Origin: Thermoproteota archaeon
GTDB taxonomy: Archaea > Korarchaeota > Korarchaeia > Korarchaeales > Korarchaeaceae
Assembly (NCBI GenBank): GCA_026986575.1
Contig: JALSOH010000009.1
Coordinates: 96,001 to 160,000 of the forward strand
Direction of reading: 5' to 3'
DNA length: 64,000 bases
The notes below the pieces were generated by a model. The model did no database searches, was not told the origin of the DNA, and was given only the letters and a program-made list of their open reading frames with translations. Shown here one piece after another: positions 1 through 64,000 of this stretch. The stretch's first letter is position 1, and every line of letters starts with the position of its first letter. The position numbers and the translations under genes are program-made.

Positions 1-675
1 ATTGTCAGGAAAGATGACCGTGAGCTCCTCTTGGGTTGGGGGGATCGAGGTCACCCTGAAGACGACCACATCTCCCGGGAAGTACACCTTCCTCTCCAGC
101 CCTAATGTCCCTCTTTGGGTTTCTGGGTTCATCTCACTCTTCCCATGTACTGACACCTCTTCAACGAGTTCTCCGGTCAGGTTCCCGCTGGTAGCCACTA
201 TTTTAAGGGTGTAATTGCCCGCAGGGAGGCTGAATGGTTCTGTACTCCCGACCGAGGTCAGATGCATGGTACCTCCCGGGGTATTGACCGTTACGTTTGC
301 TGAGAGCGGGGAACCCGTGAGCTCTGAGAAAGTCCTGACTACGAAGCCCTCATCTTCCTCCCTGAGCTCAACATCTATCCTGTCGAGAATGAAAGAATAG
401 CTTCCATTGGTCCAAGCGATCTTGTATGCACCCAAGGGTAGGGAGCTGGTGTTCAGGACCAAGACATCACCAGCCCAAGAAGCGAATCCAGGTGGGGAAG
501 AGGTATTGATGGTATATATCGTGCCGTTGGGGAAGACCAAGTTGACAGCAGTCTCAGGAACGTTCACCTCTAATAGAAGCCCGGGAGACATGATCACCGG
601 AGCGCCTGAAACTGTGAGGTGAGGGAAGGCGACCTGGATCACAAGCAGAACAAGAAGGAAGGCTGCCCCCCTCAT
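1..675 (-). CDS. Secreted/cell-surface protein, 5' part (runs off the left edge)
   Basis: Absent from the ORF track. Manual translation from ATG at 675 gives MRGAAFLLVLLVIQVAFPHLTVSGAPVIMSPGLLLEVNVPETAVNLVFPNGTIY..., open to the window edge. Signal peptide, beta-rich sequence, several N-x-S/T sequons; starts 5 nt after the stop of the upstream gene. Confidence 0.75.
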   Translation of the reverse strand, partial: MRGAAFLLVLLVIQVAFPHLTVSGAPVIMSPGLLLEVNVPETAVNLVFPNGTIYTINTSSPPGFASWAGDVLVLNTSSLPLGAYKIAWTNGSYSFILDRIDVELREEDEGFVVRTFSELTGSPLSANVTVNTPGGTMHLTSVGSTEPFSLPAGNYTLKIVATSGNLTGELVEEVSVHGKSEMNPETQRGTLGLERKVYFPGDVVVFRVTSIPPTQEELTVIFPDN

Positions 676-679
676 ACTA

Positions 680-1426
680 CTACCTCCTGAGCCTGACCAG
701 GATGAGCACGAGAATCAGGAGTATTACCCCACCCCAGATGACGAAGTAACCATGGAAAGGCATAAGAGGGAGCGGGATCTGGCTGAACTCCACCGATATC
801 TTGAAGGAACCTCTTGGTCCCGTTCCCGATATATCCCACGATCCACCCTCTGAAGGGGGATCAGAGAAGGTGATCCTTTGACCCAAGGGAGGTATCACCC
901 TGAGTGTGCCCTCCTTCACCGTGTTGGACAGGGGTCCTAGGGAGAGATCCATCTCGTTGAAGAGAACCCCCTGAGCAATTGCCCCATCGACCCTGAAGAC
1001 CAACCTGATCCTCTCAACATCTCCCGGCTTTAGAGGTTGCCAAAGCGAGTACCTGATCGCGCGTGTCCCATTCCTATTGATGACTAGTGCCTCTATCTTC
1101 CTCCCTGTGTCTAAATTCTTGGCTCCCAATATGTTAATGCTCCCGTTCGAAGTCCTTTCAGAGGGGAGGGGCAATCCCAGGAAGGTTTCCCGCTGAGAGA
1201 CTGTGAGGGGAATCATTCCATACCCGGGTACTACCACGACCTTGCCCTCGTTCTTCAGGGCCGCCGTGAACTCTACCAAGGCTGAGCCGTTAGGAAGCGC
1301 CCTCACAACGACGTCCAATCTCTCGTACACCAAGGGATTGTATTCGGGAGGGAGCATCTGCTGGGCTCTGGCCATCATGGAGGAAGCAGCCAGTATAAGG
1401 AGGCACAGGATGACGAAGGGGCGCAT
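680..1426 (-). CDS. Membrane-anchored secreted protein (signal peptide, beta-sandwich ectodomain, C-terminal TM with basic tail)
   Basis: ORF 680..1438, likely start MRPFVILCLLIL at 1426; C-terminus VIWGGVILLILVLILVRLRR. Confidence 0.75.
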   Translation of the reverse strand: MRPFVILCLLILAASSMMARAQQMLPPEYNPLVYERLDVVVRALPNGSALVEFTAALKNEGKVVVVPGYGMIPLTVSQRETFLGLPLPSERTSNGSINILGAKNLDTGRKIEALVINRNGTRAIRYSLWQPLKPGDVERIRLVFRVDGAIAQGVLFNEMDLSLGPLSNTVKEGTLRVIPPLGQRITFSDPPSEGGSWDISGTGPRGSFKISVEFSQIPLPLMPFHGYFVIWGGVILLILVLILVRLRR

Positions 1427-1472
1427 CGGGGGACCCACCCTGATTCAATAAAAATGTGGATGGGGATGAGAA

Positions 1473-3641
1473 TCAGGAGTCCATGAACATGCTGTGATCT
1501 CTCGCTCCTCTCCTCGATCGCCTTCTGATTTCCATCACAGCCTCGGCAGATATGAGCACTACGGCTAGGAGGAACATCCACGGCTCTAGGTTGAATGAGG
1601 CAACTTCCATTCCTGTGAAGGGTGTGAACACAGAGTTGACATCTAAGGTGTTTCTCGGATCCACACCAACCACGAAGATGTCCGTCACATTGTAGTCACC
1701 GCTTCCCAGAACGCAATAGTGCACGAAAACTGGGTTATAGACATCTATGTCTAAGTTGTCGTAATGTCCCTTGGCGGTCACGACAACGTACCCGCCACCG
1801 GTGGCAACTGAATCCTGTACGAGCTCCACCTTGAAGTAGGTGTCGGCAGCATCATCAGACGAATCGGCAAGGAACTCCTCTCCCTCGGTGTAGCTGGTGG
1901 AGTTTATGCTCACTGTGCTGGTGTCTATCACCTGCACATCCCAGCTCCTAGTGCTGCCGTCCTTCATGGTGACCGTGATAGTCTTAGTTGTGCTGGTGTC
2001 CGGGAACCACTCGGCGAACCCGCGCTGGACCGGCAGCGGATAGACCTTCCAGACGTAACCCTTGGTGTATCCTGACGGGCTGGTTATCAGAGAGTAGTCC
2101 GGTGGACTACTGGGGTTGGCGTCCTGAGCTAGCATGCTCAGCGGATAGAACTTCATGTTACCCTCGGTCGCTGATGGGTTGGGCTGGAATCCTTGGGGAA
2201 CTAGGTCGTAAAACTCTACGTATGGAGTCATCCATTCTCCGATGTTCTCAAGTCTTATTCCAATGCAGTACTCACCACTTGTCGCCCCCGGCCTTATCTC
2301 CTTCCTGGCCTTCACCAAGTAACCCTTAACAACCCACACCTTCTCGACGACCGTGTAGTTCGTCTCATCCCCCACCTCGAAAACAGTGGCATTGGTGTAG
2401 TTCATCCATCCGTAGGTCTCGTCCCTCTGTATTCTGGCCTTGAAGAGAGCCCATACCTTCGGAACGAGGTTGTAGGTGAAAGAGTGAGGTCCGTAGGAAT
2501 ACGAGGTGGAGGTCTCTCCAGGTCCTATGGTCGTGATGGGACTTCCCTGCTGAGTGTTGCGGCTCCCATCGACGGTGGTGCTGCTAGGAGTGTTTCCTTG
2601 GGTTGCCCAGATTGTTGTGTTCAGCACCTCGTAGTCGAAGACTCCACTGGTGTCGTAAACGACCATGGTCTCGTACCACGTCGTTGGATTCGTCGTATCC
2701 TGCTCCTTCTTCACCTCTAAGCTGGACTTGCCTATCGCGTAGACATAACCCACCCTAGTATCCGTAATAGGCTCATCCGTGGTGAAGTATACGTAGATTC
2801 TTCCCAGCTCCACTTTCTGAGTGGATCCACCGACCTCGCTCAGGTCTGGTGTGCCCTGAACTTGGAACGGTGATGTGAAAGTTATTGAATCACCAGCAGC
2901 CACCGTTATGTACGTGCCCGGCCAGTTACCATCGCCGGTCCAGTAAAGGGTCTTACCATCCCCAGAGAGAGATGTGGCTCCGGCGCTGGGGGTTCCCGCA
3001 CTGGAGAACACGGGATTGCCGGAAGCATCGGCCCAACCATCTCCGGCGGTGTTATCAGGGGAGAGGACCTTCTTCACCTTGACATTGACGTCGCTGCTGA
3101 ATCCATTCGTGAGGGTAACCTCTATGGAGATGGTGGATGTCTGTCCGTCCACTATCTTCGCCGGAGAGTAGGTCTCGCTTATTCCTATGGGAGGGCAACC
3201 AGTGAATGTGGTCACCTCGTACTTGAAGAGGACGCTGTCTCCGGGATGCAGCTCAGTTATGTGCCACCATTCGTAATCCGAAGCGGTTCCGAAGCCGGAA
3301 GAGGGATAGGTATTTATCACCCAAGAGGGCGGGGCCTCCTTCACGACCGTTGCATAGGCTGGGGAGCTGCTGAGAGATACCCTATCGGCGGGCTTCACGG
3401 GGAACCAGATATCGTAAACGGACTCACCTGCGTTATTCTTAACCGTTATAAAACCAGTGACATTCCAAGGACCGCACCTCACACCCACGCCATCCGCCTC
3501 CAAGCTGGCATTTACGTACTCCTTAACGTAAACACTGAGGGGCGCATCAGGCGAAGCGGAGACAGGTAATGTAACAATGGACGGTGAAAGCATTATTATT
3601 ATGGCCATGACTGCCGTCAATATAGACCATCTTTTCCGCAT
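1473..3641 (-). CDS. Large cell-surface glycoprotein (722 aa) with Ig-like/DUF11-like repeats and C-terminal membrane anchor
   Basis: Signal peptide MRKRWSILTAVMAIIIML; T/S/G-rich beta segments (KARKEIRPG...IRLENIG...FYDLVPQGF); TM WMFLLAVVLISAEAV followed by RRRSRR; GGAGG RBS upstream. Confidence 0.8.
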   Translation of the reverse strand: MRKRWSILTAVMAIIIMLSPSIVTLPVSASPDAPLSVYVKEYVNASLEADGVGVRCGPWNVTGFITVKNNAGESVYDIWFPVKPADRVSLSSSPAYATVVKEAPPSWVINTYPSSGFGTASDYEWWHITELHPGDSVLFKYEVTTFTGCPPIGISETYSPAKIVDGQTSTISIEVTLTNGFSSDVNVKVKKVLSPDNTAGDGWADASGNPVFSSAGTPSAGATSLSGDGKTLYWTGDGNWPGTYITVAAGDSITFTSPFQVQGTPDLSEVGGSTQKVELGRIYVYFTTDEPITDTRVGYVYAIGKSSLEVKKEQDTTNPTTWYETMVVYDTSGVFDYEVLNTTIWATQGNTPSSTTVDGSRNTQQGSPITTIGPGETSTSYSYGPHSFTYNLVPKVWALFKARIQRDETYGWMNYTNATVFEVGDETNYTVVEKVWVVKGYLVKARKEIRPGATSGEYCIGIRLENIGEWMTPYVEFYDLVPQGFQPNPSATEGNMKFYPLSMLAQDANPSSPPDYSLITSPSGYTKGYVWKVYPLPVQRGFAEWFPDTSTTKTITVTMKDGSTRSWDVQVIDTSTVSINSTSYTEGEEFLADSSDDAADTYFKVELVQDSVATGGGYVVVTAKGHYDNLDIDVYNPVFVHYCVLGSGDYNVTDIFVVGVDPRNTLDVNSVFTPFTGMEVASFNLEPWMFLLAVVLISAEAVMEIRRRSRRGARDHSMFMDS

Positions 3642-3699
3642 ATCATATCCCTCCTACATTTTGCGGATACGAGATTTTTGCAAGATCACCCGGAAATAT

Positions 3700-4035
3700 T
3701 GAAGAGGATGTCGGCAAGCTATACTATAAGCGTTTTCGTTCCAATTCCCCCTAGGAATTTTCAGTTCGAAGAATTAATGCATTTCGTAGATTTTCTCACG
3801 AAATTAGAGTAAATTAAAGTCTTAATAAATCGACTTTGAAGTATAGCCTAAAATGATATATCGATAAAATGTTCATTTTTTCACCAAAGAATGTTTTAGA
3901 AAACATTGTAGTTTTGGCAAGTTGCCTATATCGATTAATGGATTAGAAACGCGTTTTAATCCTGAAAAGACCCTCTTAATAGGGCCGGGAAGCTAGACCC
4001 GTATTAACTTGGAGAGCTCACAATTATAAGCCCTA
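3700..4035. promoter_or_regulatory. AT-rich divergent promoter region with palindromes
   Basis: TATA-like CTATAAG (about 3724) and ATTATAAG (about 4023); perfect 8-bp inverted repeat AATGTTTT-ag-AAAACATT at 3890-3907; imperfect palindrome GATTAGAAACGCGTTTTAATC at 3941-3961. Confidence 0.5.
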
Positions 4036-4109
4036 CTGATGCCCACGAGTGGGTTTACTCCCTAAAATTTTTAGGATACATGGAGGCTGGGCCATTCGAG
4101 GTAATCTGG

Positions 4110-5897
4110 ATGAGAAAGGTAATTCCTCCATTGGAGGAGATCACTCCGGAAGTCTTCAAGGAGACCTTCCTCAAAATTCTGGATGTGAAGAGATCGGCTG
4201 GCCTACAGCCTATCTTGGACAATCCTCCGGATCTTTTCGAAAGGGCGAAGATGTACGGGACTCGGTATAAGAACGGTTCATGGAATTGGGCTTCGAACAT
4301 TTGGAGCCGCTCCGCCAAGAACACTGTCGTCATAGAGGACGATGAAGAGCTTAAGGAGGAGCACAAGCTGCTAATGATGAGGGTCTTGGAACACATCCTT
4401 GCCCAAGGGCCCCTGATTAAGGTCGATGGTTACGTGGGCAAGCCGGGCACAAAGGCACAGATGCATGCTCGCGTCTACGTTGATCCCCAATTCCCCGACC
4501 TAGCCTACCGATGGAAACAGCTGGTTTTCGACGCACCACCTGAAGAGGACCCGGATGTGGAAGTGTTTGCCGTGCCTCACTACCTAGGAAACCCCAACAT
4601 ACCCGGGACGGATCGCATGCTCATGGTGATGAGGTTCCCCCATCACAACTTCACCATAATAACGGTCTCATCCTATCAAGGCGAGATCAAGAAGGCCGTT
4701 CTCACCCACTGGATCTACCATGTGTATAAGAGGGGTGGGACTGGAGAGCATGCTGCTCTGAGGGAATTTTCGGTAAAGACAGTTGATGGAGGGTGGAAGC
4801 GCATTGTAATGGCCGTATGGGGCCTCACAGGGACTGGAAAGTCAACTCACGGCCTCTACGTCTGGACCCCGAACAACTCCAAGGTGTACGAGAGGGAGTT
4901 CGGCCTGAATCCTCTCGACTACGTCAAGGATCAGGTGATCAAGAACGATGACATAGTGGCGATATTCGAGGACAGGGTGATAGGCTCAGAGAGGGGATCT
5001 TGGACCAAGACCGAGGACCTAACGCCGGAGCAGGAGGCCATGTGGAGGGCCGCTACGAGCCCGCATGCTTTACACGAGAACACGGAGTTCGACGAGAACG
5101 GCTATCCCTCATTCAAGGGAGAGCTCTTCCAGTATTTCGGGAGGCCCAACAGGAACTCTCGCTCCGTCCTGAGGCTCGAGGACACTGGCTACTTCGACGG
5201 CGACGTGGAGTCTTCAGGTCCGCTCAACTTCGCCGTATTCCTCAGCCCAGGCTACTTCACCGAGTGGGCTTGGATGAAGGTGGAGGATCCGGCCTTGGCT
5301 GCGAAGATCTTGGCTGATGGGCGAACTATAGGGCACCCGGCCCAGTCCAAGGAGGTTGTGGGGAAGCTCAGGTACGTAGCTAGATTTGCCCAGCCGTTCA
5401 CGATGGGAGTGCCCAACACCGCCCATGTGGTCAGGTTCTACGAGTACCTCAAGAGGAGGATCGAGCAGGGCGATCCCATCCAGGTGTACGTGTTCAACAA
5501 TACCGGTCGCATAATAGCGAAGTACAGGTGGGTGAGGATGAAGCTGGGGGACAGAGAGATAGAGGCTCCTGAACCCATACTGGTGGAGAAGAACGGGATA
5601 CCGAAGGCAGTGGGCGGTGAGAGGCCCACGATAGAGGAGACAGAGCTCTTCATACTGCAGGCGGCCAGGGGAGCGGTGAAGTACAGGCTCCATCCGGTTT
5701 GGGGCGAGAAGGTGTTAGTGCCGGAGGAGGTGCCTGGCCTCACCCAAGAGAGGTTGAAGCAGCTGGACCCGACCACCTACCTCGACATGGACGAGTTTAA
5801 GAGGCTGCTGAGGGCCCAGATAGAGGTGAGCAAGTACTATCTGGACAGGAACTGCCCCAGCCTTCCCAAGGAGATATACGAGGCCATGGACTTCTAG
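4110..5897 (+). CDS. pckA: Phosphoenolpyruvate carboxykinase (ATP-type, divergent archaeal form)
   Basis: PEPCK motifs YQGEIKK, EHA, P-loop WGLTGTGKST, kinase-2 IKNDD, SERGSWTKT, LHEN, NRNSRS. Start moved from 4080 to ATG 4110, which follows a GAGGT RBS. Confidence 0.85.
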   Translation: MRKVIPPLEEITPEVFKETFLKILDVKRSAGLQPILDNPPDLFERAKMYGTRYKNGSWNWASNIWSRSAKNTVVIEDDEELKEEHKLLMMRVLEHILAQGPLIKVDGYVGKPGTKAQMHARVYVDPQFPDLAYRWKQLVFDAPPEEDPDVEVFAVPHYLGNPNIPGTDRMLMVMRFPHHNFTIITVSSYQGEIKKAVLTHWIYHVYKRGGTGEHAALREFSVKTVDGGWKRIVMAVWGLTGTGKSTHGLYVWTPNNSKVYEREFGLNPLDYVKDQVIKNDDIVAIFEDRVIGSERGSWTKTEDLTPEQEAMWRAATSPHALHENTEFDENGYPSFKGELFQYFGRPNRNSRSVLRLEDTGYFDGDVESSGPLNFAVFLSPGYFTEWAWMKVEDPALAAKILADGRTIGHPAQSKEVVGKLRYVARFAQPFTMGVPNTAHVVRFYEYLKRRIEQGDPIQVYVFNNTGRIIAKYRWVRMKLGDREIEAPEPILVEKNGIPKAVGGERPTIEETELFILQAARGAVKYRLHPVWGEKVLVPEEVPGLTQERLKQLDPTTYLDMDEFKRLLRAQIEVSKYYLDRNCPSLPKEIYEAMDF

Positions 5898-6141
5898 CTT
5901 CCTCCCTTTCGTGGTCTCTTCAACTGCACTGGAGAGAACACGCTCTCGGGAAGGAATTTCCAAAACAGGTTGAATACCTCCCTTAAGGGCAAGGAAGCTG
6001 AAATGGAGCTAGCCGATCTTAGCTAGTGAGATTCTCGGATCTCTGAAGTCCGATGGATCAGTCACCTGAGGAGGGCGCGTTAATTCATAGAGGCAAGATC
6101 CAACTCCATGCGGGTGAAATTACTACCAAATATCGTGGAAA

Positions 6142-6169
6142 CATGGTAATTCTAAAATAAGCTACCATG
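6142..6169. promoter_or_regulatory. Putative autoregulatory operator of the AbrB-VapC operon
   Basis: Inverted repeat CATGGTA-N14-TACCATG spanning a TATA-like TCTAAAATAA, 21 nt before the antitoxin start. Confidence 0.5.
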
Positions 6170-6189
6170 ATAATATCTGTGATGGAACT

Positions 6190-6429
6190 ATGAAGAAGTA
6201 TGTGGTAGTGAAGAGAGTGGATGACCAAGGAAGAATAGTCCTCCCAGCGGATTGGAGGAAGGAAGTACTGGAGGGAGGGGAGGTCTTCGTAGTGAGGGAG
6301 GGGAACATCCTCAAGATCATACCCAAGAGGAAGCCGGATCTCACCAAATACTTCGACAGTGTGGATCTGGGGGTGGAACAGATACTAGACTGGGATGAAT
6401 TCGAGAGGGAGTGGTATGAGATTTCTTGA
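6190..6429 (+). CDS. vapB: AbrB/MazE/SpoVT-family antitoxin
   Basis: VDDQGRIVLPADWRK signature; overlaps the downstream PIN gene. Confidence 0.85.
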   Translation: MKKYVVVKRVDDQGRIVLPADWRKEVLEGGEVFVVREGNILKIIPKRKPDLTKYFDSVDLGVEQILDWDEFEREWYEIS

Positions 6430-6844
6430 CGCCAACATCTTCATCTACGCCTTCTACAAGCCGAGAGGAAGGATCGATCCGAAGGCCAGGTCGATGAAAG
6501 AGGCGGCCAAGGACATCGTGAGGAAGATTAGTGAAGGCGAAGAAGAGGTAGTCACGACCGTAGTGCACATAAGTGAAGTGAACAATATTCTGAAGAGATC
6601 TCTCAACCCTGAAAGACTTCAAAATCTTCTCTTAGATCTCCTCTCCCTAGATAACCTCCGTGTAGTGGAAGTGAGCTTGGAGGACTATATAGCCTCGATA
6701 TCAATGATCTCCGAGACCGGGCTGGACGCTAACGACTGCCTAGCCCTAAGAGTCATGGAGGGGATGGGGATAAGGGAGATATATTCCTTCGACAAGGGGT
6801 TTGAGAGATTCGCTGTGAGGCTCCCTGAGGTACCTGAGATGTGA
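6416..6844 (+). CDS. vapC: PIN-domain toxin VapC
   Basis: MRFLDANIF...EV...DANDC...IYSFDKGF acidic PIN residues. Confidence 0.9.
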   Translation: MRFLDANIFIYAFYKPRGRIDPKARSMKEAAKDIVRKISEGEEEVVTTVVHISEVNNILKRSLNPERLQNLLLDLLSLDNLRVVEVSLEDYIASISMISETGLDANDCLALRVMEGMGIREIYSFDKGFERFAVRLPEVPEM

Positions 6845-6979
6845 GGCTACTCGACGGTTTCGTGTGCAATAATCCACCGGTGAAGCGCCCTCGGGTCAGC
6901 CCCCTGCTTCACCTAATTACATTCACGCCTCCACTGCGTCCGGACCGGAAACCTTTTTCAGCTCCGTTATCTCCCCTAG

Positions 6980-7693
6980 ATGATGCCAGCCCAATTCTAC
7001 CCTCTACCGCTCAAGAATCTCTACAGGTTAGCGGTCTCGCTGGAGAATCCATCTCCAGAAGAGGTGAAGTCAAAGCTCCGGTTGAAGAGCAAGAGGACGG
7101 CCTCCCAGTACATCAAGACCCTCTCATGGATCAGAGAGAGGGTCAAGAACTTCAGCTCACTCGAGGACTTCTCGAACGAGCTGATCTCAGTTCTGGCGGA
7201 AGAGTACAACTTGATGAGGGCGATAGAATCACTCTCCAAGGGAATGATCCCCTTAACCCCTGCCAGCCTCTCATCGGCCCTCAGGAAGGAGGGAAAGAGG
7301 GTATCGAGCACAGAGGCGAGGGCCATAATCTCGTGGCTCAAGCAGGCCGACGCCCTCAAGGAGAGGAAGGTGCCCGTCCTCACCCTGACTAGAGAGGACA
7401 AAGTGCTTGAGGAGGTGAGAAGCAAGGGGTCCGTCACTTACGGGACGCTCAGGAAGGCTTTTGGGGATGAGGTCAGGGACGTGATAGTCTCCCTGTGGAG
7501 GAAGGGCCTGATATCCGTTCCAGTGCTGGAGAAGCACAGGGACGTGTTGGAGGAGGCTGAGGACCTTGATAGACTTCCCGGGAACCTCAAGGGCAGGATC
7601 TTCGCAACTTGGCAGGATAGGATAACTGGAGAGACTTTCAGCGAGCTAGTGATCCCCTCTAGGGCCAAAGTAGAGGCCAGGTGGTCCTTTTGA
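6980..7693 (+). CDS. Hypothetical protein with probably three HTH/winged-helix modules
   Basis: Segments SPEEVKSKLRLKSKRTASQYIKTL, LTPASLSSALRKEG...EARAIISWLKQ and VTYGTLRKAFG...VIVSLWRKGLI resemble HTH/wHTH; basic protein; overlaps the next gene. Confidence 0.65.
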   Translation: MMPAQFYPLPLKNLYRLAVSLENPSPEEVKSKLRLKSKRTASQYIKTLSWIRERVKNFSSLEDFSNELISVLAEEYNLMRAIESLSKGMIPLTPASLSSALRKEGKRVSSTEARAIISWLKQADALKERKVPVLTLTREDKVLEEVRSKGSVTYGTLRKAFGDEVRDVIVSLWRKGLISVPVLEKHRDVLEEAEDLDRLPGNLKGRIFATWQDRITGETFSELVIPSRAKVEARWSF

Positions 7694-9489
7694 GTGAGCT
7701 CTACTCGGAGCACTGGCCCACCCTGAAGGAGGTGAGGGAGCTAGCGGAGAGGTTCAGGAGGTACAGACCCACCACTATTAGGGAGATATTGAGCTGCTGG
7801 GCCGATAGGAGGCCCATCGAAGTCCCTCTCTCCATGATTGAGAATCTCTTCGTGGGCACGAGGTCCCTCAGGGAGACCATGGACCTCGTCCTCTCGCACC
7901 TGAGGGACAGGGACTGGAGGGGCTTCATCGCCAGGATAGTGGGGGAGTACGGCTCGGGCAAGACCCAGCTCGGGAGGCTCCTCCTCCGGGCGATAAGGGA
8001 GGAGGGTGAGGCTGAGCCCAGGTTCGTGACCCTGGATCCGTTAACGGACGTGAGGGACCTCCTGGTGGAGAAACTGGATGCCGAAGGACCCGTAGTTCTG
8101 ATAATAGATGAAGTGGACCAGCTCCTCCGCGACCTCGAGAGGGGGAGGAGGGAGAAGCTGGAGGACCTTGCCGACGTGGTCAGGTGGGTGACCGAGGGTC
8201 ACGGCTCCCCTCCCAGGGGTTCGGTGATCCTCCTCCTGTCCAAGAGGGCCCAGGAGGCCCTGATGAGCGACAGGGCCTTGGCGAACAGGCTCCTAGAGAG
8301 GTCGAGGGTGTTCAAGCTCTCCATGTCCGACGAAGAGAGGGAGAGGGCGGGGATTGAGGCTGCCAAGAAGATCCTCGCCCTCTGGATGGCCTACAGTCCC
8401 GAATACGCCTCCCTAATAGAGAGGATATTCCCGGCCCTCTATCCCCTCATGGAGAAGGTGGCTAGGGACTTGGCCCTGACTAGAGAGATCGGTGGGATAG
8501 TGAAGAACCTAGTGGACCTCTCAGAGGAGGTACTGAGGAGCGTGAGGAGAGAAGCTACCCTCCTCTCGAGGGTCGAGGAAGGAAGTGTAGTGGAGGGCAT
8601 AATCAGGGAGTTCCTTACTAGGGAGATGAGGAGCTTTCCCTTCAAGGTGAGGCTGGGCGACGAGGTCAAGGATTACATAGCGGTGTTCTCCCCAGAAAGA
8701 CTGTCCGCTCAGGGAGCCGTGTCGGACGGCCAATTCTTGGTGTGGACATACGACGCTAACGCGGGAAGAAAGGGAGATGTCTTGGTGAGCAGGGTGGCGG
8801 TGGAGATCAAATTCGGCGATTACTGGGTCAGGGAGAGGGATCAAATAATCAGACTGCTGGAGAAACCCCTTCTCGTGATATCTGTGACCGACGCGGATCC
8901 CGAGGAGATGGCCGAGGTGGAGGCGGAGATGAGGAGGGGTGGCAGGCCCTTCGCGCTCCTCACGGCGGACCCCGACCTGTTCAGGGTGGCCTACCTACTG
9001 GAGGGGGAGAGGGCCCTGAACTTCCTTAGGGAGAGAGGTAACTTCGAGAGGGACATGCCGGAGGTATTGAGCCAGCTGATGGTTCCCACAGCGGTCAGGC
9101 AGGTTACGAGCGAAGGGTTGAGCGAGGACAAGCTCCTGAGGCAGGCGGCCTCCTCCATCCTGAGCTCCCTCATAAGGGAGCTGAAGAGGGCGAAGACCTC
9201 CAAGAGGACGACCACCCTCATAAACGCGATCGTGGCTAGCGTGGACTCGGTATATGCGGGGGCTGGAACCAGACCCCCCGCCGTGGGGAGCGGCACGATC
9301 AACATGATAATAAGGGTGCTGATCAGGGAGGGCCTTGGAAGGCTTTCGGAGAGCGGAAAGAGTCTAATGCTTAACAGGGAGGCCAGACTCATATTAGAAG
9401 AGATAGAGAGGGATGACAAGAGGAGGAGGGATGTGGAACTTGTGATATACGATATCCTCTCTAGATCGAAGGAGGTCCCAACCATCTAG
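7681..9489 (+). CDS. AAA+/P-loop ATPase fused to a putative PD-(D/E)xK nuclease domain and C-terminal wHTH
   Basis: Walker A GEYGSGKT, Walker B LIIDEVD; later VSDGQF...VAVEIKFG (D...ExK); C-terminal IIRVLIREGLGRLSESGKSLML resembles a wHTH wing. Confidence 0.7.
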   Translation: MVLLSELYSEHWPTLKEVRELAERFRRYRPTTIREILSCWADRRPIEVPLSMIENLFVGTRSLRETMDLVLSHLRDRDWRGFIARIVGEYGSGKTQLGRLLLRAIREEGEAEPRFVTLDPLTDVRDLLVEKLDAEGPVVLIIDEVDQLLRDLERGRREKLEDLADVVRWVTEGHGSPPRGSVILLLSKRAQEALMSDRALANRLLERSRVFKLSMSDEERERAGIEAAKKILALWMAYSPEYASLIERIFPALYPLMEKVARDLALTREIGGIVKNLVDLSEEVLRSVRREATLLSRVEEGSVVEGIIREFLTREMRSFPFKVRLGDEVKDYIAVFSPERLSAQGAVSDGQFLVWTYDANAGRKGDVLVSRVAVEIKFGDYWVRERDQIIRLLEKPLLVISVTDADPEEMAEVEAEMRRGGRPFALLTADPDLFRVAYLLEGERALNFLRERGNFERDMPEVLSQLMVPTAVRQVTSEGLSEDKLLRQAASSILSSLIRELKRAKTSKRTTTLINAIVASVDSVYAGAGTRPPAVGSGTINMIIRVLIREGLGRLSESGKSLMLNREARLILEEIERDDKRRRDVELVIYDILSRSKEVPTI

Positions 9490-9821
9490 TCTTGGGACCT
9501 CCCCTCGCCCTCCTTAATGAGCTCTGAGATCCTTCCAGCTAGGTCGAGCACTTTCCCCAACTTTTCTACTCCGGTCTCAGTCATCTCGTAGCAGGTGACG
9601 TATCTGAGCCCCCTAAGGCACCTAGTCTTTCTCACAAGTTCTTTCTCCTCTAAAACCTTCATGTGAGATCCCAGATTCCCGGGAGACAATCCTAGGGTGT
9701 CTCTCAACTCCTTGAACGATCTCCTACCCTCCAAGGCTAGGAGAATAAGGATGCTCAACCTCCTGGGCTGTACAACCGCGTCTTCCTCCTGCAGCCTCCT
9801 TAGCAGGCTCGACAGATCCAT
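9486..9821 (-). CDS. Winged-helix transcriptional regulator (ArsR/MarR-like)
   Basis: PRRLSILILL...SFKELRDTLGLSPGNLGSHMKVLEEKELV...YEMTETG. Confidence 0.85.
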   Translation of the reverse strand: MDLSSLLRRLQEEDAVVQPRRLSILILLALEGRRSFKELRDTLGLSPGNLGSHMKVLEEKELVRKTRCLRGLRYVTCYEMTETGVEKLGKVLDLAGRISELIKEGEGRSQD

Positions 9822-10436
9822 TCAGGTCCACCTAAGGTAGATGCTTATCCCGGCCAGCGCGTAGACGAGTGAGATGAGCAGGCAGCCCAAAAGGTTCGCA
9901 ACGCCTGGAGACAGGGTTGCCATAACTGGGACGGCAAGGAGCAAGCAGATTCCTACTAGGAGACTCTCCAAGGGCTTCCTCTGCAGGATCCACATCAGAG
10001 TGTTCCCAGAGCCCACGAACGTGAGGACGGAAAGGATGATGGCCTGCTCGAATCCCATGGAGTCTGCAAGCCAGTAGGAGAGGATACTGATGAATCCAGC
10101 CAATACCCAAGCGGAAACGGATTTCCACCTCTCCTTCCAGAACCTCTTTACCTCTTCCTCCCTTCCGGTCAGCTTCAGGAGCACCTTGACCTTGGAGAAG
10201 TTCCTCGCTGTGTCCAGCCATATGATGGAGAACACGGTGAACCAGAGGAGCCCTATGGCCGGACCGACCTCCTCCTGTGGGAGGGTGTTCAGCAGGACCT
10301 CTTGGGCTAAACAGGCTAGGAACCCTCCGACGGCCCAGCTCAGGTAGATCTTTGAAATGGTGAGCCTGAGCTGGTTGTTGATGTACCTCCTTATTCCCTC
10401 AAGGGTCTCAACGAGTTCTCTCTCCCTGTCTTCCAT
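9822..10436 (-). CDS. Hypothetical integral membrane protein (about 6 TM), co-transcribed with the regulator
   Basis: Multiple hydrophobic helices; stop abuts the regulator start. Confidence 0.75.
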   Translation of the reverse strand: MEDRERELVETLEGIRRYINNQLRLTISKIYLSWAVGGFLACLAQEVLLNTLPQEEVGPAIGLLWFTVFSIIWLDTARNFSKVKVLLKLTGREEEVKRFWKERWKSVSAWVLAGFISILSYWLADSMGFEQAIILSVLTFVGSGNTLMWILQRKPLESLLVGICLLLAVPVMATLSPGVANLLGCLLISLVYALAGISIYLRWT

Positions 10437-10478
10437 CGATTCATCCCCTCGAGGGACATTAAAAAAGTGAACCTACTG

Positions 10479-10491
10479 TCTGAAATTCAGA
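10479..10491. promoter_or_regulatory. Palindromic operator candidate between the regulator operon and the ABC exporter
   Basis: TCTGAA-A-TTCAGA perfect palindrome between divergent TATA-like elements (TTAAAAAA about 10459, TTTTAAA about 10504). Confidence 0.45.
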
Positions 10492-10534
10492 GGGATGATC
10501 AGGTTTTAAACTCTGTATTTAGGCATTTTAATCG

Positions 10535-11476
10535 ATGATAGCTCTTGAGGTGGAAGGACTCACGAAGATGTACGGCGAGGTAAGGGCTCTCGACTCCATC
10601 TCCTTCCATGTGAACGAGAGAGAGATTTTCGGCTTGCTGGGGCCCAACGGATCCGGTAAGACCACCCTGATGGAGATAGTCGCTGGCGTGAGGGCCCCAA
10701 CCTCCGGGTCAGTCAAGGTCTTCGGACTCGATGCTCTGAGGGAGAGGGAGAAGGTCAGTAGGCTCATAGGCTTCAATCCCCAGGAGACGATGCTTTACGG
10801 GGATCTAAGTGGCTGGGAGAACCTGAGGTTCGTCGCCTCCCTCTATGGGATGGACATGAGGGAGTTCAGGGAGAGGGTGGAGGAGCTGTCGGGGATCTTG
10901 GGAACTGGGGGGTTCTTGGATAAGAGGGTGGACAAGCTATCTGGGGGTCAGAGGCGCAGGATAAGCCTCATGGCCTCCATTCTTCACTCTCCGCACCTCC
11001 TCATCTTGGATGAGCCCACCGTTGGCTTGGACCCCGAGGCCAGAAGGGACTTCTGGGAGGTTATATGGAGGTTGAGGGACGAGGGAAGCACCATCCTTCT
11101 CAGTACCCACTACATGGAAGAGGCAGACGAACTCTGCGACCGGGTGGCCATAATGGACAGAGGGAGGATCGTGGGACTCGGAGAGCCGGATGAGCTGAAG
11201 AGGAGGTACGGGGGAACGGCCAAGGTGATAGTCTATCCGAAGCTGAGGTCGATCGGAGAGGTGGAGGGGACCCTCAGGGAAATGGGCCTCAAAGTGACCA
11301 GAATAGGGGACGGATTGGCGGTAGAGACGGAGGAGCCGGAGGAACTCATCCCGGATCTGATAACCTCCCTGTCCTCGAAGGGGCTTGAACCGGAGAGGAT
11401 AGAGATAAGAAGCCCGACGCTAGAGGATGTCTTCCTGAACCTCACCGGCAGGCCCCTCGCGGAGGTGGTGGAATGA
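10535..11476 (+). CDS. ABC-2 type exporter, ATP-binding subunit
   Basis: GPNGSGKTT, LSGGQ signature, LILDEPT, STH, C-terminal PTLEDVFL. Confidence 0.95.
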   Translation: MIALEVEGLTKMYGEVRALDSISFHVNEREIFGLLGPNGSGKTTLMEIVAGVRAPTSGSVKVFGLDALREREKVSRLIGFNPQETMLYGDLSGWENLRFVASLYGMDMREFRERVEELSGILGTGGFLDKRVDKLSGGQRRRISLMASILHSPHLLILDEPTVGLDPEARRDFWEVIWRLRDEGSTILLSTHYMEEADELCDRVAIMDRGRIVGLGEPDELKRRYGGTAKVIVYPKLRSIGEVEGTLREMGLKVTRIGDGLAVETEEPEELIPDLITSLSSKGLEPERIEIRSPTLEDVFLNLTGRPLAEVVE

Positions 11477-12690
11477 AGCTGAATCCGGCTCTTGAGGTGG
11501 CGAGGAAGGACCTGCTCTCCTTTTTCAGGAGCAAGTCCACCCTGTTCTGGACCCTAGCCTTCCCCCTTCTCATGATGCTCCTCTTCTCCTCGATGTTCGG
11601 GGGCGGGGGCGCGATGTTCACGATAGCGGTGGTGGATCAGGACGGGGGTACCATCTCAAAGGCGTTCTTGGAAGCCCTCAACTCCACCAATGTCACCCGC
11701 CTGATCCCGTTCTCGAGTGAATTAGATGCCAAAGAGTACATCATGGATGGGAGGGCAGACGCCCTTCTAATCGTACCTAGGGGCTTCTCCGACAACCTGA
11801 CCTCGGGCCTCACCGCTGAATTCCGCTTCTACACATCCGAAGACCCTCAAGTGAGGACCGCCGTGACCAACATGCTCAACGGGTTCGTCGATGCCTTCTC
11901 CGAAGAGTACAGGGAGAGGGCACTGGCCATTCTAGAGGAGCACATGCCCCCAGAGATCCCCGCGGGGGGAAGGAACCTCTCAAGGGATATGGTGATCTCC
12001 TTCCTCAGGTCCTTCGCTAGGCCTGTGAGGATCAGGATCGCTTCCATAGCAAAGCCCGAGGTGACGAGCGAGACGGTAGCCTATTGGAAGGAAGAGGGGC
12101 ACTGGATAACCGTGATGCTCGCGTACACACTCATATTCTCGGGAATGGTCGGAGCAGCATCACTCCTCGCCTACGAGAAGCTGTTGGGGACAGTGAAGAG
12201 GTTGATCGCCTCCCCGGCATCGAGATGGTCGCTGCTGGCCGGGAAGCTCCTTGGAGGATTGGCTATTCTCACCCTGAGCCAGGTGATCTTGGTATTCTTG
12301 ACCATGCTATGGCTCAGGCCCGAGGTGGACTGGACACCCCTGATCATCCCAGTGATGATAGCTGGAGATCTAGCGAGCTTGGGGCTCGGCCTCTTGGTGG
12401 TGGAGCTCTCACCAAACCCCAAGGCGGCCAGCGAAGCTGTCACCACCGTAGGAATAATGATCCAGTTCGTATCGGGGCTCTATTTTCCATTGAGCTTCCT
12501 GCCCGATCCGCTCAGGGCGGTGGCAGAGGTCATACCCTTCACTTGGGCCGTGAAGGCCTTGGATGGGTTGCTTGTGATGGGCAAGGGGCTTGAATCGGTG
12601 GTGGCGCCGGTCACCTACTTGGCGTTGGCTGCGCTGATCTTCACCTCCATAGCATCGGCGCTCTTCCCGAGGTGGGCGAGGGTCGAGTGA
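11473..12690 (+). CDS. ABC-2 type exporter permease
   Basis: FWTLAFPLL, IAVVDQDGG extracellular loop, YEKLLGTVKRL, SGLYFPL...P; ATGA overlap with the ATPase. Confidence 0.9.
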   Translation: MKLNPALEVARKDLLSFFRSKSTLFWTLAFPLLMMLLFSSMFGGGGAMFTIAVVDQDGGTISKAFLEALNSTNVTRLIPFSSELDAKEYIMDGRADALLIVPRGFSDNLTSGLTAEFRFYTSEDPQVRTAVTNMLNGFVDAFSEEYRERALAILEEHMPPEIPAGGRNLSRDMVISFLRSFARPVRIRIASIAKPEVTSETVAYWKEEGHWITVMLAYTLIFSGMVGAASLLAYEKLLGTVKRLIASPASRWSLLAGKLLGGLAILTLSQVILVFLTMLWLRPEVDWTPLIIPVMIAGDLASLGLGLLVVELSPNPKAASEAVTTVGIMIQFVSGLYFPLSFLPDPLRAVAEVIPFTWAVKALDGLLVMGKGLESVVAPVTYLALAALIFTSIASALFPRWARVE

Positions 12691-12878
12691 TATCGTGGGT
12701 GCTCGGATCACTTCCACATCTATTCCTCTGATGAAAAGGAAAGTTGGATTAATGCAGTCAACAAGGGTAGGTTCACCCATTAAGGGGAGATCGAGCCGTC
12801 TGTCTCCCTAGAAGCGGCCCGCACAATTACCATCGCATTCAGAGTGTCGTCGTGTAAAGGTCTACCTCCAAATCGTAA

Positions 12879-12921
12879 GGTAATACAGAGAGGTATGCTT
12901 ATATTGGCTAAAGGGTAATAC
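12879..12921 (+). promoter_or_regulatory. Putative RHH-antitoxin operator (direct repeats GGTAATAC)
   Basis: GGTAATAC at 12879-12886 and 12914-12921, flanking TATA-like CTTATAT. Confidence 0.5.
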
Positions 12922-12927
12922 CAAATT

Positions 12928-13155
12928 ATGTCGGGAGTGGTCACCTTCAAGGTCCCCAAGGAGATCAAGGAGAAGATGAGGAAGTACTCGAAGGTCGTGA
13001 AGTGGAGCGAAGAGCTTCGAAATTACGTTATCGAGAGGATCAGAGATCTAGAGAGAGAAGAAAACCTTAGGAAGGTGATGGAGGTGATAAAAACCACAAA
13101 GGGAGTACCTGAAGGTTTCTCTTTGGAGAGCATTCGGGAGGACAGGGAACCTTGA
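12928..13155 (+). CDS. vapB: Ribbon-helix-helix (CopG-like) antitoxin
   Basis: VVTFKVPKEIKEKM...VKWSEELR...IREDRE; 4-nt overlap with the PIN gene. Confidence 0.85.
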   Translation: MSGVVTFKVPKEIKEKMRKYSKVVKWSEELRNYVIERIRDLEREENLRKVMEVIKTTKGVPEGFSLESIREDREP

Positions 13156-13565
13156 ACGTAATTGATGCATCTGCTCTTTCTAAGTTCATCCTGAAAGAAG
13201 CTGGATGGGAAGCTGTTGCAGGCTATTTAGTAAACTCCCTGTCAGTCGATCACGTGCTGAAGGAGGTTTCCAATGCCATATGGAAGGCATTCAGGAGGGG
13301 ATTCATCGACGTGGAGGATTCGACGAGGAAGTTCTCCGCCCTCATCACCCTACTCCGTGCAAATTTGGAGCTGGTGAACGAGGTGGAAATACTTCCCTCC
13401 GCCTTTGACCTGGCTCTGAAGCACGGTATAACGGTATATGATGCGCTTTATGTGGAGTTAGCTAGAGAGAAAGGCCTCCCGCTGGTCACCTGTGACGAGA
13501 CCCAAGCCAAGGTGGCCCGGGATGAAGGGGTTGAGATAGTGCTCTTAAAAGCGAAACCACCTTGA
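13152..13565 (+). CDS. vapC: PIN-domain toxin VapC
   Basis: VIDASAL...KEVSNAIW...ITVYDALY...LVTCD. Confidence 0.9.
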   Translation: MNVIDASALSKFILKEAGWEAVAGYLVNSLSVDHVLKEVSNAIWKAFRRGFIDVEDSTRKFSALITLLRANLELVNEVEILPSAFDLALKHGITVYDALYVELAREKGLPLVTCDETQAKVARDEGVEIVLLKAKPP

Positions 13566-13964
13566 AGGTGTTGGCAGCGTTGATCGACCCGGGAGAGGTC
13601 TGTGACTAGTGAAAGAATCACGCTCCTCGTGAACTGGAGCTAGGAAACGCAGTGCAGCTAGTCGGTGAGGGGAGAGCATGTTGGATCCCCTCCTATTTTC
13701 GGAATTGATACCTTATTCACAGAATTAGGGCCCCTACATCAGAGGATCCAGTCGGTCCTTGGATTAGTATGACATTGGAGAGGCTCTAAATACCAATCTA
13801 TCAGCGGGGCTCGTACCCAGTGCTTTAGGACGCATCTTCCACCACTATGCAAGTTAGATAGGGAGATCCCTGGACATGGGAACCGCGATCAAGTAACCCT
13901 CACGCAAAAAGTCCGGCTCGAGTGTGCTTTTTAATGGTTGATCCAATTAACATAATGGGAGAGT

Positions 13965-14651
13965 ATGCAATCCCTCAAAGAGGAGCTACTGGATCTTCTT
14001 GAAAAGGACAGGGAGTTTAGATACGCCGTGGCCGGGCTCATAGGGTACAAGGAGGTACTGGAGAGGATAGCATCCCTCGAAGAAAGAATTGTTTCGCTGG
14101 AAGAGGGGCAACAGAAGATACTGGAGCGCATAGTTTCGCTTGAAGAGAAGGCGACCTCCTTGGAGGAGGGCCAGCAGAGGCTCGAGGAGCGCATCATCTC
14201 ATTGGAGGAACGCGTAATTTCGCTGGAAGAGGGTCAACAGGAGCTGAGGAAGGAGCAGCAGGAGCTGAGGAGGGTGGTCAACGTCATAGCCCACAGGTTC
14301 GGCGTCATATCCGAGTCCTCCTTCAGGGAGGGAATGAGGGCCGTATTGGAGGAGGAGCTGGGGGTCGCGGAGGTGGGGAGGTTCATCTTGGAGGACGAGG
14401 AAGGTTCGGTATACGGTCACCCCTCCACGGTGGAGGTTGATGTGCTGGTGAAGGACGGGAAGCACATCCTCGTGGAGGTGAAGTCGAGGGTCTCGAAGGG
14501 AGATGTGGCCGAACTTCACAGGATAGGAGAGCTATACACTAGAAAGATAGGGATCAAGCCTTCCTTACTAATAGTGGGGGGACTGGTGGACGAGGGAGCG
14601 AAGGAACTGGCTGAGAAGCTTGGGGTGAAGATAAGACCCGTTATCGACTGA
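13965..14651 (+). CDS. Coiled-coil + PD-(D/E)xK nuclease-fold protein (paREP/DUF3782-like)
   Basis: N-terminal LLEKDREFRYAVAGLIG, heptads ERIxSLE, then SESSFREG...VYGHPSTVEVD...LVEVKSR. Confidence 0.85.
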   Translation: MQSLKEELLDLLEKDREFRYAVAGLIGYKEVLERIASLEERIVSLEEGQQKILERIVSLEEKATSLEEGQQRLEERIISLEERVISLEEGQQELRKEQQELRRVVNVIAHRFGVISESSFREGMRAVLEEELGVAEVGRFILEDEEGSVYGHPSTVEVDVLVKDGKHILVEVKSRVSKGDVAELHRIGELYTRKIGIKPSLLIVGGLVDEGAKELAEKLGVKIRPVID

Positions 14652-14849
14652 ATTCCTTGGGGCACCTATGGCCTAGACCTCTCCTACTCCACCTCACCAG
14701 TAGCTGCGCGCTCAGTTGATTGTAAAAACATTTGAGTAAAAATCCCATTCTCGAGCGTATAACCACGTGATTCGACTCATGGGGATAATTGGGGAGGCAG
14801 ACTTAAAAGAAATCGGTAGATGAAAGCTCCAACTCAGGGAGGTGTCAAC

Positions 14850-16166
14850 TTGGTAACTAGGAGAGAGTTCCTGGGCATGCTGGGTGGGGGCATAGTTGGT
14901 CTCGCCGTCGGCGGTGCCTTAGGCTACACCCTCGCGCCCAAGGGGCCATCACCCGAGGAGATGGCTGGTAAGCTGCCAGGAGTCCCCTCAGAACCCCTTA
15001 AAATAGGAGGGATGTGGTTCCTCACTGGCAAGTTCGGCACTTACGGTGACATGGCTAAGAAGGCCCTCCAGCTGGCCGTTGATGAGATCAACGCCTCAGG
15101 CGGCATCCTGGGTAGGAAAGTCGAGATCACGCTCAAGGACGAGGCTGATAGGCAGAACGTCCTCCAGAATATAAGGAAGATGGTGGAGGAGGAGAAGGCT
15201 GAGTTTCTCATAGGCATCGATAGCAGCGGCGACGTGCTGAAGCTGGCTCCGGTCGTCGAAAACGACCTGCACGTGGTCACAGTGATAACCCATGCCGCTA
15301 CACCCAAGCTGACCGCATGCAACAAGCTCCACTATGTCTTCAGGATAAGCATGTACGAGGAACCCATAGATGTTGCCGCCGCCAAGCTTGTTGCCGAGAA
15401 GTTCCCTGATGTGAAGAAAGTAGCTAGCATCGGGCCAGATTATGCTTACGGATACGACTCCTGGGCCATATTCAGCACCAACTTGAAGAAGCTGCTGCCA
15501 GGCGTGGAGATGGCCGAACCAATGTACTCAAAGCTGGGCACCGAGGACTTCAGCAGCTATATAGACAAGATGCTGGCCTACGAGCCCGACTTGGTGTTCA
15601 GCAGCCTGTGGGGCGGTGATGCGGCCACCTTCGTCAAGCAGGCCGTCTCCAAGGGCCTCTTTGACAGGGTGAAGTACTACCTTAATCCCATGCTCGGGGC
15701 CACCGACACCCTGAAGGCCATAGGTGACGGGAACGTTCCAACAAAGGCTCAAGTCTGGGGAAGCGGGAGGTACTGGTTCCTCTACCCGCCACACGATGTG
15801 TGGCCCCTAAACAAGACCTTCGTGAGCAAGTTCAAGTCTAGGTACGGGGAGTACCCGCCCTACGTGTCAGCCACCAGTTACACTGCAGTTTACGCCCTGA
15901 AAGCTGCGATAGAGAGAGCATACGTCATGAAAGGCGCGTGGCCCGGGCAGGACGATGTGGTGGCTGCTATGGAGGGCTTGGCAGTGGCAGGACCCATGGG
16001 ACCCGTTGCAATGAGGGAGGACCATCAGGGGGTCTACTCCGTCTTCTGGGGCAGGCTGACCAAGGGAGCCCCGAACTATCCGCACCCAATTCTCACGGAC
16101 ATACAGGTGTTCGACTTCGGGGAGGTCTTCCCCGCCCCTGGCCAGACGGCCGTCAAGTGCCAGTAA
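14850..16166 (+). CDS. livK: Branched-chain amino acid-type ABC transporter substrate-binding protein with Tat signal
   Basis: TRREFL twin-arginine motif; LAVDEINASGGILGRK, PDYAYG, SLWGGD. Start TTG 14850 follows GGAGGTG. Confidence 0.85.
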   Translation: MVTRREFLGMLGGGIVGLAVGGALGYTLAPKGPSPEEMAGKLPGVPSEPLKIGGMWFLTGKFGTYGDMAKKALQLAVDEINASGGILGRKVEITLKDEADRQNVLQNIRKMVEEEKAEFLIGIDSSGDVLKLAPVVENDLHVVTVITHAATPKLTACNKLHYVFRISMYEEPIDVAAAKLVAEKFPDVKKVASIGPDYAYGYDSWAIFSTNLKKLLPGVEMAEPMYSKLGTEDFSSYIDKMLAYEPDLVFSSLWGGDAATFVKQAVSKGLFDRVKYYLNPMLGATDTLKAIGDGNVPTKAQVWGSGRYWFLYPPHDVWPLNKTFVSKFKSRYGEYPPYVSATSYTAVYALKAAIERAYVMKGAWPGQDDVVAAMEGLAVAGPMGPVAMREDHQGVYSVFWGRLTKGAPNYPHPILTDIQVFDFGEVFPAPGQTAVKCQ

Positions 16167-16197
16167 ACCCTCCCTCTACTTTTTCCGGGGTGTCTCC

Positions 16198-17091
16198 ATG
16201 GATATGGGCTTGCTGGCCGCTCAGGTATTCAACGGGCTCGTCTACTCCTCCATCCTCTTCCTCGTTTCCTCTGGCCTGACTCTGATTTATGGAATAATGA
16301 ACGTGCTTAACTTGGCGCACGGAAGCCTCTACATGCTAGGAGCCTATCTTGGGATAACGATAGTGGTATATGCCCTAGGAGGAACTCCCTTGGCCTACCT
16401 TGTCGCCTTCCTGTTGGTGCCCCCCTCGGTGGGGGTGGTGGGCGCGCTGCTGGAGAGGACCTTGATAAGGAGGACCTATCCCATGGGGGAGGAGTACCAG
16501 CTCCTGCTGACCTTCGGCCTCATACTAGTGTTCGACGACCTCGTCAAGATGGTGTGGGGTGCGGCTTACATAAACTTCCCCGATCCCAACTCCTTCCTCG
16601 GTGGATTGAGATTCGGAGTTTACACCTTACCCCTGTATCATGTGATCCTCATAGCGCTGGGGTTCGCGGTCTTCCTCGGCCTCTGGACCTTTTTCAGCAG
16701 GACATTCACCGGCAAGGTGATGAGAGCAGCTGCGATGGACAGGGAGATAGTGGAGGCCATGGGCGTGGACGTCAACCGGGTCTTCGTCTCCTCATTCTTC
16801 TTGGGAAGCCTGCTAAGCGGTCTGGGTGGGATAAGTGCTGGACCTCTCTACACCGCCAGCCCCGGGATGGGGACGGACATCATAGTGTACAGCTTCGCGG
16901 TCATCGTGATAGGGGGCATGGGAAGCATTGGAGGGGCGATGGCGGGCAGCCTGATCGTGGGCGTGCTCCGTTCCCTAGCGATCTCTTTCTATCCACAGCT
17001 GGAGATAGTGATAGTATTTGTGATAATGGCCGCTGTCCTCCTAGTTAAGCCGACGGGACTCTTCGGGAGGCCTGAGTTCGAGAGGAGGTGA
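16198..17091 (+). CDS. livH: Liv-type ABC permease
   Basis: SSGLTLIYGIMNVLNLAHGSLYMLG, IVIGGMGS, KPTGLFG. Confidence 0.9.
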   Translation: MDMGLLAAQVFNGLVYSSILFLVSSGLTLIYGIMNVLNLAHGSLYMLGAYLGITIVVYALGGTPLAYLVAFLLVPPSVGVVGALLERTLIRRTYPMGEEYQLLLTFGLILVFDDLVKMVWGAAYINFPDPNSFLGGLRFGVYTLPLYHVILIALGFAVFLGLWTFFSRTFTGKVMRAAAMDREIVEAMGVDVNRVFVSSFFLGSLLSGLGGISAGPLYTASPGMGTDIIVYSFAVIVIGGMGSIGGAMAGSLIVGVLRSLAISFYPQLEIVIVFVIMAAVLLVKPTGLFGRPEFERR

Positions 17092-17095
17092 CTTC

Positions 17096-18022
17096 ATGGG
17101 TGAGGAGGTTAAGGAGCAGGAGGTGAGCATGGAGACCGTGGCGATGATCCTAGGAGTCATACTACTGGCGCTCGTCCCTCTAGCGGGAAGGCACATGACG
17201 CACTTGGTGGCGTCGGCCCTCCTCCTTTCCCTGGCCGCTACCAGCTTTAACCTGCTCTTCGGCTACACCGGATTGCTGAGCTTCGGCCACGCCCTCTTCT
17301 GGGGAGTTGGAGGTTACACCGTCGCGGTAATGATGGCTAGGTTTGGCTTCGGCTACTTGGAGTCCGTAGCAGCCGCGCTTGCGATGTCGGCCATCATGGG
17401 GGCGGCCATAGGATTCCTTTGCGTCAGGCACACCCGCATATACTTCGCGATACTGACCCTGGCCTTCGGGCAGATGTTCTACGGGATAGCAGTGAAGTGG
17501 GACTTCCTAGGGGGGAGCGACGGGATATACGGCCTGCCCAGGCCCCTTAATTCCTTGGAGCTCTATTACTACGTGGTCCTCGCCTCCGTCTTGGTTAGCC
17601 TCTACATCCTGAGAGTGATCACTAGGTCTTCGCTGGGGCTCTCCTTCATGGCGGTGAGGGACAACGCCTTCAGGGCCGAGTTCTTGGGCATAGGGGTCAG
17701 GGCGACGAGGCTCAAGAGCTTCATCATAAGCGCAACCTTCACTGGTCTGGCTGGGGCACTGTGGGTCCTCCTCGAGACGGCTATAGGTCCAGAATCTATG
17801 TTCTGGACCCACTCAGCCGAGTTCGTCTTCGTCACCCTGCTTGGGGGGCCTAGAGTCTTTCTGGGGCCGGTGGTGGGCGGCTTCATCTACGCCTTCCTCG
17901 CTGACGTGGCAATGAGCGTCACGGAGTTTTGGCTGTTCGTGATCGGAGCCGTGCTCATAGGGATAGTGCTGTTCTTCCCGTACGGCGTCTTAGGCTACCT
18001 GCTCAAGAGGTTAAGGGGGTGA
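17096..18022 (+). CDS. livM: Liv-type ABC permease
   Basis: NLLFGYTGLLSFGH, YFAILTLAF, GGSDG, AVRDN. Confidence 0.9.
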   Translation: MGEEVKEQEVSMETVAMILGVILLALVPLAGRHMTHLVASALLLSLAATSFNLLFGYTGLLSFGHALFWGVGGYTVAVMMARFGFGYLESVAAALAMSAIMGAAIGFLCVRHTRIYFAILTLAFGQMFYGIAVKWDFLGGSDGIYGLPRPLNSLELYYYVVLASVLVSLYILRVITRSSLGLSFMAVRDNAFRAEFLGIGVRATRLKSFIISATFTGLAGALWVLLETAIGPESMFWTHSAEFVFVTLLGGPRVFLGPVVGGFIYAFLADVAMSVTEFWLFVIGAVLIGIVLFFPYGVLGYLLKRLRG

Positions 18023-18025
18023 TTT

Positions 18026-18769
18026 GTGATGGGGGAGGAGATGTTGAGGACCGAGAACGTGAGGAAGCACTTCGGCAGCGTAAGAGCCGTTGACGGCGTC
18101 TCGATAGAGGTGATGAAGGGTGAGATCGTCAGCCTAGTTGGTCCTAACGGCGCAGGAAAGACGACCCTCCTGAACCTGATTTCAGGGCTGCTGAAGCCGG
18201 ACTCAGGCAAGGTGTACTTCCTAGGCGAGGATGTGACGGGAAAGAGGCCTAGTCAGCTGGTCAGAAAGGGAATGGCTAGGTGCTTCCAGATCAGCAACGT
18301 CTTTGAAAATCTGACTGTGTTAGAGAACCTTCTAGCTGCGGTACACTCTATAGAGGGTAGGATCTCTCCCGTGAGGAGGTACGATGAAGATGATGCTGTT
18401 GAGAGGGCAATGGCCGTTCTGAGGGAATTTAACCTGCATGAGAGGGCTCACCTAACCCCGAAGGAGCTGAGTCACGGGGACAGGAAGCTTCTGGATGTGG
18501 CCATAGCCTATGCCCTGAATCCCAAGATGATACTGCTGGACGAGCCCACTGCAGCGATGTCCGTGGGGGAGAAGAGGACCACCGTGGGGGTGATAAAGAA
18601 ATTAAGGGACCAGCTGGGGGTGACGGTTCTTCTAGTGGAGCACGACCTCGATGTGGTGTACGAGGTGAGCGACCGCATAATAGTGATGCATCAAGGCACG
18701 ATACTAGCTGAGGGTAGGCCCGATGAGGTTAGGGAGGATCCGAAGGTGAGGGAGGTGTATCTGGGATGA
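18026..18769 (+). CDS. livG: Liv-type ABC ATP-binding protein
   Basis: GPNGAGKTT, RCFQ, LSHGD, LLDEPTA, VEHD, VREVYLG. Confidence 0.9.
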   Translation: MMGEEMLRTENVRKHFGSVRAVDGVSIEVMKGEIVSLVGPNGAGKTTLLNLISGLLKPDSGKVYFLGEDVTGKRPSQLVRKGMARCFQISNVFENLTVLENLLAAVHSIEGRISPVRRYDEDDAVERAMAVLREFNLHERAHLTPKELSHGDRKLLDVAIAYALNPKMILLDEPTAAMSVGEKRTTVGVIKKLRDQLGVTVLLVEHDLDVVYEVSDRIIVMHQGTILAEGRPDEVREDPKVREVYLG

Positions 18770-19464
18770 TAGCGAGACTAGAGGAGGTTTACGTGGACAG
18801 GGGAGGGGTTACCGTTCTCAGAGGGGTCACTCTACAGGTGGGAGAGGGCGAGGCCGTGGCTTTAATAGGGAGGAACGGGGCCGGGAAGACCACCACGATA
18901 AGGGCCCTGATGGGACTGAACAGGCCTCGAAGTGGGAAGGTATACTTCATGGACAGGGACATCACGGATGTTCCGGCACATGAGAGGGCGAGGATGGGCA
19001 TCGGATACGTGCCCGAGGGTAGGAGGGTACTACCTGACCTCACCGCCTTGGAGAACTTGGAGATAGCTTATGGGGGGAAAGTGCCGAAGGACACGCTGGA
19101 GTGGCTGTTCCAGTTCGTCCCTGACCTTAAGAGGTTCTTGAACAGGAAAGGATTGTACCTGAGCGGTGGAGAGCAGCAGATGCTAGCGGTGGCTAGGGGG
19201 CTGGTGAGGAGGCCCAAGCTCCTACTCTTGGACGAGCCTCTGGAGGGACTGGCCCCGAAGATAGCGGACAGCATAACTAGAACGCTGAAGCAGATCAGGG
19301 ATGAGGGCTTCAGCATGCTCATTTCGGAGTCCGGGATAGTTAAGAGATTGGAGGGACTCGCCACCAAGGCCTACGGGATCGATAGGGGGGAGATAGTTTA
19401 CGAGGGTGCGCTGGAGGGCATACTAGAGGATGAGGTTGCTAGAGCTAGGATATGGGGGGTGTGA
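18766..19464 (+). CDS. livF: Liv-type ABC ATP-binding protein
   Basis: GRNGAGKTT, YVPEGRR, LSGGEQQMLA, LLDEPLEGLAP. Confidence 0.9.
   Translation: MIARLEEVYVDRGGVTVLRGVTLQVGEGEAVALIGRNGAGKTTTIRALMGLNRPRSGKVYFMDRDITDVPAHERARMGIGYVPEGRRVLPDLTALENLEIAYGGKVPKDTLEWLFQFVPDLKRFLNRKGLYLSGGEQQMLAVARGLVRRPKLLLLDEPLEGLAPKIADSITRTLKQIRDEGFSMLISESGIVKRLEGLATKAYGIDRGEIVYEGALEGILEDEVARARIWGV
19074..19131 (+). repeat. 58-bp direct repeat, copy 1 (internal to livF)
   Basis: GGGGAAAGTGCCGAAGGACACGCTGGAGTGGCTGTTCCAGTTCGTCCCTGACCTTAAG; matches 22817-22874 with one mismatch. Confidence 0.9.
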
Positions 19465-19575
19465 TTCAGAATAAGTGCCATCCGGAGAACCCTCCCACAC
19501 CGCTTCCTACTGGACTGCCCAACGCAGCGCGGTTCTCTCAAGTTGAATTTAACACTTGCGGAGGGAAACGAGGCC

Positions 19576-19668
19576 CCATTAGTTCGTTCTGAGGATGGTG
19601 ACTGACGAGACCCGCGATGGGCTTCGAGAGGACCTGTAGCGCTCATGCGCGCGCATCCGAACTAATGG
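19576..19668. repeat. 11-bp perfect inverted repeat enclosing 71 nt
   Basis: CCATTAGTTCG at 19576-19586 and CGAACTAATGG at 19658-19668. Confidence 0.6.
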
Positions 19669-19886
19669 TTTTATGGGCTCACCGACTAACGACAAGGTGT
19701 CCTCAGATCTGAAATCATCTCATCCAAACGTCACCAAACTAGTTCCCCTACCCTGCTGGACCGATTACCTCGCTTGGGGGCTCTGAACTGAATATCTAAG
19801 ATTCCCATGAGGCTTTCATAGGACCATGATCCAAAGACAGGCCTAGGCGATCTGATACTTTAAATTCTTGTCCTTATGGGTGAGAT

Positions 19887-20582
19887 ATGGTTTCCCTCTC
19901 CGATGCTCTCCTCTGGATCGTAGTTATAATCCTAGTATGGCAGCTCCCCAACAGGTTGCTGTCCAAGTTCGTAAGGAGGAGGGTTCAGGTAATGGACCCT
20001 CCGATATTCGGTCGGATACTGAACAGTTCCTTCCGGAAGTCTTTGCAACCACCTGAGAAGGTCCTGAGGAGGAGTGGGGTAAGGAGAGGGGAGACGGTCA
20101 TTGACCTGGGTTGCGGCAGTGGAGCACTCACGCTACCGCTGGCCGAGGCCGTGGGCCCGACAGGCCTCGTCCTAGCAATAGATATAAATGAATCCCTCCT
20201 TAGACAGCTTCTAGATGAATTATCGGGTCGATCGGACCTCAGCACTCGAGTAGAGGTGATACAAGCCTCGGCTCACGATCTGCCCCTCAGGGACTCCTCA
20301 GCAGATCGCTGTATAATGGTCTCCTCGCTGCAGGAAATCCCTGATAGATCGAGGGCACTGAAGGAGGTGGCGAGGATCCTTAGGGAAGGAGGAACCTTGG
20401 CAGTCACCGAGTTCTTCGTTGATCCGGACTTTCCTTTACTCTCAACCACAGTCAGGTTAGTTGAAGGGGCAGGATTCCGGGTGGAGGCCAAGGAAGGCAG
20501 CCCTTGGAGTTATACGGTTAGGTGCATCAAAACCTCCGTTGACTCGCGGGGTATCAACACACGGGAGCTACCGGGGAAATGA
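19887..20582 (+). CDS. Class I SAM-dependent methyltransferase (UbiE/Methyltransf_31-like) with N-terminal TM
   Basis: VIDLGCGSG motif I, VLAIDIN, SAHDLP, LKEVARILREGG. Confidence 0.85.
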   Translation: MVSLSDALLWIVVIILVWQLPNRLLSKFVRRRVQVMDPPIFGRILNSSFRKSLQPPEKVLRRSGVRRGETVIDLGCGSGALTLPLAEAVGPTGLVLAIDINESLLRQLLDELSGRSDLSTRVEVIQASAHDLPLRDSSADRCIMVSSLQEIPDRSRALKEVARILREGGTLAVTEFFVDPDFPLLSTTVRLVEGAGFRVEAKEGSPWSYTVRCIKTSVDSRGINTRELPGK

Positions 20583-20914
20583 TTGCCTGGCGACCTCGAT
20601 CCCCTTCGATGGGATGGGGGAATACTGGGAATGCGTGGGGGGATTCCAAGATACTACCCAAGCTCCTGAGGAAGTATCTCCCCAAGCCCTTGAACGATCT
20701 CCCGATACTCACTCCACCTTACTCAAGCATGTCAACCAGTTTACGTGTCGAAACCCAGCTGATCGTGCTTGCATCAGGAGGGGCGATCAATCGTGTCTCA
20801 AGAAAGTCCTTACGATTTAAGCTAAGGAACGATATCGATGAACCTTGAGTTCCTACTAACCAACCCGATGCCCCCGAGGAGGTAGGTGGTTCCCTCTCGC
20901 GATTTAACACCACA

Positions 20915-20961
20915 TTAATACAGGGTATTAAGTTTAAAAATGTATTACATTGCAGTATTAC
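20915..20961. promoter_or_regulatory. Putative RHH-antitoxin operator (GTATTA/TAATAC boxes)
   Basis: Palindrome TTAATAC-AGG-GTATTAA at 20915-20931, TATA TTTAAAAA, then GTATTAC at 20942 and 20955 just before ATG 20964. Confidence 0.6.
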
Positions 20962-20963
20962 AT

Positions 20964-21191
20964 ATGGGAACTGCGGTCCTGACGGTCAGGGTTCCGGAGA
21001 TGCTCAAGGAGGAGGTTAAGAGGTACAAGATTAACGTGAGCGAGGTTATCAGGAGGGCCTTGGAGGAGGAAATCAGGAGGAAGAAGCTTGAGGAGTTGAG
21101 AAGGAAGCTTACAGAGGTATCGGAGTTCTTGAGGGCGATACCAAGGGAGGAGTGGGTGAGACTCATAAGAGAGGGCAGGGAGGAGCATTGA
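20964..21191 (+). CDS. vapB: Ribbon-helix-helix (CcdA/CopG-like) antitoxin
   Basis: MGTAVLTVRVPEMLKEEV...INVSEVIRRALEEE...IREGRE. Confidence 0.85.
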   Translation: MGTAVLTVRVPEMLKEEVKRYKINVSEVIRRALEEEIRRKKLEELRRKLTEVSEFLRAIPREEWVRLIREGREEH

Positions 21192-21613
21192 GAGTACTGC
21201 TGGATGCCACGGCGATAGTCGCCATTCTGCTGAGTCCTCCTTCGAAACCTGAAGGCTTAAACGAGCTGTCCACCTTAGATCTGGCCTTTTATGAGGTGGG
21301 AAATGCCATATGGAAGGCCGTGAGACTTGGTAAATCCTTGGATGAGGGGAAGGAGATCAAGGCCATTGGGATATTGGAGGAGCTCATGGAGAATCTTAGG
21401 GTGATCCCTTTCAGGGAGATTCGTGCTAGCAGGATAGTGGAGGTGGGGATTAAGAGGGGCCTCACCTTCTACGACTCCTCCTACTTGGTGACGGCCCTCG
21501 ATAGGGGAATGACGCTGGTCACGGACGATAGGAAGCTTTCGGCGGCGTCTATGGAGGAGGGCGTTAAGGTAATCGGCTCTGATCGGCTGCTGGCCCTGCT
21601 CAACTCCTCGTAG
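21188..21613 (+). CDS. vapC: PIN-domain toxin VapC
   Basis: TTG start overlapping the antitoxin stop; VLLDATAI...FYEVGN...TFYDSSY...LVTDDRKL. Confidence 0.85.
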   Translation: MRVLLDATAIVAILLSPPSKPEGLNELSTLDLAFYEVGNAIWKAVRLGKSLDEGKEIKAIGILEELMENLRVIPFREIRASRIVEVGIKRGLTFYDSSYLVTALDRGMTLVTDDRKLSAASMEEGVKVIGSDRLLALLNSS

Positions 21614-21959
21614 CCCTTGTGGCATGATCTAGAAGGGAGTTAAGATACCTCTCGAAAGGTTTTCCCCACCGAGGGAGGCATCAATTGAATCGCTCATTGA
21701 GCTCGCAGATAAAGGCTCGAAACTTCTAATCGAGGAGGCTACCTGCCCAAACATGTCAATCTAGCTGGATTTCCCTATTTGAGACCTGAACCAATTAAGG
21801 CCTCGCTACGGGCCAATTCCCCCTCCAAACGACTTCGAAGGAGTGAGCGAATGCAGTTAGTTAGCACAAGTGCTAAGGTCAATCGAAATGATGAGCCGTA
21901 GACCAACTAACTAACCCGATCCCCCAGATTGGGAAGGCGGTTCCTTCGTGGGAATGAGA

Positions 21960-22330
21960 CTATTGATCCGTTCGGCCGAGGTTGTCTATTATAAAATTCA
22001 TGAGCTCCTCGGCCGTCCTCACAATATCTCTGGCCTCTTCCTCTGTGAAGAGCACTCCCCTGTGATCCGCATACTTCCTCAGGTTGAACAGGTTGAGAAA
22101 CTCTAATCTCACCTGCTTGGCTCTCTCCTCCCCAACAACCTCTCTGAGGCTTCTATAGACGGCATTAGCGATCTTATCGTCCTTACTCGTCCTCAGGGAA
22201 AGGAAATGCTCAGCGGTGAGCCTCACGGAGAAGTAAGCAGCCGACACCGCCTTATTGTAGGATCCCGTGCCTGAGATCCTCCTTGGCCTCGGAGATGAGG
22301 ACTCCAGCCTTCTCTAACTTCGATATCCTC
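21960..22330 (-). pseudogene. HEPN-domain gene, frameshifted
   Basis: SKLEKAGVLISEAKEDLRHG in one frame continues as GSYNKAVSAAYF...LRKYADH (Rx4H) in another; one extra G near 22265. Confidence 0.7.
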
Positions 22331-22599
22331 TCCTCCTTCCGAGATGAATGCCTCGACGGCATCCCTCTCCCACTTCCCCGCCACCAGCGGATTTATCCTC
22401 TCATCTACCTCCAGGGCGATCTCCAGCACCCTCCTCACGTCGTCCCTATCGAACCCATCCAGGACCACGAGCACGTTGGAATCGTAGACTGATAGATTAG
22501 GGGGGGTAAAGCTATTATCCTTATGAGCCTCCTTCCGAAGGCCTCCCTCAGCCTCCGGGCGAACTCCATCAGCGACTCCGACCAGCTGGGCAGCTCCAT
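22254..22599 (-). pseudogene. Divergent minimal nucleotidyltransferase-like gene, frameshifted in a C7 run
   Basis: MELPSWSESLMEFARRLREAFGRRLIRIIALPP then a shift to PNLSVYDSNVLVVLD...RINPLV; one added C at 22500-22506 restores the frame. Confidence 0.65.
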
Positions 22600-22816
22600 C
22601 TCTATGACTATCGGTAGCACAATCGGGAATGCTCCCAGGGGGAGATAAACTTTTCGCCGAATATCGTACGCTAGGTCCCTGAGAGGCCTTTTGGCTCAAC
22701 AACTATCTCTCCCGAGGCCCATGCGTGAGATGCGGGGACGTTCGAAAGGATCAGATGCATCGTCAACTAAGGGGTACATGCTCATTAGGGGAGCAGTGGA
22801 TAGCTATGGAGAGGTA

Positions 22817-22874
22817 GGGGAAAGTGCCGAAGGACACGCTGGAGTGGCTGTTCCAGTTCGTTCCTGACCTTAAG
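22817..22874 (+). repeat. 58-bp direct repeat, copy 2 (intergenic copy of livF internal sequence)
   Basis: 57/58 identical to 19074-19131. Confidence 0.9.
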
Positions 22875-23015
22875 GGATCCCGGACATAAAAGGAGCCCTG
22901 AGCGCGTGGGGGAACCAATAAATCACCCTTTAGGTCGGCTTGGGTAATCGCTACCCCTCGGTTACTGCGACGCTGCAACTCTGTTAAGCCGTCAAGTCAA
23001 TCTGGCTTAAGTGAG

Positions 23016-23672
23016 CTAGTCCTCGACTACGGGCCTTATCTCAACCCCCAGCCTGTTAGCGGTCTCCCAGGAGCTGCGATCCACGAAACCACCTATGATG
23101 AGTAGCTTGGGCTTCATCCCATACTTCCTCTCGTAGAGTAAGCCTATCCTGTACAACTCCGCCACATCCCCCCTCGACACCCTAGACTTGACCTCCACCA
23201 GGATGTGGGTGTCGTCCCTTATGACCACGTCCACCTCCACGTCCGAGGGGTGGCCGTAAACCAGGCCCTCATCGTCCCTCAGGACCAGCCTCGAGACCTC
23301 GGCGACTCCCAGCACTTCCTCCACCACGTACTTCATTCCCTCCCTGAAGGAGGACTCGGATATAACGCCGAACCTGTGGGCTATTACCGTCAGGACCCTC
23401 CTGGTATCCCTCATCTCCTCCTCCAGCCTGGTCTGCCTCTCCTCCAGCCTCGCAAATTTTTCCTCTAGCTTGACGAATCTCTCTTCTAGTGTAGCGAATC
23501 TCTCCTCCAGCCTGGTCTGCCTCTCCTCCAGCCTCGCAAATTTTTCCTCCAGCGACGTTATCCTATCCAGTATTTCCCTGTAACCAAGCAACCCAGCTAC
23601 AGCGTAGCGGAACTCTTGATCCTCCTCCAAAGCCTTGATTAACTTCCTCTTCTCCTCGGCCGAGAGCGACAT
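23016..23672 (-). CDS. Coiled-coil + PD-(D/E)xK nuclease-fold protein (paralogue of 13965..14651)
   Basis: ALEEDQEFRYAVAGLLG, heptad repeats, near-identical C-terminal IAHRFGVISESSFREGM...EVDV...ILVEVKSRVS. Confidence 0.85.
   Translation of the reverse strand: MSLSAEEKRKLIKALEEDQEFRYAVAGLLGYREILDRITSLEEKFARLEERQTRLEERFATLEERFVKLEEKFARLEERQTRLEEEMRDTRRVLTVIAHRFGVISESSFREGMKYVVEEVLGVAEVSRLVLRDDEGLVYGHPSDVEVDVVIRDDTHILVEVKSRVSRGDVAELYRIGLLYERKYGMKPKLLIIGGFVDRSSWETANRLGVEIRPVVED
23418..23549 (-). repeat. Intragenic 48-bp exact duplication with 84-bp (4-heptad) period
   Basis: 23418-23465 equals 23502-23549; encodes EEKFARLEERQTRLEE twice. Confidence 0.85.
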
Positions 23673-24150
23673 CTCTAGTGATGACTCGCTTCCTCCTACT
23701 TAAAGTGTTCTGCTCGGGGGGCTGGAGGATGAGAGATTTCAAGACAATACTCCACGTAAAGTTGAGATCCGTACTCGTGCTGAGCGAGGAGGAAAAGTAA
23801 GCGGCGTTAGCCAAACCCCCACTTACCCTCTCGATTTCGGGGAGTATTAAAAAGAGAGTTACTCTTCACTTTTCACGCGTTTTTAAGCTTTGATCACAAC
23901 ACTCGTGTGCTCTACGCGAGAATGGCTGTTTGCATAGATCTTCTACAATCTCAACCCGGTTTCTAGCCTGTGGAATTCGAGGTAAAGGAATACGCCTCTC
24001 CTAGGATAAGTGCGATGAGATCATTCGAAGCATAAACCATCGCATTAGACTCTCGATCATGTAAAGTATCTGTATTTGTAGGAGAGACGCGAGGACTAAT
24101 TGACCCACGGCCTCGTAAAGTTTATTTGAACAAATATCCAGACGAGAAAG

Positions 24151-25035
24151 ATGCGAGGTCTACTTCTAATTGTGATTATACTAACCCTGCCCTTGACCTT
24201 GGTAGGTGCTTCTCCTACCGTGAACTTCCTGTCCTATCACGACGGCTTCATCGCAGCCGAGGTGGAGGAAAGAGGGCTCAGATGGGTCAACGTGTACACG
24301 GAGGACATGCATCTTGTGTGGTCCTCAGCGAAGGCGAGGTTTGTGGAGTTCAACTGGTCATCGTCGGGAGCCATAGCAGTCAGGCTGTGCGACGGTCCCT
24401 GCTACAATGTCAACTGGCAGCGCGTCCAAGTGTATGACCCCGCAACAGGCCGCTCTTGGAACTCCAGCGAGGCCAGATTTGTCAGGTTCCAGTGGTCTAG
24501 TAATGGAAAGCTCGCTGTAGTGCTCTGGCTGACCCCCTGCCCGGATTACAGCAAGCATTGGATGGAACTGTACGATCCCTCCTCGGGCCAGAGCTGGAGG
24601 ACCGAGTACAGGGGATTCATCTACGCTCAGTGGTCCCCTTCGGGGGAGATAGCCGCTGTGGTGAGGGACGAAAGGGGATACCACTTGGAGGTCCTCGACG
24701 ACCACCTTAAATTGAAGTGGTCCAGCCCGCCAGCTAGGGTCGTGGATTTCGAGTGGTCAAAGGATGGTAAGCTATTGGTGAGGCTGGAGTTCAATGGTAC
24801 CAAGGTCCTCCTTCTCAGGAACGGTGATTCAGTTGAGGAACTCGCGAGGGGAAGGGAGATACATTACGCTTGGTCTGATGACGGGAACCTCGTATACAGC
24901 GTGGGAGGGAAGATAAGGTCGGTGAGGTTCTCCCGACTACCCGGCTGGATAGTTATGCTCCTAGCGGGCGCCGCCCTGATGATCTTGGCCAAGGTGGTGA
25001 GGAGGTCATCGGAGGGAGCACAGGAAAACAAGTGA
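24151..25035 (+). CDS. Secreted, membrane-anchored beta-propeller-like protein
   Basis: Signal peptide; about 5 repeats of (F/Y)xWSxxGxxxV (FNWSSSG, FQWSSNG, AQWSPSG, FEWSKDG, YAWSDDG); C-terminal TM. Confidence 0.75.
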   Translation: MRGLLLIVIILTLPLTLVGASPTVNFLSYHDGFIAAEVEERGLRWVNVYTEDMHLVWSSAKARFVEFNWSSSGAIAVRLCDGPCYNVNWQRVQVYDPATGRSWNSSEARFVRFQWSSNGKLAVVLWLTPCPDYSKHWMELYDPSSGQSWRTEYRGFIYAQWSPSGEIAAVVRDERGYHLEVLDDHLKLKWSSPPARVVDFEWSKDGKLLVRLEFNGTKVLLLRNGDSVEELARGREIHYAWSDDGNLVYSVGGKIRSVRFSRLPGWIVMLLAGAALMILAKVVRRSSEGAQENK

Positions 25036-26538
25036 AGAGGGCTCCCTCAACTTCCTGACGAGGTCCACCACGTAAAGGAACTCCACGCCCCTGTCAAGGG
25101 AGTGTACAAGGTACACAAGAGGAAGAGACAGTCCAGCCGAGGAAATAATCCTCTCTCTCATCCCCATAACCTTTGAGGGATCTCTCAGCACCTCCCTCAT
25201 CCCATCTATGAGGTCATCAGCCACCCCACTCCTCTCCAGCAGATCCGCAAGTAGCGAAATTCCTTCCTCCCTAGACAGCCTCCATAGCTCGTCGTACCTC
25301 ATTCCCGTGGAGTTGCGAAAGCCCAAGTTATCCTTGCAAATATCCAATAGTGGGCCTAGGTGGGCGCATATCGTAGTGAGCTGAGTAAGGGCCCCATTCT
25401 CCAAGAGGAAATCGCTTATCAGTTCCAGCCACTCCCAACTCATATCCACAAGCCGAAGCTTTTTACCCGTGAGCCTGTCCACGATCTCGAACTCCTCTAT
25501 TGAGGGGACGATCCCCATTTCCAGAACCCTCTCCTTAGCGTATGATGTAGCGGCGATCATCAGAGCGACCAGGGGATCCTCCAGCTCCGTCCCGAAGGAG
25601 CGGTAAACGTACCTCACCGTCCAGACCTCGTACCTAAGCAATTCAACGTTCATCTCCAAGTCCAATGGATCCCTGATGTGGGGGATCTCCATCCTCATCA
25701 GTTCCAGGAGCGAGAGATGTGCTAGGGGCAGTATCGGGAGCTTGAGACCGCAGACCACTCCTACCATGGAGAGTAACCCTTCTGCAGCCCTCTCCCCCAT
25801 TTCGGTCCTCCTCAACCTGTCCACAAGATCTGGCAGTGCGTGGATGGGTTCTCCCAGACATCCCTTCAAGAGAGCAGCGAGGAGATTCACCACGGTCAGG
25901 AGCTCCTCCGCTCCCCTGACCACCTTCCTTCCATTTGTCTCTGGCCTGCCTAGTGTAGGGGAACCCTCCCAGTAGACATACCTCTTGGATACCTCTGGAT
26001 AGAAGGCGCTAACTAGTTCGGAGGCAGCGTAAACCGGGGCGTGATAAATTCCACCACCACTTAGATCCACTAGGAGGAGCTTCTCGGATGGCATGTCCCT
26101 CAGTTCGTCCTCCAAGAACAGCATGATCCTGAGGGTCATCCAGAGCAGATCTCCTTGGAACTCCACGGCCTCACCGTCGATCTCCCACCTGCCAGTGCAC
26201 TCCAAGGGAACCACTCGAGTTTCGGCCATCAGCGACCGACCGTACTCCTCCTTGAATATCCTATCTATTGGTTCTCCGTTCAATCTGCTCATCCTCAGCA
26301 CGTTCCTGATCTCATCCCTGACCCTCTCCACCAAGCCATCGAGATCCCTGAGCTCCCTCAATCTTGCGGTGCAGTGGGGAACGAACACTAGGACCTTGAC
26401 CCTAGGAGAGCCGAGGAGGTCTACCACGTCAGCCACGAAGGGAATTGAGGTCTCAACTATCCCCCGGACCGTTTGGAACCTTGACCACTTTTGCCCTCCC
26501 CTGTACACGTATACTACTAAAGAGGAGTTTTCCATCAT
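25006..26538 (-). CDS. Csx1-like CARF-domain protein with degenerate HEPN motif
   Basis: Csx1-like layout: KVLVFVPHC, VVPLECTGRW...VEFQGD, LLLVDLSGGGIY (cf. LDLTHGINF), LKLPILPL, C-terminal RERIISSAGLS (cf. RNFIAHAGL). Confidence 0.6.
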   Translation of the reverse strand: MMENSSLVVYVYRGGQKWSRFQTVRGIVETSIPFVADVVDLLGSPRVKVLVFVPHCTARLRELRDLDGLVERVRDEIRNVLRMSRLNGEPIDRIFKEEYGRSLMAETRVVPLECTGRWEIDGEAVEFQGDLLWMTLRIMLFLEDELRDMPSEKLLLVDLSGGGIYHAPVYAASELVSAFYPEVSKRYVYWEGSPTLGRPETNGRKVVRGAEELLTVVNLLAALLKGCLGEPIHALPDLVDRLRRTEMGERAAEGLLSMVGVVCGLKLPILPLAHLSLLELMRMEIPHIRDPLDLEMNVELLRYEVWTVRYVYRSFGTELEDPLVALMIAATSYAKERVLEMGIVPSIEEFEIVDRLTGKKLRLVDMSWEWLELISDFLLENGALTQLTTICAHLGPLLDICKDNLGFRNSTGMRYDELWRLSREEGISLLADLLERSGVADDLIDGMREVLRDPSKVMGMRERIISSAGLSLPLVYLVHSLDRGVEFLYVVDLVRKLREPSSLVFLCSLR

Positions 26539-26912
26539 ACTTGGTCAGGGTGGATAACTAATAAACTTGGATGCCTTTCGCGCAAATAACAAAAATGACA
26601 GGTGCAGCTTCACTCAATCGGTTTTTCTTTTTACACATAAATTTTTTACGCGCATGCGCCTGAACCGAGGCGACTATTAAAATGCAATTCGTTTTCTATA
26701 TACAGCCAGAATACATAAGAAGGTATCTCTAAAGCGTTTAGTTCATGCAAATGTATTCCTAGGATCGGGCAGCTTAGAAAGATTGGATGAGCTCTAGGAC
26801 GTGCGTCTAGTACCTATCTGCGAAACGGCATGCACAACCAACGGGACCTTTGGGTAATGGTGCCTACGAGTCAACGATTTTAAGAAATGGTATCCGGAGG
26901 CAGGGAAGACCA

Positions 26913-28121
26913 ATGGTAGATCCCGTACTGAGTTTCGCTATCTCGGTGGCTATACTCGTAGGACTTCTGATCAGGAAGCAGGAGGTTCACGTTGCGATAA
27001 TGGCTTCCACCTTGGTGTTCGGCCTGCTCACCTTAGGGGCGGGGATGATAGACTCCACCGTTAAGGGGATCCTCACCTACTCCACTCTGAAGCTGTTCAT
27101 AGCCTTCTTCTCGGCCCTGTTCCTCTCCTACATGATGAAGATCGCTGGAATCCTCGATAAGATGACTCGGCTGTTCGCCAGCCTGAGCTGCAACTTCGCC
27201 TCCATATTCGTCCCTTCTCTGGTGGGACTCATTCCCATGCCCGGCGGCGCCTTGGTTTCAGCCATGATGCTCAAGGAGCACTACTTGGAGAGGCAGGGGC
27301 TGGATAGCGACTTCGCCTCCTTTCTAAACTACTGGTTCAGGCACATATGGGTGCCCGTCTGGCCCCTGTTCCAGGCTCTCATACTGACTGCAGTCATACT
27401 AAACACACCTATAGTGAGGGTAATTGAATCAACCTTTCCCGCAGCGATCGCGACGATAGGGGCGGGCCTAATCATCTCCTACCCACTATTGAGGAGGAGA
27501 GCAAGGAGTTGTGAGGAGAGGGTTGGCAGCAGGTGGAAACTAGTGGTAGCGGGATGGCCCTTCCTCCTCGTCGTGATCCTAGTCTTCGTGGTGAGGCTCC
27601 CTGTAGAGTTCGCCCTCCTGATCACTGCCTTGGCGACCGCAGCATATGCGAGACCCTCCAAGGACAGGCTGGTGGAGGGTGTGAGGTTCGCCCTCTCCCC
27701 CAAGATCCTCTTGGTGATAGTGGCGGTTATGATGTACAGGCAGTACGTGTTCGACAGCCGTTCAGCCGATGCCCTCCTGAACTTCATGGTCTCCCATGGT
27801 ATTCCGATAATGCCCGTAGTTTTCACCCTCCCCTTCGTCATAGGCGCCACTACTGCTGGGGAGTTCGTGTTCGCCGGGACCGCTTTTCCCCTCCTGATCA
27901 ATGTGCTGGGGACCGGTAAGGCGATAAATGACCTGGCGCTTCTGGTGGGATATACAGGGGGCTACATAGGGGTCATGCTCTCCCCCGTGCACCTCTGCCT
28001 AATACTTACACTGGAACACTACGGTGGGAGGTATTCAGGCGTCTACAAGTACTTAGTGCCTGCCTCCATTCTATCCGTGATGATCTCCCTCGCTCTGGGG
28101 GTGGTCCTGTGGGGAAGGTGA
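26913..28121 (+). CDS. DUF401-family (ion-transporter superfamily) membrane transporter
   Basis: PSLVGLIPMPGGALVSA, NYWFRHIW, GVMLSPVHLCL; about 11 TM. Confidence 0.85.
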   Translation: MVDPVLSFAISVAILVGLLIRKQEVHVAIMASTLVFGLLTLGAGMIDSTVKGILTYSTLKLFIAFFSALFLSYMMKIAGILDKMTRLFASLSCNFASIFVPSLVGLIPMPGGALVSAMMLKEHYLERQGLDSDFASFLNYWFRHIWVPVWPLFQALILTAVILNTPIVRVIESTFPAAIATIGAGLIISYPLLRRRARSCEERVGSRWKLVVAGWPFLLVVILVFVVRLPVEFALLITALATAAYARPSKDRLVEGVRFALSPKILLVIVAVMMYRQYVFDSRSADALLNFMVSHGIPIMPVVFTLPFVIGATTAGEFVFAGTAFPLLINVLGTGKAINDLALLVGYTGGYIGVMLSPVHLCLILTLEHYGGRYSGVYKYLVPASILSVMISLALGVVLWGR

Positions 28122-29350
28122 GGATCCTCTACGGGGACAGGCCCATACACCTCGATATCCCGGATGAGAATCTGCTGGGGGTCTACGGTATAAAGGTCCC
28201 TCCTCAAGTTGATGTGGACGAAATGCTGGAGAAGGCACTGGATTCTCCGGTTAACAGCGATCGGTTGGAGGAGATCAGGGCTTCCGAGGTGCTCATAGTG
28301 GTGAACGACTCCGCCAGGCTCACCCCCACTCCTAAGATGCTGGATCACGTCCTTCCTAGGTTGGAGGGGGATGTAAGGATCATAGTCGCCACAGGGACCC
28401 ACAGGCCACCTACCGAGGGGGAGTACAGGGGGTTGATACTGGGACACCACTACGACAGGCTGAGGAGGGTGACGACATATCATGACTCGAAGAGAAGCGA
28501 GTTCACCGATCTGGGAAGGACTGCGAGGGGAACCCCCATCCTGATAAACTCGGAGGTCTTCAGAAACGATCTCGTAATCACTTTGGGTTCGATAGAGCCC
28601 CACTACTTCGCTGGCTATACTGGAGGTAGGAAGAGCATCGCACCAGGCCTGTGTGCCTACGAATGCGTCGAGGCAAACCACAAGATGGCGCTCCTTCCCG
28701 AGGCGGCTCTGGGAAGGCTCAGGGGAAACCCGCTGCACGAGGATCTGGAGGAGATGGTCAGGAGGGTGGCGGGAAGGGTTAAGGTCTTCTCCCTGAATGT
28801 GGCCATCACCGGTGAGGGGAGGACGTGGGCCGCTAGGTCAGGCGACATATTCGACTCCTTCTATTCCCTCGTCGAGGAGGTTGAGAGCAGGTACTCGGTG
28901 GAGCTGCCCGAGCAGGCGGACATAGTTGTGGCCGTGGCCCCAGGAGAGATGGGAATAGACCTCTATCAGTCCCACAAGGCGCTGGAGGCTGCCAAGCCCT
29001 TGGTGAGGGAGGGCGGCGTGGTCATACTCGTCGCGCCCTGCTGGGACGGCATCGGACCCAGAAACTTCTACGACCTCCTGGCCGGAAGGAGCAGGGAGGA
29101 GATCAAGGAATATGTCTGGAAGAATTACAGGCTCGGCTATCACAAGTCCGCGAAGATAGTGGAGCTACTGGATAGGGCGGAGGTGTACGCGGTTACCTAC
29201 TTGAGCCCGGAGGTCCTCGAGAGGATAGGATTCAAGCCTTTCTCCAGTCCGCAGGAGGCGTTGAACGAGGCCCTGGCCAAGGTGGGCGGGAAGGTGGCCG
29301 TCCTGCCCGAGGCGAGTTTGGTCGTGCCCCGGCTGAGGACTAAACGTTAA
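28109..29350 (+). CDS. larA: Nickel-pincer-dependent lactate racemase family protein (LarA homologue)
   Basis: NDSARLTPT, ATGTHRP, IEPHYFAGYTGGRKSIAPG, NH, GNPLHED, DLYQSHKA. Confidence 0.9.
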   Translation: MGKVRILYGDRPIHLDIPDENLLGVYGIKVPPQVDVDEMLEKALDSPVNSDRLEEIRASEVLIVVNDSARLTPTPKMLDHVLPRLEGDVRIIVATGTHRPPTEGEYRGLILGHHYDRLRRVTTYHDSKRSEFTDLGRTARGTPILINSEVFRNDLVITLGSIEPHYFAGYTGGRKSIAPGLCAYECVEANHKMALLPEAALGRLRGNPLHEDLEEMVRRVAGRVKVFSLNVAITGEGRTWAARSGDIFDSFYSLVEEVESRYSVELPEQADIVVAVAPGEMGIDLYQSHKALEAAKPLVREGGVVILVAPCWDGIGPRNFYDLLAGRSREEIKEYVWKNYRLGYHKSAKIVELLDRAEVYAVTYLSPEVLERIGFKPFSSPQEALNEALAKVGGKVAVLPEASLVVPRLRTKR

Positions 29351-29382
29351 ATTTTTGGTTCATATGGGAGAGAAGACGAGGG

Positions 29383-31815
29383 ATGAAGAGAGCCCTGCTC
29401 CTAGCGTTAATAGCCATCACCCTGCTCCACGCCAGAGCGCAGATACCGGGCATCGAGGTGGCATTGGAACCTAGTACCATCGGTCCATCCGGCCTAGTCA
29501 ACGTCACGGTGGCCTTGACCGGTGGATTGCCCCAAGGCACGTACTACACCGTGAAGGTGGAGGTAATAGATGATGGAACGCTGATCCGGAAGGAGAGATC
29601 CTTTGTCTCCACAGGTACGTCTGAGGTGCATCACTTCTCACTCACGGCGCCCTCTAAACCCGGCGTTTATCCAGTGAGGGTGATCCTCTCCTACCCCAAC
29701 GCTAATGTGACCGAGAACGTGACCCTGACCGTGATCCCCACCTTGAGGGATGTCACGCAGCTGGCAACCTCCCTCGCCGATTTGGACGACAAATTGGACA
29801 AGCTGAAGGCGGTCAGGCTGAACGAGACCGAGCTCTCAGCCCTTCTCACTAAGAGAGCTGAGATGGCGGAGCAGTTCGGTGAGCTCGTTAGGCTCCTTGT
29901 GGAGGGGAGGGAACCTCTCAGGGCCGCGGAGCTCTACGGGAACATTTCCTCGACGATGGAGGAGATGAACGAACGAATAAGGAAGCTGTGGAGCATAGAG
30001 CTTGTTGTCTGGTCTGTATCGAGCAGCATGGACTCCTCCCTTAAGATGCCCACCGGCATAAGCGTCGAGTTCTGGTATAGGTTGGTGACCGCCTCCCTCT
30101 GGGTCATACTCCTCCTGCTCGCTCTCTTCCCTCTCTACACCACCGGCTACATAACACTCACCTATTACTTGGTTTCGGAGATGGAGGAGGCGGAGAGCAG
30201 CGAGGTGATAAACGAGGCTAACCAGAGGGCCCTCAGAATACTGGAAAGGGCTTTTGATCAGATAAAGGAGGTCTCGGATCCCAAATCGATGATAATGACG
30301 TCTCTAGCCAGCGCTCTAGCTGCCGTGGGACTGATGGCGGACAACGTGTACGCGATCATAGGCTCGATGCTCCTCTCCCCCCTGATGGGCGCCATCGTGG
30401 CCGGGGCTGTAGGGTTAGCTCTCATAGACGTGAGGAGGGAGGAGGTCACTGGTTTGGACCTCTTCTACACCGGACTGAAGGTGGGGTTGGAGGGCCTCCT
30501 CTTGGTAATCGTTCTCTCTTGGATGACTTCGGCCCTCGCTGGTTCCTACGTCCCCCTCCAGATCACGAGGGAGCTGGCCGCTAGGGGAAGCCCTAATCTG
30601 GTTGATCTGGCCATAGCCTTGGCTGCGGGATTCGCCGGCTCAGTTGCCATGATGCACGAAAGGGCTGAGGCTGCGCTGGTAGGTTCGGCCATAGCCATAG
30701 CTCTAGTACCACCGGCCGCCGCCGTGGGAGTGTCGCTGGCGATGCTCAACCCCTCGCTCTTCGTTGGCTCTGCCACCTTGGTAGCTGTGAACGTGATCGC
30801 CTTGATAGCTGCTGGCTACATCTCGGCGAAGTTCTACGCCATATACCCCGTGATAGATCGCGTTTTCCATGAGTTCATGGAGTCCTTCAGTGAGGTGTCT
30901 GGAAGAGTTGCTAGGACGAGCGCTGAGGTCCTTTTGAGGGCCATGGGTTCCTTCATCGTGGCGGTCGTGTGGTTCCTCTCCCTCTGGGTGAAGGTGTCGG
31001 TGGGCCTGCTCGGGACCAAGTCCCCCGGAGAGGCCTTAAAGGCCATAGGCAGGAAAGTAGCTTTCGTTCTCCTGCCTATAGTCCTGAGCTGGCTGTTTGG
31101 CGTCGTGATTTCTACCAATGCCTCCGCCCTCTTCTCAATCGCTCACGACTCCCTCCTTGGAATTATCGCTTTTATATCCTCCATCCTCCCCCTCAGTCTG
31201 TTAACACCCAATGTGGCTTTCTTCCTCGCTCTCATTGCCTCGGCAGCCTTCCTCAGGCTGATGACCCTCGAGGCGGTGAGGGCCAGGGAGACCGGAAGCT
31301 GGAAGAGCAGGGCCAGGGTCTTTGGCTATGCTTTCCTGTTCTGGCTCACGTCCGGCTACATCTTGGGAATCAACAGGTTCACCCACGTCAGTGCAGGATA
31401 TACACTTCTCGTCATAGCGTTCGTCACCGTTTATTCGAACAAGTTCCTCTGGGAGAGGAGGAAGAGGATCGCCCTCTACGCCTTCATAATCTTCACATTC
31501 CTCACCCTCATGATCCACAGCGCCGCGGCGTTCGAGTCGATGAGGGCTGCTGAGACCCTCTCGACGGGCAATGTGATGAAGGTTGTGAAGGAGATAATCG
31601 CCTCCTATGCTGGCGTGTTGCCGGAGAATGTTAACGTTTCCCTGACCTCTAGAGGGGCGGAGTGGGTGCTTAGAGCCAAGATATATGTGAGCGAGACGAG
31701 GTTCAAACAGGGACCGGTGATGACCCCCGCGGTGGTGAAGGCAGCTGAGGAAACGGTGAGACACGCCTTGGGAACGGATGTGAGGCTGGTGGTGGAGTAC
31801 GCCCTGACACCCTAA
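29383..31815 (+). CDS. DUF389-domain membrane protein with extra N-terminal ectodomain/coiled coil and extra C-terminal TM block
   Basis: DUF389 core IIGSMLLSPLMG, RGSPNLVDLAIALAAG, GSAIAIALVPPAAAVG; signal peptide and Ig-like N-terminus. Confidence 0.8.
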   Translation: MKRALLLALIAITLLHARAQIPGIEVALEPSTIGPSGLVNVTVALTGGLPQGTYYTVKVEVIDDGTLIRKERSFVSTGTSEVHHFSLTAPSKPGVYPVRVILSYPNANVTENVTLTVIPTLRDVTQLATSLADLDDKLDKLKAVRLNETELSALLTKRAEMAEQFGELVRLLVEGREPLRAAELYGNISSTMEEMNERIRKLWSIELVVWSVSSSMDSSLKMPTGISVEFWYRLVTASLWVILLLLALFPLYTTGYITLTYYLVSEMEEAESSEVINEANQRALRILERAFDQIKEVSDPKSMIMTSLASALAAVGLMADNVYAIIGSMLLSPLMGAIVAGAVGLALIDVRREEVTGLDLFYTGLKVGLEGLLLVIVLSWMTSALAGSYVPLQITRELAARGSPNLVDLAIALAAGFAGSVAMMHERAEAALVGSAIAIALVPPAAAVGVSLAMLNPSLFVGSATLVAVNVIALIAAGYISAKFYAIYPVIDRVFHEFMESFSEVSGRVARTSAEVLLRAMGSFIVAVVWFLSLWVKVSVGLLGTKSPGEALKAIGRKVAFVLLPIVLSWLFGVVISTNASALFSIAHDSLLGIIAFISSILPLSLLTPNVAFFLALIASAAFLRLMTLEAVRARETGSWKSRARVFGYAFLFWLTSGYILGINRFTHVSAGYTLLVIAFVTVYSNKFLWERRKRIALYAFIIFTFLTLMIHSAAAFESMRAAETLSTGNVMKVVKEIIASYAGVLPENVNVSLTSRGAEWVLRAKIYVSETRFKQGPVMTPAVVKAAEETVRHALGTDVRLVVEYALTP

Positions 31816-31824
31816 GGTGATGGC

Positions 31825-32826
31825 ATGCTGTGGATAGATGTGGTGAACGAACCTCACGTCAGGCTCTGGAGGAGGTTCCTCCGTAGGTATCCTCAGGAGG
31901 CGCTGGTGACGGTAAGGAGGAAGGGACCTCTGGTGGAACTGACCCGCAGGCTGCTGGGCCGGGACTTTCTGGTGGTAGGAAGGTGGGGTCGCACCAAGGA
32001 GGAAAAGCTCAGGGCTTTCGCCGAGAGGGTCAGGGAACTGGCCGAGTTGGTCGATGAACTGGATGTAAGTGTGGCCACCTCCAAAGGATCGGCGGAGCAG
32101 GCTAGAGTGGCCTTCGGGCTCGGAATTCCGTTCGTGGCCCTCAACGATAACGACCTGTCGCCTCACGTGATCACCAAGCTGACCTTCCCCCTCTCCACCG
32201 TCGCGGTGGTGCCGGAGTGCTTCCGAGGTCCGATCTACGGGCCCACTCTGAGGTTCAAGGGGATCTTCGAGGTATCACACGTCCTCGATTACCTTGAGGA
32301 GCCGACGAGGGAGGAACTCAGGCATCTGGGGCTAAGAGAGAGGGGATACGTTATAGTCAGACCCCCGCCCGTAGGATCCCATTACTTAGAAGTTGCGGAG
32401 CACTTCGAGGATGCGGTGAGCAGGCTACTCCTCTCTACGGGCTTGGATGAGGTCAGGATGCCGAGGGAAGGCGGGATCATCCTGCCCGACGGATCTAGGT
32501 ACGAGGGCGTGGTCGACGGATTGGATCTGATCTCCACCTCCGCCGGAGTCCTCTCCGGTGGGGGGACTATGATAAGGGAGGCGGCGCTCCTCGGCATTCC
32601 CGCGATATCCCTATTCCCTAGGGAGGAGCCGTGCGTCACCGAGGTTCTGATGAGGGAGGGCCTGATAGTTAAGGCCAGGGAGGACACCGTGATCAGGGCC
32701 TACGAGAGGTTGCTGGAGGACATGAGCTCAGGCGAGCTCGAGAGGAGGGCTAAGAGGTTCCTCAAATCGGTCGGCGACCCTCTAGACACAGTTGCTAGGG
32801 CGCTAGAGGAGGCAGAGAGGTCTTGA
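31825..32826 (+). CDS. DUF354-family putative GT-B glycosyltransferase
   Basis: MLWIDVVNEPHV, GSAEQARVAFGLGIP, SGGGTMIREAALLGIPAIS. Confidence 0.85.
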   Translation: MLWIDVVNEPHVRLWRRFLRRYPQEALVTVRRKGPLVELTRRLLGRDFLVVGRWGRTKEEKLRAFAERVRELAELVDELDVSVATSKGSAEQARVAFGLGIPFVALNDNDLSPHVITKLTFPLSTVAVVPECFRGPIYGPTLRFKGIFEVSHVLDYLEEPTREELRHLGLRERGYVIVRPPPVGSHYLEVAEHFEDAVSRLLLSTGLDEVRMPREGGIILPDGSRYEGVVDGLDLISTSAGVLSGGGTMIREAALLGIPAISLFPREEPCVTEVLMREGLIVKAREDTVIRAYERLLEDMSSGELERRAKRFLKSVGDPLDTVARALEEAERS

Positions 32827-33203
32827 GATCTCGCCTGAGGATCTCCATATTAAGAGAAAGCTCCGGACAGCCGCTGAGACTCTCACAGGTCGAGAAGACG
32901 GAGCTCCTGAAGATACACTCCTTCATGAGGAGGTTGAGGGACCGGTTTCCGGACGCCCAGCTGGTGATCTCGGGCCCCAATCTTCACGTGACCCTCCCCA
33001 TACCGGATGACCCTGAGGAGTTCGAGGCCATAATCTCGCCACTAGCCAATAGGGTCAGGGTGATCGTGCTCCTTTGGTCGCCCCGCATATCTTGCTACTT
33101 GGATCTGTGCGCTAACCTGTTAGCCGCCTGCGAGAACCACTTAGTAGTGGAGGGAGACAACGATCTCGTTGAAGAGGTCGCCAGACTGTGGAGAACGGCT
33201 TGA
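32823..33203 (+). CDS. Hypothetical protein
   Basis: 126-aa ORF overlapping the DUF354 stop by 4 nt and ending 10 nt before the convergent gene; host-like codon usage. Confidence 0.55.
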   Translation: MRSRLRISILRESSGQPLRLSQVEKTELLKIHSFMRRLRDRFPDAQLVISGPNLHVTLPIPDDPEEFEAIISPLANRVRVIVLLWSPRISCYLDLCANLLAACENHLVVEGDNDLVEEVARLWRTA

Positions 33204-33212
33204 TTCTGAGGA

Positions 33213-34688
33213 TCAGAAGGGGCCCGCTCTGTAGCCCAGTCCTTCTTTCTCCAACTCCCCCCACTCGAACCTCTTTCCCTTAGCTCTGGCGATGAAGGTG
33301 TCCAGTAGGGCCTTCACCATCCAGGCCTCGTGCATCTGCTTGTACCCGACGACGAATAAGGGTAGGATCGCCAGGGTTATGTCCTCCTCCCCAGCGATCT
33401 GCAGTGAGAGGAGGAATATGAGGAACTGCATGAAGGAGAAAAGGATGAACTGCATTAGCAGGGGTATGAACCGACCGTGAATCAGGCCTAGAGCTAGGGA
33501 GAAGAGGACCGCCACATCCACCAGCGGGATTACGATGAGCTGCATGATCAACGCAGGAAACACCAGCCTCTGCAGGTATCCGTACCTCAGATTTAATAGA
33601 GCGTCCCTGTGCTTCAGGAGGACCTCGAAAGCCCCCCTGTACCACCTCATCCTCTGCCTGTACAGATCCCTGAGCTTCTTAGGCACTTCCGTAAATGCAA
33701 CGGCCAGGGAGCTGGCTTGCACTATCCTACCCGTCTTCAGCGCCTTTATAGTGATGTCAAAATCCTCGGTCACGACGTCCGTGTCGTACATCCCTGTGGA
33801 GCGAAGGACTTCCCTCCTGAATCCTCCGAATGATCCCGAGATTATCATGACGGCGCCGAACACGTCAAGCGCCCTCCTAGCGAAGTTGAAGCTGAGGATG
33901 TACTCTATGGCCTGAAGCTTCGTGAGGAGGTTCACCCTATTCCTGACCAGTACGTTACCCGAGACTGCGGAGACCTCGGGGTCTTGGAACCTCCTCACCA
34001 GCTCGGTTATGGACCTCCTGCCCACCAGCGTGTCTGCATCCACTACCACTATCACATCTCCCTTTGCGAACCTCATGCCGAAGTTCAGGGCCGAGGCCTT
34101 CCCTCTACCCCCGTGCTCCTTCCTGAGCACCTTGACCTTCTTGCTGACGTACCTCGACGCGATCTCGAATGTCCTGTCTGTTGAGGCATCATCCACCACT
34201 ATCACCTCCTTGGGCTCGTAATCGGTTTCGAGGATGGATTCTATCGTCGCTGCAATGGTCCTCTCCTCGTTTCTGGCCGGAACTATGACGGAGACCAGCG
34301 GCCGGTAGAGGAGAGGCCTTCCGACCTCTTGGAGCTCCCTGTACTTGTGGTAGATGGCGAGGGGAGACATGAGCATGTAGTTCCAGGTTATGAGGGTCAG
34401 TCCGAAGGCTAGCAGGGAGTTCAATAGCCCGGGAAACTTGGCGTATCCCTCGTAGAGGACGACGGCAGCCAATGCAATGGGCACGATCACCATGAGGATG
34501 GAGAGCTCCGTAAGCCCTCTCTTGAAGCTGAGCCCCCTCTTTCCCCTCCTGAAGGCCTCAGCCAAGTAATAGAGAGTGAGGGCCGAAGCTATTAGGAGGG
34601 AAACTATGGTAAGTCTCCCAGGTATCACCAGCGGGATCAGGGCGATACTGATGTAGAGCGTCACAACGGTGAGGTAAATCCTCCACAC
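33213..34688 (-). CDS. Processive GT2 polysaccharide synthase (PgaC/IcaA/cellulose-synthase-like)
   Basis: VIVPARNEE, VVDDAS, GKASALN, DAD, TED and QRMRW (D,D,D,QxxRW); N- and C-terminal TM helices. Confidence 0.9.
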   Translation of the reverse strand: MWRIYLTVVTLYISIALIPLVIPGRLTIVSLLIASALTLYYLAEAFRRGKRGLSFKRGLTELSILMVIVPIALAAVVLYEGYAKFPGLLNSLLAFGLTLITWNYMLMSPLAIYHKYRELQEVGRPLLYRPLVSVIVPARNEERTIAATIESILETDYEPKEVIVVDDASTDRTFEIASRYVSKKVKVLRKEHGGRGKASALNFGMRFAKGDVIVVVDADTLVGRRSITELVRRFQDPEVSAVSGNVLVRNRVNLLTKLQAIEYILSFNFARRALDVFGAVMIISGSFGGFRREVLRSTGMYDTDVVTEDFDITIKALKTGRIVQASSLAVAFTEVPKKLRDLYRQRMRWYRGAFEVLLKHRDALLNLRYGYLQRLVFPALIMQLIVIPLVDVAVLFSLALGLIHGRFIPLLMQFILFSFMQFLIFLLSLQIAGEEDITLAILPLFVVGYKQMHEAWMVKALLDTFIARAKGKRFEWGELEKEGLGYRAGPF

Positions 34689-34700
34689 GCGAACACCCCT

Positions 34701-35726
34701 TCAGGGGGCGCCGTGGTCCTTCTCTAGGAGCTTCTCCCCAGCTACGAGCTCTCTCAGCATCTGGATCAATCTCTCGATCAGATCCTCGCGCCTAGAGGAT
34801 TCAATCAGCGTAATTCCGTACCTACGAGCAACGTCCCTCAACCTCTCATCCAACGAGGACGGAATCGCGAGTATCCAGTACTTGGCGTTGGCGTCGAATG
34901 CCTTCGCGAAGAACCTCAGCAAATCCTCTTCCCTCAGCTGCTTCCCGGGAGGGACGATATCAATAACCGCCACAGGTATCGGCTCGTCTGAGGACCTGAT
35001 CACGAAAGTAAAACTTTGCTCTATGCCCGAGACGCCCTTAACCTTGGCTCCCGGGCCCTCTACAGTTATGCCGAGTTCAAGTAACCTGTCGGCCATCTCA
35101 CTGAGGAAGGACGCCTCCTCCAGAGATCTTACCCTCTCTGGGACGACCCTGTAGCGGTATACCCTCGCGATCCTCAGGTCCTTAATGGAGTTCTCCTTAC
35201 CACAGTCGGCACACACGAACTTGAGCTCAGGCAGGGAGAAGAACTCCCCGCAGTCAGAGCACAGATAGATGTCGGCAGTCCTGAGGTAGTCCACCCCAAT
35301 AGCCCTGAGCTTCTTCCCGCATTTGGGACAGACCATCTCTCCACTGGGGGTCTTGAAGTCCGTCTCCGGTCCAGAATAGCCGCAGGCGAGATGCTCGATG
35401 ACCGTGGTCCTGCTAAAGTTGATCGATCCGCAGTAGGGACAGACGGGTCTGATAGTGAGCCTATGGGAGCCGCATCTCCCGCACACAGCGATATTATCGT
35501 GGAGCTCTGCCCTCAGGATACCTTCCCTTGTCAACTCCCTCAGGACATCCTCCACCCCCTCACAATCCCGAACCCCCATTTCCCCGAGCAAGGGACAGTA
35601 GGTGAAGCCCTCATCGGGATCGAAAACTGGAACTAGCTCTTGGAGGTCCCCCGAGAGTATAAGGTTCATCAGCCTTCTCTTGAGGGCGATCCTCCCCCGG
35701 TCCAATCCATCGTCCTTTACGGCCAT
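34701..35726 (-). CDS. TackOD1-type multi-zinc-ribbon protein with C-terminal restriction-endonuclease-like fold
   Basis: CGRC, CPYC, IEHLACGY, CPKCGKKLRAIGVDY, CSDC, CADC pattern; C-terminal VKGVSGIEQSFTF Mrr-like segment. Confidence 0.8.
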   Translation of the reverse strand: MAVKDDGLDRGRIALKRRLMNLILSGDLQELVPVFDPDEGFTYCPLLGEMGVRDCEGVEDVLRELTREGILRAELHDNIAVCGRCGSHRLTIRPVCPYCGSINFSRTTVIEHLACGYSGPETDFKTPSGEMVCPKCGKKLRAIGVDYLRTADIYLCSDCGEFFSLPELKFVCADCGKENSIKDLRIARVYRYRVVPERVRSLEEASFLSEMADRLLELGITVEGPGAKVKGVSGIEQSFTFVIRSSDEPIPVAVIDIVPPGKQLREEDLLRFFAKAFDANAKYWILAIPSSLDERLRDVARRYGITLIESSRREDLIERLIQMLRELVAGEKLLEKDHGAP

Positions 35727-35837
35727 CTTCGTTTACCGTACCCACGAGTAATATTAAGGATGTCGCGGTTTACCCTGAAAAAGAAGTCGGTATCCGAGCT
35801 TTTCAGGGACAGCCCCCTCGGGGAGGCGCCCTCGCCC

Positions 35838-36671
35838 TTACCGTCTCGGCGTGAGAACCAGCTCACAGTGCTCATCCCCCCTAGCGACGCACCTCTCCTC
35901 ATGAGATTCGTACTCGACCCCCATGATCTCCGACACCGCACCCTCTATTATACCCCTCACCATGCTGCATCCCACATCCTCACTGCTCTCCACGAGATTG
36001 GGATTCTCCTCTAATATTTCCTTGAGAGAAGTGCATTCAATGCATTCGTACTTTCTAACAACTATATCTTCGCCCCTCCTCTCCACCTCGGCAATCCCGT
36101 ACCCTAGGGATTGAAAGAGGGGTAAGGCGACCTTCTTCACCACCTCAAAGGGATCGTCGATCTCCAATTCCTCGGACAGGGATACATGCTTCCTCGAGAG
36201 CCCCCTCCCCATCCTCACGCCCACCTGATAGAGAATGCCAGAGGCAGCCCTCGGGCCTATAGCCTCTATCAGTCCCCTAATCAGCTCCTTCATGGCGGAC
36301 TTCCTCAGCATGACGATTCTCTCGCCGAAGACAGTGGGAGGGAATGAAGTGGTGTCCGCTATCAATCCCCTCGTCACGGGTTCGAAGATCCTCACTTCTC
36401 CGATGCTCTTAACGCCAGAGATCCTCTCCACGAGTTCCTGGGAGTCCACCTCCTTATCCGTGATGTCCACAACGAGGATCATCCTCGGCTCAGCACCCAC
36501 CGAATAGCCGTAGATGTAGTTTATGTTCAGCTCCATATCTTCTATTATCCCGGAGATCTCCCTTAGTAGTCCGGGTCTATCCTCCTTGAACGTGAGCGAG
36601 AGACCCAGGAAATCCCTACCGGGAGAGATGAGGACATTCCTAAACTCCAGAGGCTTGGGATCGTCCATCAT
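35838..36671 (-). CDS. ACT + V4R domain ligand-binding protein
   Basis: ACT: EDRPGLLREISGII...NINYI. V4R: LYQVGVRMG, LGYG, ECIEC, CSMVRGIIEG, EERCVARGDEHCEL. Confidence 0.85.
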   Translation of the reverse strand: MMDDPKPLEFRNVLISPGRDFLGLSLTFKEDRPGLLREISGIIEDMELNINYIYGYSVGAEPRMILVVDITDKEVDSQELVERISGVKSIGEVRIFEPVTRGLIADTTSFPPTVFGERIVMLRKSAMKELIRGLIEAIGPRAASGILYQVGVRMGRGLSRKHVSLSEELEIDDPFEVVKKVALPLFQSLGYGIAEVERRGEDIVVRKYECIECTSLKEILEENPNLVESSEDVGCSMVRGIIEGAVSEIMGVEYESHEERCVARGDEHCELVLTPRR

Positions 36672-36711
36672 CAATTACACCCGAAACATGTTGATGAAGG
36701 GGCTCATCGGT

Positions 36712-37515
36712 CTACGCCCTCTGTACCAACCTAAGCTCGCAATAACCGTCCCCCGCAGCCATGCACTTGACCTCCTCAACCGAAACCTCCTTTCCCAAGA
36801 CGGATGTGAGGACACCAGCCCACATTCCCCTTATCAAGCTGCAGGAAGCCCTATCTGTTATACCGGCGACCTCACACTCTATGTTCCTGTAGAGCCTTAT
36901 CTCGCCGCCTTCTCGGGACAGGTGGAGTTCCGCCTCGCCGTAACCTAGGGTCTTAAAGAGGGGGACGGTCACCAGCTCGAGCACATCCTTCGGATCCTCG
37001 ATGCCGACAGATCTGGCGATCTTCTTGTGGTCCTCCCCAGCCCCCAAACCCATCTCGAACCCAATGTTGTAAAGCAAAGCGTCCGCTGCTTCGGGTCCTA
37101 TCCTCTTCGTGAGTTCATTCTTGGCGCTCCTCAGGAGGACATCCCTCATTATGGCAACCCTGTTGTCACCGACGTAGGCCGGAAAGTTCAGAGTATCTAT
37201 GAGCAGGCCCTCCCTTACTGGGAGGATCAGATCCACGTTTCCCACGCCCTCTATTCTGTTCAGTGCTTCCATTAACTCCTCGAAGTCCAGAGCAGATTCT
37301 GAAGCATCCAGGATGAGGAAGATAGTACCCTTACCGCCCTCGCTGACCTGCAGGTGGAGATAGAGGATGTCACCCCCTCTCTGGGCCACTGCTTGGGCTA
37401 CATCCCTCAGTATACCGACCCTGTTCTCGGTTATGTCCATCGAATAAGCTGCAAGCCTCCTGCCCGGACTGACTGCGTACCTGCCCAAGTTGATGGGCCT
37501 ATTCCTCCCCCTCAC
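36712..37515 (-). CDS. ACT + V4R domain ligand-binding protein (paralogue)
   Basis: ENRVGILRDVA...GDILYL; LYNIGFEMG, LGYG, NIEC, CSLIRG, EVKCMAAGDGYCEL. Start uncertain (ORF open to 37602); a TATA at about 37552-37560 favours GTG 37515. Confidence 0.85.
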   Translation of the reverse strand: MRGRNRPINLGRYAVSPGRRLAAYSMDITENRVGILRDVAQAVAQRGGDILYLHLQVSEGGKGTIFLILDASESALDFEELMEALNRIEGVGNVDLILPVREGLLIDTLNFPAYVGDNRVAIMRDVLLRSAKNELTKRIGPEAADALLYNIGFEMGLGAGEDHKKIARSVGIEDPKDVLELVTVPLFKTLGYGEAELHLSREGGEIRLYRNIECEVAGITDRASCSLIRGMWAGVLTSVLGKEVSVEEVKCMAAGDGYCELRLVQRA

Positions 37516-37714
37516 AACCCTCAGCCCCCGATCGAGCAACCTTTGTATTCGCATATAAAAGATCCGGTATAATATAGAAACAAACTCAACAATTCTCATC
37601 AAACTTTAAAGAATTATGGGATGCACTGAAAATTTAGTCTGTGAGGGAAACTGCATCTCTCGAGAGCTGGGGGAAATCTAATTTACTGGCCGTGTGTCTT
37701 GGAGAGGTGATAGC

Positions 37715-39517
37715 ATGCTGATCAGGAAGGATCACTTGAAGCTGCTCCTCCGACTCGGCGAGGATGGTAAGGAGGCCTTGGAATTCAGGGGAGAGAGGAG
37801 GGTAGATGAACTAGTCTTCTCGAGGAGGATAACTGAGCTGAAGGTTCTGGGACTCGTGGATATATCGGACGGGACCATAAACCTCACATCAGCCGGGAGG
37901 AAGCTGGTTGAGGCCCTGAGGAGAGCTGAGCTGGATGTGGAGTCCCTACCCGACGTCTGGGTCGATACCCCCATTTACAAGATGGTGGAACTGGCGGTTA
38001 GAACAGGTCGTATCCTCCCCAATTGGGAGGGCGCGCTGAGGGAGAGGGGGTTCTGGGAAGACGGGCCTACCGACTTGGCCAAGGAGCTCTTGGAGGTTAG
38101 GGGGCAGTCGAGACCCTCCTTGCTGCTAGCTACCGAACTATCGGACTTCATAGAGGTTATACCGCCGGGCCCGGAGGACTTAGGAGAGCTGATAAGGATA
38201 AGGGACGAGCTGGGCTTCGGAAAGTGGGTCGTGAACGCCCTTCAGGCGATGGATCTCCTCTACATATCCCCGCCTGATGAGTTCGGCGCCGTATACACGC
38301 TGACACCTGCAGGGAGGAAGGCCAGGGAGTCTATATGGCTGATCTCCGTAGTGACAACTCAGATAACCGTCGATCAGCGGACTGCGGAGCAGATAGAGAG
38401 AGGGGAGTCCACAGAGAGGCTGGTGGAGATGGGCCTTGCTGACAGCAGCGGAATAACCGAAGCTGGAAGGGGAATGCTGGCGGCTTACAGGGAAATGGGT
38501 GTAGTTAGGAGGCCCACGACACCGTTCTACTTCACAGTAGAGGAGATCAGGGTCCTCAAGGCTATAGAGGAGGCCGAGAGGAAGAGGGAGATGAACCCGG
38601 AGATACTACCCACTAAGGGGTGGATAGAGGATAAATCGGGCATAGCCGATGTGGGAGAAGCCCTAATCCTCTTGGAGTCGAAGGGACTCGTGGAGAGGAG
38701 GGAGATAGAGATGAAGGACACTTACTGGTTCACTGAACACGGGAGGCAGGCCTACAACCTAGTGAAGGAAAGCAGCGAGGACATCACGAGCGAATCGATG
38801 AAAGCCGTGACCTACCCCCTTGCTGGCGAGGTCCCAATGGCCGAGTGGGTCAGGCAGGCCAAGAGGCACGGTTTCGTGGACAAGGACCTCACCAAGAGGG
38901 GTAGGCTACTGGTTGAGCTGAGCAGCAGGGTGGTGAGGAGGCCCGTGCTCACAGCTTACGACGTAGCCATCCTGATGAAGATCCCCAAGGGGAAGTACGT
39001 GGGTAGGGAGGAACTTGTCAGCGCAGTGGACGAGTATCTAGGGGTGAAGGACGATGAGGAGGCCAGGAGAATAGTCAGGAAGGCTATATCAGAGGCCGAA
39101 TCCAAGGGACTCGTGATTATGCTCCAGAACAGGACCGTCGGCCTGACGCCCATAGGGGAGGTGATGAAGGACGTGGTCGCCTTCGGGAACACCCAGACCA
39201 TGAAGACCATGAAGTTCCCGGTCACCCCCACCGTTTACTGGGTCTTGAGGGTCATCTCGGAGAACATAGATGAGTTAAAGGAGGCATGGAGGAAGGGGAT
39301 CGATGTGGTGAACGTGGAGGCCAAGATCGTGTACAACCACCTGAAGAAGTACACGTCCGTTACCGACGAGGAGATAAAGAAGGCCTTCGTGATCCTCAGG
39401 AGGACGGGCCTCTTGGGAAAGATGGGTCCCACCTCAGCAGGAGAGCTCCTGTTAGAGGTCGGCAGAATGTTCGAAAGGCTCCCAGAGGAGGAGAAATGGG
39501 TAAGGGACATCGGCTAG
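37715..39517 (+). CDS. DUF505-family multi-winged-helix protein
   Basis: MLIRKDHL start, repeated LTxxG wing motifs (LTSAGR, LTPAGR, FTEHGR, LTKRGR, LTPIG), NPEILPT, RRPVLTAYD; GAGGTGA RBS. Confidence 0.75.
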   Translation: MLIRKDHLKLLLRLGEDGKEALEFRGERRVDELVFSRRITELKVLGLVDISDGTINLTSAGRKLVEALRRAELDVESLPDVWVDTPIYKMVELAVRTGRILPNWEGALRERGFWEDGPTDLAKELLEVRGQSRPSLLLATELSDFIEVIPPGPEDLGELIRIRDELGFGKWVVNALQAMDLLYISPPDEFGAVYTLTPAGRKARESIWLISVVTTQITVDQRTAEQIERGESTERLVEMGLADSSGITEAGRGMLAAYREMGVVRRPTTPFYFTVEEIRVLKAIEEAERKREMNPEILPTKGWIEDKSGIADVGEALILLESKGLVERREIEMKDTYWFTEHGRQAYNLVKESSEDITSESMKAVTYPLAGEVPMAEWVRQAKRHGFVDKDLTKRGRLLVELSSRVVRRPVLTAYDVAILMKIPKGKYVGREELVSAVDEYLGVKDDEEARRIVRKAISEAESKGLVIMLQNRTVGLTPIGEVMKDVVAFGNTQTMKTMKFPVTPTVYWVLRVISENIDELKEAWRKGIDVVNVEAKIVYNHLKKYTSVTDEEIKKAFVILRRTGLLGKMGPTSAGELLLEVGRMFERLPEEEKWVRDIG

Positions 39518-39554
39518 CTACTCCTGAGAAGACCGAATTCTATGAGATGCCCGC

Positions 39555-39572
39555 CCCTTTCTCCTTTTTTAT
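39555..39572 (+). terminator. Oligo-pyrimidine/T-tract archaeal terminator candidate
   Basis: CCCTTTTCTCCTTTTTAT about 40 nt after the DUF505 stop. Confidence 0.4.
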
Positions 39573-39704
39573 CTAGGAAAATGAGGTGAAGTCCTTGGGT
39601 TTAGAGGCTCGACCGAGAAGCCTATCTGTGTTGCAGCAGCGCCCAGACCTGCCCGTAATTAGCCTACCGAGAAAGATTATTTATCTCGGCATCCTAGTCA
39701 AATT

Positions 39705-40121
39705 GTGTCGAAGGTAGCGAACAGAATCGAGGAGATCGAGGAAGCACTGAGAGAGCTTGAAGAGCTCACCTCAATGGATCAAAGATCGTTCTTGAAGAGT
39801 AGGACGGCTAGGTTCTCGGCTAGATACTCCATAGTCCAAATTGTGGAGGCATCAGCTGACTTGGGCGTTCTCATACTGCAGATCGAGGGTGAAAGCGCTA
39901 GAAGCTATAGAGAGATCTTCAAGAAACTTGCTCTGCGTGGGATAATTTCAGTGAGTACTTTCGAGGTGATGGCCAGACTGGCATCCCTCAGGAACATGGT
40001 AGTTCACAGGTACTGGGAGGTGGACGATCTCAGGATATATAGGGAGGCTAGGTCAGGCGGATTGGAGGCTATTAGATCGTTTATAAGGGAGGTGAAGGCC
40101 TATCTATCTGAGAAGGGCTGA
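39705..40121 (+). CDS. HEPN (DUF86/HepT-like) ribonuclease toxin
   Basis: SYREIF...LRNMVVHRYWEVDD (Rx4HxY). Confidence 0.9.
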   Translation: MSKVANRIEEIEEALRELEELTSMDQRSFLKSRTARFSARYSIVQIVEASADLGVLILQIEGESARSYREIFKKLALRGIISVSTFEVMARLASLRNMVVHRYWEVDDLRIYREARSGGLEAIRSFIREVKAYLSEKG

Positions 40122-40551
40122 GGAAAGGAGGAAGTTCGAGTTCCACAGGCTGAGCGATGAGGAGAAGGCATCCATAGTTGAAAAGCTCAGAAAGGCGATT
40201 CTGAGTAGGAAGGAGGTCCTGCTTGCGGTAATTCACGGGGGATTCTTGGAGCTCAGACCTTTCAGGGACATAGATGTCGCCATATACACCGGATACTCAA
40301 TTCCCTATGAGGAGGAGCTGGATTTTTGCGAGCAGCTGAGTCTCGAGCTGACCGATATTGCTGGGATCTACGTTGATGTGAGGATGCTGGATTACTCCCC
40401 GCCGCGTTTCAGGGTCAGCGCCCTCTCCAACTGCGTGGTGCTGGTGGAGAGGTACCCGAGGGCATTCCTCCTCAGGGCATCCATCCAGGAGTTGGATGAC
40501 ATCGAGAAGAAGGTTTCCTTGGTGAGGGGATGGATCAGAGGTCGAGGTTAG
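40108..40551 (+). CDS. Minimal nucleotidyltransferase (MNT) antitoxin
   Basis: Frame open from 40096: ...EVLLAVIHGGFLELRPFRDIDVAIY...VDVRML. No ATG/GTG/TTG before the motif, so CTG 40108 is the likely start. Confidence 0.75.
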   Translation: MRRAEERRKFEFHRLSDEEKASIVEKLRKAILSRKEVLLAVIHGGFLELRPFRDIDVAIYTGYSIPYEEELDFCEQLSLELTDIAGIYVDVRMLDYSPPRFRVSALSNCVVLVERYPRAFLLRASIQELDDIEKKVSLVRGWIRGRG

Positions 40552-40593
40552 TCGTTATCCGATCTTGGGTCGCCCTAACGGGCGTGCTGCCCT

Positions 40594-41004
40594 CTATCGA
40601 GTAGGAACCACCTCCACACCGAGCTTCCTCGCCCTAGATCCCATTCTCTTATCGAAGGTGGCGAGCAAGATTCCCTCCTCCCCTGCTATCCTGACGATGA
40701 CCTCGTCATTGAATCGGTTGAGTGAGATACCCTCCTCGGCTAGGGATCCTAGGGCTTTCCTTATGAGGCGCTCTTCTTCCTTGTAGGTCCTGCTCTTCTC
40801 AGACGAGATGTAGTCCTCCAGTTTATCCAGCGCCGTCGATGGACTGACTCCCATCCCCTTGAGGAACCAGATGTATTCATAAATGACTATCAGGGGAATA
40901 ACCCACTCCTCCAATTGATCTAGTAGTTGGGAAGCATCTCTATGGTGTATTGAATCCTCATACGTATCGTAGATCAGGACGTTGGTATCGATCACGGCCC
41001 TCAA
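40594..41004 (-). CDS. vapC: PIN-domain toxin VapC
   Basis: AVIDTNVLIY...IYEY...FNDEVI...LATFDK. Confidence 0.9.
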   Translation of the reverse strand: MRAVIDTNVLIYDTYEDSIHHRDASQLLDQLEEWVIPLIVIYEYIWFLKGMGVSPSTALDKLEDYISSEKSRTYKEEERLIRKALGSLAEEGISLNRFNDEVIVRIAGEEGILLATFDKRMGSRARKLGVEVVPTR

Positions 41005-41231
41005 AAGGTTTCCCTCCTTCCCCTCTCTATCACCTCATCGATCTCCTCGATGGTAAGCTTCCTCCCCGATCTAAGGGTCTTTCTGACTCTCTTAACCTTC
41101 TTCATTACTATATGACCTTCCTCACTTACGTAAACTTCCAAGTAATCGCCTTCCCTTATGCCCAGCTCGTTCCTCACCTCGGCTGGAATGGTGACCTGGT
41201 AGTTCCTAGTGACCTTCACCCTCGGCATCAT
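41001..41231 (-). CDS. vapB: AbrB/MazE-family antitoxin
   Basis: VKVTRNYQVTIPAEVRNELGIREGD. Confidence 0.9.
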   Translation of the reverse strand: MMPRVKVTRNYQVTIPAEVRNELGIREGDYLEVYVSEEGHIVMKKVKRVRKTLRSGRKLTIEEIDEVIERGRRETF

Positions 41232-41368
41232 AGTATCATATTCTACTAATATAAAAGGACATCTAGTAATTAGCGATCGACCGCGCGACGTTTTCCCCGT
41301 TCTGAATCGGGTATGTTCCGACTTGGCTTGGTCGCGCATCCTCTTTAAGGACGTGGTGCCTGACTTCG

Positions 41369-41737
41369 ATGATGGAACTGGAACTAGTGCTGGAGAGACT
41401 AAAGTCCCATGAGAAGGTACTGGCAGTCATACTCTTCGGTTCCACCGTCAGGGGAGAGACCACACCCCTCTCGGATGTTGATATTGCCGTGGTCGTGGAG
41501 GATCCAACCCCGGAGGACGAGGCGGAGCTGGGAAGCCTATACTCTAGGAGGATAGACTTGGTTCTGTTTCACAGGCTCCCCCCTTACATCCAGTTCCAAG
41601 TATTGAAGGAGGGGAAGGTCCTCTACCTGAGAGACAAGGAGAAGTTCAAAGAGATAAAATTCAGGACCATCAGGAACTACCTCGAGCATTCCCGCATGTA
41701 CAGAAGGGTGAGGGAGATGCTCCTTGAGGTCGAATAG
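41369..41737 (+). CDS. Minimal nucleotidyltransferase (MntA-like) antitoxin
   Basis: ILFGSTVRGETTPLSDVDIAV...IDLV...EGKVLY. Confidence 0.9.
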   Translation: MMELELVLERLKSHEKVLAVILFGSTVRGETTPLSDVDIAVVVEDPTPEDEAELGSLYSRRIDLVLFHRLPPYIQFQVLKEGKVLYLRDKEKFKEIKFRTIRNYLEHSRMYRRVREMLLEVE

Positions 41738-42113
41738 CTTGGCTAGATTCATGAGTCACTACAGAAAGGCGAGAGAGTTAAAGGAGAGCGATCTCTCAAA
41801 TTACTTGGTCTACACGGCCCTAGCCATGGAGTGCTTCCAGGCAGTGAACTCCCTCATAGAGATTGGCGAGAGATACGTGGTGGATCTGGGCAGGTACCCC
41901 GCTACCTACTCCGACATATTCCAGATAATGTACGAAGAGGGAGCGATAACTATGGAGGAGCTGAGGGCTCTCAAGAGGCTGATCTTCCTCAGGAACTTGA
42001 TAGCTCACGAGTATTACAGAATAACTGGGGAAGAGCTGAAAGAGATGGCCGACCTGCTGGATATGGCTGAAAGGGTCGTGAGGAGATTAATGAAACATTC
42101 GCATCCTAGTTGA
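41724..42113 (+). CDS. HEPN (DUF86/HepT-like) toxin
   Basis: PATYSDIF...LRNLIAHEY. Confidence 0.9.
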   Translation: MRSNSLARFMSHYRKARELKESDLSNYLVYTALAMECFQAVNSLIEIGERYVVDLGRYPATYSDIFQIMYEEGAITMEELRALKRLIFLRNLIAHEYYRITGEELKEMADLLDMAERVVRRLMKHSHPS

Positions 42114-42207
42114 GGCGTAAATCCCTCCTCGCTCATTTAGATCGCGAAAGGCAGCTACTCCGATGAGTAAAAGCACCTACAGCCTGCACTATCAATAATA
42201 TGCTCTC

Positions 42208-42984
42208 CTAGACCAGCACGAGCTTAGATCCCCTATAACCTGCGAGGTCTAGGGTGACTGCGTGGAAACCCATAGATGAGGCCATCTCCAAGATCTCATC
42301 CCGAATCTCCAGAATCCTGTACATGTCGGGGGGAGGGACCTCTATCCTCACCTCACTCCCCTGGACGCGGGCCCTCACCATCGAGACGCCCGTTCGGAGG
42401 ATTAAGTCCTCCAAGTTTTCGATCTTCTTCAATAGATCGAGACTAACCTTTCTTCCCGGCGGCATTCTGGTTAGCAAGCAGGTTTCGGCCAAGTAGGGGA
42501 GATCAAGGTCCCTCAGCAGTGAGAATACCTCTCCTTCCGTAATTCCTGCCTCTACAAGCGGACTCCTGATCCCCAACTCTTTCAGAGCCCTTAAGCCTGG
42601 CCTGTCCTCCCTCAAATCGCTGACATTGGTCCCATCTAGCACCGCGTCGCACCCTTCCCGCTCAGCCACATCCAAGATCAGGGACATCATCCTCAACTTG
42701 CAGAAGTAGCATCTGAGGGGGCCATTCCTCGATATTTCATCCTCTTTCATTACCTCCTTATCCCTGATGATGATGTGATCCACTCCAAGGAGTCTGGCCA
42801 CCCCTTCGCTGGCAGCGATGACCCTCCTAGGTATGTAGGGGAAGTCGACTGTCACGGCCTTTACCTTATCCACGCCAGCTTGTTCGAGCGCCCAGAGTAG
42901 GAACGTGCTGTCCCTACCTCCAGAGAATGCTATAGCTGGGCACCTGTAGCCCTTCAAGGCACGAATCAACTTCTCGAGGCTCAC
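42208..42984 (-). CDS. larE: ATP-dependent sulfur transferase LarE
   Basis: PP-loop AFSGGRDS, RCYFCK, LDGTNVSD...RPGLRA...SPL, TCLLTR, VRARV, VTLDLAGYRG. Confidence 0.85.
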   Translation of the reverse strand: MSLEKLIRALKGYRCPAIAFSGGRDSTFLLWALEQAGVDKVKAVTVDFPYIPRRVIAASEGVARLLGVDHIIIRDKEVMKEDEISRNGPLRCYFCKLRMMSLILDVAEREGCDAVLDGTNVSDLREDRPGLRALKELGIRSPLVEAGITEGEVFSLLRDLDLPYLAETCLLTRMPPGRKVSLDLLKKIENLEDLILRTGVSMVRARVQGSEVRIEVPPPDMYRILEIRDEILEMASSMGFHAVTLDLAGYRGSKLVLV

Positions 42985-43109
42985 TGGGCTTGAAACCGAT
43001 TGAACTTAAAAGCGGTTAGCTCGTTTAGCGTAACAGAAGCGGCAACTATGGGGATGGGAAATTAGATATAAGGTGGAGGAGCTTAGAGAATTAATGCGTG
43101 GATTCGAAT

Positions 43110-44159
43110 TCATTTCCTCCTTCCTTTTATCCCCCTTATCTCCTCCAGCAGCTGTATTAGCGCAGGAACGACCTCCCTGTAATCTCCTACTATACCGTAA
43201 TCCGCATGCTCGAATATGGGAGCATCGGGGTCTATGTTTATGGCCACGACTCTCTTCGCCTCCCTTATCCCGAACACATGCTGAGCTGCTCCGCTTATAG
43301 CGACTGCTATATATAGGTTCGGTTTAACTGCTTTCCCCGTCTGTCCCACCTGCTTGTCGTGGTCTATCCATCCAGCGTCAACGGCCTTCCTAGAGCCAGC
43401 TATAACGCCGCCGAGGAGATCAGCCAGCCTCTTCAATAACTCAAATCCCTCCTTGGAACCGACCCCCTTACCCCCAGCAACTATGATGTCGGCCTTCTCG
43501 ATGGGGATCTCCTCCTTCTTCAGGATGGGCTCCCTGCTCAGCAGTCTGATTCCCCTTGGTTGGGGTACCTCAACCTTCTCCTCGTATATCTCACCATGCC
43601 TGCTCTCGTCCCTCTCTGGGGTGGGGAATATATTGGGCCTCACCGATCCCATCACTGGCCTCCTGCTCCTAGTGACTATATGGGCGAGCATGAAACCGCC
43701 GAAGGGCGGCCTTATCAGCACCACGTCACCATTCTCATCGACATCCATGGAAGTCAGGTCCGCCGTTATTCCCGTCCTGAAAGAGTTCGCCACATACGGC
43801 GCTAGCTCCCTGCCCCTCAGCGTTGCCGGGATAAGGAACACCTCTGGCTTGTACTTCGAGGCCAGCTCGAATAGCACTTTCCCCCACACGGTCGGGTAGT
43901 ATGTAGAAAGCCTCTCGTCATCCACGACGTAAACCCTGTCCGCCCCGTAGTAGATGGGTTCCTCAGCCAGTCCTCTCACCCCACTACCTATCAGGGCCAC
44001 GCCCACATAGGTGTTCAGCTTGTCCGCTAGCTCTCTGGCAGCACCAATCAGCTGCAGGCTAGCTTCCTCTATCTCCTTCCTCTCGTTGTCTGAGAAGGCT
44101 GCTACCCAAACGCCCTCGTACTCCTCTAGGTTTATCTCGGGCCACTCCTTGCAGACCAT
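43110..44159 (-). CDS. fixB: Electron transfer flavoprotein alpha subunit (FixB/EtfA)
   Basis: IVAGGKG, GSRKAVDAGW, QVGQTGK, ISGAAQH, AINIDPDAPIF. Confidence 0.95.
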   Translation of the reverse strand: MVCKEWPEINLEEYEGVWVAAFSDNERKEIEEASLQLIGAARELADKLNTYVGVALIGSGVRGLAEEPIYYGADRVYVVDDERLSTYYPTVWGKVLFELASKYKPEVFLIPATLRGRELAPYVANSFRTGITADLTSMDVDENGDVVLIRPPFGGFMLAHIVTRSRRPVMGSVRPNIFPTPERDESRHGEIYEEKVEVPQPRGIRLLSREPILKKEEIPIEKADIIVAGGKGVGSKEGFELLKRLADLLGGVIAGSRKAVDAGWIDHDKQVGQTGKAVKPNLYIAVAISGAAQHVFGIREAKRVVAINIDPDAPIFEHADYGIVGDYREVVPALIQLLEEIRGIKGRRK

Positions 44160-44163
44160 CTCA

Positions 44164-44967
44164 TCACCCCAGCTCCAGCAGCCCCTCCCCTCTCAGCTTC
44201 TCCAGCAACCACTTCGCGGCCTCTCTTGCATCTCCCCTGAAGATCTCGTTCTTCCTTGGAACCTTAGGGACCATCTCAATCTTAGACAGTGCCGTTGGGG
44301 ATCCTCTCAGCCCGATGCACTCGGGATCGAGGCCGAGCAGCTTGTTGCTCCACGTTTTCACGGGATTCTCGAGCTTCACCCTTAGCTTATTGGACACTTT
44401 CACCCTCCTCGGATTCAGGGAATGCATGGCGACGGATATTAGGGCTGGTAGGTCCAGCTCATAGGTCTCATGGGCGTTCTCTAGGCTCCTCCTTACCACG
44501 AGCTTCCCGCCCCTGAGCTCGGCGTGGGTCACGTAGTAGACATAGGGGAGGTCCAGCCACGATGCGACCTGAGCCCCGACGTGGGCAGTCGAGGAGTCTA
44601 TGGTCTCCTGACCGAAGATTATCAGGTCGTAGTCCAGCCTATCTATCACCTTAGCAAGTACGTAGGAGGTAGCCAAGGTGTCGGCGCCAGCGAAGGCCCG
44701 ATCCGACACGAGGATCGCCTTGTCGGCCCCCATCCCCAGAACATGCTCAAGTCCAGCGATGGCGGAGGGAGGGGACATGGTAATCACGGTCACCTTCCCG
44801 CCGTACTCGTCCTTCAGGCGGAGAGCCATCTCAACGGCCTCGAGATCGTGGGGATTCACCACGCTCGGTATGCCCTCCCTTATGAGAGTGCCTGTTTTGG
44901 GGTCTATGTTTACAGATGTGGTGTTTGGAACCCACTTTATGCCCACAACCATCTTCAGCATGCCCAT
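44164..44967 (-). CDS. fixA: Electron transfer flavoprotein beta subunit (FixA/EtfB)
   Basis: GTLIREG...NPHDLEAVE, DRAFAGADTLATS, GQETIDSSTAHVG, GLRGSPT. Confidence 0.95.
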   Translation of the reverse strand: MGMLKMVVGIKWVPNTTSVNIDPKTGTLIREGIPSVVNPHDLEAVEMALRLKDEYGGKVTVITMSPPSAIAGLEHVLGMGADKAILVSDRAFAGADTLATSYVLAKVIDRLDYDLIIFGQETIDSSTAHVGAQVASWLDLPYVYYVTHAELRGGKLVVRRSLENAHETYELDLPALISVAMHSLNPRRVKVSNKLRVKLENPVKTWSNKLLGLDPECIGLRGSPTALSKIEMVPKVPRKNEIFRGDAREAAKWLLEKLRGEGLLELG

Positions 44968-44979
44968 CACCTCCTCAAC

Positions 44980-45264
44980 TCAACTGAACCTGAAGTGGAT
45001 CCCCCTCCCGCTGACCGGGTAGTCCCAGTGGACCGCGTCGTGAGGGCAGATCAGCCTGCATGTTCCACATTCGAGGCAACCCTCGTAGCTGAAAAGCACC
45101 TCATTCCCGACTAGTGTGTAGCACTGGGCCGGGCAGAGAAGGAGACAAGGCTTCTCATCGCATTCTCTGCACTTGGTCGCGTCCACCCTTATGTGAGGCT
45201 CGTAGTCCACATCCCACACGTCGTTGTTCAGGATGTCGTCGACCCTCATGGGCTTCCTCATCAT
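44980..45264 (-). CDS. fixX: FixX ferredoxin-like protein
   Basis: CRECDEKPC...CPAQCY, CLECGTCRLICP, WDYP..GRG. Confidence 0.9.
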   Translation of the reverse strand: MMRKPMRVDDILNNDVWDVDYEPHIRVDATKCRECDEKPCLLLCPAQCYTLVGNEVLFSYEGCLECGTCRLICPHDAVHWDYPVSGRGIHFRFS

Positions 45265-46559
45265 ATGCTCCTCACCATCCCCAGCAGATCCCTTATCAGA
45301 TCAAGCCAGCCTATCCTTCCTTTTCTAGCCCTCTTGAATGCCTCCATTATCTTGGGAACTTCGTAGGGTGAGTGGAAGAGCTGGTCCATAACCGAGTTCA
45401 ATACCTCGGGGTAGGTGGAGTAGAGCCTGCCGTTTTCCCTCATTTTAGAGGCGTTTCTGAACTTCCTCAGCTGCTTCATGATGAAGCTTTCCTCCAGCAA
45501 CCTCTCATACACGGACAGGTTCTCTGAGGTCATGCCTCCCATCTCATGGGCCTTCTCCACGGCTTTCGCTGCTAGATAACCCGAGTAGGCCGCGTAGTCC
45601 ACGCCCCTGAAGTTGTACCCCAAATTTAAGAGCAGACCAGCCGCATCTCCTGCAACGAGGAGGCCATCGGCGTAGAGCCTGTGGGGGAGGGAGGGCCAAG
45701 TGTATTCGGGCACGAGGTGAGCCGAGTATTCCATTATCCTGCCGTTCCGGAAGTACCTCTCGAGGAGGGGGTGTAACCTCAAAGCCTCCACGTAGCGGGA
45801 GATGTGCTCCCTCACCCCCTTAACCGCCTCGCCAAGCATGACCACGAGGCCCAAGCTGACGGAGTCCCTGTTCGTGTATAGGAAGGCCCCTCCTGGCAGC
45901 CCCCCAGTGACCTCACCCATCATGAGCCATGCCAACCCTTCACCCTCCTCAAGACCGAACAGATCCTCTATTTCCTTCTTCGAGAGCTTTATCACCTCCT
46001 TGACTCCCAAGCCAGCATGCCTCAGCTCGAGCTTGGGAACCAGCCCTGCCCTTTCCAGCAGGAGCCTGTTTATCCCCTCCGCATCTATCACCACTTCGCT
46101 GGAGACCTTCTCATCACCCACCCTTATGCCCGTCACTCTCCCATTCTCCACCACCAGCTCGTCCACAGTTATCTCCGTGAGCACCGTTCCACCAGCCTCC
46201 TCCACCCTCTTGGCCATCCAGCAGGACAGCTCGGTCAGGTAGGTGGTGAAGGATGTCTTCTTTCTCGTGTGGAATTCGAAGGAGGTCATCGCCTCACCGC
46301 TGACCATCGATATCCTCTCCTTGGTCACCCATCTGTGGATCGGAGCCGAATCATCGAATCCGTCGAACACATCTCTGAGCGGATCAGCGTAGACCCTACC
46401 ACCGAAAACGTTCTTGGTGCCCGGCATCCTGCCTCTTTCCACTAGTAGGACCTTAAATCCCTTCTTAGCTAGGGTATATGCAGCAGCTGAGCCCGCTGGC
46501 CCTGCTCCTACGACTATAACGTCGAATTTGTAACCAACCTCTTTCAAGCTTGAAAACAC
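45261..46559 (-). CDS. fixC: FixC/EtfC FAD-dependent ETF:quinone oxidoreductase
   Basis: VVGAGPAG, ERG..PGTKNVFGG, LGVKEVI, GGAFLYTN, EYSAHLVPE, AGDAAG. Confidence 0.9.
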   Translation of the reverse strand: MFSSLKEVGYKFDVIVVGAGPAGSAAAYTLAKKGFKVLLVERGRMPGTKNVFGGRVYADPLRDVFDGFDDSAPIHRWVTKERISMVSGEAMTSFEFHTRKKTSFTTYLTELSCWMAKRVEEAGGTVLTEITVDELVVENGRVTGIRVGDEKVSSEVVIDAEGINRLLLERAGLVPKLELRHAGLGVKEVIKLSKKEIEDLFGLEEGEGLAWLMMGEVTGGLPGGAFLYTNRDSVSLGLVVMLGEAVKGVREHISRYVEALRLHPLLERYFRNGRIMEYSAHLVPEYTWPSLPHRLYADGLLVAGDAAGLLLNLGYNFRGVDYAAYSGYLAAKAVEKAHEMGGMTSENLSVYERLLEESFIMKQLRKFRNASKMRENGRLYSTYPEVLNSVMDQLFHSPYEVPKIMEAFKRARKGRIGWLDLIRDLLGMVRSI

Positions 46560-46805
46560 CCTCCAGGTGCCTTTTCAATCTATCGAAATCTAATAAACTT
46601 TTGTGGGGCTGAATGGGACCCCTGAGCCCCATTCAATTTGAGATAGGGCATTTTCAAACCGAATCAATGAGCCAAGAATATTGAACATCTCGAGGCAGGA
46701 AGGGGCAGGAGGGGTACGATACGCTAACTTAGGGATCCCCCCTCACATCTCAGGCGAGGAGCTAACATACCTGAAGTTTAAATCGGATGGGGGGACCTCT
46801 TCTGG

Positions 46806-47564
46806 ATGCAACTTCGCACAATCCTCGAGAGACTCGTTCGTGGTGAGATAGGCGTAGAGGAGGCGGAGAAGCTCATCCGGTCTTGGGAGGTAAGGCAACT
46901 CGGGGAGACCCTGAAACTTGACCTGGGGAGAGAGATGAGGAAGGGGTTACCTGAGGTGATCTTGGCCCAATGGAAGGGAGGGGAGGATCTCAGGAAGGCG
47001 ATAGTCGGAGCGCTGGAGGCGAGGGGTAGGGCCCTAATATCTAGGATATCCGAGGAGCATATTCCGATAATAGAGGAGTTCGAGCGGGAATACCATGTTA
47101 GGAAGAGCCCCAACTCGAGGGTCTACGTAATCAGGAGACGGGATCTCCCGGCACCTCCGCTTAAGGGGAAGGTGGGTATAATAGCGGCGGGCACGTCAGA
47201 TGTTCCCATTGCCGAGGAGGTCAGGTTGCTGGTGGAGGAGGCCGGATGCTCCACGGTGAGGGCGTACGACGCGGGGGTGGCGAACCTCAAGAGGACCTTG
47301 GAAGCGGTTACCGATGTGATGGAGGGGGGAGCTGACGTCATTGTCGCCATAGCCGGAATGGAGGGCTCACTCCCCTCGGTCGTGGCCTCCTTAGTGGATA
47401 TCTTGGTGATCGGGCTGCCCACCTCGGTCGGGTACGGGATGGGGGGCGGAGGAGAAGCGGCTCTGCTCTCTATGCTCCAGTCCTGCGCGCCCGGGCTGGT
47501 GGTGGTTAACATAGACAACAGCGTCGCGGCGGCCTACGCAGCCGTTTCCGTGTGCGGGAGGTGA
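46806..47564 (+). CDS. larB: NPN cofactor carboxylase/hydrolase LarB
   Basis: REMRKGLPEVI, AAGTSDVPIAEE, DAGVA, AGMEGSLPSVV, PTSVGYG, MLQSCAPG, VNIDN. Confidence 0.95.
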   Translation: MQLRTILERLVRGEIGVEEAEKLIRSWEVRQLGETLKLDLGREMRKGLPEVILAQWKGGEDLRKAIVGALEARGRALISRISEEHIPIIEEFEREYHVRKSPNSRVYVIRRRDLPAPPLKGKVGIIAAGTSDVPIAEEVRLLVEEAGCSTVRAYDAGVANLKRTLEAVTDVMEGGADVIVAIAGMEGSLPSVVASLVDILVIGLPTSVGYGMGGGGEAALLSMLQSCAPGLVVVNIDNSVAAAYAAVSVCGR

Positions 47565-47568
47565 TGAT

Positions 47569-48798
47569 ATGCTCGTCATAGACCCTAGGATGGCGGGGAT
47601 ATCGGGGGACATGCTTCTCTCCGCCTTAGTGGACCTCACGGGAATGGAGGAAGCGGTGCAAGAGGTGGCAGATGTCGTTTCCTCAACGCTGGATTACGTG
47701 GACAGGATCGGGGTAGAGTTCAGGGACGTCAGGAGGGGCGACCTCAGGGGGAGAAGGATGATCGTCACCTTGGAGGAAAGGGTCGAGAGACTCTGGGCCT
47801 CCGACGCTCTGAGATATGCCGCTGAGATGTGCAGGAACTTGGGCTTGGGCGAGAGGGCATCCACCCTCGTGAGGACCGTCATTAGCGAGTTAGCGAGAGC
47901 CGAGGTCTCAGCCCACGGTTACGAGCCTGAGAAGGCACACTTCCACGAGCTCGGCTCGGCTGACACCTTCTTGGACGTGTTGGGGGTGGCCAGCGTCCTT
48001 CAGAGATCGGGGCTAATAGATGAGCTGGTGTATACCACCCCCCCAGCCTTGGGCGGCGGTTACGTGGAGATCTCCCACGGCTACTTGCCGGTGCCGACTC
48101 CCGCAGTCTTGGAGATACTGAGGAGGCACAACTATAGGATATCATCGGTCCCCATTGAAGCGGAACTCACCACCCCTACGGGAGCTGCCCTCCTCGTAAA
48201 CCTAGCTTCTAGGATCGTAGATACCCTGCCACCCATGAGGATCGAGGGAGTTGGGGTTGGAGCTGGAGAGAGGGAGCTGGACAGGGTGCCGAACCTCCTT
48301 AGGGTGATCAGAGGATCGGGGAGCGGGAGCAGGGAAGTGAAGATGGAGGTAGTTACTCTCTTGGAGACGAACGTGGATGACGTCCCTGGAGAGGTGCTAG
48401 GTCACGTGGTCGATGAGCTAATGAAGCAGGGAGCCCTGGACGTATCTGTGCTCCCGGCTACGGGAAAGAAGGGGAGACCTGCGTACCTAATCAGGGTGCT
48501 CTCCAATCCTCGGGCGGCTGAGGAGCTGGCCATCCTGCTGATGAGGGAGACCGGCACCCTAGGCGTGAGATTGATGGATGTCCCGAGGATGGTGGCGGAG
48601 AGGGATGTGAGGACCATCAGGCTGGAGTTGCTTGGGAGGAGCTACGAGGTAAGGGTGAAGGTATCGAGCATAGGAGGGAAGGTGGTCAATGTGAAGCCAG
48701 AACACGACGATCTTGCGAAGATCTCTAGGGAAACAGGGATCCCTTTAAGGAGACTTGATGACCTCGTGAGGACGCGTCTCGCTGAACCCCTCGACTAG
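47569..48798 (+). CDS. larC: NPN cofactor nickel insertase LarC (single continuous ORF)
   Basis: AGISGDMLL, HFHELG, HGYLPVPTPA, ELTTPTGAA, ETNVDD, KKGRP, ETGTLGVR, KPEHDD. Confidence 0.95.
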   Translation: MLVIDPRMAGISGDMLLSALVDLTGMEEAVQEVADVVSSTLDYVDRIGVEFRDVRRGDLRGRRMIVTLEERVERLWASDALRYAAEMCRNLGLGERASTLVRTVISELARAEVSAHGYEPEKAHFHELGSADTFLDVLGVASVLQRSGLIDELVYTTPPALGGGYVEISHGYLPVPTPAVLEILRRHNYRISSVPIEAELTTPTGAALLVNLASRIVDTLPPMRIEGVGVGAGERELDRVPNLLRVIRGSGSGSREVKMEVVTLLETNVDDVPGEVLGHVVDELMKQGALDVSVLPATGKKGRPAYLIRVLSNPRAAEELAILLMRETGTLGVRLMDVPRMVAERDVRTIRLELLGRSYEVRVKVSSIGGKVVNVKPEHDDLAKISRETGIPLRRLDDLVRTRLAEPLD

Positions 48799-48845
48799 AG
48801 TGCTGGTTACATCATTAAATGGGAGTAACAGATCTGTCGCCCTAG

Positions 48846-49325
48846 GTGAATGATGAATCTCTCGATATCAGGGAGAGGTTCCTCTCATCGGGAAGGGCGG
48901 TCTTCAAAATGGTCCAGCTATCCAACATCCTCAGGATATCCCGGGATCACGTCAAGATGTACGCTAGTAGACTGAAACCTTGGCAGGAAGATAAGAGGTA
49001 CGTTCAAGCATTGGTGTTCTACGCGTTGAGCGGGTGGCCTATCATCATGAACGGAGGAACTTATCTCTGGTTCTTCCATGGGCCAAACAAATTCTACGAT
49101 GATCTCGACTTCGCCCGGACATGAGTTTTGAAGGAGGACCCGAGGATGTGAGTGTCACTTGAGCTCTTCGGACTGAGAAATAGCATGAAGGTACTGAGGG
49201 AAGATAAAATACGCACTCACGTTCAGAGTAGATGCGTGAAGATCACTCTCGACGTCTGAGAAGGATCTCTGCCGTGTTCATGTGGATATAAGCAGGAGCG
49301 AGAGGGTCCTCCTGAAGCCGATACC
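48846..49325 (+). pseudogene. Remnant of an AbiEi/AbiEii (type IV TA) pair
   Basis: AbiEi-like start (GRAVFKMVQLSNILRISRDHVKMYASRL) joined to an AbiEii-like fragment GGTYLWFFHGPNKFYDDLDF (cf. KGGT...RFSEDLDF); further broken fragment CRVHVDISRSERVLLKP near 49270-49320. Confidence 0.6.
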
Positions 49326-49400
49326 CATCAAATTGGATGAGCCCGCGCGCCCTCGCCCAGGGACGCGGGATTATTAACTATCTTACCTCCGATAGAATTG

Positions 49401-49838
49401 ATGGGTTCGCACAAGCACGAGGAGGGTAGGAGAGGAGAGAGCTCAGTAAGGTTCGGGGTGTCAGTGCCAGCCGACTTGCTCAGGGAGTTCGACGAGGTGA
49501 TCTCCAAGATAGGAATGAAGCGTTCCAAGGCAATTAGGTTGGCAATGAGGAACTTCCTATCCGAGAGGAACTGGGAGTGTCAGGATAAGGAGGTCGTGGG
49601 AACGATAAACCTCCTCTACGACCACGAGGTCAGGGGGCTGGAAGAGTTCCTGACGGAGGTGCAGCATGAGTTCTTGGACGTGGTGCTATTCAACACCCAC
49701 ATACACTTGGACAGGGAAAACTGCCTCATGGTCATAGTGATCAGGGGGAATCCCTCCCGGATCAGGAGGATGATCGAGAAGATATCTTCGAGGAGGGGCA
49801 TCAAGCAAGTGAGGACTCTCATAAGCAGCATGAGCTGA
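49401..49838 (+). CDS. nikR: Nickel-responsive regulator NikR
   Basis: RHH RFGVSVPADLLREFD...RSKAIR; Ni ligands YDH...QHEF...HIHLDRENC. Confidence 0.9.
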   Translation: MGSHKHEEGRRGESSVRFGVSVPADLLREFDEVISKIGMKRSKAIRLAMRNFLSERNWECQDKEVVGTINLLYDHEVRGLEEFLTEVQHEFLDVVLFNTHIHLDRENCLMVIVIRGNPSRIRRMIEKISSRRGIKQVRTLISSMS

Positions 49839-49870
49839 ATTATTTGATCCCAGATCCAGCTCAGTTCGGC

Positions 49871-50293
49871 CTAGCCAAGCCTAACTCGCCCCGTGTGCCC
49901 CAATGCCGAGAGAATCCCACGCAAGAGTTCTCGCACATCAGAGAACTCAAGCAAAATCAAGTCAGGGTTACCAGATATCAGCTTGGACACCTTAGTCCCC
50001 CTCCGGTAGAACGCTATTACCTCTTTCCCCCTCCTTAAGGCCTCACATATCTCGTACCCGACTCCCAAACTCGGATGCGTCACATCGGCCAGCAGGATAT
50101 CCGCCTCTCCCAACATCTTCATGTCGCGCTCGAAAACGTAGGAATCATCAGCTGTTTCGTCGGGAGATCCTGGGAGGTAAATCTCCTCGTTGACCACATC
50201 GTGCCCTTCATCCTTCAGGATGGAGATCACCTCTCTAGCTAATTCGAGATCACTCCCGGCGCCCCTTATGGATGTGGCGAAGTACACTCTCAT
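49871..50293 (-). CDS. Nucleoside 2-deoxyribosyltransferase / dNMP N-glycosidase family protein
   Basis: MRVYFATSIRG, FERD...ADILLADVTHPSLGVGYE, SKLISG. Confidence 0.85.
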   Translation of the reverse strand: MRVYFATSIRGAGSDLELAREVISILKDEGHDVVNEEIYLPGSPDETADDSYVFERDMKMLGEADILLADVTHPSLGVGYEICEALRRGKEVIAFYRRGTKVSKLISGNPDLILLEFSDVRELLRGILSALGHTGRVRLG

Positions 50294-50399
50294 CCCGTCG
50301 TCCTGTGGAGCGTAGATATATACGTTCGGGCCTCCTTCGGAGATGCCTTCGGAACGCCTAGAGAGTACGCTCATCACTCTTGGGCGAACTTATAGTCCA

Positions 50400-50647
50400 C
50401 CATCTCTTAGTACGAACTTAACCTCGGTTCCATCGATTCTAACCGTGTCCTCATGATCCCGAGTCAAGACTGGTTGATCCTGCATCCAAGATCATCGGCA
50501 GCCCTGATCAGAAATAACACCCTCAACTACTAGAATCTCCTTGGGGGAGAACGGAATATCCTGATAATTGTGTCCCCTCCTCAACTGAGTGGCTATCTTA
50601 CTGAGCAGCTTTGAGGAGGAGCCTGTTATGAATGGTAGGTATCTCAT
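50400..50647 (-). pseudogene. Collapsed remnant of an AAA_14/DUF4143 (COG1373-type) archaeal ATPase
   Basis: Manual translation from 50647: MRYLPFITGSSSKLLSKIATQLRRG (cf. family signature TGSSSKLLSxEIATxLRGR); a short distance on, DHEDTVRIDGTEVKFV resembles the family C-terminus. Confidence 0.55.
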
Positions 50648-50847
50648 ACCCTTACACTGGATGAAGCATGTCCTACCAGCCTTCTCAGGTCCAATCCAAT
50701 CATTTAGGTGACGAAGCTCTCGCTTGGACCGACCTTCTTACACCTATTTAGTAATACATCCCTTAAGCCTTCCTTTTTGAGGGGCATGGCTTCCTAGTGT
50801 TCCCCCTCGGGTTAAATGCAGTGAGGATTTCCCTGGGATAAACTGTG

Positions 50848-51711
50848 TCACATGTTGAGCTTCCACAGGATACCGCTCTCGCTGGCCTCAGCCGAGACCT
50901 TGCCCTCCTCGTAGAGCCTAGCTAGGAGGGATCTTATAGTAACAGCGCTGAGAATGATCGAGCTCACCGTGACCTTGCCTCCCCCATCCTTCAGGAGCCT
51001 GGAGGTCAACTCTTCGACCGTCATGGGCCTAGAGGACAGCTCAGTCATGGCCTTGTCAGGAAGCTCCTCCATCACCTCTATGTTGAAGTCCAAGAGTTCT
51101 TCAGCTCTCTTGCCCTCCACCACGGGACCGTGGGAGGGGACGAGCTTTCGGAAATCCCTCGCATGTTCCCTCAACCAGCGGAGGGTCTCCAAGGCCGTTC
51201 CGTAGTCCTGATAGTAGGGGATAACCGCGCTCCTCAGCAGCTTGTCTCCGAAGAAGGAGTCAGCGGCGTAGAGGATGCGATTCGCTACATAACCTACTTG
51301 ACCGTAGGTGTGCCCTGGGAGCGGAACCGTCTCCACCGGCCCGAGCTGGAAGGGATGCCTGAAGACATGGTCCACCTGAACGCTGACGGCCTTCACATGG
51401 TATATCAGGCCCTCCGGCGCGTAGCCACCGAAGGTCACAGCCCTCCTCAGGCCCACCGACTCAACACCGCAGGCCTCCACTATCGGAGCGTGTATCCCCA
51501 ACTCGCTCTCCAATCCCCTTGCCGCGAGCACGTGATCCGAGTGGAAGTGCGTCAGGAGAACGGCCTTTATCTTCCCCTGAGCCCTTATATCAACAGCCCT
51601 ACTCTCTGAAGACCCCGGATCGATAACTATGAAGCCATCCTCCCATGGGACGAACATGGTGGAGGGGCTTCCGGGGAGTAATTTGATACCCTTTCCTATT
51701 CCCTTTAGCAT
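50848..51711 (-). CDS. Metallo-beta-lactamase fold hydrolase with C-terminal wHTH-like domain
   Basis: IDPG, THFHSDH, PGHTYG, AADS, VPSHG. Confidence 0.9.
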   Translation of the reverse strand: MLKGIGKGIKLLPGSPSTMFVPWEDGFIVIDPGSSESRAVDIRAQGKIKAVLLTHFHSDHVLAARGLESELGIHAPIVEACGVESVGLRRAVTFGGYAPEGLIYHVKAVSVQVDHVFRHPFQLGPVETVPLPGHTYGQVGYVANRILYAADSFFGDKLLRSAVIPYYQDYGTALETLRWLREHARDFRKLVPSHGPVVEGKRAEELLDFNIEVMEELPDKAMTELSSRPMTVEELTSRLLKDGGGKVTVSSIILSAVTIRSLLARLYEEGKVSAEASESGILWKLNM

Positions 51712-52128
51712 AAGCCTCCAGCCCACCACCCTAGCAAATTAATAACGGTATCAACGTAAACATCGGAAGACCCCTTCATCTAAGGATCCCATGGCTGGTA
51801 GAGCGTGGGACCAAAGGGGCTTCCTTAAAACCTCTACTGGCACGTGGAGGATGGATTTCGCAGTATTAGCCCCGAATTCAGGCTATTATAAGGGAATATT
51901 CCCCTCCCGATAGGCCCGGTGACTTTACGGGATCGTAATGTAGAATGGTCTCAATTGGGGATTGAATACAGCAGCCTATTATTCCCTTCATTCTCTAAGT
52001 AGTCCCGTCTAGGGTTACAAACGCCAAAAACTGAGCGCGGATGATGTACCTATATCTCCACCGGTATCCGAGGGACCAGCACATTTAGGGCCTAAAGTTA
52101 TTAAGATCTTAAGTCCCATATCTTTTGG

Positions 52129-52407
52129 ATGGGATCCATTAAAGTGTATATCTCGGATCAGCTGGAGCGAAAATTTAGAGAGGTAGCGATGAAGCTCTTT
52201 GGCTATGGAAGGGGCTCCCTAAGCGTTGCATCGGAGAAAGCGTTCAGCCTTTGGCTCTCACATGCACCAGACATCTTGGAAATTTCAGAATCTATTGATG
52301 ATCCGGTGGATGCCATATATGGGATGCTCTCTCATGTGAGAAAGACGGGAGTCGAGCTTCAACATGAGGCGAGTAAAATCAGGGCCAGAAAGGCGTTGGA
52401 ATATTGA
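52129..52407 (+). CDS. vapB: RHH-type antitoxin
   Basis: SIKVYISDQLERKFR...GRGSLSVA...GVELQHE; palindrome TTAAGATCTTAA at 52101-52112 upstream; precedes a PIN gene. Confidence 0.75.
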   Translation: MGSIKVYISDQLERKFREVAMKLFGYGRGSLSVASEKAFSLWLSHAPDILEISESIDDPVDAIYGMLSHVRKTGVELQHEASKIRARKALEY

Positions 52408-52408
52408 A

Positions 52409-52822
52409 GTGCTGATAGATGCCAACATATTCTTGGAAGTCGAGCTTGCTCAGGAGCATGCTGAGGCATGTAAGGGCTTTTTAGCGAGGGTTAGGGATGG
52501 TTTGGTCAGAGCGGCTATAACCGATTTTCACGTGGATTCCATAGTCTTGGTAATGGAGAACTATGGAAAGAGCTGGAGGGACCTCGCCGTTTTCTTAGCC
52601 TCGCTGTTTCTTTATAGAGGGTTGGTAATTTATCCTGTAGGGATGGGAGGACGCCTCAAGGCCATTCATTTCATGAGAGAATACGGTCTGGATTTCGATG
52701 ATGCACTGGCCCTACAGGCCATGAGGGATCTCTCGATTAGAACCTTAGTGTCCTACGATAGAGATTTCGACTCGGTCGACTGGGTTGAAAGGGTCACGCC
52801 TGAGAGTCTCGCGGAGGGGTAA
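52409..52822 (+). CDS. vapC: PIN-domain toxin VapC
   Basis: LIDANIFLE...LDFDDAL...LVSYDRDFD. Confidence 0.85.
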   Translation: MLIDANIFLEVELAQEHAEACKGFLARVRDGLVRAAITDFHVDSIVLVMENYGKSWRDLAVFLASLFLYRGLVIYPVGMGGRLKAIHFMREYGLDFDDALALQAMRDLSIRTLVSYDRDFDSVDWVERVTPESLAEG

Positions 52823-52863
52823 CTTCAACTCCTTTGGATTTGGTGCTGTGAAATCCCGAAACA

Positions 52864-53277
52864 TCAGAGCGCATTATCTTCGCTATCCTGAGCCCTCGAA
52901 GTGGATGATCTCAGGTCTAGGCCGAAACCGTCGTAAAGAATAGCGCTCCCTCTCAGCATCTCCCTGTAGTAGGGGTCTTCGATCTCCTCGGGTGAGAGGA
53001 CAAGGAGATCCATCGATATGCCTCGAGGTTTAAGCGATCTCACCTCGACAATCCACCCATACCTGTCACCCCCGATGTCCATCACAACTAGGAGATCGTA
53101 ATAGCTATCTGACCTTCCCTCGCCCCTCCCCCTCGACCCGAAAAGTATTATCGTGGACCTGGGGAAACGCCTCGCTATCCTCCCAACGAACTCCTCCAAG
53201 AGTTCATTCTGCCTCGAGAGGAGATCTTTTCTAGCCTTCAGCAGCCTTCTTAGCCCATGAAATGATTTTTTCACCAT
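52864..53277 (-). CDS. Minimal nucleotidyltransferase, probably inactive
   Basis: ILFGSRGRGEGRSDSYYDLLVV: the first Asp of the catalytic DxD is replaced by Tyr. Start uncertain. Confidence 0.7.
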   Translation of the reverse strand: MVKKSFHGLRRLLKARKDLLSRQNELLEEFVGRIARRFPRSTIILFGSRGRGEGRSDSYYDLLVVMDIGGDRYGWIVEVRSLKPRGISMDLLVLSPEEIEDPYYREMLRGSAILYDGFGLDLRSSTSRAQDSEDNAL

Positions 53278-53600
53278 GGGCAAGGCTCCTCTCTGCCTTT
53301 TCTTTGTCGTACGCGATGGGAGATCTACCCAGACATCTGGAGAGGGGTTAGGGCATCAGCCAGCGGGTAGAGCTCCTCCGGCGCGTCGAGACCAGCTTCC
53401 CTCAGGAACTCCAACAGCTCGACTAAATCATGTGTGTAGGGGTGAATCCCCACTAAGGAGATAGACAGGGCCTTTAGGTAAAACTCCACCGCTTGATGTA
53501 CCTCAAAGCACACGAACCAGTACGCTCCCTCCTCAATGTTTCTCCTAGCCTGCCTCATCAGGAAGTCCGCCCTCTCGATCCACTCTCTAGGTAATTCCAT
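53231..53600 (-). pseudogene. HEPN-domain gene, frameshifted at the active-site region
   Basis: MELPREWIERA...HQAVEFYLKA...THDL...LTP, then a frame change to SRCLGRSPIAYDKEKAERSL...AAEG*; the expected HYxxxRYP segment is damaged. Confidence 0.75.
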
Positions 53601-54015
53601 CTCCGTAGCATATCTCCTTCCTAGAATTAAAAGGAGATCGCACAATGAGGTTCTATGTTCGGTTCATGTGGGAGCGGACTCGCTTAAGGCTAACAGGCAA
53701 GAATTGTTATAGGGTCTGGACAGCAGCTCAGACCTTTAGCTATGTAGTTTACTGAATGAATGTCGTCGGAAGAGCCGATATGCCCTCATATCGGATCTCT
53801 TGAGGGTCGCAGAGTATATAGGTGGTCCCATGAATGGATGAGTTAGATATCTGCCCCCGTACATGAGATCTGAATTCAAACTTCGATGCCAGCGGGAGAG
53901 ATAATGTAAGGGGTGCTGGGTTGGGGGAAACCCAACCAATATACCCTTGAATCGCCCGAGGCACCAAGGCATGGAGGGCATATGGCGAATTCACCTTCAG
54001 GAGGATTCTCATCCC

Positions 54016-54834
54016 CTACATGACCGACAGGATGAGCCCTCCAACCACCAAAGTCGATCCCACTACATCCCTCGTGGTAAGCTTGTCACCGCTCAGGTGG
54101 GAGGCTATCTGGGATGTTGGTGGTCCTAACGCCGTGGCCAGGGTGGCGATCGTTACTCCAGCCGAGCCTAACGCGTAGAAGTAGAGGGAGAGGGCCACTC
54201 CAACTCCAAGCAAGCCGCCCACGAATGCCTTCCCTATCCCCTTAACCCTGTAAACGGGATAGCTGAGCACCCCATAGACCGAGGTGATGATTAGAGTGTT
54301 CCACAGGGTCATGGTCAGGGGAGTGACGTATTCAAGGGCCAGTTTCGCCGCTATTGGGCCCAAAGTGTAGCAGATGGATGAGAGGAGGGCCCAGAAGGTG
54401 CCCACGATATCCCACCTTCCTCCCCTGTAGGTGAGGATCCATATGCCCGAAACGGCCAGGAGCACGCCCGTCATTATTTGCACGGTTAGGGGTTCCCCCA
54501 GCAGTGCGTGCGACAGGAGAGCCGTCCAGACGACGTATGTGAACGCCACCGAGGTGGCCCTACCTGGCCCCATCAGCCCTATGGACTTGAGAAAGGAGTA
54601 GTCCCCTAGACCAGTCCCCAGCGACATGTTGGCGATTATGTAGAGGAGGCCTATAAGGGGGGGCACCACCATGTCTCCCGTTAAGGCCGTGAGGGGGATG
54701 AGGAAGGCTAGAGCACCTAAGGACTTCCAGAAGTTGGCCCTCGCTGATCCTCCGCTCCTCGTGGCCTCAGCGTAGAGGGTGGGCACTACTCCCCATATGA
54801 CGCCCGACAGCACGGCGGCGAGAAGAGCTATCAA
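54016..54834 (-). CDS. EamA/DMT family transporter
   Basis: 10 TM in two repeats; LGDYSFLKSI, LLGEPLT, YALGSAG. Confidence 0.85.
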   Translation of the reverse strand: MIALLAAVLSGVIWGVVPTLYAEATRSGGSARANFWKSLGALAFLIPLTALTGDMVVPPLIGLLYIIANMSLGTGLGDYSFLKSIGLMGPGRATSVAFTYVVWTALLSHALLGEPLTVQIMTGVLLAVSGIWILTYRGGRWDIVGTFWALLSSICYTLGPIAAKLALEYVTPLTMTLWNTLIITSVYGVLSYPVYRVKGIGKAFVGGLLGVGVALSLYFYALGSAGVTIATLATALGPPTSQIASHLSGDKLTTRDVVGSTLVVGGLILSVM

Positions 54835-54881
54835 AGGGAACCCCCTGACCGATCGGCCTTGCTACTTAAGAGCCTTCCCGT

Positions 54882-55784
54882 TCACCCCCAGCTCAGTGCC
54901 GTCAACCACGCGCCCAGATATATGGGAGAGAACAGTGAGGTTATTAGGATCAGCGAGTATATCTCCTCCCTGCGAAAATCGTAAACATCGCTAAGGACGG
55001 CCAGGGCGACAGCGACAGGCATAGCTGACATGAGCGTGGTGATCGACACCTCCAACTGACTGAGGCTCAGCAGATGCCCCACACCTAGGGCGATTAAGGG
55101 GAGCAGGAGGACCTTCCCTAACAAGGGAGTCAGGTCAAGCACGGGCCATCCCCTTCCGTAGAAGAAAGCGCCGAGCATGAATATGGCAACCGGTCCCGAT
55201 GTGTTTCCCAGCTCCTTAAGGGTGTAGGAGATGAACTCCGGTACCTTCACGCCTGATACCATGAGGAGAAGTCCGATCAGAGCTGACCATATCAGCGGAT
55301 TCCTCACAATCCTCCTCAGTAGATCACCTCCCTCCCTAGCCGCCTCGAAGAGGGGAATGACAAGGAAGGTGAAGGTGACGAGAGTGGAGGCCCACGCAAG
55401 GACTGCTGGACTTGTGCTCCCCGGGAACACCGCCCTCACATAGGGTATCCCATAGAAACCGGTGTTTCCAGATATGGAGGCAGCGATGAGCAGGATGACG
55501 CGCTCCTTTCCCAATCCCATCGCTTTTCCCACTAGGTAAATGAGGGTCGCGACCAGCAACATGGGCGCAGAAACGCCTATGACCATTCTCAGGACTCTTT
55601 CGCTCATTTCCATTGAGGAGAGTCCCCAGATGACTAGGGAGGGTAGCGATACGTGGAAGACGAAGTCGCTCAACACCCTTTCCTCGCCCTCTCTCAGGAC
55701 CCCGTACTTCCTTGACAGGTATCCTAAGGCCATCAGCGACAGCAGAAAGAAGGTGGACCTGGAGAGAGCGCTTACTAGATCCAT
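54882..55784 (-). CDS. AEC (auxin efflux carrier / malate permease-like) family transporter
   Basis: FVFHVSLPSL, GNTGFYGIP, NPLIWS, PVAIFMLG, SAMPVA. Confidence 0.85.
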   Translation of the reverse strand: MDLVSALSRSTFFLLSLMALGYLSRKYGVLREGEERVLSDFVFHVSLPSLVIWGLSSMEMSERVLRMVIGVSAPMLLVATLIYLVGKAMGLGKERVILLIAASISGNTGFYGIPYVRAVFPGSTSPAVLAWASTLVTFTFLVIPLFEAAREGGDLLRRIVRNPLIWSALIGLLLMVSGVKVPEFISYTLKELGNTSGPVAIFMLGAFFYGRGWPVLDLTPLLGKVLLLPLIALGVGHLLSLSQLEVSITTLMSAMPVAVALAVLSDVYDFRREEIYSLILITSLFSPIYLGAWLTALSWG

Positions 55785-55886
55785 CGAGGTGTCTCGGGGC
55801 CCTTCCATATAAGGTCTCCACGTGGGTTGTGCCAGCGTACCCACCAAGGCATTTATTATTCACTAGGTCGGGAGGCCGGTGATGGG

Positions 55887-57149
55887 ATGCCCAGCTCTAG
55901 GATACCTGGATTCTATAAGCTTACGATAGACGAGAGGCTCCGGAAGGTCAAGGAGTTTGCGGGCCTGACGGATGAGGAGCTCGAGGTCATAAAGTACGGG
56001 AAGCTGCCTCTCGAAGTTGCCGATCAAATGATCGAGAACGTCATTGGCCTCTGGCCCCTGCCTTTCGCCGTCGCCACGAACTTCCTGATAAACGGAAGGG
56101 ATTACCTGGTGCCGATGGCCATAGAGGAGCCCTCAGTCGTTGCGGCAGCTAGTAACGCGGCCAAGATGGCTAGGGAATCGGGAGGCTTCGAGGCCGAGGC
56201 TACTGAGTCCATCATGATATCCCAGATCCAGGTGGTGAAGATTCCCGACTTGGAGGAGGCCAAGAGGACCATAATGGCCGAGAAGGAGAAGCTACTGGAG
56301 CTGGCCAATGAGATGGATCCCCTCCTCGTGAAGTTGGGGGGCGGTGCTAGGGACTTGGAGGTGAGGACCATTGACACCGACGTCGGATCGATGCTTATCG
56401 TTCACCTCTACGTGGACACGCTGGACGCCATGGGCGCGAACACCGTTAACACCATGGCCGAGGGCCTGGCGCCAACGATCGAGAGACTAACTGGCGGCAA
56501 GGTCTACCTGAGGATCCTCTCCAACCTCGCTGACAGGCGTCTGGCTAGAGCGAAGGCCAGGTTCGCCAAGTCGGCGATAGGAGGGGAGGAGGTGGTAGAG
56601 GGGATAATGTGGGCCTATCGCTTCGCCAAGTACGATCCTTACAGGGCCGCGACCCACAACAAGGGGATAATGAACGGGATAATAGCGGTAGCGAGGGCGA
56701 CGGGTCAAGACACTCGGGCCATAGAGGCAGGGGCCCACAGCTACGCTGCCAAGAGTGGGAAGTACACCTCACTGACGGAGTACTGGGTGGACGAGAACGG
56801 TGACCTTTGGGGGAGCATCGAGCTTCCCCTTGCCGTGGGAACCGTTGGAGGCGTGGTCAGGGTCCATCCCATAGCTAAGCTGGCCCTCAAGATACTGGGC
56901 GTGCAGAAGGCTAGGGAGCTGGCGCGGGTAATGGCTGCGGTCGGCCTCGCACAGAACTTCGCCGCTCTAAGGGCTCTGGCAACTGAGGGTATTCAGGCCG
57001 GCCACATGAAGCTCCACGCCCGCAACATAGCCCTCGCTGCCGGCGCCACCCCGGAGGAGGTTGATAGGGTCGTTGAGAAGATGATAAGGGAGAAGAGGAT
57101 AAGCTTGGAGAGGGCGAAGGAGATACTGGAGGAGATAAGGGGTGGCTGA
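55887..57149 (+). CDS. mvaA: Hydroxymethylglutaryl-CoA reductase, class II (degradative-type family)
   Basis: SRIPGFYKL, ENVIG, EEPSVVAAAS, DAMGANTVNTMAE, ILSNL, RAATHNKGIMNG, EGIQAGHMKLH. Confidence 0.95.
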   Translation: MPSSRIPGFYKLTIDERLRKVKEFAGLTDEELEVIKYGKLPLEVADQMIENVIGLWPLPFAVATNFLINGRDYLVPMAIEEPSVVAAASNAAKMARESGGFEAEATESIMISQIQVVKIPDLEEAKRTIMAEKEKLLELANEMDPLLVKLGGGARDLEVRTIDTDVGSMLIVHLYVDTLDAMGANTVNTMAEGLAPTIERLTGGKVYLRILSNLADRRLARAKARFAKSAIGGEEVVEGIMWAYRFAKYDPYRAATHNKGIMNGIIAVARATGQDTRAIEAGAHSYAAKSGKYTSLTEYWVDENGDLWGSIELPLAVGTVGGVVRVHPIAKLALKILGVQKARELARVMAAVGLAQNFAALRALATEGIQAGHMKLHARNIALAAGATPEEVDRVVEKMIREKRISLERAKEILEEIRGG

Positions 57150-58239
57150 GGGTATAGACCTATACCTCGTGGAAATGGAACTCGTCTCCCCCTTCGAGAT
57201 AAGTTCTGGAGTGACGAAGAGGAGGCAGGCGGTTATTGTCAGGGTGGAGAAAGACGGGCATGTCGGCTGGGGAGAGGCTCCAGCTGACTCCAAGCCCATT
57301 TACTCCTATGAGACCGCTGAAACCGCCTTCTATGTGATTAAGGAGTTCCTAGCGGAGCACGCCCTGCAAGCCGCAGGTCCCGAAGACTTCCTCAGGAGGG
57401 TGAGCTTCGTCAGGGGTCATCAAATAGCTAAGGCCGGAGTTGAGATGGCCCTCTGGGATCTTGAGGCGAAGAAGAAAGGTCTTCCCCTATGGAAGATGCT
57501 TGGGGGCGTGAGGGAGGAGATAGAGAGCGGCGTGAGCGTTGGGATACAGCACACGATCAGGGATCTGCTCAAGGTAGTGGGCTCCTACTTGGAGAGGGGT
57601 TACAGGAGGGTCAAACTGAAGATCAAGCCGGGCTGGGATGTGAATGTCATTAAAGCGGTGAGAGAGGCTTATCCTGACCTCTTATTGCAGGTGGACGCCA
57701 ACGCAGCCTACAGACTCAACGACTGGTACCATCTGAAGAAGCTGGACGCCTACGACCTCCTGATGCTGGAGCAACCCCTCGATTACGACGACCTAGTTGA
57801 TCACGCCGAACTGGCGAAAATGCTCAGGACACCCATCTGCCTCGACGAATCCATAAAGAAGCCGGAGGACGCCTACAGGGCCTTCAGGCTGAGGAGCTGC
57901 TCCATCATAAACATAAAACCAGCTAGGGTCGGGGGCTTGGTGAACGCCAAGAAGATACACGACTTCTGTGACTCAGTCGGTATGCCAGTCTGGATTGGGG
58001 GTATGCTCGAGACGGGAATAGGCAGGGGACACCAGGTGGCCGCGGCCACGCTACCCAATGTCAGGTTCCCTAACGATATATCGGCCAGCGACCGTTATTA
58101 CGAGGAGGATATAGTGGAACCTCCTTGGAAGCTGACCGCTAGGGGGACGCTGAGGGCTCCGGACAGGCCGGGTATAGGGGTAGAGGTGTTGGAGGAGAGG
58201 CTGGAGAGGCTCACATTAAAGTCGGTACATATCGCTTGA
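57142..58239 (+). CDS. menC: o-Succinylbenzoate synthase / N-acylamino acid racemase (enolase superfamily)
   Basis: GWGEA, SGVSVG, KLKIKPG, VDANAAY, EQPL, CLDESI, NIKPARVGG, GGMLETGIGR, DISAS. Confidence 0.85.
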   Translation: MAEGIDLYLVEMELVSPFEISSGVTKRRQAVIVRVEKDGHVGWGEAPADSKPIYSYETAETAFYVIKEFLAEHALQAAGPEDFLRRVSFVRGHQIAKAGVEMALWDLEAKKKGLPLWKMLGGVREEIESGVSVGIQHTIRDLLKVVGSYLERGYRRVKLKIKPGWDVNVIKAVREAYPDLLLQVDANAAYRLNDWYHLKKLDAYDLLMLEQPLDYDDLVDHAELAKMLRTPICLDESIKKPEDAYRAFRLRSCSIINIKPARVGGLVNAKKIHDFCDSVGMPVWIGGMLETGIGRGHQVAAATLPNVRFPNDISASDRYYEEDIVEPPWKLTARGTLRAPDRPGIGVEVLEERLERLTLKSVHIA

Positions 58240-58407
58240 GCATGACTAACTGTTGAGGTCAAGGATACCCTTCACATTATTTTATCGATAAGAGAGACAG
58301 AAGATCCTTTGAGGTTTTTGAAACATCGATGGCGCTCGTAGCTGGGGAAAACAGGGTCTCATCCGTTCGGTGGGAAACCTTTTTTCTGTCCGCCCCTTGG
58401 AGTCTAG

Positions 58408-58743
58408 ATGGCCCTGCTCCACCTCGATAAAATCTTGGAAATTATAAGTAAGTTCTTGGAAGAGGATGAGGGCTCGGTAGCCGCATACCTATTCGGCAGC
58501 TTCGCTAGGGGAGACTTCGCGGAGGAGAGCGATGTCGATGTACTCGTGATAAGTGAAAGGACAAAGGAGACTAGGAGGAAACTGTACGACCTCTCTTGGA
58601 ATATTCAGCTGGCTTACGGGGTACCCGTGTCCTTCGTGGTTATATCGGAGGAGAGGTGGAGAAGGGGTCTGACTCCGCTTAAGAGAGTAGTTCTGGAGGA
58701 AGGTGTGCTCATATGGGAGAGGGGAAAGAGAGGGAGGAAATAG
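58408..58743 (+). CDS. Minimal nucleotidyltransferase antitoxin
   Basis: YLFGSFARGDFAEESDVDVLV...EEGVLI. Confidence 0.9.
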   Translation: MALLHLDKILEIISKFLEEDEGSVAAYLFGSFARGDFAEESDVDVLVISERTKETRRKLYDLSWNIQLAYGVPVSFVVISEERWRRGLTPLKRVVLEEGVLIWERGKRGRK

Positions 58744-59132
58744 CCAAGGCCTATCTCGAGAAAGCTAGGGAGCACCTGAAGGCCGCGCGCATTTCATTGG
58801 AGCATGGCCTGTTCAGAGATGCCATAAGCGGGGCTTACTACTCGGTGTACTCTGCAGCCTACTCAGTGCTCTATCTCTTGGGCAAGACCCCTAAGACTCA
58901 CGCAGGCTTAAGGACATCCTTTGGCCTCTTGGTGAGGGAGGGTATTGTTGAGGTGGATTATGGTAAGATAATTTCAAAACTGTACGAGATGAGGGAGACG
59001 AGTGATTACGATCCGATCTCATTTTACGGAGAGGAGGAAGCGGAACAGGCGGTATCGGATGCCGAGAGATTCCTGTTGAGGATGGAGGAGCTCTTTGAAG
59101 AGATTAGGGGGAAGTTGGATCGAGGAGCGTGA
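58713..59132 (+). CDS. HEPN-domain protein
   Basis: AISGAYYS...KTHAG...MRETSDY. Confidence 0.9.
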   Translation: MGEGKEREEIAKAYLEKAREHLKAARISLEHGLFRDAISGAYYSVYSAAYSVLYLLGKTPKTHAGLRTSFGLLVREGIVEVDYGKIISKLYEMRETSDYDPISFYGEEEAEQAVSDAERFLLRMEELFEEIRGKLDRGA

Positions 59133-59157
59133 TCACCCGAGCATATGGAGACACGCC

Positions 59158-62100
59158 TCAGGGACCCTCCTCCCAGCCAGCGAGTCTCCTCCTGAGTAAG
59201 GCTCTCCCGATGAGCAGGATTGCAGCCACAGGTAGCGCCAGGAGTAGATCGCCTAACTCATTATATACGGAACGAGGGAGGCTGACTGACAGCGAAGGAG
59301 TGAAAACATAGGCTACATCTCCCATCAACACCTTTACCTGGATCGATTTCAGCTCGGGGCTCGATATATCTGTCGAGAACCGACCCAACCTGTGATAATC
59401 CCTGATTTGGACCGAGCCGTTGGCCCTTAATAGGAAGGGGGTCCTGAACATTACCAGGGATCCATCTGGGAGGGGAGTTCCGTTCAGCTCCGCCCCTTTG
59501 ACCTCCACAATCACGTAGAATCCAAGCCCTCCCCTCATCCTGGCCGCTCGGGCGTTGAGGGTCGAGCGCTCCCTAGCCAGATACCTCCTCTCCCCCTCCA
59601 CATCGCCCTTCCTCTCTACCCAGACTGCCCTACCCTCTATGAGCACGGATCCGCTGGCCTTAATGCCTCTTGCAGTTCCGACGTCGGTCGGTAATCCGCA
59701 TCTTCCCGGCCGCCACGAGTTGACTACCCTCTGGACCTCGGACCTCGTCTCGATTAAGAGCTCGGAATCCACTTGGCCCTTCCGGTAATAGGAGTCCAGC
59801 AGAGCGCTGAGATCCACATCACCTCCCGGCACGACGCTCAGGACCACATCCCCCCTCCTAGGCCCCTCAACCCGATGCGTTCCCCTCACCCACCCAGTGA
59901 GGTTCCCGAAGAACCCCACGGTGTGCAATCCCACCACCCCACCCTTTCCATCCACAGGGAACTCACGGCCGTTCACAACCAGCGATGCACCCTCGGGACC
60001 CACCCTGAGCACGATCCTGTAGCACCGGGACCGGGGTACCGGTCCATCGTCCTCGGTCCCGAAAACGGTTCCCCTGATCAGATCGATCCCGGCCTCCCTG
60101 TACCTCCTGGGTCCCTCATACTCGAAGATCACGGCTACACTACCATTATTCTTCTCAGGGCAGGCCTCTAGCGTGAATTCTCCCTCCTCCAACTCGAATC
60201 TGGTCACAGCCACTCCCTCGTCTCCCACCACCCTCAGCCCCCTGAGGAAGGGTCCCCTCACGTATATCCACCTCACATCCTTAGGATCGACCGGAAGGGT
60301 CTCGTTTACCTCAATAAGGGATGTGGGAGAGCCTAGGTAGATCCCTCTGGGAGCGAAGGGATCGTCCCTGAGGTAGGTGGTGTGAGGGGGCAGGGCTTCC
60401 CCTATCAGGCGGTAAGCGTCGAGTGCCCTCTCCCTCAGGTAGGTGTCGGAGGGCAATATGACAGCTATGGAGGAATTGGGGTCGATGCACGAGGTCCTAA
60501 TGTGAGAGATGGATGGGACTTCCTTCCAATATCCCCCCATATAGGATCTGGATGCGTTCATTCCCCAGAGGAGGGCCTCGTCGTAGATGGTAGCTAGGAC
60601 ATCTACTTCCTCGAAGGGGTCCAGTGAGGCCATGACTAACTCCGGGCCCCGCGCCACCCAAGGTGGTATGGACCTTATCCATCTGACCGGCGGCCCGTAC
60701 GCGGCAACCCACACCGAGTTATAGGAGAAAAGGAGAAGGGGCTCGCTCACATTCGAGTCGGACATGAATCGAACATCTAGGGGATTCAGGACGTTTCCTG
60801 CAGTATCAGCGATCTGCGCCCACCTGGCAGCTGACAGGGAGGTGGACAGGATGCTCGTGAGGAGAATTACCGCGAGCACCCTCCTTCTTACTTTCATCCT
60901 GGCGATCTGGTATCCTGCAGCTGCAGATACTCCCAGGAAGGCGTAGAGGACGAATCTGTACTCCCAGTACGGAATGCTCCCTACCCAGAGCTTGTATATA
61001 GTGATCAGCTTACCCATGACGATGCTGGATAGGGCTAAGACCAGGAAAGCCCGTCTCTCCCTCAGATCGGAGAGCAGGACTAGGAAACCAGGCACTCCCA
61101 GCAGGACCGGATAGAGGATCCATGGGAACTGCCCCAGCCCTTGGATCCGATGGATGTTCAGGCTATCCATCCTGTAGATCCAGATCAAGATCCCCGAAAG
61201 ATAGAGAGAGGCTAGAATAGGCCTGATTGAGGGCCACACTCCAGAGAATTGGATTCTGAAACCCGTCCCGAGAGCCAGCAAGGCCAGAAGGCCGAATGCG
61301 AGCATGGCTAGGGAAGGGAGGATTAAACCCATGCTAGTTCCCCACACGAAGTGAAGAATTATGACCGTTAACGGAACCAGTACTACAGATACGGGAACCC
61401 TTTTTCCTCCAATAGCCCTGAAGAGAACGTAGATTGAGAAGAGAACCGCCTCTACGACATGAAGCAGGAAAAGGAAGAGTAATGTAACGTAGATTGGGAA
61501 TTCAGGGTGTTCCAGGCCCTCATGCAGGTAGATCAGGAGGGACAAGATGCCAATTGACAGGGTCAGGGGAAATCCCCATAGGAACTGAGGGAAGCCCCAT
61601 GTGAGGGAGCGATAGGTGACCCCCTCTACCTCCTCTAATGCGGTCATATCAGCCCCATATTTGATCCAAGCTATCCAGGAGAGTCCCGAGAAAGCGGTCC
61701 AAGTAACGAAGGAGATCTCTCTCCCTTTCAACTTGGAGAAGGATTTGTGTACTAGGAGCAGGGCGATCAGGTTGAGGGACCAAGAGGTCCTTACCAGCTC
61801 GAGGGGCGATGATCCTCCCATCTCATAAGTAAAAGCGAGGATTGAGTGATATCCCACGTAATACCAATCACTATAGGCGTGAAAATTGTCAGCTAGCATA
61901 CGAGCCCAGTACTGGTGGAGTATCGGATCGTAGGTGATGAAGTAGGGCAGGAAGCGAAATACTAGGGTTAACTCCGAGAGGAGAAGTAGGGATGACGGTA
62001 TTAGCAACAACGAATAGCTGCTCACCTCCAAGGACTCGCCCTTTACATCACCTCTCATCCTCAAGAAGATGAATCCAACCGCTGAGGAGATGAGGGACAG

Positions 62101-62472
62101 GGCTTCAAGGGATGGTACTGGTTCAGGGAAGCCCGATCCGTACATTATGGTCAGAAGGAGGGAGGACAGGATGAAGCTCAAAGACAGAGAGACGGTCGGA
62201 CTCCGAGGTCGAATAGTGAATGTCAGTCCATAAAGAGACGTCAGGAGGAAGAGGATACCCAGCAACGACCTGAGATCTGGAATCTCCACCGCCCAAGGGA
62301 GGGCCAATAAGATCGCGGGTGAAACGAGGAGAAGGAGCCCGTGCACCACCCTCGATGGGACCTTGCATTCACACTCCCTCCGGCTGAGAGCTAAGATCAA
62401 TGTAAGGGCGAGAGCCGCGAGGAAGGTCAGGAAGCCAAAGATCTTAGTGGGTGGGACCGAGGCACCCCTCAA
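59158..62472 (-). CDS. Large polytopic membrane protein, GT-C-like N-terminus plus extracellular beta-rich C-terminal region
   Basis: More than 15 TM helices; loop TYDPILH and later EYRFVLY resemble GT-C motifs; lectin-like beta segment and final TM anchor. Confidence 0.65.
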   Translation of the reverse strand: MRGASVPPTKIFGFLTFLAALALTLILALSRRECECKVPSRVVHGLLLLVSPAILLALPWAVEIPDLRSLLGILFLLTSLYGLTFTIRPRSPTVSLSLSFILSSLLLTIMYGSGFPEPVPSLEALSLISSAVGFIFLRMRGDVKGESLEVSSYSLLLIPSSLLLLSELTLVFRFLPYFITYDPILHQYWARMLADNFHAYSDWYYVGYHSILAFTYEMGGSSPLELVRTSWSLNLIALLLVHKSFSKLKGREISFVTWTAFSGLSWIAWIKYGADMTALEEVEGVTYRSLTWGFPQFLWGFPLTLSIGILSLLIYLHEGLEHPEFPIYVTLLFLFLLHVVEAVLFSIYVLFRAIGGKRVPVSVVLVPLTVIILHFVWGTSMGLILPSLAMLAFGLLALLALGTGFRIQFSGVWPSIRPILASLYLSGILIWIYRMDSLNIHRIQGLGQFPWILYPVLLGVPGFLVLLSDLRERRAFLVLALSSIVMGKLITIYKLWVGSIPYWEYRFVLYAFLGVSAAAGYQIARMKVRRRVLAVILLTSILSTSLSAARWAQIADTAGNVLNPLDVRFMSDSNVSEPLLLFSYNSVWVAAYGPPVRWIRSIPPWVARGPELVMASLDPFEEVDVLATIYDEALLWGMNASRSYMGGYWKEVPSISHIRTSCIDPNSSIAVILPSDTYLRERALDAYRLIGEALPPHTTYLRDDPFAPRGIYLGSPTSLIEVNETLPVDPKDVRWIYVRGPFLRGLRVVGDEGVAVTRFELEEGEFTLEACPEKNNGSVAVIFEYEGPRRYREAGIDLIRGTVFGTEDDGPVPRSRCYRIVLRVGPEGASLVVNGREFPVDGKGGVVGLHTVGFFGNLTGWVRGTHRVEGPRRGDVVLSVVPGGDVDLSALLDSYYRKGQVDSELLIETRSEVQRVVNSWRPGRCGLPTDVGTARGIKASGSVLIEGRAVWVERKGDVEGERRYLARERSTLNARAARMRGGLGFYVIVEVKGAELNGTPLPDGSLVMFRTPFLLRANGSVQIRDYHRLGRFSTDISSPELKSIQVKVLMGDVAYVFTPSLSVSLPRSVYNELGDLLLALPVAAILLIGRALLRRRLAGWEEGP

Positions 62473-62508
62473 TGCGCTTACACCTTGCCTAGCCCACTCA
62501 ACTTAAGT

Positions 62509-64000
62509 TTAGCTCCTGAAAACACGCCTCCTTCTTCTAGCTAGGACTAGGACCAGCAGCGCGACCACTAAAACGGCTGCAGCTCCGGCAACTGGGATCA
62601 ATGGGATCTCAAACCCTCCCTCCCTTTCCTGAATGGTCAGCTGGAACGTAGTTGTACCTGCGGTTCCGCCTGACTTTGCCGTGATTACCCCGGTGAATGA
62701 GCCAACCGTATTCCCGGCTTTGATTAGCAGGGAGCTGGCGCCCGTTCCCTCGATGAGGGGTGGATTGAAGGAGTACTCGGCGTCTGGCGGCAGGCCGCTC
62801 ACCTGAAGGGTGACGGTTCCCTCCGCACCGGTGACCATCACGGCGATCGATCCGGACTCACCGATCCTCAGGGAGAGGCTGGACGGACTTACTGAGAGTG
62901 AGAGCTGGGTTGTGCGGGTTGTCTCAGCTGTAGAGGTCCCGGTCATCGTCTCGGTGGTCGATGCAGATGTATATGTAGATGTTCCTCCCCGCTCCCCCTT
63001 CCCGATCACCAGCCTTATGGTGCCCGACCTGGTCAGGTCCCCTCCAGATGCGGTCACGCCGAGAGTGTAGTTTCCCGGCGGAGTCGAATCACCCACACTT
63101 ATGGTCACAACCGACTGGTAGGAGGGGGGCATTCCATTGGCCGAGAAGGAGGCGGAGCAGCCATTGCACAGGTTGGACAGGGTCAAGGTCACTGGCTGGG
63201 TGAAGCCACCGTATCCATTCACTGAGACAGTGAATGTTCCGCTTCCTCCTTGGACCACCGCGATCTCGCTTTTATCTAGGGATATGATGAAGCCCGGTTC
63301 CTCACCGACTTCCAAAGTTCCAGTGACGTTATGAACCTTATCTGCGCCTTCAGCGATCACCGTGAATTGGAGGGTGGAGAGAGGAACGTTGGGGGAGGTG
63401 GTTATTCTAAGGATCGAGGTGTAGGGCGGATTAAGCGAGTTCTGGGAGAAGGAGTACTGGAAGCCCGATCCCAGACCTGTGACCTTCAGATTCACAGGCG
63501 CATCGAAGTTCCCGATCTTCCCGACATCCACCGTGAATGTGACACTCCCACCCCTCTGAACCCTTGCGGATATGGGGGATAGGGAGACGGAGAAGTCCCT
63601 CGGGGATTCCTCGACCTGGACCATGAGGTTGACTGTCTTGCTCCTACTTCCCCATGGGCCGGATATGGCCGCGCCTAGCGTGATCGTGTAGTTGCTTGGG
63701 TCCAGGTCCTCCGGGACCTGGATGTTCACTGTAGCCTGTGCCGTACCACCCGATTCCAGATGCACGGTGAGGGCGGACAGGGATACTCCCGGACTGGGGC
63801 TGGCAGCGGTCATTGATAGCTGTACATCGCCCTCAAATCCCTGCAGGGACTCCACCAGTAAGGTAGCTTGAGCAGCCTCCCCCTGCCGCACGACCATCGT
63901 ATCGGGGTCAACTGACAGCGCTACGTCGGGCACCAATCCGTAGACCCTGATCATGAAGTCGAGAGTATCGGAGACCGGAGAGCCTGCCTTTATCCTCCGG
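62509..64000 (-). CDS. Surface protein with tandem Ig-like repeats, Thr-rich linker and C-terminal anchor (5' end outside the window)
   Basis: Repeats such as FSVSLSP...VQRGGSVTFTV...GNFDAPVNL and FIISLDK...VVQGGSGTFTV...GGFTQPVTL; TSASTTETMTGTST linker; TM plus RRRRR. Frame stays open past 63954 to the edge. Confidence 0.85.
   Translation of the reverse strand, partial: RRIKAGSPVSDTLDFMIRVYGLVPDVALSVDPDTMVVRQGEAAQATLLVESLQGFEGDVQLSMTAASPSPGVSLSALTVHLESGGTAQATVNIQVPEDLDPSNYTITLGAAISGPWGSRSKTVNLMVQVEESPRDFSVSLSPISARVQRGGSVTFTVDVGKIGNFDAPVNLKVTGLGSGFQYSFSQNSLNPPYTSILRITTSPNVPLSTLQFTVIAEGADKVHNVTGTLEVGEEPGFIISLDKSEIAVVQGGSGTFTVSVNGYGGFTQPVTLTLSNLCNGCSASFSANGMPPSYQSVVTISVGDSTPPGNYTLGVTASGGDLTRSGTIRLVIGKGERGGTSTYTSASTTETMTGTSTAETTRTTQLSLSVSPSSLSLRIGESGSIAVMVTGAEGTVTLQVSGLPPDAEYSFNPPLIEGTGASSLLIKAGNTVGSFTGVITAKSGGTAGTTTFQLTIQEREGGFEIPLIPVAGAAAVLVVALLVLVLARRRRRVFRS

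Follow-up and report, generated by a model that had tools for sequence, protein, structure and literature searches.

A recurrent TackOD1-GT2 gene pair forms the core of a korarchaeal locus with facultatively linked ACT-V4R sensor genes

The conserved core of the locus described here is a pair of genes, one for a TackOD1 protein and one for a membrane GT2 synthase. The two stand side by side in the window, the 64,000-nucleotide stretch of korarchaeal DNA that was analysed, and the pairing recurs in other archaea and in bacteria. Two neighbouring genes for ACT-V4R sensor proteins are linked to the pair facultatively. An initial annotation had joined all four genes in one sensor-to-synthase module. 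As a whole that interpretation is partly supported: the TackOD1-GT2 linkage recurs, but the link to the ACT-V4R pair is variable, as V4R genes lie elsewhere in seven genomes of the same genus. We found no paper in the literature that links TackOD1 to GT2.

The four proteins of the locus

The locus consists of four co-oriented ORFs on the minus strand, separated by gaps of 37, 111 and 12 nt (initially given as about 40, 111 and 12). All domain calls of the initial annotation proved right, with Pfam ACT, V4R, TackOD1 and Glycos_transf_2 all matched in the HMM check it had proposed. The grouping is not a product of chance, since the genome has no V4R genes over the cut-off beyond these two, and its one full TackOD1 gene and one full-length synthase-type GT2 gene are found here as well.

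ACT-V4R sensor protein A (36712..37554, minus strand) most likely starts at ATG 37554 and has 280 residues. Its ORF (36712-37602) is open back to a TTG at 37602, for a length of 296 residues; the ATG is preferred because both it and the preceding TATA-like TATATTATA box are conserved in the relative L035. Pfam finds ACT (E 8e-7) at residues ~59-118 and an XylR_N (E 2e-4) plus V4R (E 9e-14) sensor part at ~132-293, in the 296-residue numbering. Residues 116-274 of the 280-residue form match the phenol-sensor domains of MopR and PoxR in the PDB (E 2e-4). Sensor protein B (35838..36674, minus strand, 278 residues) is a paralogue of A, as had been proposed: it contains the same families (ACT E 5e-7, V4R E 2e-9, XylR_N E 5e-5), and the two proteins are 31% identical across 272 residues (E 8e-50). 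MopR, PoxR and DmpR, together with archaeal MsvR, share the XylR_N-V4R sensor part and its cysteines with the ACT-V4R proteins. The latter, however, lack both AAA+ and DNA-binding output domains and carry ACT in front instead, so any output must pass through another protein.

The TackOD1 protein (34701..35726, minus strand, 341 residues) matches Pfam PF18551 (E 1.3e-42) over residues 15-194 (35145-35684), scoring 146 bits where the cut-off is 32. It is made up of an acidic winged-helix-like N-terminal part, an array of three zinc ribbons and a nuclease-fold C-terminal domain, and its AlphaFold2 model has a pLDDT of 87.9. Five CxxC motifs and an HLAC reproduce the TackOD1 cysteine pattern, recognised at the outset, that is given in Galperin 2018 (PMC5847659). 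The C-terminal domain (residues 196-335; 34722-35141) has the PD-(D/E)xK nuclease fold, matching the nuclease domains of AF1548, Can2 and Bax1 at Z 9.4-10.5, and Foldseek agrees. Its catalytic motif is missing, which bears out the initial reading: Q237 and T240 replace the family H (139/175) and D (95/175), and D256-I-V occupies the expected ExK position. In relatives, C-terminal domains score with Pfam Mrr_cat (16 of 40 long family members). Pfam detects no REC, GGDEF, PilZ or canonical DNA-binding family in the window protein. That the protein is receiver-less had been noted from its sequence, and the same holds for the entire window genome (99.7% complete), in which there are zero REC domains. 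Both the winged-helix-like part and the nuclease-fold part have a net negative charge (-6 and -5), and the median pI of each is 5.3 among 23 GT2-linked proteins; this acidity argues weakly against DNA binding.

The membrane GT2 synthase (33213..34688, minus strand, 491 residues) matches Pfam GT2 families (Glycos_transf_2 E 1e-38). Its GT-A domain is flanked by membrane helices, about four on the N-terminal side and three on the C-terminal side. The full D,D,D,QxxRW set called initially is located at DDAS 166-169, DAD 217-219, TED 307-309 and QRMRW 345-349 (33642-33656), and D167, D217, D309, Q345, R346, R348 and W349 show no variation among 21 TackOD1-linked GT2s. In Foldseek the AlphaFold2 model (pLDDT 86.3, pTM 0.86) aligns over almost its entire length with hyaluronan synthases and BcsA (436-519 columns). 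The top NCBIfam family is PgaC_IcaA, at 198 bits under a cut-off of 422. Among solved structures the best sequence match is PcManGT (6yv7; E 2e-21), a crenarchaeal mannosyltransferase with a minimal cellulose-synthase-like fold that is also among the top fold matches (TM 0.75, normalised to target). At another archaeal locus, L075, the TackOD1 gene and the GT2 are separated by a gene for a CE4 polysaccharide deacetylase. The enzyme probably makes and exports a surface polysaccharide, which would be GlcNAc-based.

Near the synthase gene, on the plus strand, is a gene for a DUF354 protein (31825..32826; GT-B/epimerase-like; Pfam DUF354 E 7e-36). Homologues with 51-93% identity lie ~0.4-4.2 kb from the GT2 at six loci, making this gene a conserved GT2 neighbour among same-genus relatives.

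Recurrence of the TackOD1-GT2 pairing

Twelve same-genus genomes contain a strong TackOD1 match, and in 11 of them a GT2 (55-95% identity) follows directly downstream; in the twelfth the contig terminates inside the TackOD1 gene. Only about two genes in the window genome match the GT2 at E<1e-15, which puts chance TackOD1-GT2 adjacency below ~1%. A second archaeal phylum has TackOD1 in 170 of 301 genomes. Counting one locus per genus (n=65) and GT2 homologues at E<1e-15 within 3.5 kb, 15 loci have a GT2 near TackOD1, directly adjacent in 11, and the other 50 have no such GT2 nearby. Eight of the 11 adjacent GT2s are co-directional with TackOD1 (gaps -20 to +46 nt). The GT2 is convergent in 4 of the 15 linked loci, so there it is not co-transcribed with TackOD1. 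Type IV pilus genes neighbour TackOD1 in 30 of the 65 loci. On the family tree the GT2-adjacent TackOD1s cluster (12 label changes, where shuffled labels gave 23.6 on average and none of 500 shuffles reached so low a count), with several switches between GT2 and pilus neighbours. The window protein belongs to a clade of eight, all GT2-linked (SH-aLRT 95).

The pairing extends to bacteria. In one bacterial class TackOD1 occurs in 18 of 400 genomes, and 16 neighbourhoods were fetched. A GT2 is immediately downstream on the same strand in 14 of these (13 intact, one split); of the intact pairs, 12 have stop and start codons that overlap or are separated by less than ~10 nt. The bacterial TackOD1 proteins lack the nuclease-fold domain altogether and have a GGDEF domain in its place (Pfam match in 4 of 10). 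The GGDEF motif itself is degenerate, while the RxxD arginine is invariant (15/15) and the aspartate is kept in at least 90%. Such a combination marks c-di-GMP receptors of the I-site type, PssE among them. At one Pirellulales locus the gene for a REC-PilZ-TackOD1 protein overlaps the GT2, and a Colwellia locus comprises genes for HlyD-like, TackOD1, GT2 and REC-GGDEF-EAL proteins. HlyD-like proteins at 13 bacterial loci and outer-membrane OEP proteins at five mark a secretion system. The swapping of domains among TackOD1 partners points to signal relay onto the synthase.

Conservation of the neighbourhood across two domains of life thus strongly supports the initial claim that the TackOD1 protein functionally belongs with the QxxRW synthase. 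Fusion of the two was seen neither in 40 long family members nor, as weak evidence, in a search of longer proteins.

Linkage and transcription of the ACT-V4R genes

The neighbourhood survey called for in the initial annotation found V4R recurring beside TackOD1 in several lineages, but only facultatively. ACT-V4R genes flank TackOD1-GT2 in four same-genus genomes, which are all four members of the window's subclade. Elsewhere, V4R or ACT-V4R is no more than three genes from TackOD1 at 5 of the 65 second-phylum loci (4 of 15 GT2-linked, 0 of 29 pilus-only and 1 of 21 other loci) and at two further loci of the window's own phylum, L044 and L163. Seven same-genus genomes with a TackOD1-TackOD1(-GT2) arrangement have their V4R genes (268-290 residues) either on a different contig or at a distance of over 180 kb. 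In the three such genomes examined, these are tandem ACT-V4R genes. For example, genome G012 has its V4R pair at 259 kb, beside genes for a Lon-like protease and saccharopine dehydrogenase, and its TackOD1 locus at 571 kb. Identity between the window V4R proteins and these unlinked same-genus pairs is only 35-38%.

The intergenic sequences suggest two transcription units. The divergent region at 37555..37693 (minus strand) likely holds the promoter of the ACT-V4R pair, with its TATATTATA box ~20 nt before ATG 37554; the block TCTATATTATACCGGATCTTTTATATGCGAATACAA is identical in L035, an 88%-identical relative, and its flanks differ. Between the protein B and TackOD1 genes, the 111-nt spacer (35727..35837, minus strand) contains a T5 run followed by a TATA-like box, CCTTAATAT, which is conserved ~25-30 nt ahead of the TackOD1 start. 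An alignment with four relatives shows hardly any change in the 3′ half of the spacer and variation in the 5′ half. Given the conserved T-run and TATA-like box, this spacer is likely a terminator combined with a separate promoter for a TackOD1-GT2 unit, and the ACT-V4R pair is probably on a separate transcript.

Known systems and possible roles

Bacterial QxxRW synthases such as BcsA and PgaC are gated allosterically by c-di-GMP through a cytoplasmic signal-binding element. The systems BcsA-PilZ and PgaC-PgaD share GT2 fold and motifs with the window enzyme, and one TackOD1 protein from a bacterium carries a fused PilZ domain of its own. However, PilZ lies within the BcsA chain and PgaD is a small membrane protein, whereas the window partner is a separate soluble zinc protein; the window also has no c-di-GMP element, and its GT2 scores below the PgaC_IcaA cut-off. 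Further parallels are PssE of Listeria monocytogenes, paired with PssC, an I-site c-di-GMP receptor with a degenerate GGDEF needed for GT2-dependent EPS (PMC4125290), and Pseudomonas PelD, an operon-encoded degenerate-GGDEF c-di-GMP receptor needed for EPS synthesis (PMC2170427). Both are non-enzymatic signalling proteins clustered with a synthase-type glycosyltransferase that they are needed to switch on, and the same type of GGDEF with RxxD is found in bacterial TackOD1 partners. In the available description PssE comprises an N-terminal part and GGDEF, and the TackOD1 zinc-ribbon module is absent (PMC4125290). The window protein has a nuclease-fold domain instead of GGDEF or PilZ, in a host without receiver domains. 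Thaumarchaeal TackOD1 (arCOG06883) belongs to the same Pfam family with the same cysteine pattern; the available parts of Galperin 2018 (PMC5847659) and Makarova 2016 (PMC4858521) describe its function as obscure and its context as type IV pilus loci, and list stand-alone forms beside REC-TackOD1, with no GT2 partner, nuclease-fold C-terminal domain or V4R link. The former also describes MTH_548 of Methanobacteriaceae, an archaeal REC-GT2 fusion. It likewise places a BcsA-like archaeal GT2 directly under a signalling domain, although this is a fused receiver and the window partner is a separate protein without one.

Three other explanations compete with a role in controlling the synthase protein. 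A serious rival, if on balance an unlikely one, makes the TackOD1 protein a DNA-binding transcription regulator of the adjacent synthase promoter, or of pilus operons in other lineages. The non-cutting nuclease fold would be kept for DNA recognition beside the winged helix and zinc ribbons, and DNA binding would be modulated by the ACT-V4R proteins or, elsewhere, by REC, PilZ or GGDEF-like domains. Winged helix, zinc ribbons and an Mrr-like PD-(D/E)xK fold do resemble Mrr-type DNA enzymes; besides the Mrr_cat matches, HTH_45, TrmB and HHH_5 are each fused to TackOD1 in one of the 40 long members. Switching between GT2 and pilus neighbours is what retargeting regulators would produce, V4R is the sensor part of the activators MopR and PoxR (PDB match) and of MsvR (partial NCBIfam match), and four loci have the GT2 convergent. 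Set against this are the acidity of the winged-helix-like and nuclease-fold parts in most GT2-linked members, the absence of any canonical DNA-binding Pfam family from the window protein and of the nuclease fold from bacterial forms, and the tight downstream placement of the bacterial GT2. The PilZ or I-site type domains of the bacterial proteins also speak for action on the synthase: operon-encoded domains of the BcsA, Alg44, PelD and PssE kind act on EPS synthases post-translationally.

Somewhat more probable, though still doubtful, is that the locus holds two units: TackOD1-GT2 as one system, and an independent ACT-V4R sensor pair brought alongside by a subclade rearrangement, which would also have removed the second TackOD1 paralogue. 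The unlinked V4R genes of seven genomes, their unrelated neighbours in G012, the low identity to them and the putative terminator-promoter spacer all favour it. Nonetheless, V4R or ACT-V4R adjoins TackOD1, mostly with GT2, at no fewer than seven further loci, spread over different genera in two phyla (L044, L065, L073, L074, L075, L091, L163), none of them among the 29 pilus-only loci. By a rough estimate over related genomes, 5 in 65 is several times chance, given the few V4R genes per genome, and the arrangement is kept throughout the window's subclade. Improbable by comparison is a GT2 acting as a PcManGT-like membrane glycosyltransferase for lipid-linked or protein glycans, with TackOD1 as its assembly or stability factor. 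The PcManGT match and the missed PgaC_IcaA cut-off fit such an enzyme, but PcManGT covers only a 345-residue core, while almost all of the GT2 model, with its roughly seven membrane helices, can be aligned to hyaluronan synthases and BcsA. The invariant QRMRW, TED and other GT2 motifs, the HlyD-like and OEP export proteins beside bacterial homologues and the archaeal CE4 deacetylase also count against it.

Our tentative preference is that the TackOD1 protein is a control subunit working on the synthase protein itself, akin to PilZ, PelD or PssE, with the V4R pair as optional ligand input. Archaeal REC-GT2 fusions such as MTH_548 and the clustering of GT2-adjacent TackOD1s on the family tree speak for it. 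Against it count the 50 of 65 loci that have no such GT2, the four with a convergent one, the switching of neighbours, the DNA-binding modules fused to TackOD1 in some members and the lack of a TackOD1-GT2 fusion among the proteins searched, together with the unlinked V4R genes and the putative terminator and promoter in the spacer. Recurrence of the pairing across many archaea and bacteria makes the protein probably the synthase's dedicated control subunit, and the analogy to c-di-GMP-gated synthases drawn initially is strengthened by the PilZ or degenerate GGDEF with RxxD of bacterial TackOD1 proteins encoded before the same GT2 type. The functional unit would be two genes, for a cytoplasmic TackOD1 protein and the membrane-embedded synthase-type GT2 directly downstream. 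The constant element, TackOD1 itself, would bind to the synthase or gate it (in other lineages, the type IV pilus machine), and signal input would depend on the neighbouring domain or partner, which varies: in bacteria REC, PilZ or degenerate GGDEF with an I-site, in archaea REC or a nuclease-fold domain. Conceivably, as the initial annotation proposed, TackOD1 serves as adaptor between V4R and synthase. In the window organism, which has no receiver domains, the two ACT-V4R proteins may supply the signal as a heterodimer, responding to a small bound ligand or to redox state.

Architecture of the four-gene locus

Four co-oriented genes on the minus strand, separated by gaps of 37, 111 and 12 nt, encode two ACT-V4R proteins (A, 36712-37602; B, 35838-36674), a 341-aa protein with a Pfam TackOD1 domain (34701-35726) and a 491-aa synthase that matches Pfam GT2 families (33213-34688). 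Both sensor-like proteins combine ACT, XylR_N and V4R domains in Pfam. The ACT and V4R profiles exceed their cut-offs of 27 and 31 bits in protein A (29.1 and 51.8 bits) and in protein B (29.9 and 37.9 bits), and 31% identity across 272 residues marks the two as paralogues. Residues 116-274 of protein A resemble the phenol-sensor domains in the solved structures of MopR and PoxR (E 2e-4). Gene A probably starts at ATG 37554 rather than TTG 37602: one relative has the identical ATG and the identical TATATTATA box ∼20 nt ahead of it, within a spacer that otherwise varies. The 111-nt spacer 5′ of the TackOD1 gene holds a T5 run followed by a CCTTAATAT box; in four relatives its 3′ half is nearly invariant and its 5′ half variable, a pattern consistent with a terminator and an independent promoter. 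A scan for sigma-70 promoters and intrinsic terminators returned four promoter-like sites against 2.6 expected and five terminator-like sites against 4.3, with models that are uninformative for an archaeon.

The GT2 contains the full GT-A set of D, DxD, TED and QxxRW motifs (DDAS 166, DAD 217, TED 307 and QRMRW 345), all invariant among 21 TackOD1-linked GT2s. Its structural model (pLDDT 86.3, pTM 0.86) has helices at 2-121 and 371-469, so that about four long N-terminal and three long C-terminal helices flank the GT-A domain. The model aligns with hyaluronan synthases (HAS) and BcsA over 436-519 columns (TM 0.5-0.65), and also with the smaller crenarchaeal mannosyltransferase PcManGT. The top NCBIfam match, the PgaC_IcaA equivalog TIGR03937, scores 198 bits, below its cut-off of 422; the enzyme is therefore a relative of PgaC/IcaA rather than a member. 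At one locus of the second archaeal phylum surveyed, a CE4 polysaccharide deacetylase (L075:4175-5209, minus strand; Polysacc_deac_1 E 2e-11) separates the TackOD1 gene from the GT2, a hint that this lineage makes a GlcNAc polymer from which part of the acetyl groups are removed. This deacetylase and the PgaC/IcaA-like best match point to a GlcNAc-based chain as the putative product.

Divergent from the first ACT-V4R gene is a 607-aa DUF505 protein (37694-39517, plus strand; Pfam E 1e-108), found at the same place with 92% identity in a close same-genus relative. Beyond it, a cluster of small genes at 39705-42113 has the appearance of toxin-antitoxin-like pairs. It comprises a HepT-like RNase (39705-40121; Pfam E 1e-20) and ORFs recognized by eye only as nucleotidyltransferase-like and PIN-like/AbrB-like (40246-40551, 40594-41004 and 41001-41339 on the minus strand, 41369-41737 and 41724-42113).

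The TackOD1 protein and its nuclease-like tail

The TackOD1 profile (PF18551) scores 146 bits over residues 15-194 (E 1.3e-42; cut-off 32), spanning profile positions 9-188 of 188. The eleven-Cys pattern is complete (CGRC 82-85, CPYC 96-99, HLAC 112-115, CPKC 133-136, CSDC 156-159 and CADC 172-175), with the five CxxC and one HxxC by which a passage in Galperin 2018 (PMC5847659) defines the family. A homologous-protein search found 11 close relatives, and the ESM Atlas returned only clusters named TackOD1 or Mrr. A further TackOD1-like match lies outside the window, on a contig of the same genome (C4:531458-531760; E 8e-7, under the cut-off). Its 223-aa frame, which has counterparts of 219-231 aa in six or more genomes of the genus, probably encodes a smaller protein with a double zinc ribbon.

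From an 18-row alignment, AlphaFold2 produced a confident model (pLDDT 87.9) in which residues 196-335 adopt a PD-(D/E)xK nuclease fold with an alpha-beta-beta-beta-alpha-beta core. This domain matches AF1548 (Z 10.5, rmsd 3.8, 115 aligned), the Can2 nuclease domain (Z 9.9) and Bax1 (Z 9.6), and Foldseek adds Cdn1, EndoMS and 1y88 (the last at E 3e-4). Pfam Mrr_cat is matched in 16 of 40 long family members and not in the window protein at E ≤ 0.1. A canonical PD-(D/E)xK enzyme carries a (D/E)xK catalytic motif. The model-anchored alignment of 175 family members gives the consensus GxSGxxHxFD ... D ... AKxxD. In the window protein, Q237 stands where 139 of the 175 have His and T240 where 95 have Asp, and D256-I-V258 occupies the canonical (D/E)xK site without a Lys, a position that is V, A, L or I family-wide. 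The catalytic D ... (D/E)xK set is thus absent from the window protein in this alignment. These motifs led us to reject an active nuclease domain there; together with the fold matches, they bear out the initial annotation's view of a nuclease-like fold lacking catalytic residues. For the family, a relocated catalytic Lys may exist, because K275 and D278 are conserved; the window protein itself also lacks H237 and D240.

Pfam detects no REC domain in the TackOD1 protein. Nor does it detect PilZ, or GGDEF with RxxD, domains seen in bacterial relatives only. The whole genome (99.7% complete) returned no REC match at E ≤ 0.001, while 12 of 14 control genomes did, and its single HATPase_c match falls on C4, in a frame of 540 aa. 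Two-component signalling appears to be missing from the organism.

Pairing of TackOD1 with GT2 synthases

In the window's small phylum (43 species genomes), a strong TackOD1 match occurs in 12 genomes of the window's genus. Eleven of them have a GT2 (55-95% identity) as the next gene downstream, and the contig of the twelfth stops within the TackOD1 gene. Two layouts are seen: V4R-V4R-TackOD1-GT2 in the window genome and three close relatives, and TackOD1-TackOD1-GT2 in seven other same-genus genomes. In another genus of the family, one locus (L044:906-6441, minus strand) has the order TackOD1, a 286-aa ORF, ACT-V4R, GT2 and TackOD1, its synthase flanked by TackOD1 paralogues on both sides.

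The second archaeal phylum has TackOD1 in 170 of 301 genomes. Within the 150 matches listed (95 further matches lie outside), the best-listed place per genus was taken for 65 of 69 matching genera and 12 kb was fetched around each. Among these listed matches, 15 of the 65 loci have a gene homologous to the window GT2 (E < 1e-15) no more than 3.5 kb from TackOD1, 30 have type IV pilus genes (T2SSF and T2SSE homologues), and 21 have neither. Eleven of the 15 GT2-linked pairs are directly adjacent; eight of these run in the same direction, separated by -20 to +46 nt, and three converge. Two others have one intervening gene, the CE4 deacetylase of L075 or an ACT-V4R gene (L091), and two are looser, with the GT2 at 1.9 and 3.4 kb. 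The pilus loci correspond to the published context of arCOG06883, as stated in part of Makarova 2016 (PMC4858521). A Ras-family small GTPase gene lies directly upstream of TackOD1 on the same strand at three loci from another archaeal phylum (L073:6168-6764, minus strand; L083:3887-4522; L085:5168-5968), two of them GT2-linked; the L073 copy matches Pfam Ras at E 8e-40.

GT2-linked members cluster in a rapidly built maximum-likelihood tree of 82 TackOD1 proteins (rows shorter than 280 aa and a 527-aa Pirellulales protein were left out): it requires 12 label changes, where shuffling gave 23.6 on average and none of 500 shuffles as few. At least five label changes are still forced by the starred branches. 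The window protein falls within a clade of eight in which every member is GT2-linked (SH-aLRT 95).

The link of ACT-V4R genes to this pair is real but facultative. Apart from the two at this locus, no V4R gene in the window genome passes the cut-off, and the arrangement is kept in all four genomes of the subclade. A V4R or ACT-V4R gene within three genes of TackOD1 was found at five of the 65 surveyed loci, among the matches listed: four of 15 GT2-linked, none of 29 pilus-only and one of 21 others. Within the window's phylum, such genes are also near TackOD1 at two further loci (L044 and L163). In the seven TackOD1-TackOD1-GT2 genomes, however, V4R genes (268-290 aa) are on other contigs or far off, as in G012 (259 kb, against 571 kb for TackOD1) and G015 (161-164 kb against 350 kb). 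The four-gene module originally proposed keeps its domains and its TackOD1-GT2 link, and loses the V4R pair as an invariant part. The distant genes are tandem ACT-V4R genes in G012, G015 and G016. Such tandems stand at an unrelated locus (L160:7508-9162 and L161:7587-10805; two genes in G012, three in G015), where a Lon-like protease and a saccharopine dehydrogenase are the neighbours and a different, shorter GT2 lies ∼3 kb away.

The window protein as query also retrieved two loci from bacterial metagenome-assembled genomes. In Pirellulales, the gene for a REC-PilZ-TackOD1 protein overlaps a GT2 gene; in Colwellia, the order is HlyD-like, TackOD1, GT2 and REC-GGDEF-EAL. A related-loci search with the Colwellia protein recovered only the Colwellia locus itself. 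TackOD1 is found in 18 of 400 genomes of the Colwellia class, a tally that counts G494 (flagged unpublished) and leaves G601 unscored; 16 loci were fetched, omitting G494 and the Colwellia genome whose locus is described above. A GT2 lies immediately downstream on the same strand at 14 of the 16, intact in 13 and split in one, and is absent from that position in two, both with weak or partial TackOD1 matches. In 12 of the 13 intact pairs the genes overlap or are at most ∼10 nt apart. The bacterial protein consists of an N-terminal extension, TackOD1 and a GGDEF domain (Pfam GGDEF in four of 10 scanned, 25-47 bits) whose GGDEF motif is degenerate; the Arg of RxxD is present in 15 of 15 and the Asp in at least 90%. 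PilZ or I-site GGDEF modules replace the archaeal nuclease-fold tail in bacteria. HlyD-like proteins accompany 13 bacterial loci and an OEP outer-membrane protein five. The recurring set (L141-L154, e.g. L141:5644-11620) comprises the N-extension-TackOD1-degenerate GGDEF protein, the GT2, often OEP, and an HlyD-like membrane-fusion protein. Judged by gene content, it has the components of an EPS secretion system of the synthase-dependent kind, including a putative I-site type c-di-GMP receptor. The same logic is seen in Listeria, where PssE, paired with PssC, binds c-di-GMP and is required for EPS according to a section of PMC4125290; PelD is a further I-site type receptor, as described in part of PMC2170427.

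Proposed control of the synthase and its significance

We tentatively prefer, at a little below even confidence, a reading in which the TackOD1 protein acts on the synthase at the protein level. The zinc-ribbon TackOD1 module would be the constant part that contacts the synthase, and a variable domain or partner would deliver the signal; here the input would be an ACT-V4R heterodimer. By analogy, the protein would work like PilZ or I-site c-di-GMP receptors without being a member of either class. We prefer this reading because the bacterial gene pairs overlap or nearly abut, because of the company of PilZ and I-site domains, which act post-translationally in known EPS operons, and because the winged-helix-like and nuclease-fold parts of the protein are net acidic. 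A further reason is that an archaeal REC-GT2 fusion, MTH_548, is known from a passage in Galperin 2018 (PMC5847659). Prediction of the TackOD1-GT2 complex, run without controls, gave scores of 0.13 and 0.11, where the mark is 0.32, a result that weighs on neither side of the binding question. A search with the TackOD1 alignment, a weak test, found no fused longer forms (722-2060 aa) at E ≤ 1e-5, and Pfam found no fusion to GT2, ACT or V4R among 40 long members.

Those same 40 members do include winged-helix, TrmB and HhH fusions, which together with the Mrr-like architecture and the family's switches between GT2 and pilus loci on the tree make a DNA-binding regulator a serious rival, although we consider it unlikely. 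In archaea and bacteria alike, TackOD1 could be a universal module that docks on and gates membrane machines for polymer export, both synthase-type GT2s and the motors of type IV pili, a proposal we regard as doubtful. Its exchangeable inputs would be REC, PilZ and I-site GGDEF (c-di-GMP) in bacteria, and REC, small GTPases, or catalytic-motif-less nuclease-fold domains plus ACT-V4R ligand sensors in archaea, and in organisms such as the window's it would serve as the archaeal equivalent of PilZ.

To our knowledge, on/off control of exopolysaccharide and biofilm in archaea is largely unknown, and we know of no c-di-GMP circuitry in archaea like that gating synthases in bacteria. With 3072 clusters at 50% identity, TackOD1 is a sizeable orphan family, and in parts of the two papers in the searched library that mention it, Galperin 2018 (PMC5847659) and Makarova 2016 (PMC4858521), its function is called obscure and pilus loci are given as its context. 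Our literature search found no link of TackOD1 to GT2, and the supplements of those two papers may list neighbourhoods. It likewise found no link to a degenerate GGDEF domain, nothing on the bacterial TackOD1-degenerate GGDEF, GT2, OEP and HlyD-like set and, judged by titles and abstracts, no V4R-archaea-glycosyltransferase link of this kind. New from the window are a genome free of receivers, layouts with tandem paralogues or with V4R genes, a facultative ACT-V4R link, and the gammaproteobacterial-type RxxD-bearing TackOD1 partners with export genes.

We class the window system among synthase-dependent polysaccharide systems, with a proposed control subunit of a new type. The near-obligate pairing with a QxxRW synthase in a small Korarchaeum-like phylum, a second archaeal phylum and bacteria gives TackOD1 a specific, testable job, one open to study in bacterial homologues that are amenable to genetics. 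As PilZ or I-site GGDEF fills the same slot in bacteria, one shared module joins archaeal and bacterial surface-polymer control. If the docking proposal is true, the window organism, which appears to lack two-component systems as well as c-di-GMP, would have a one-step, ligand-gated switch for surface polysaccharide.
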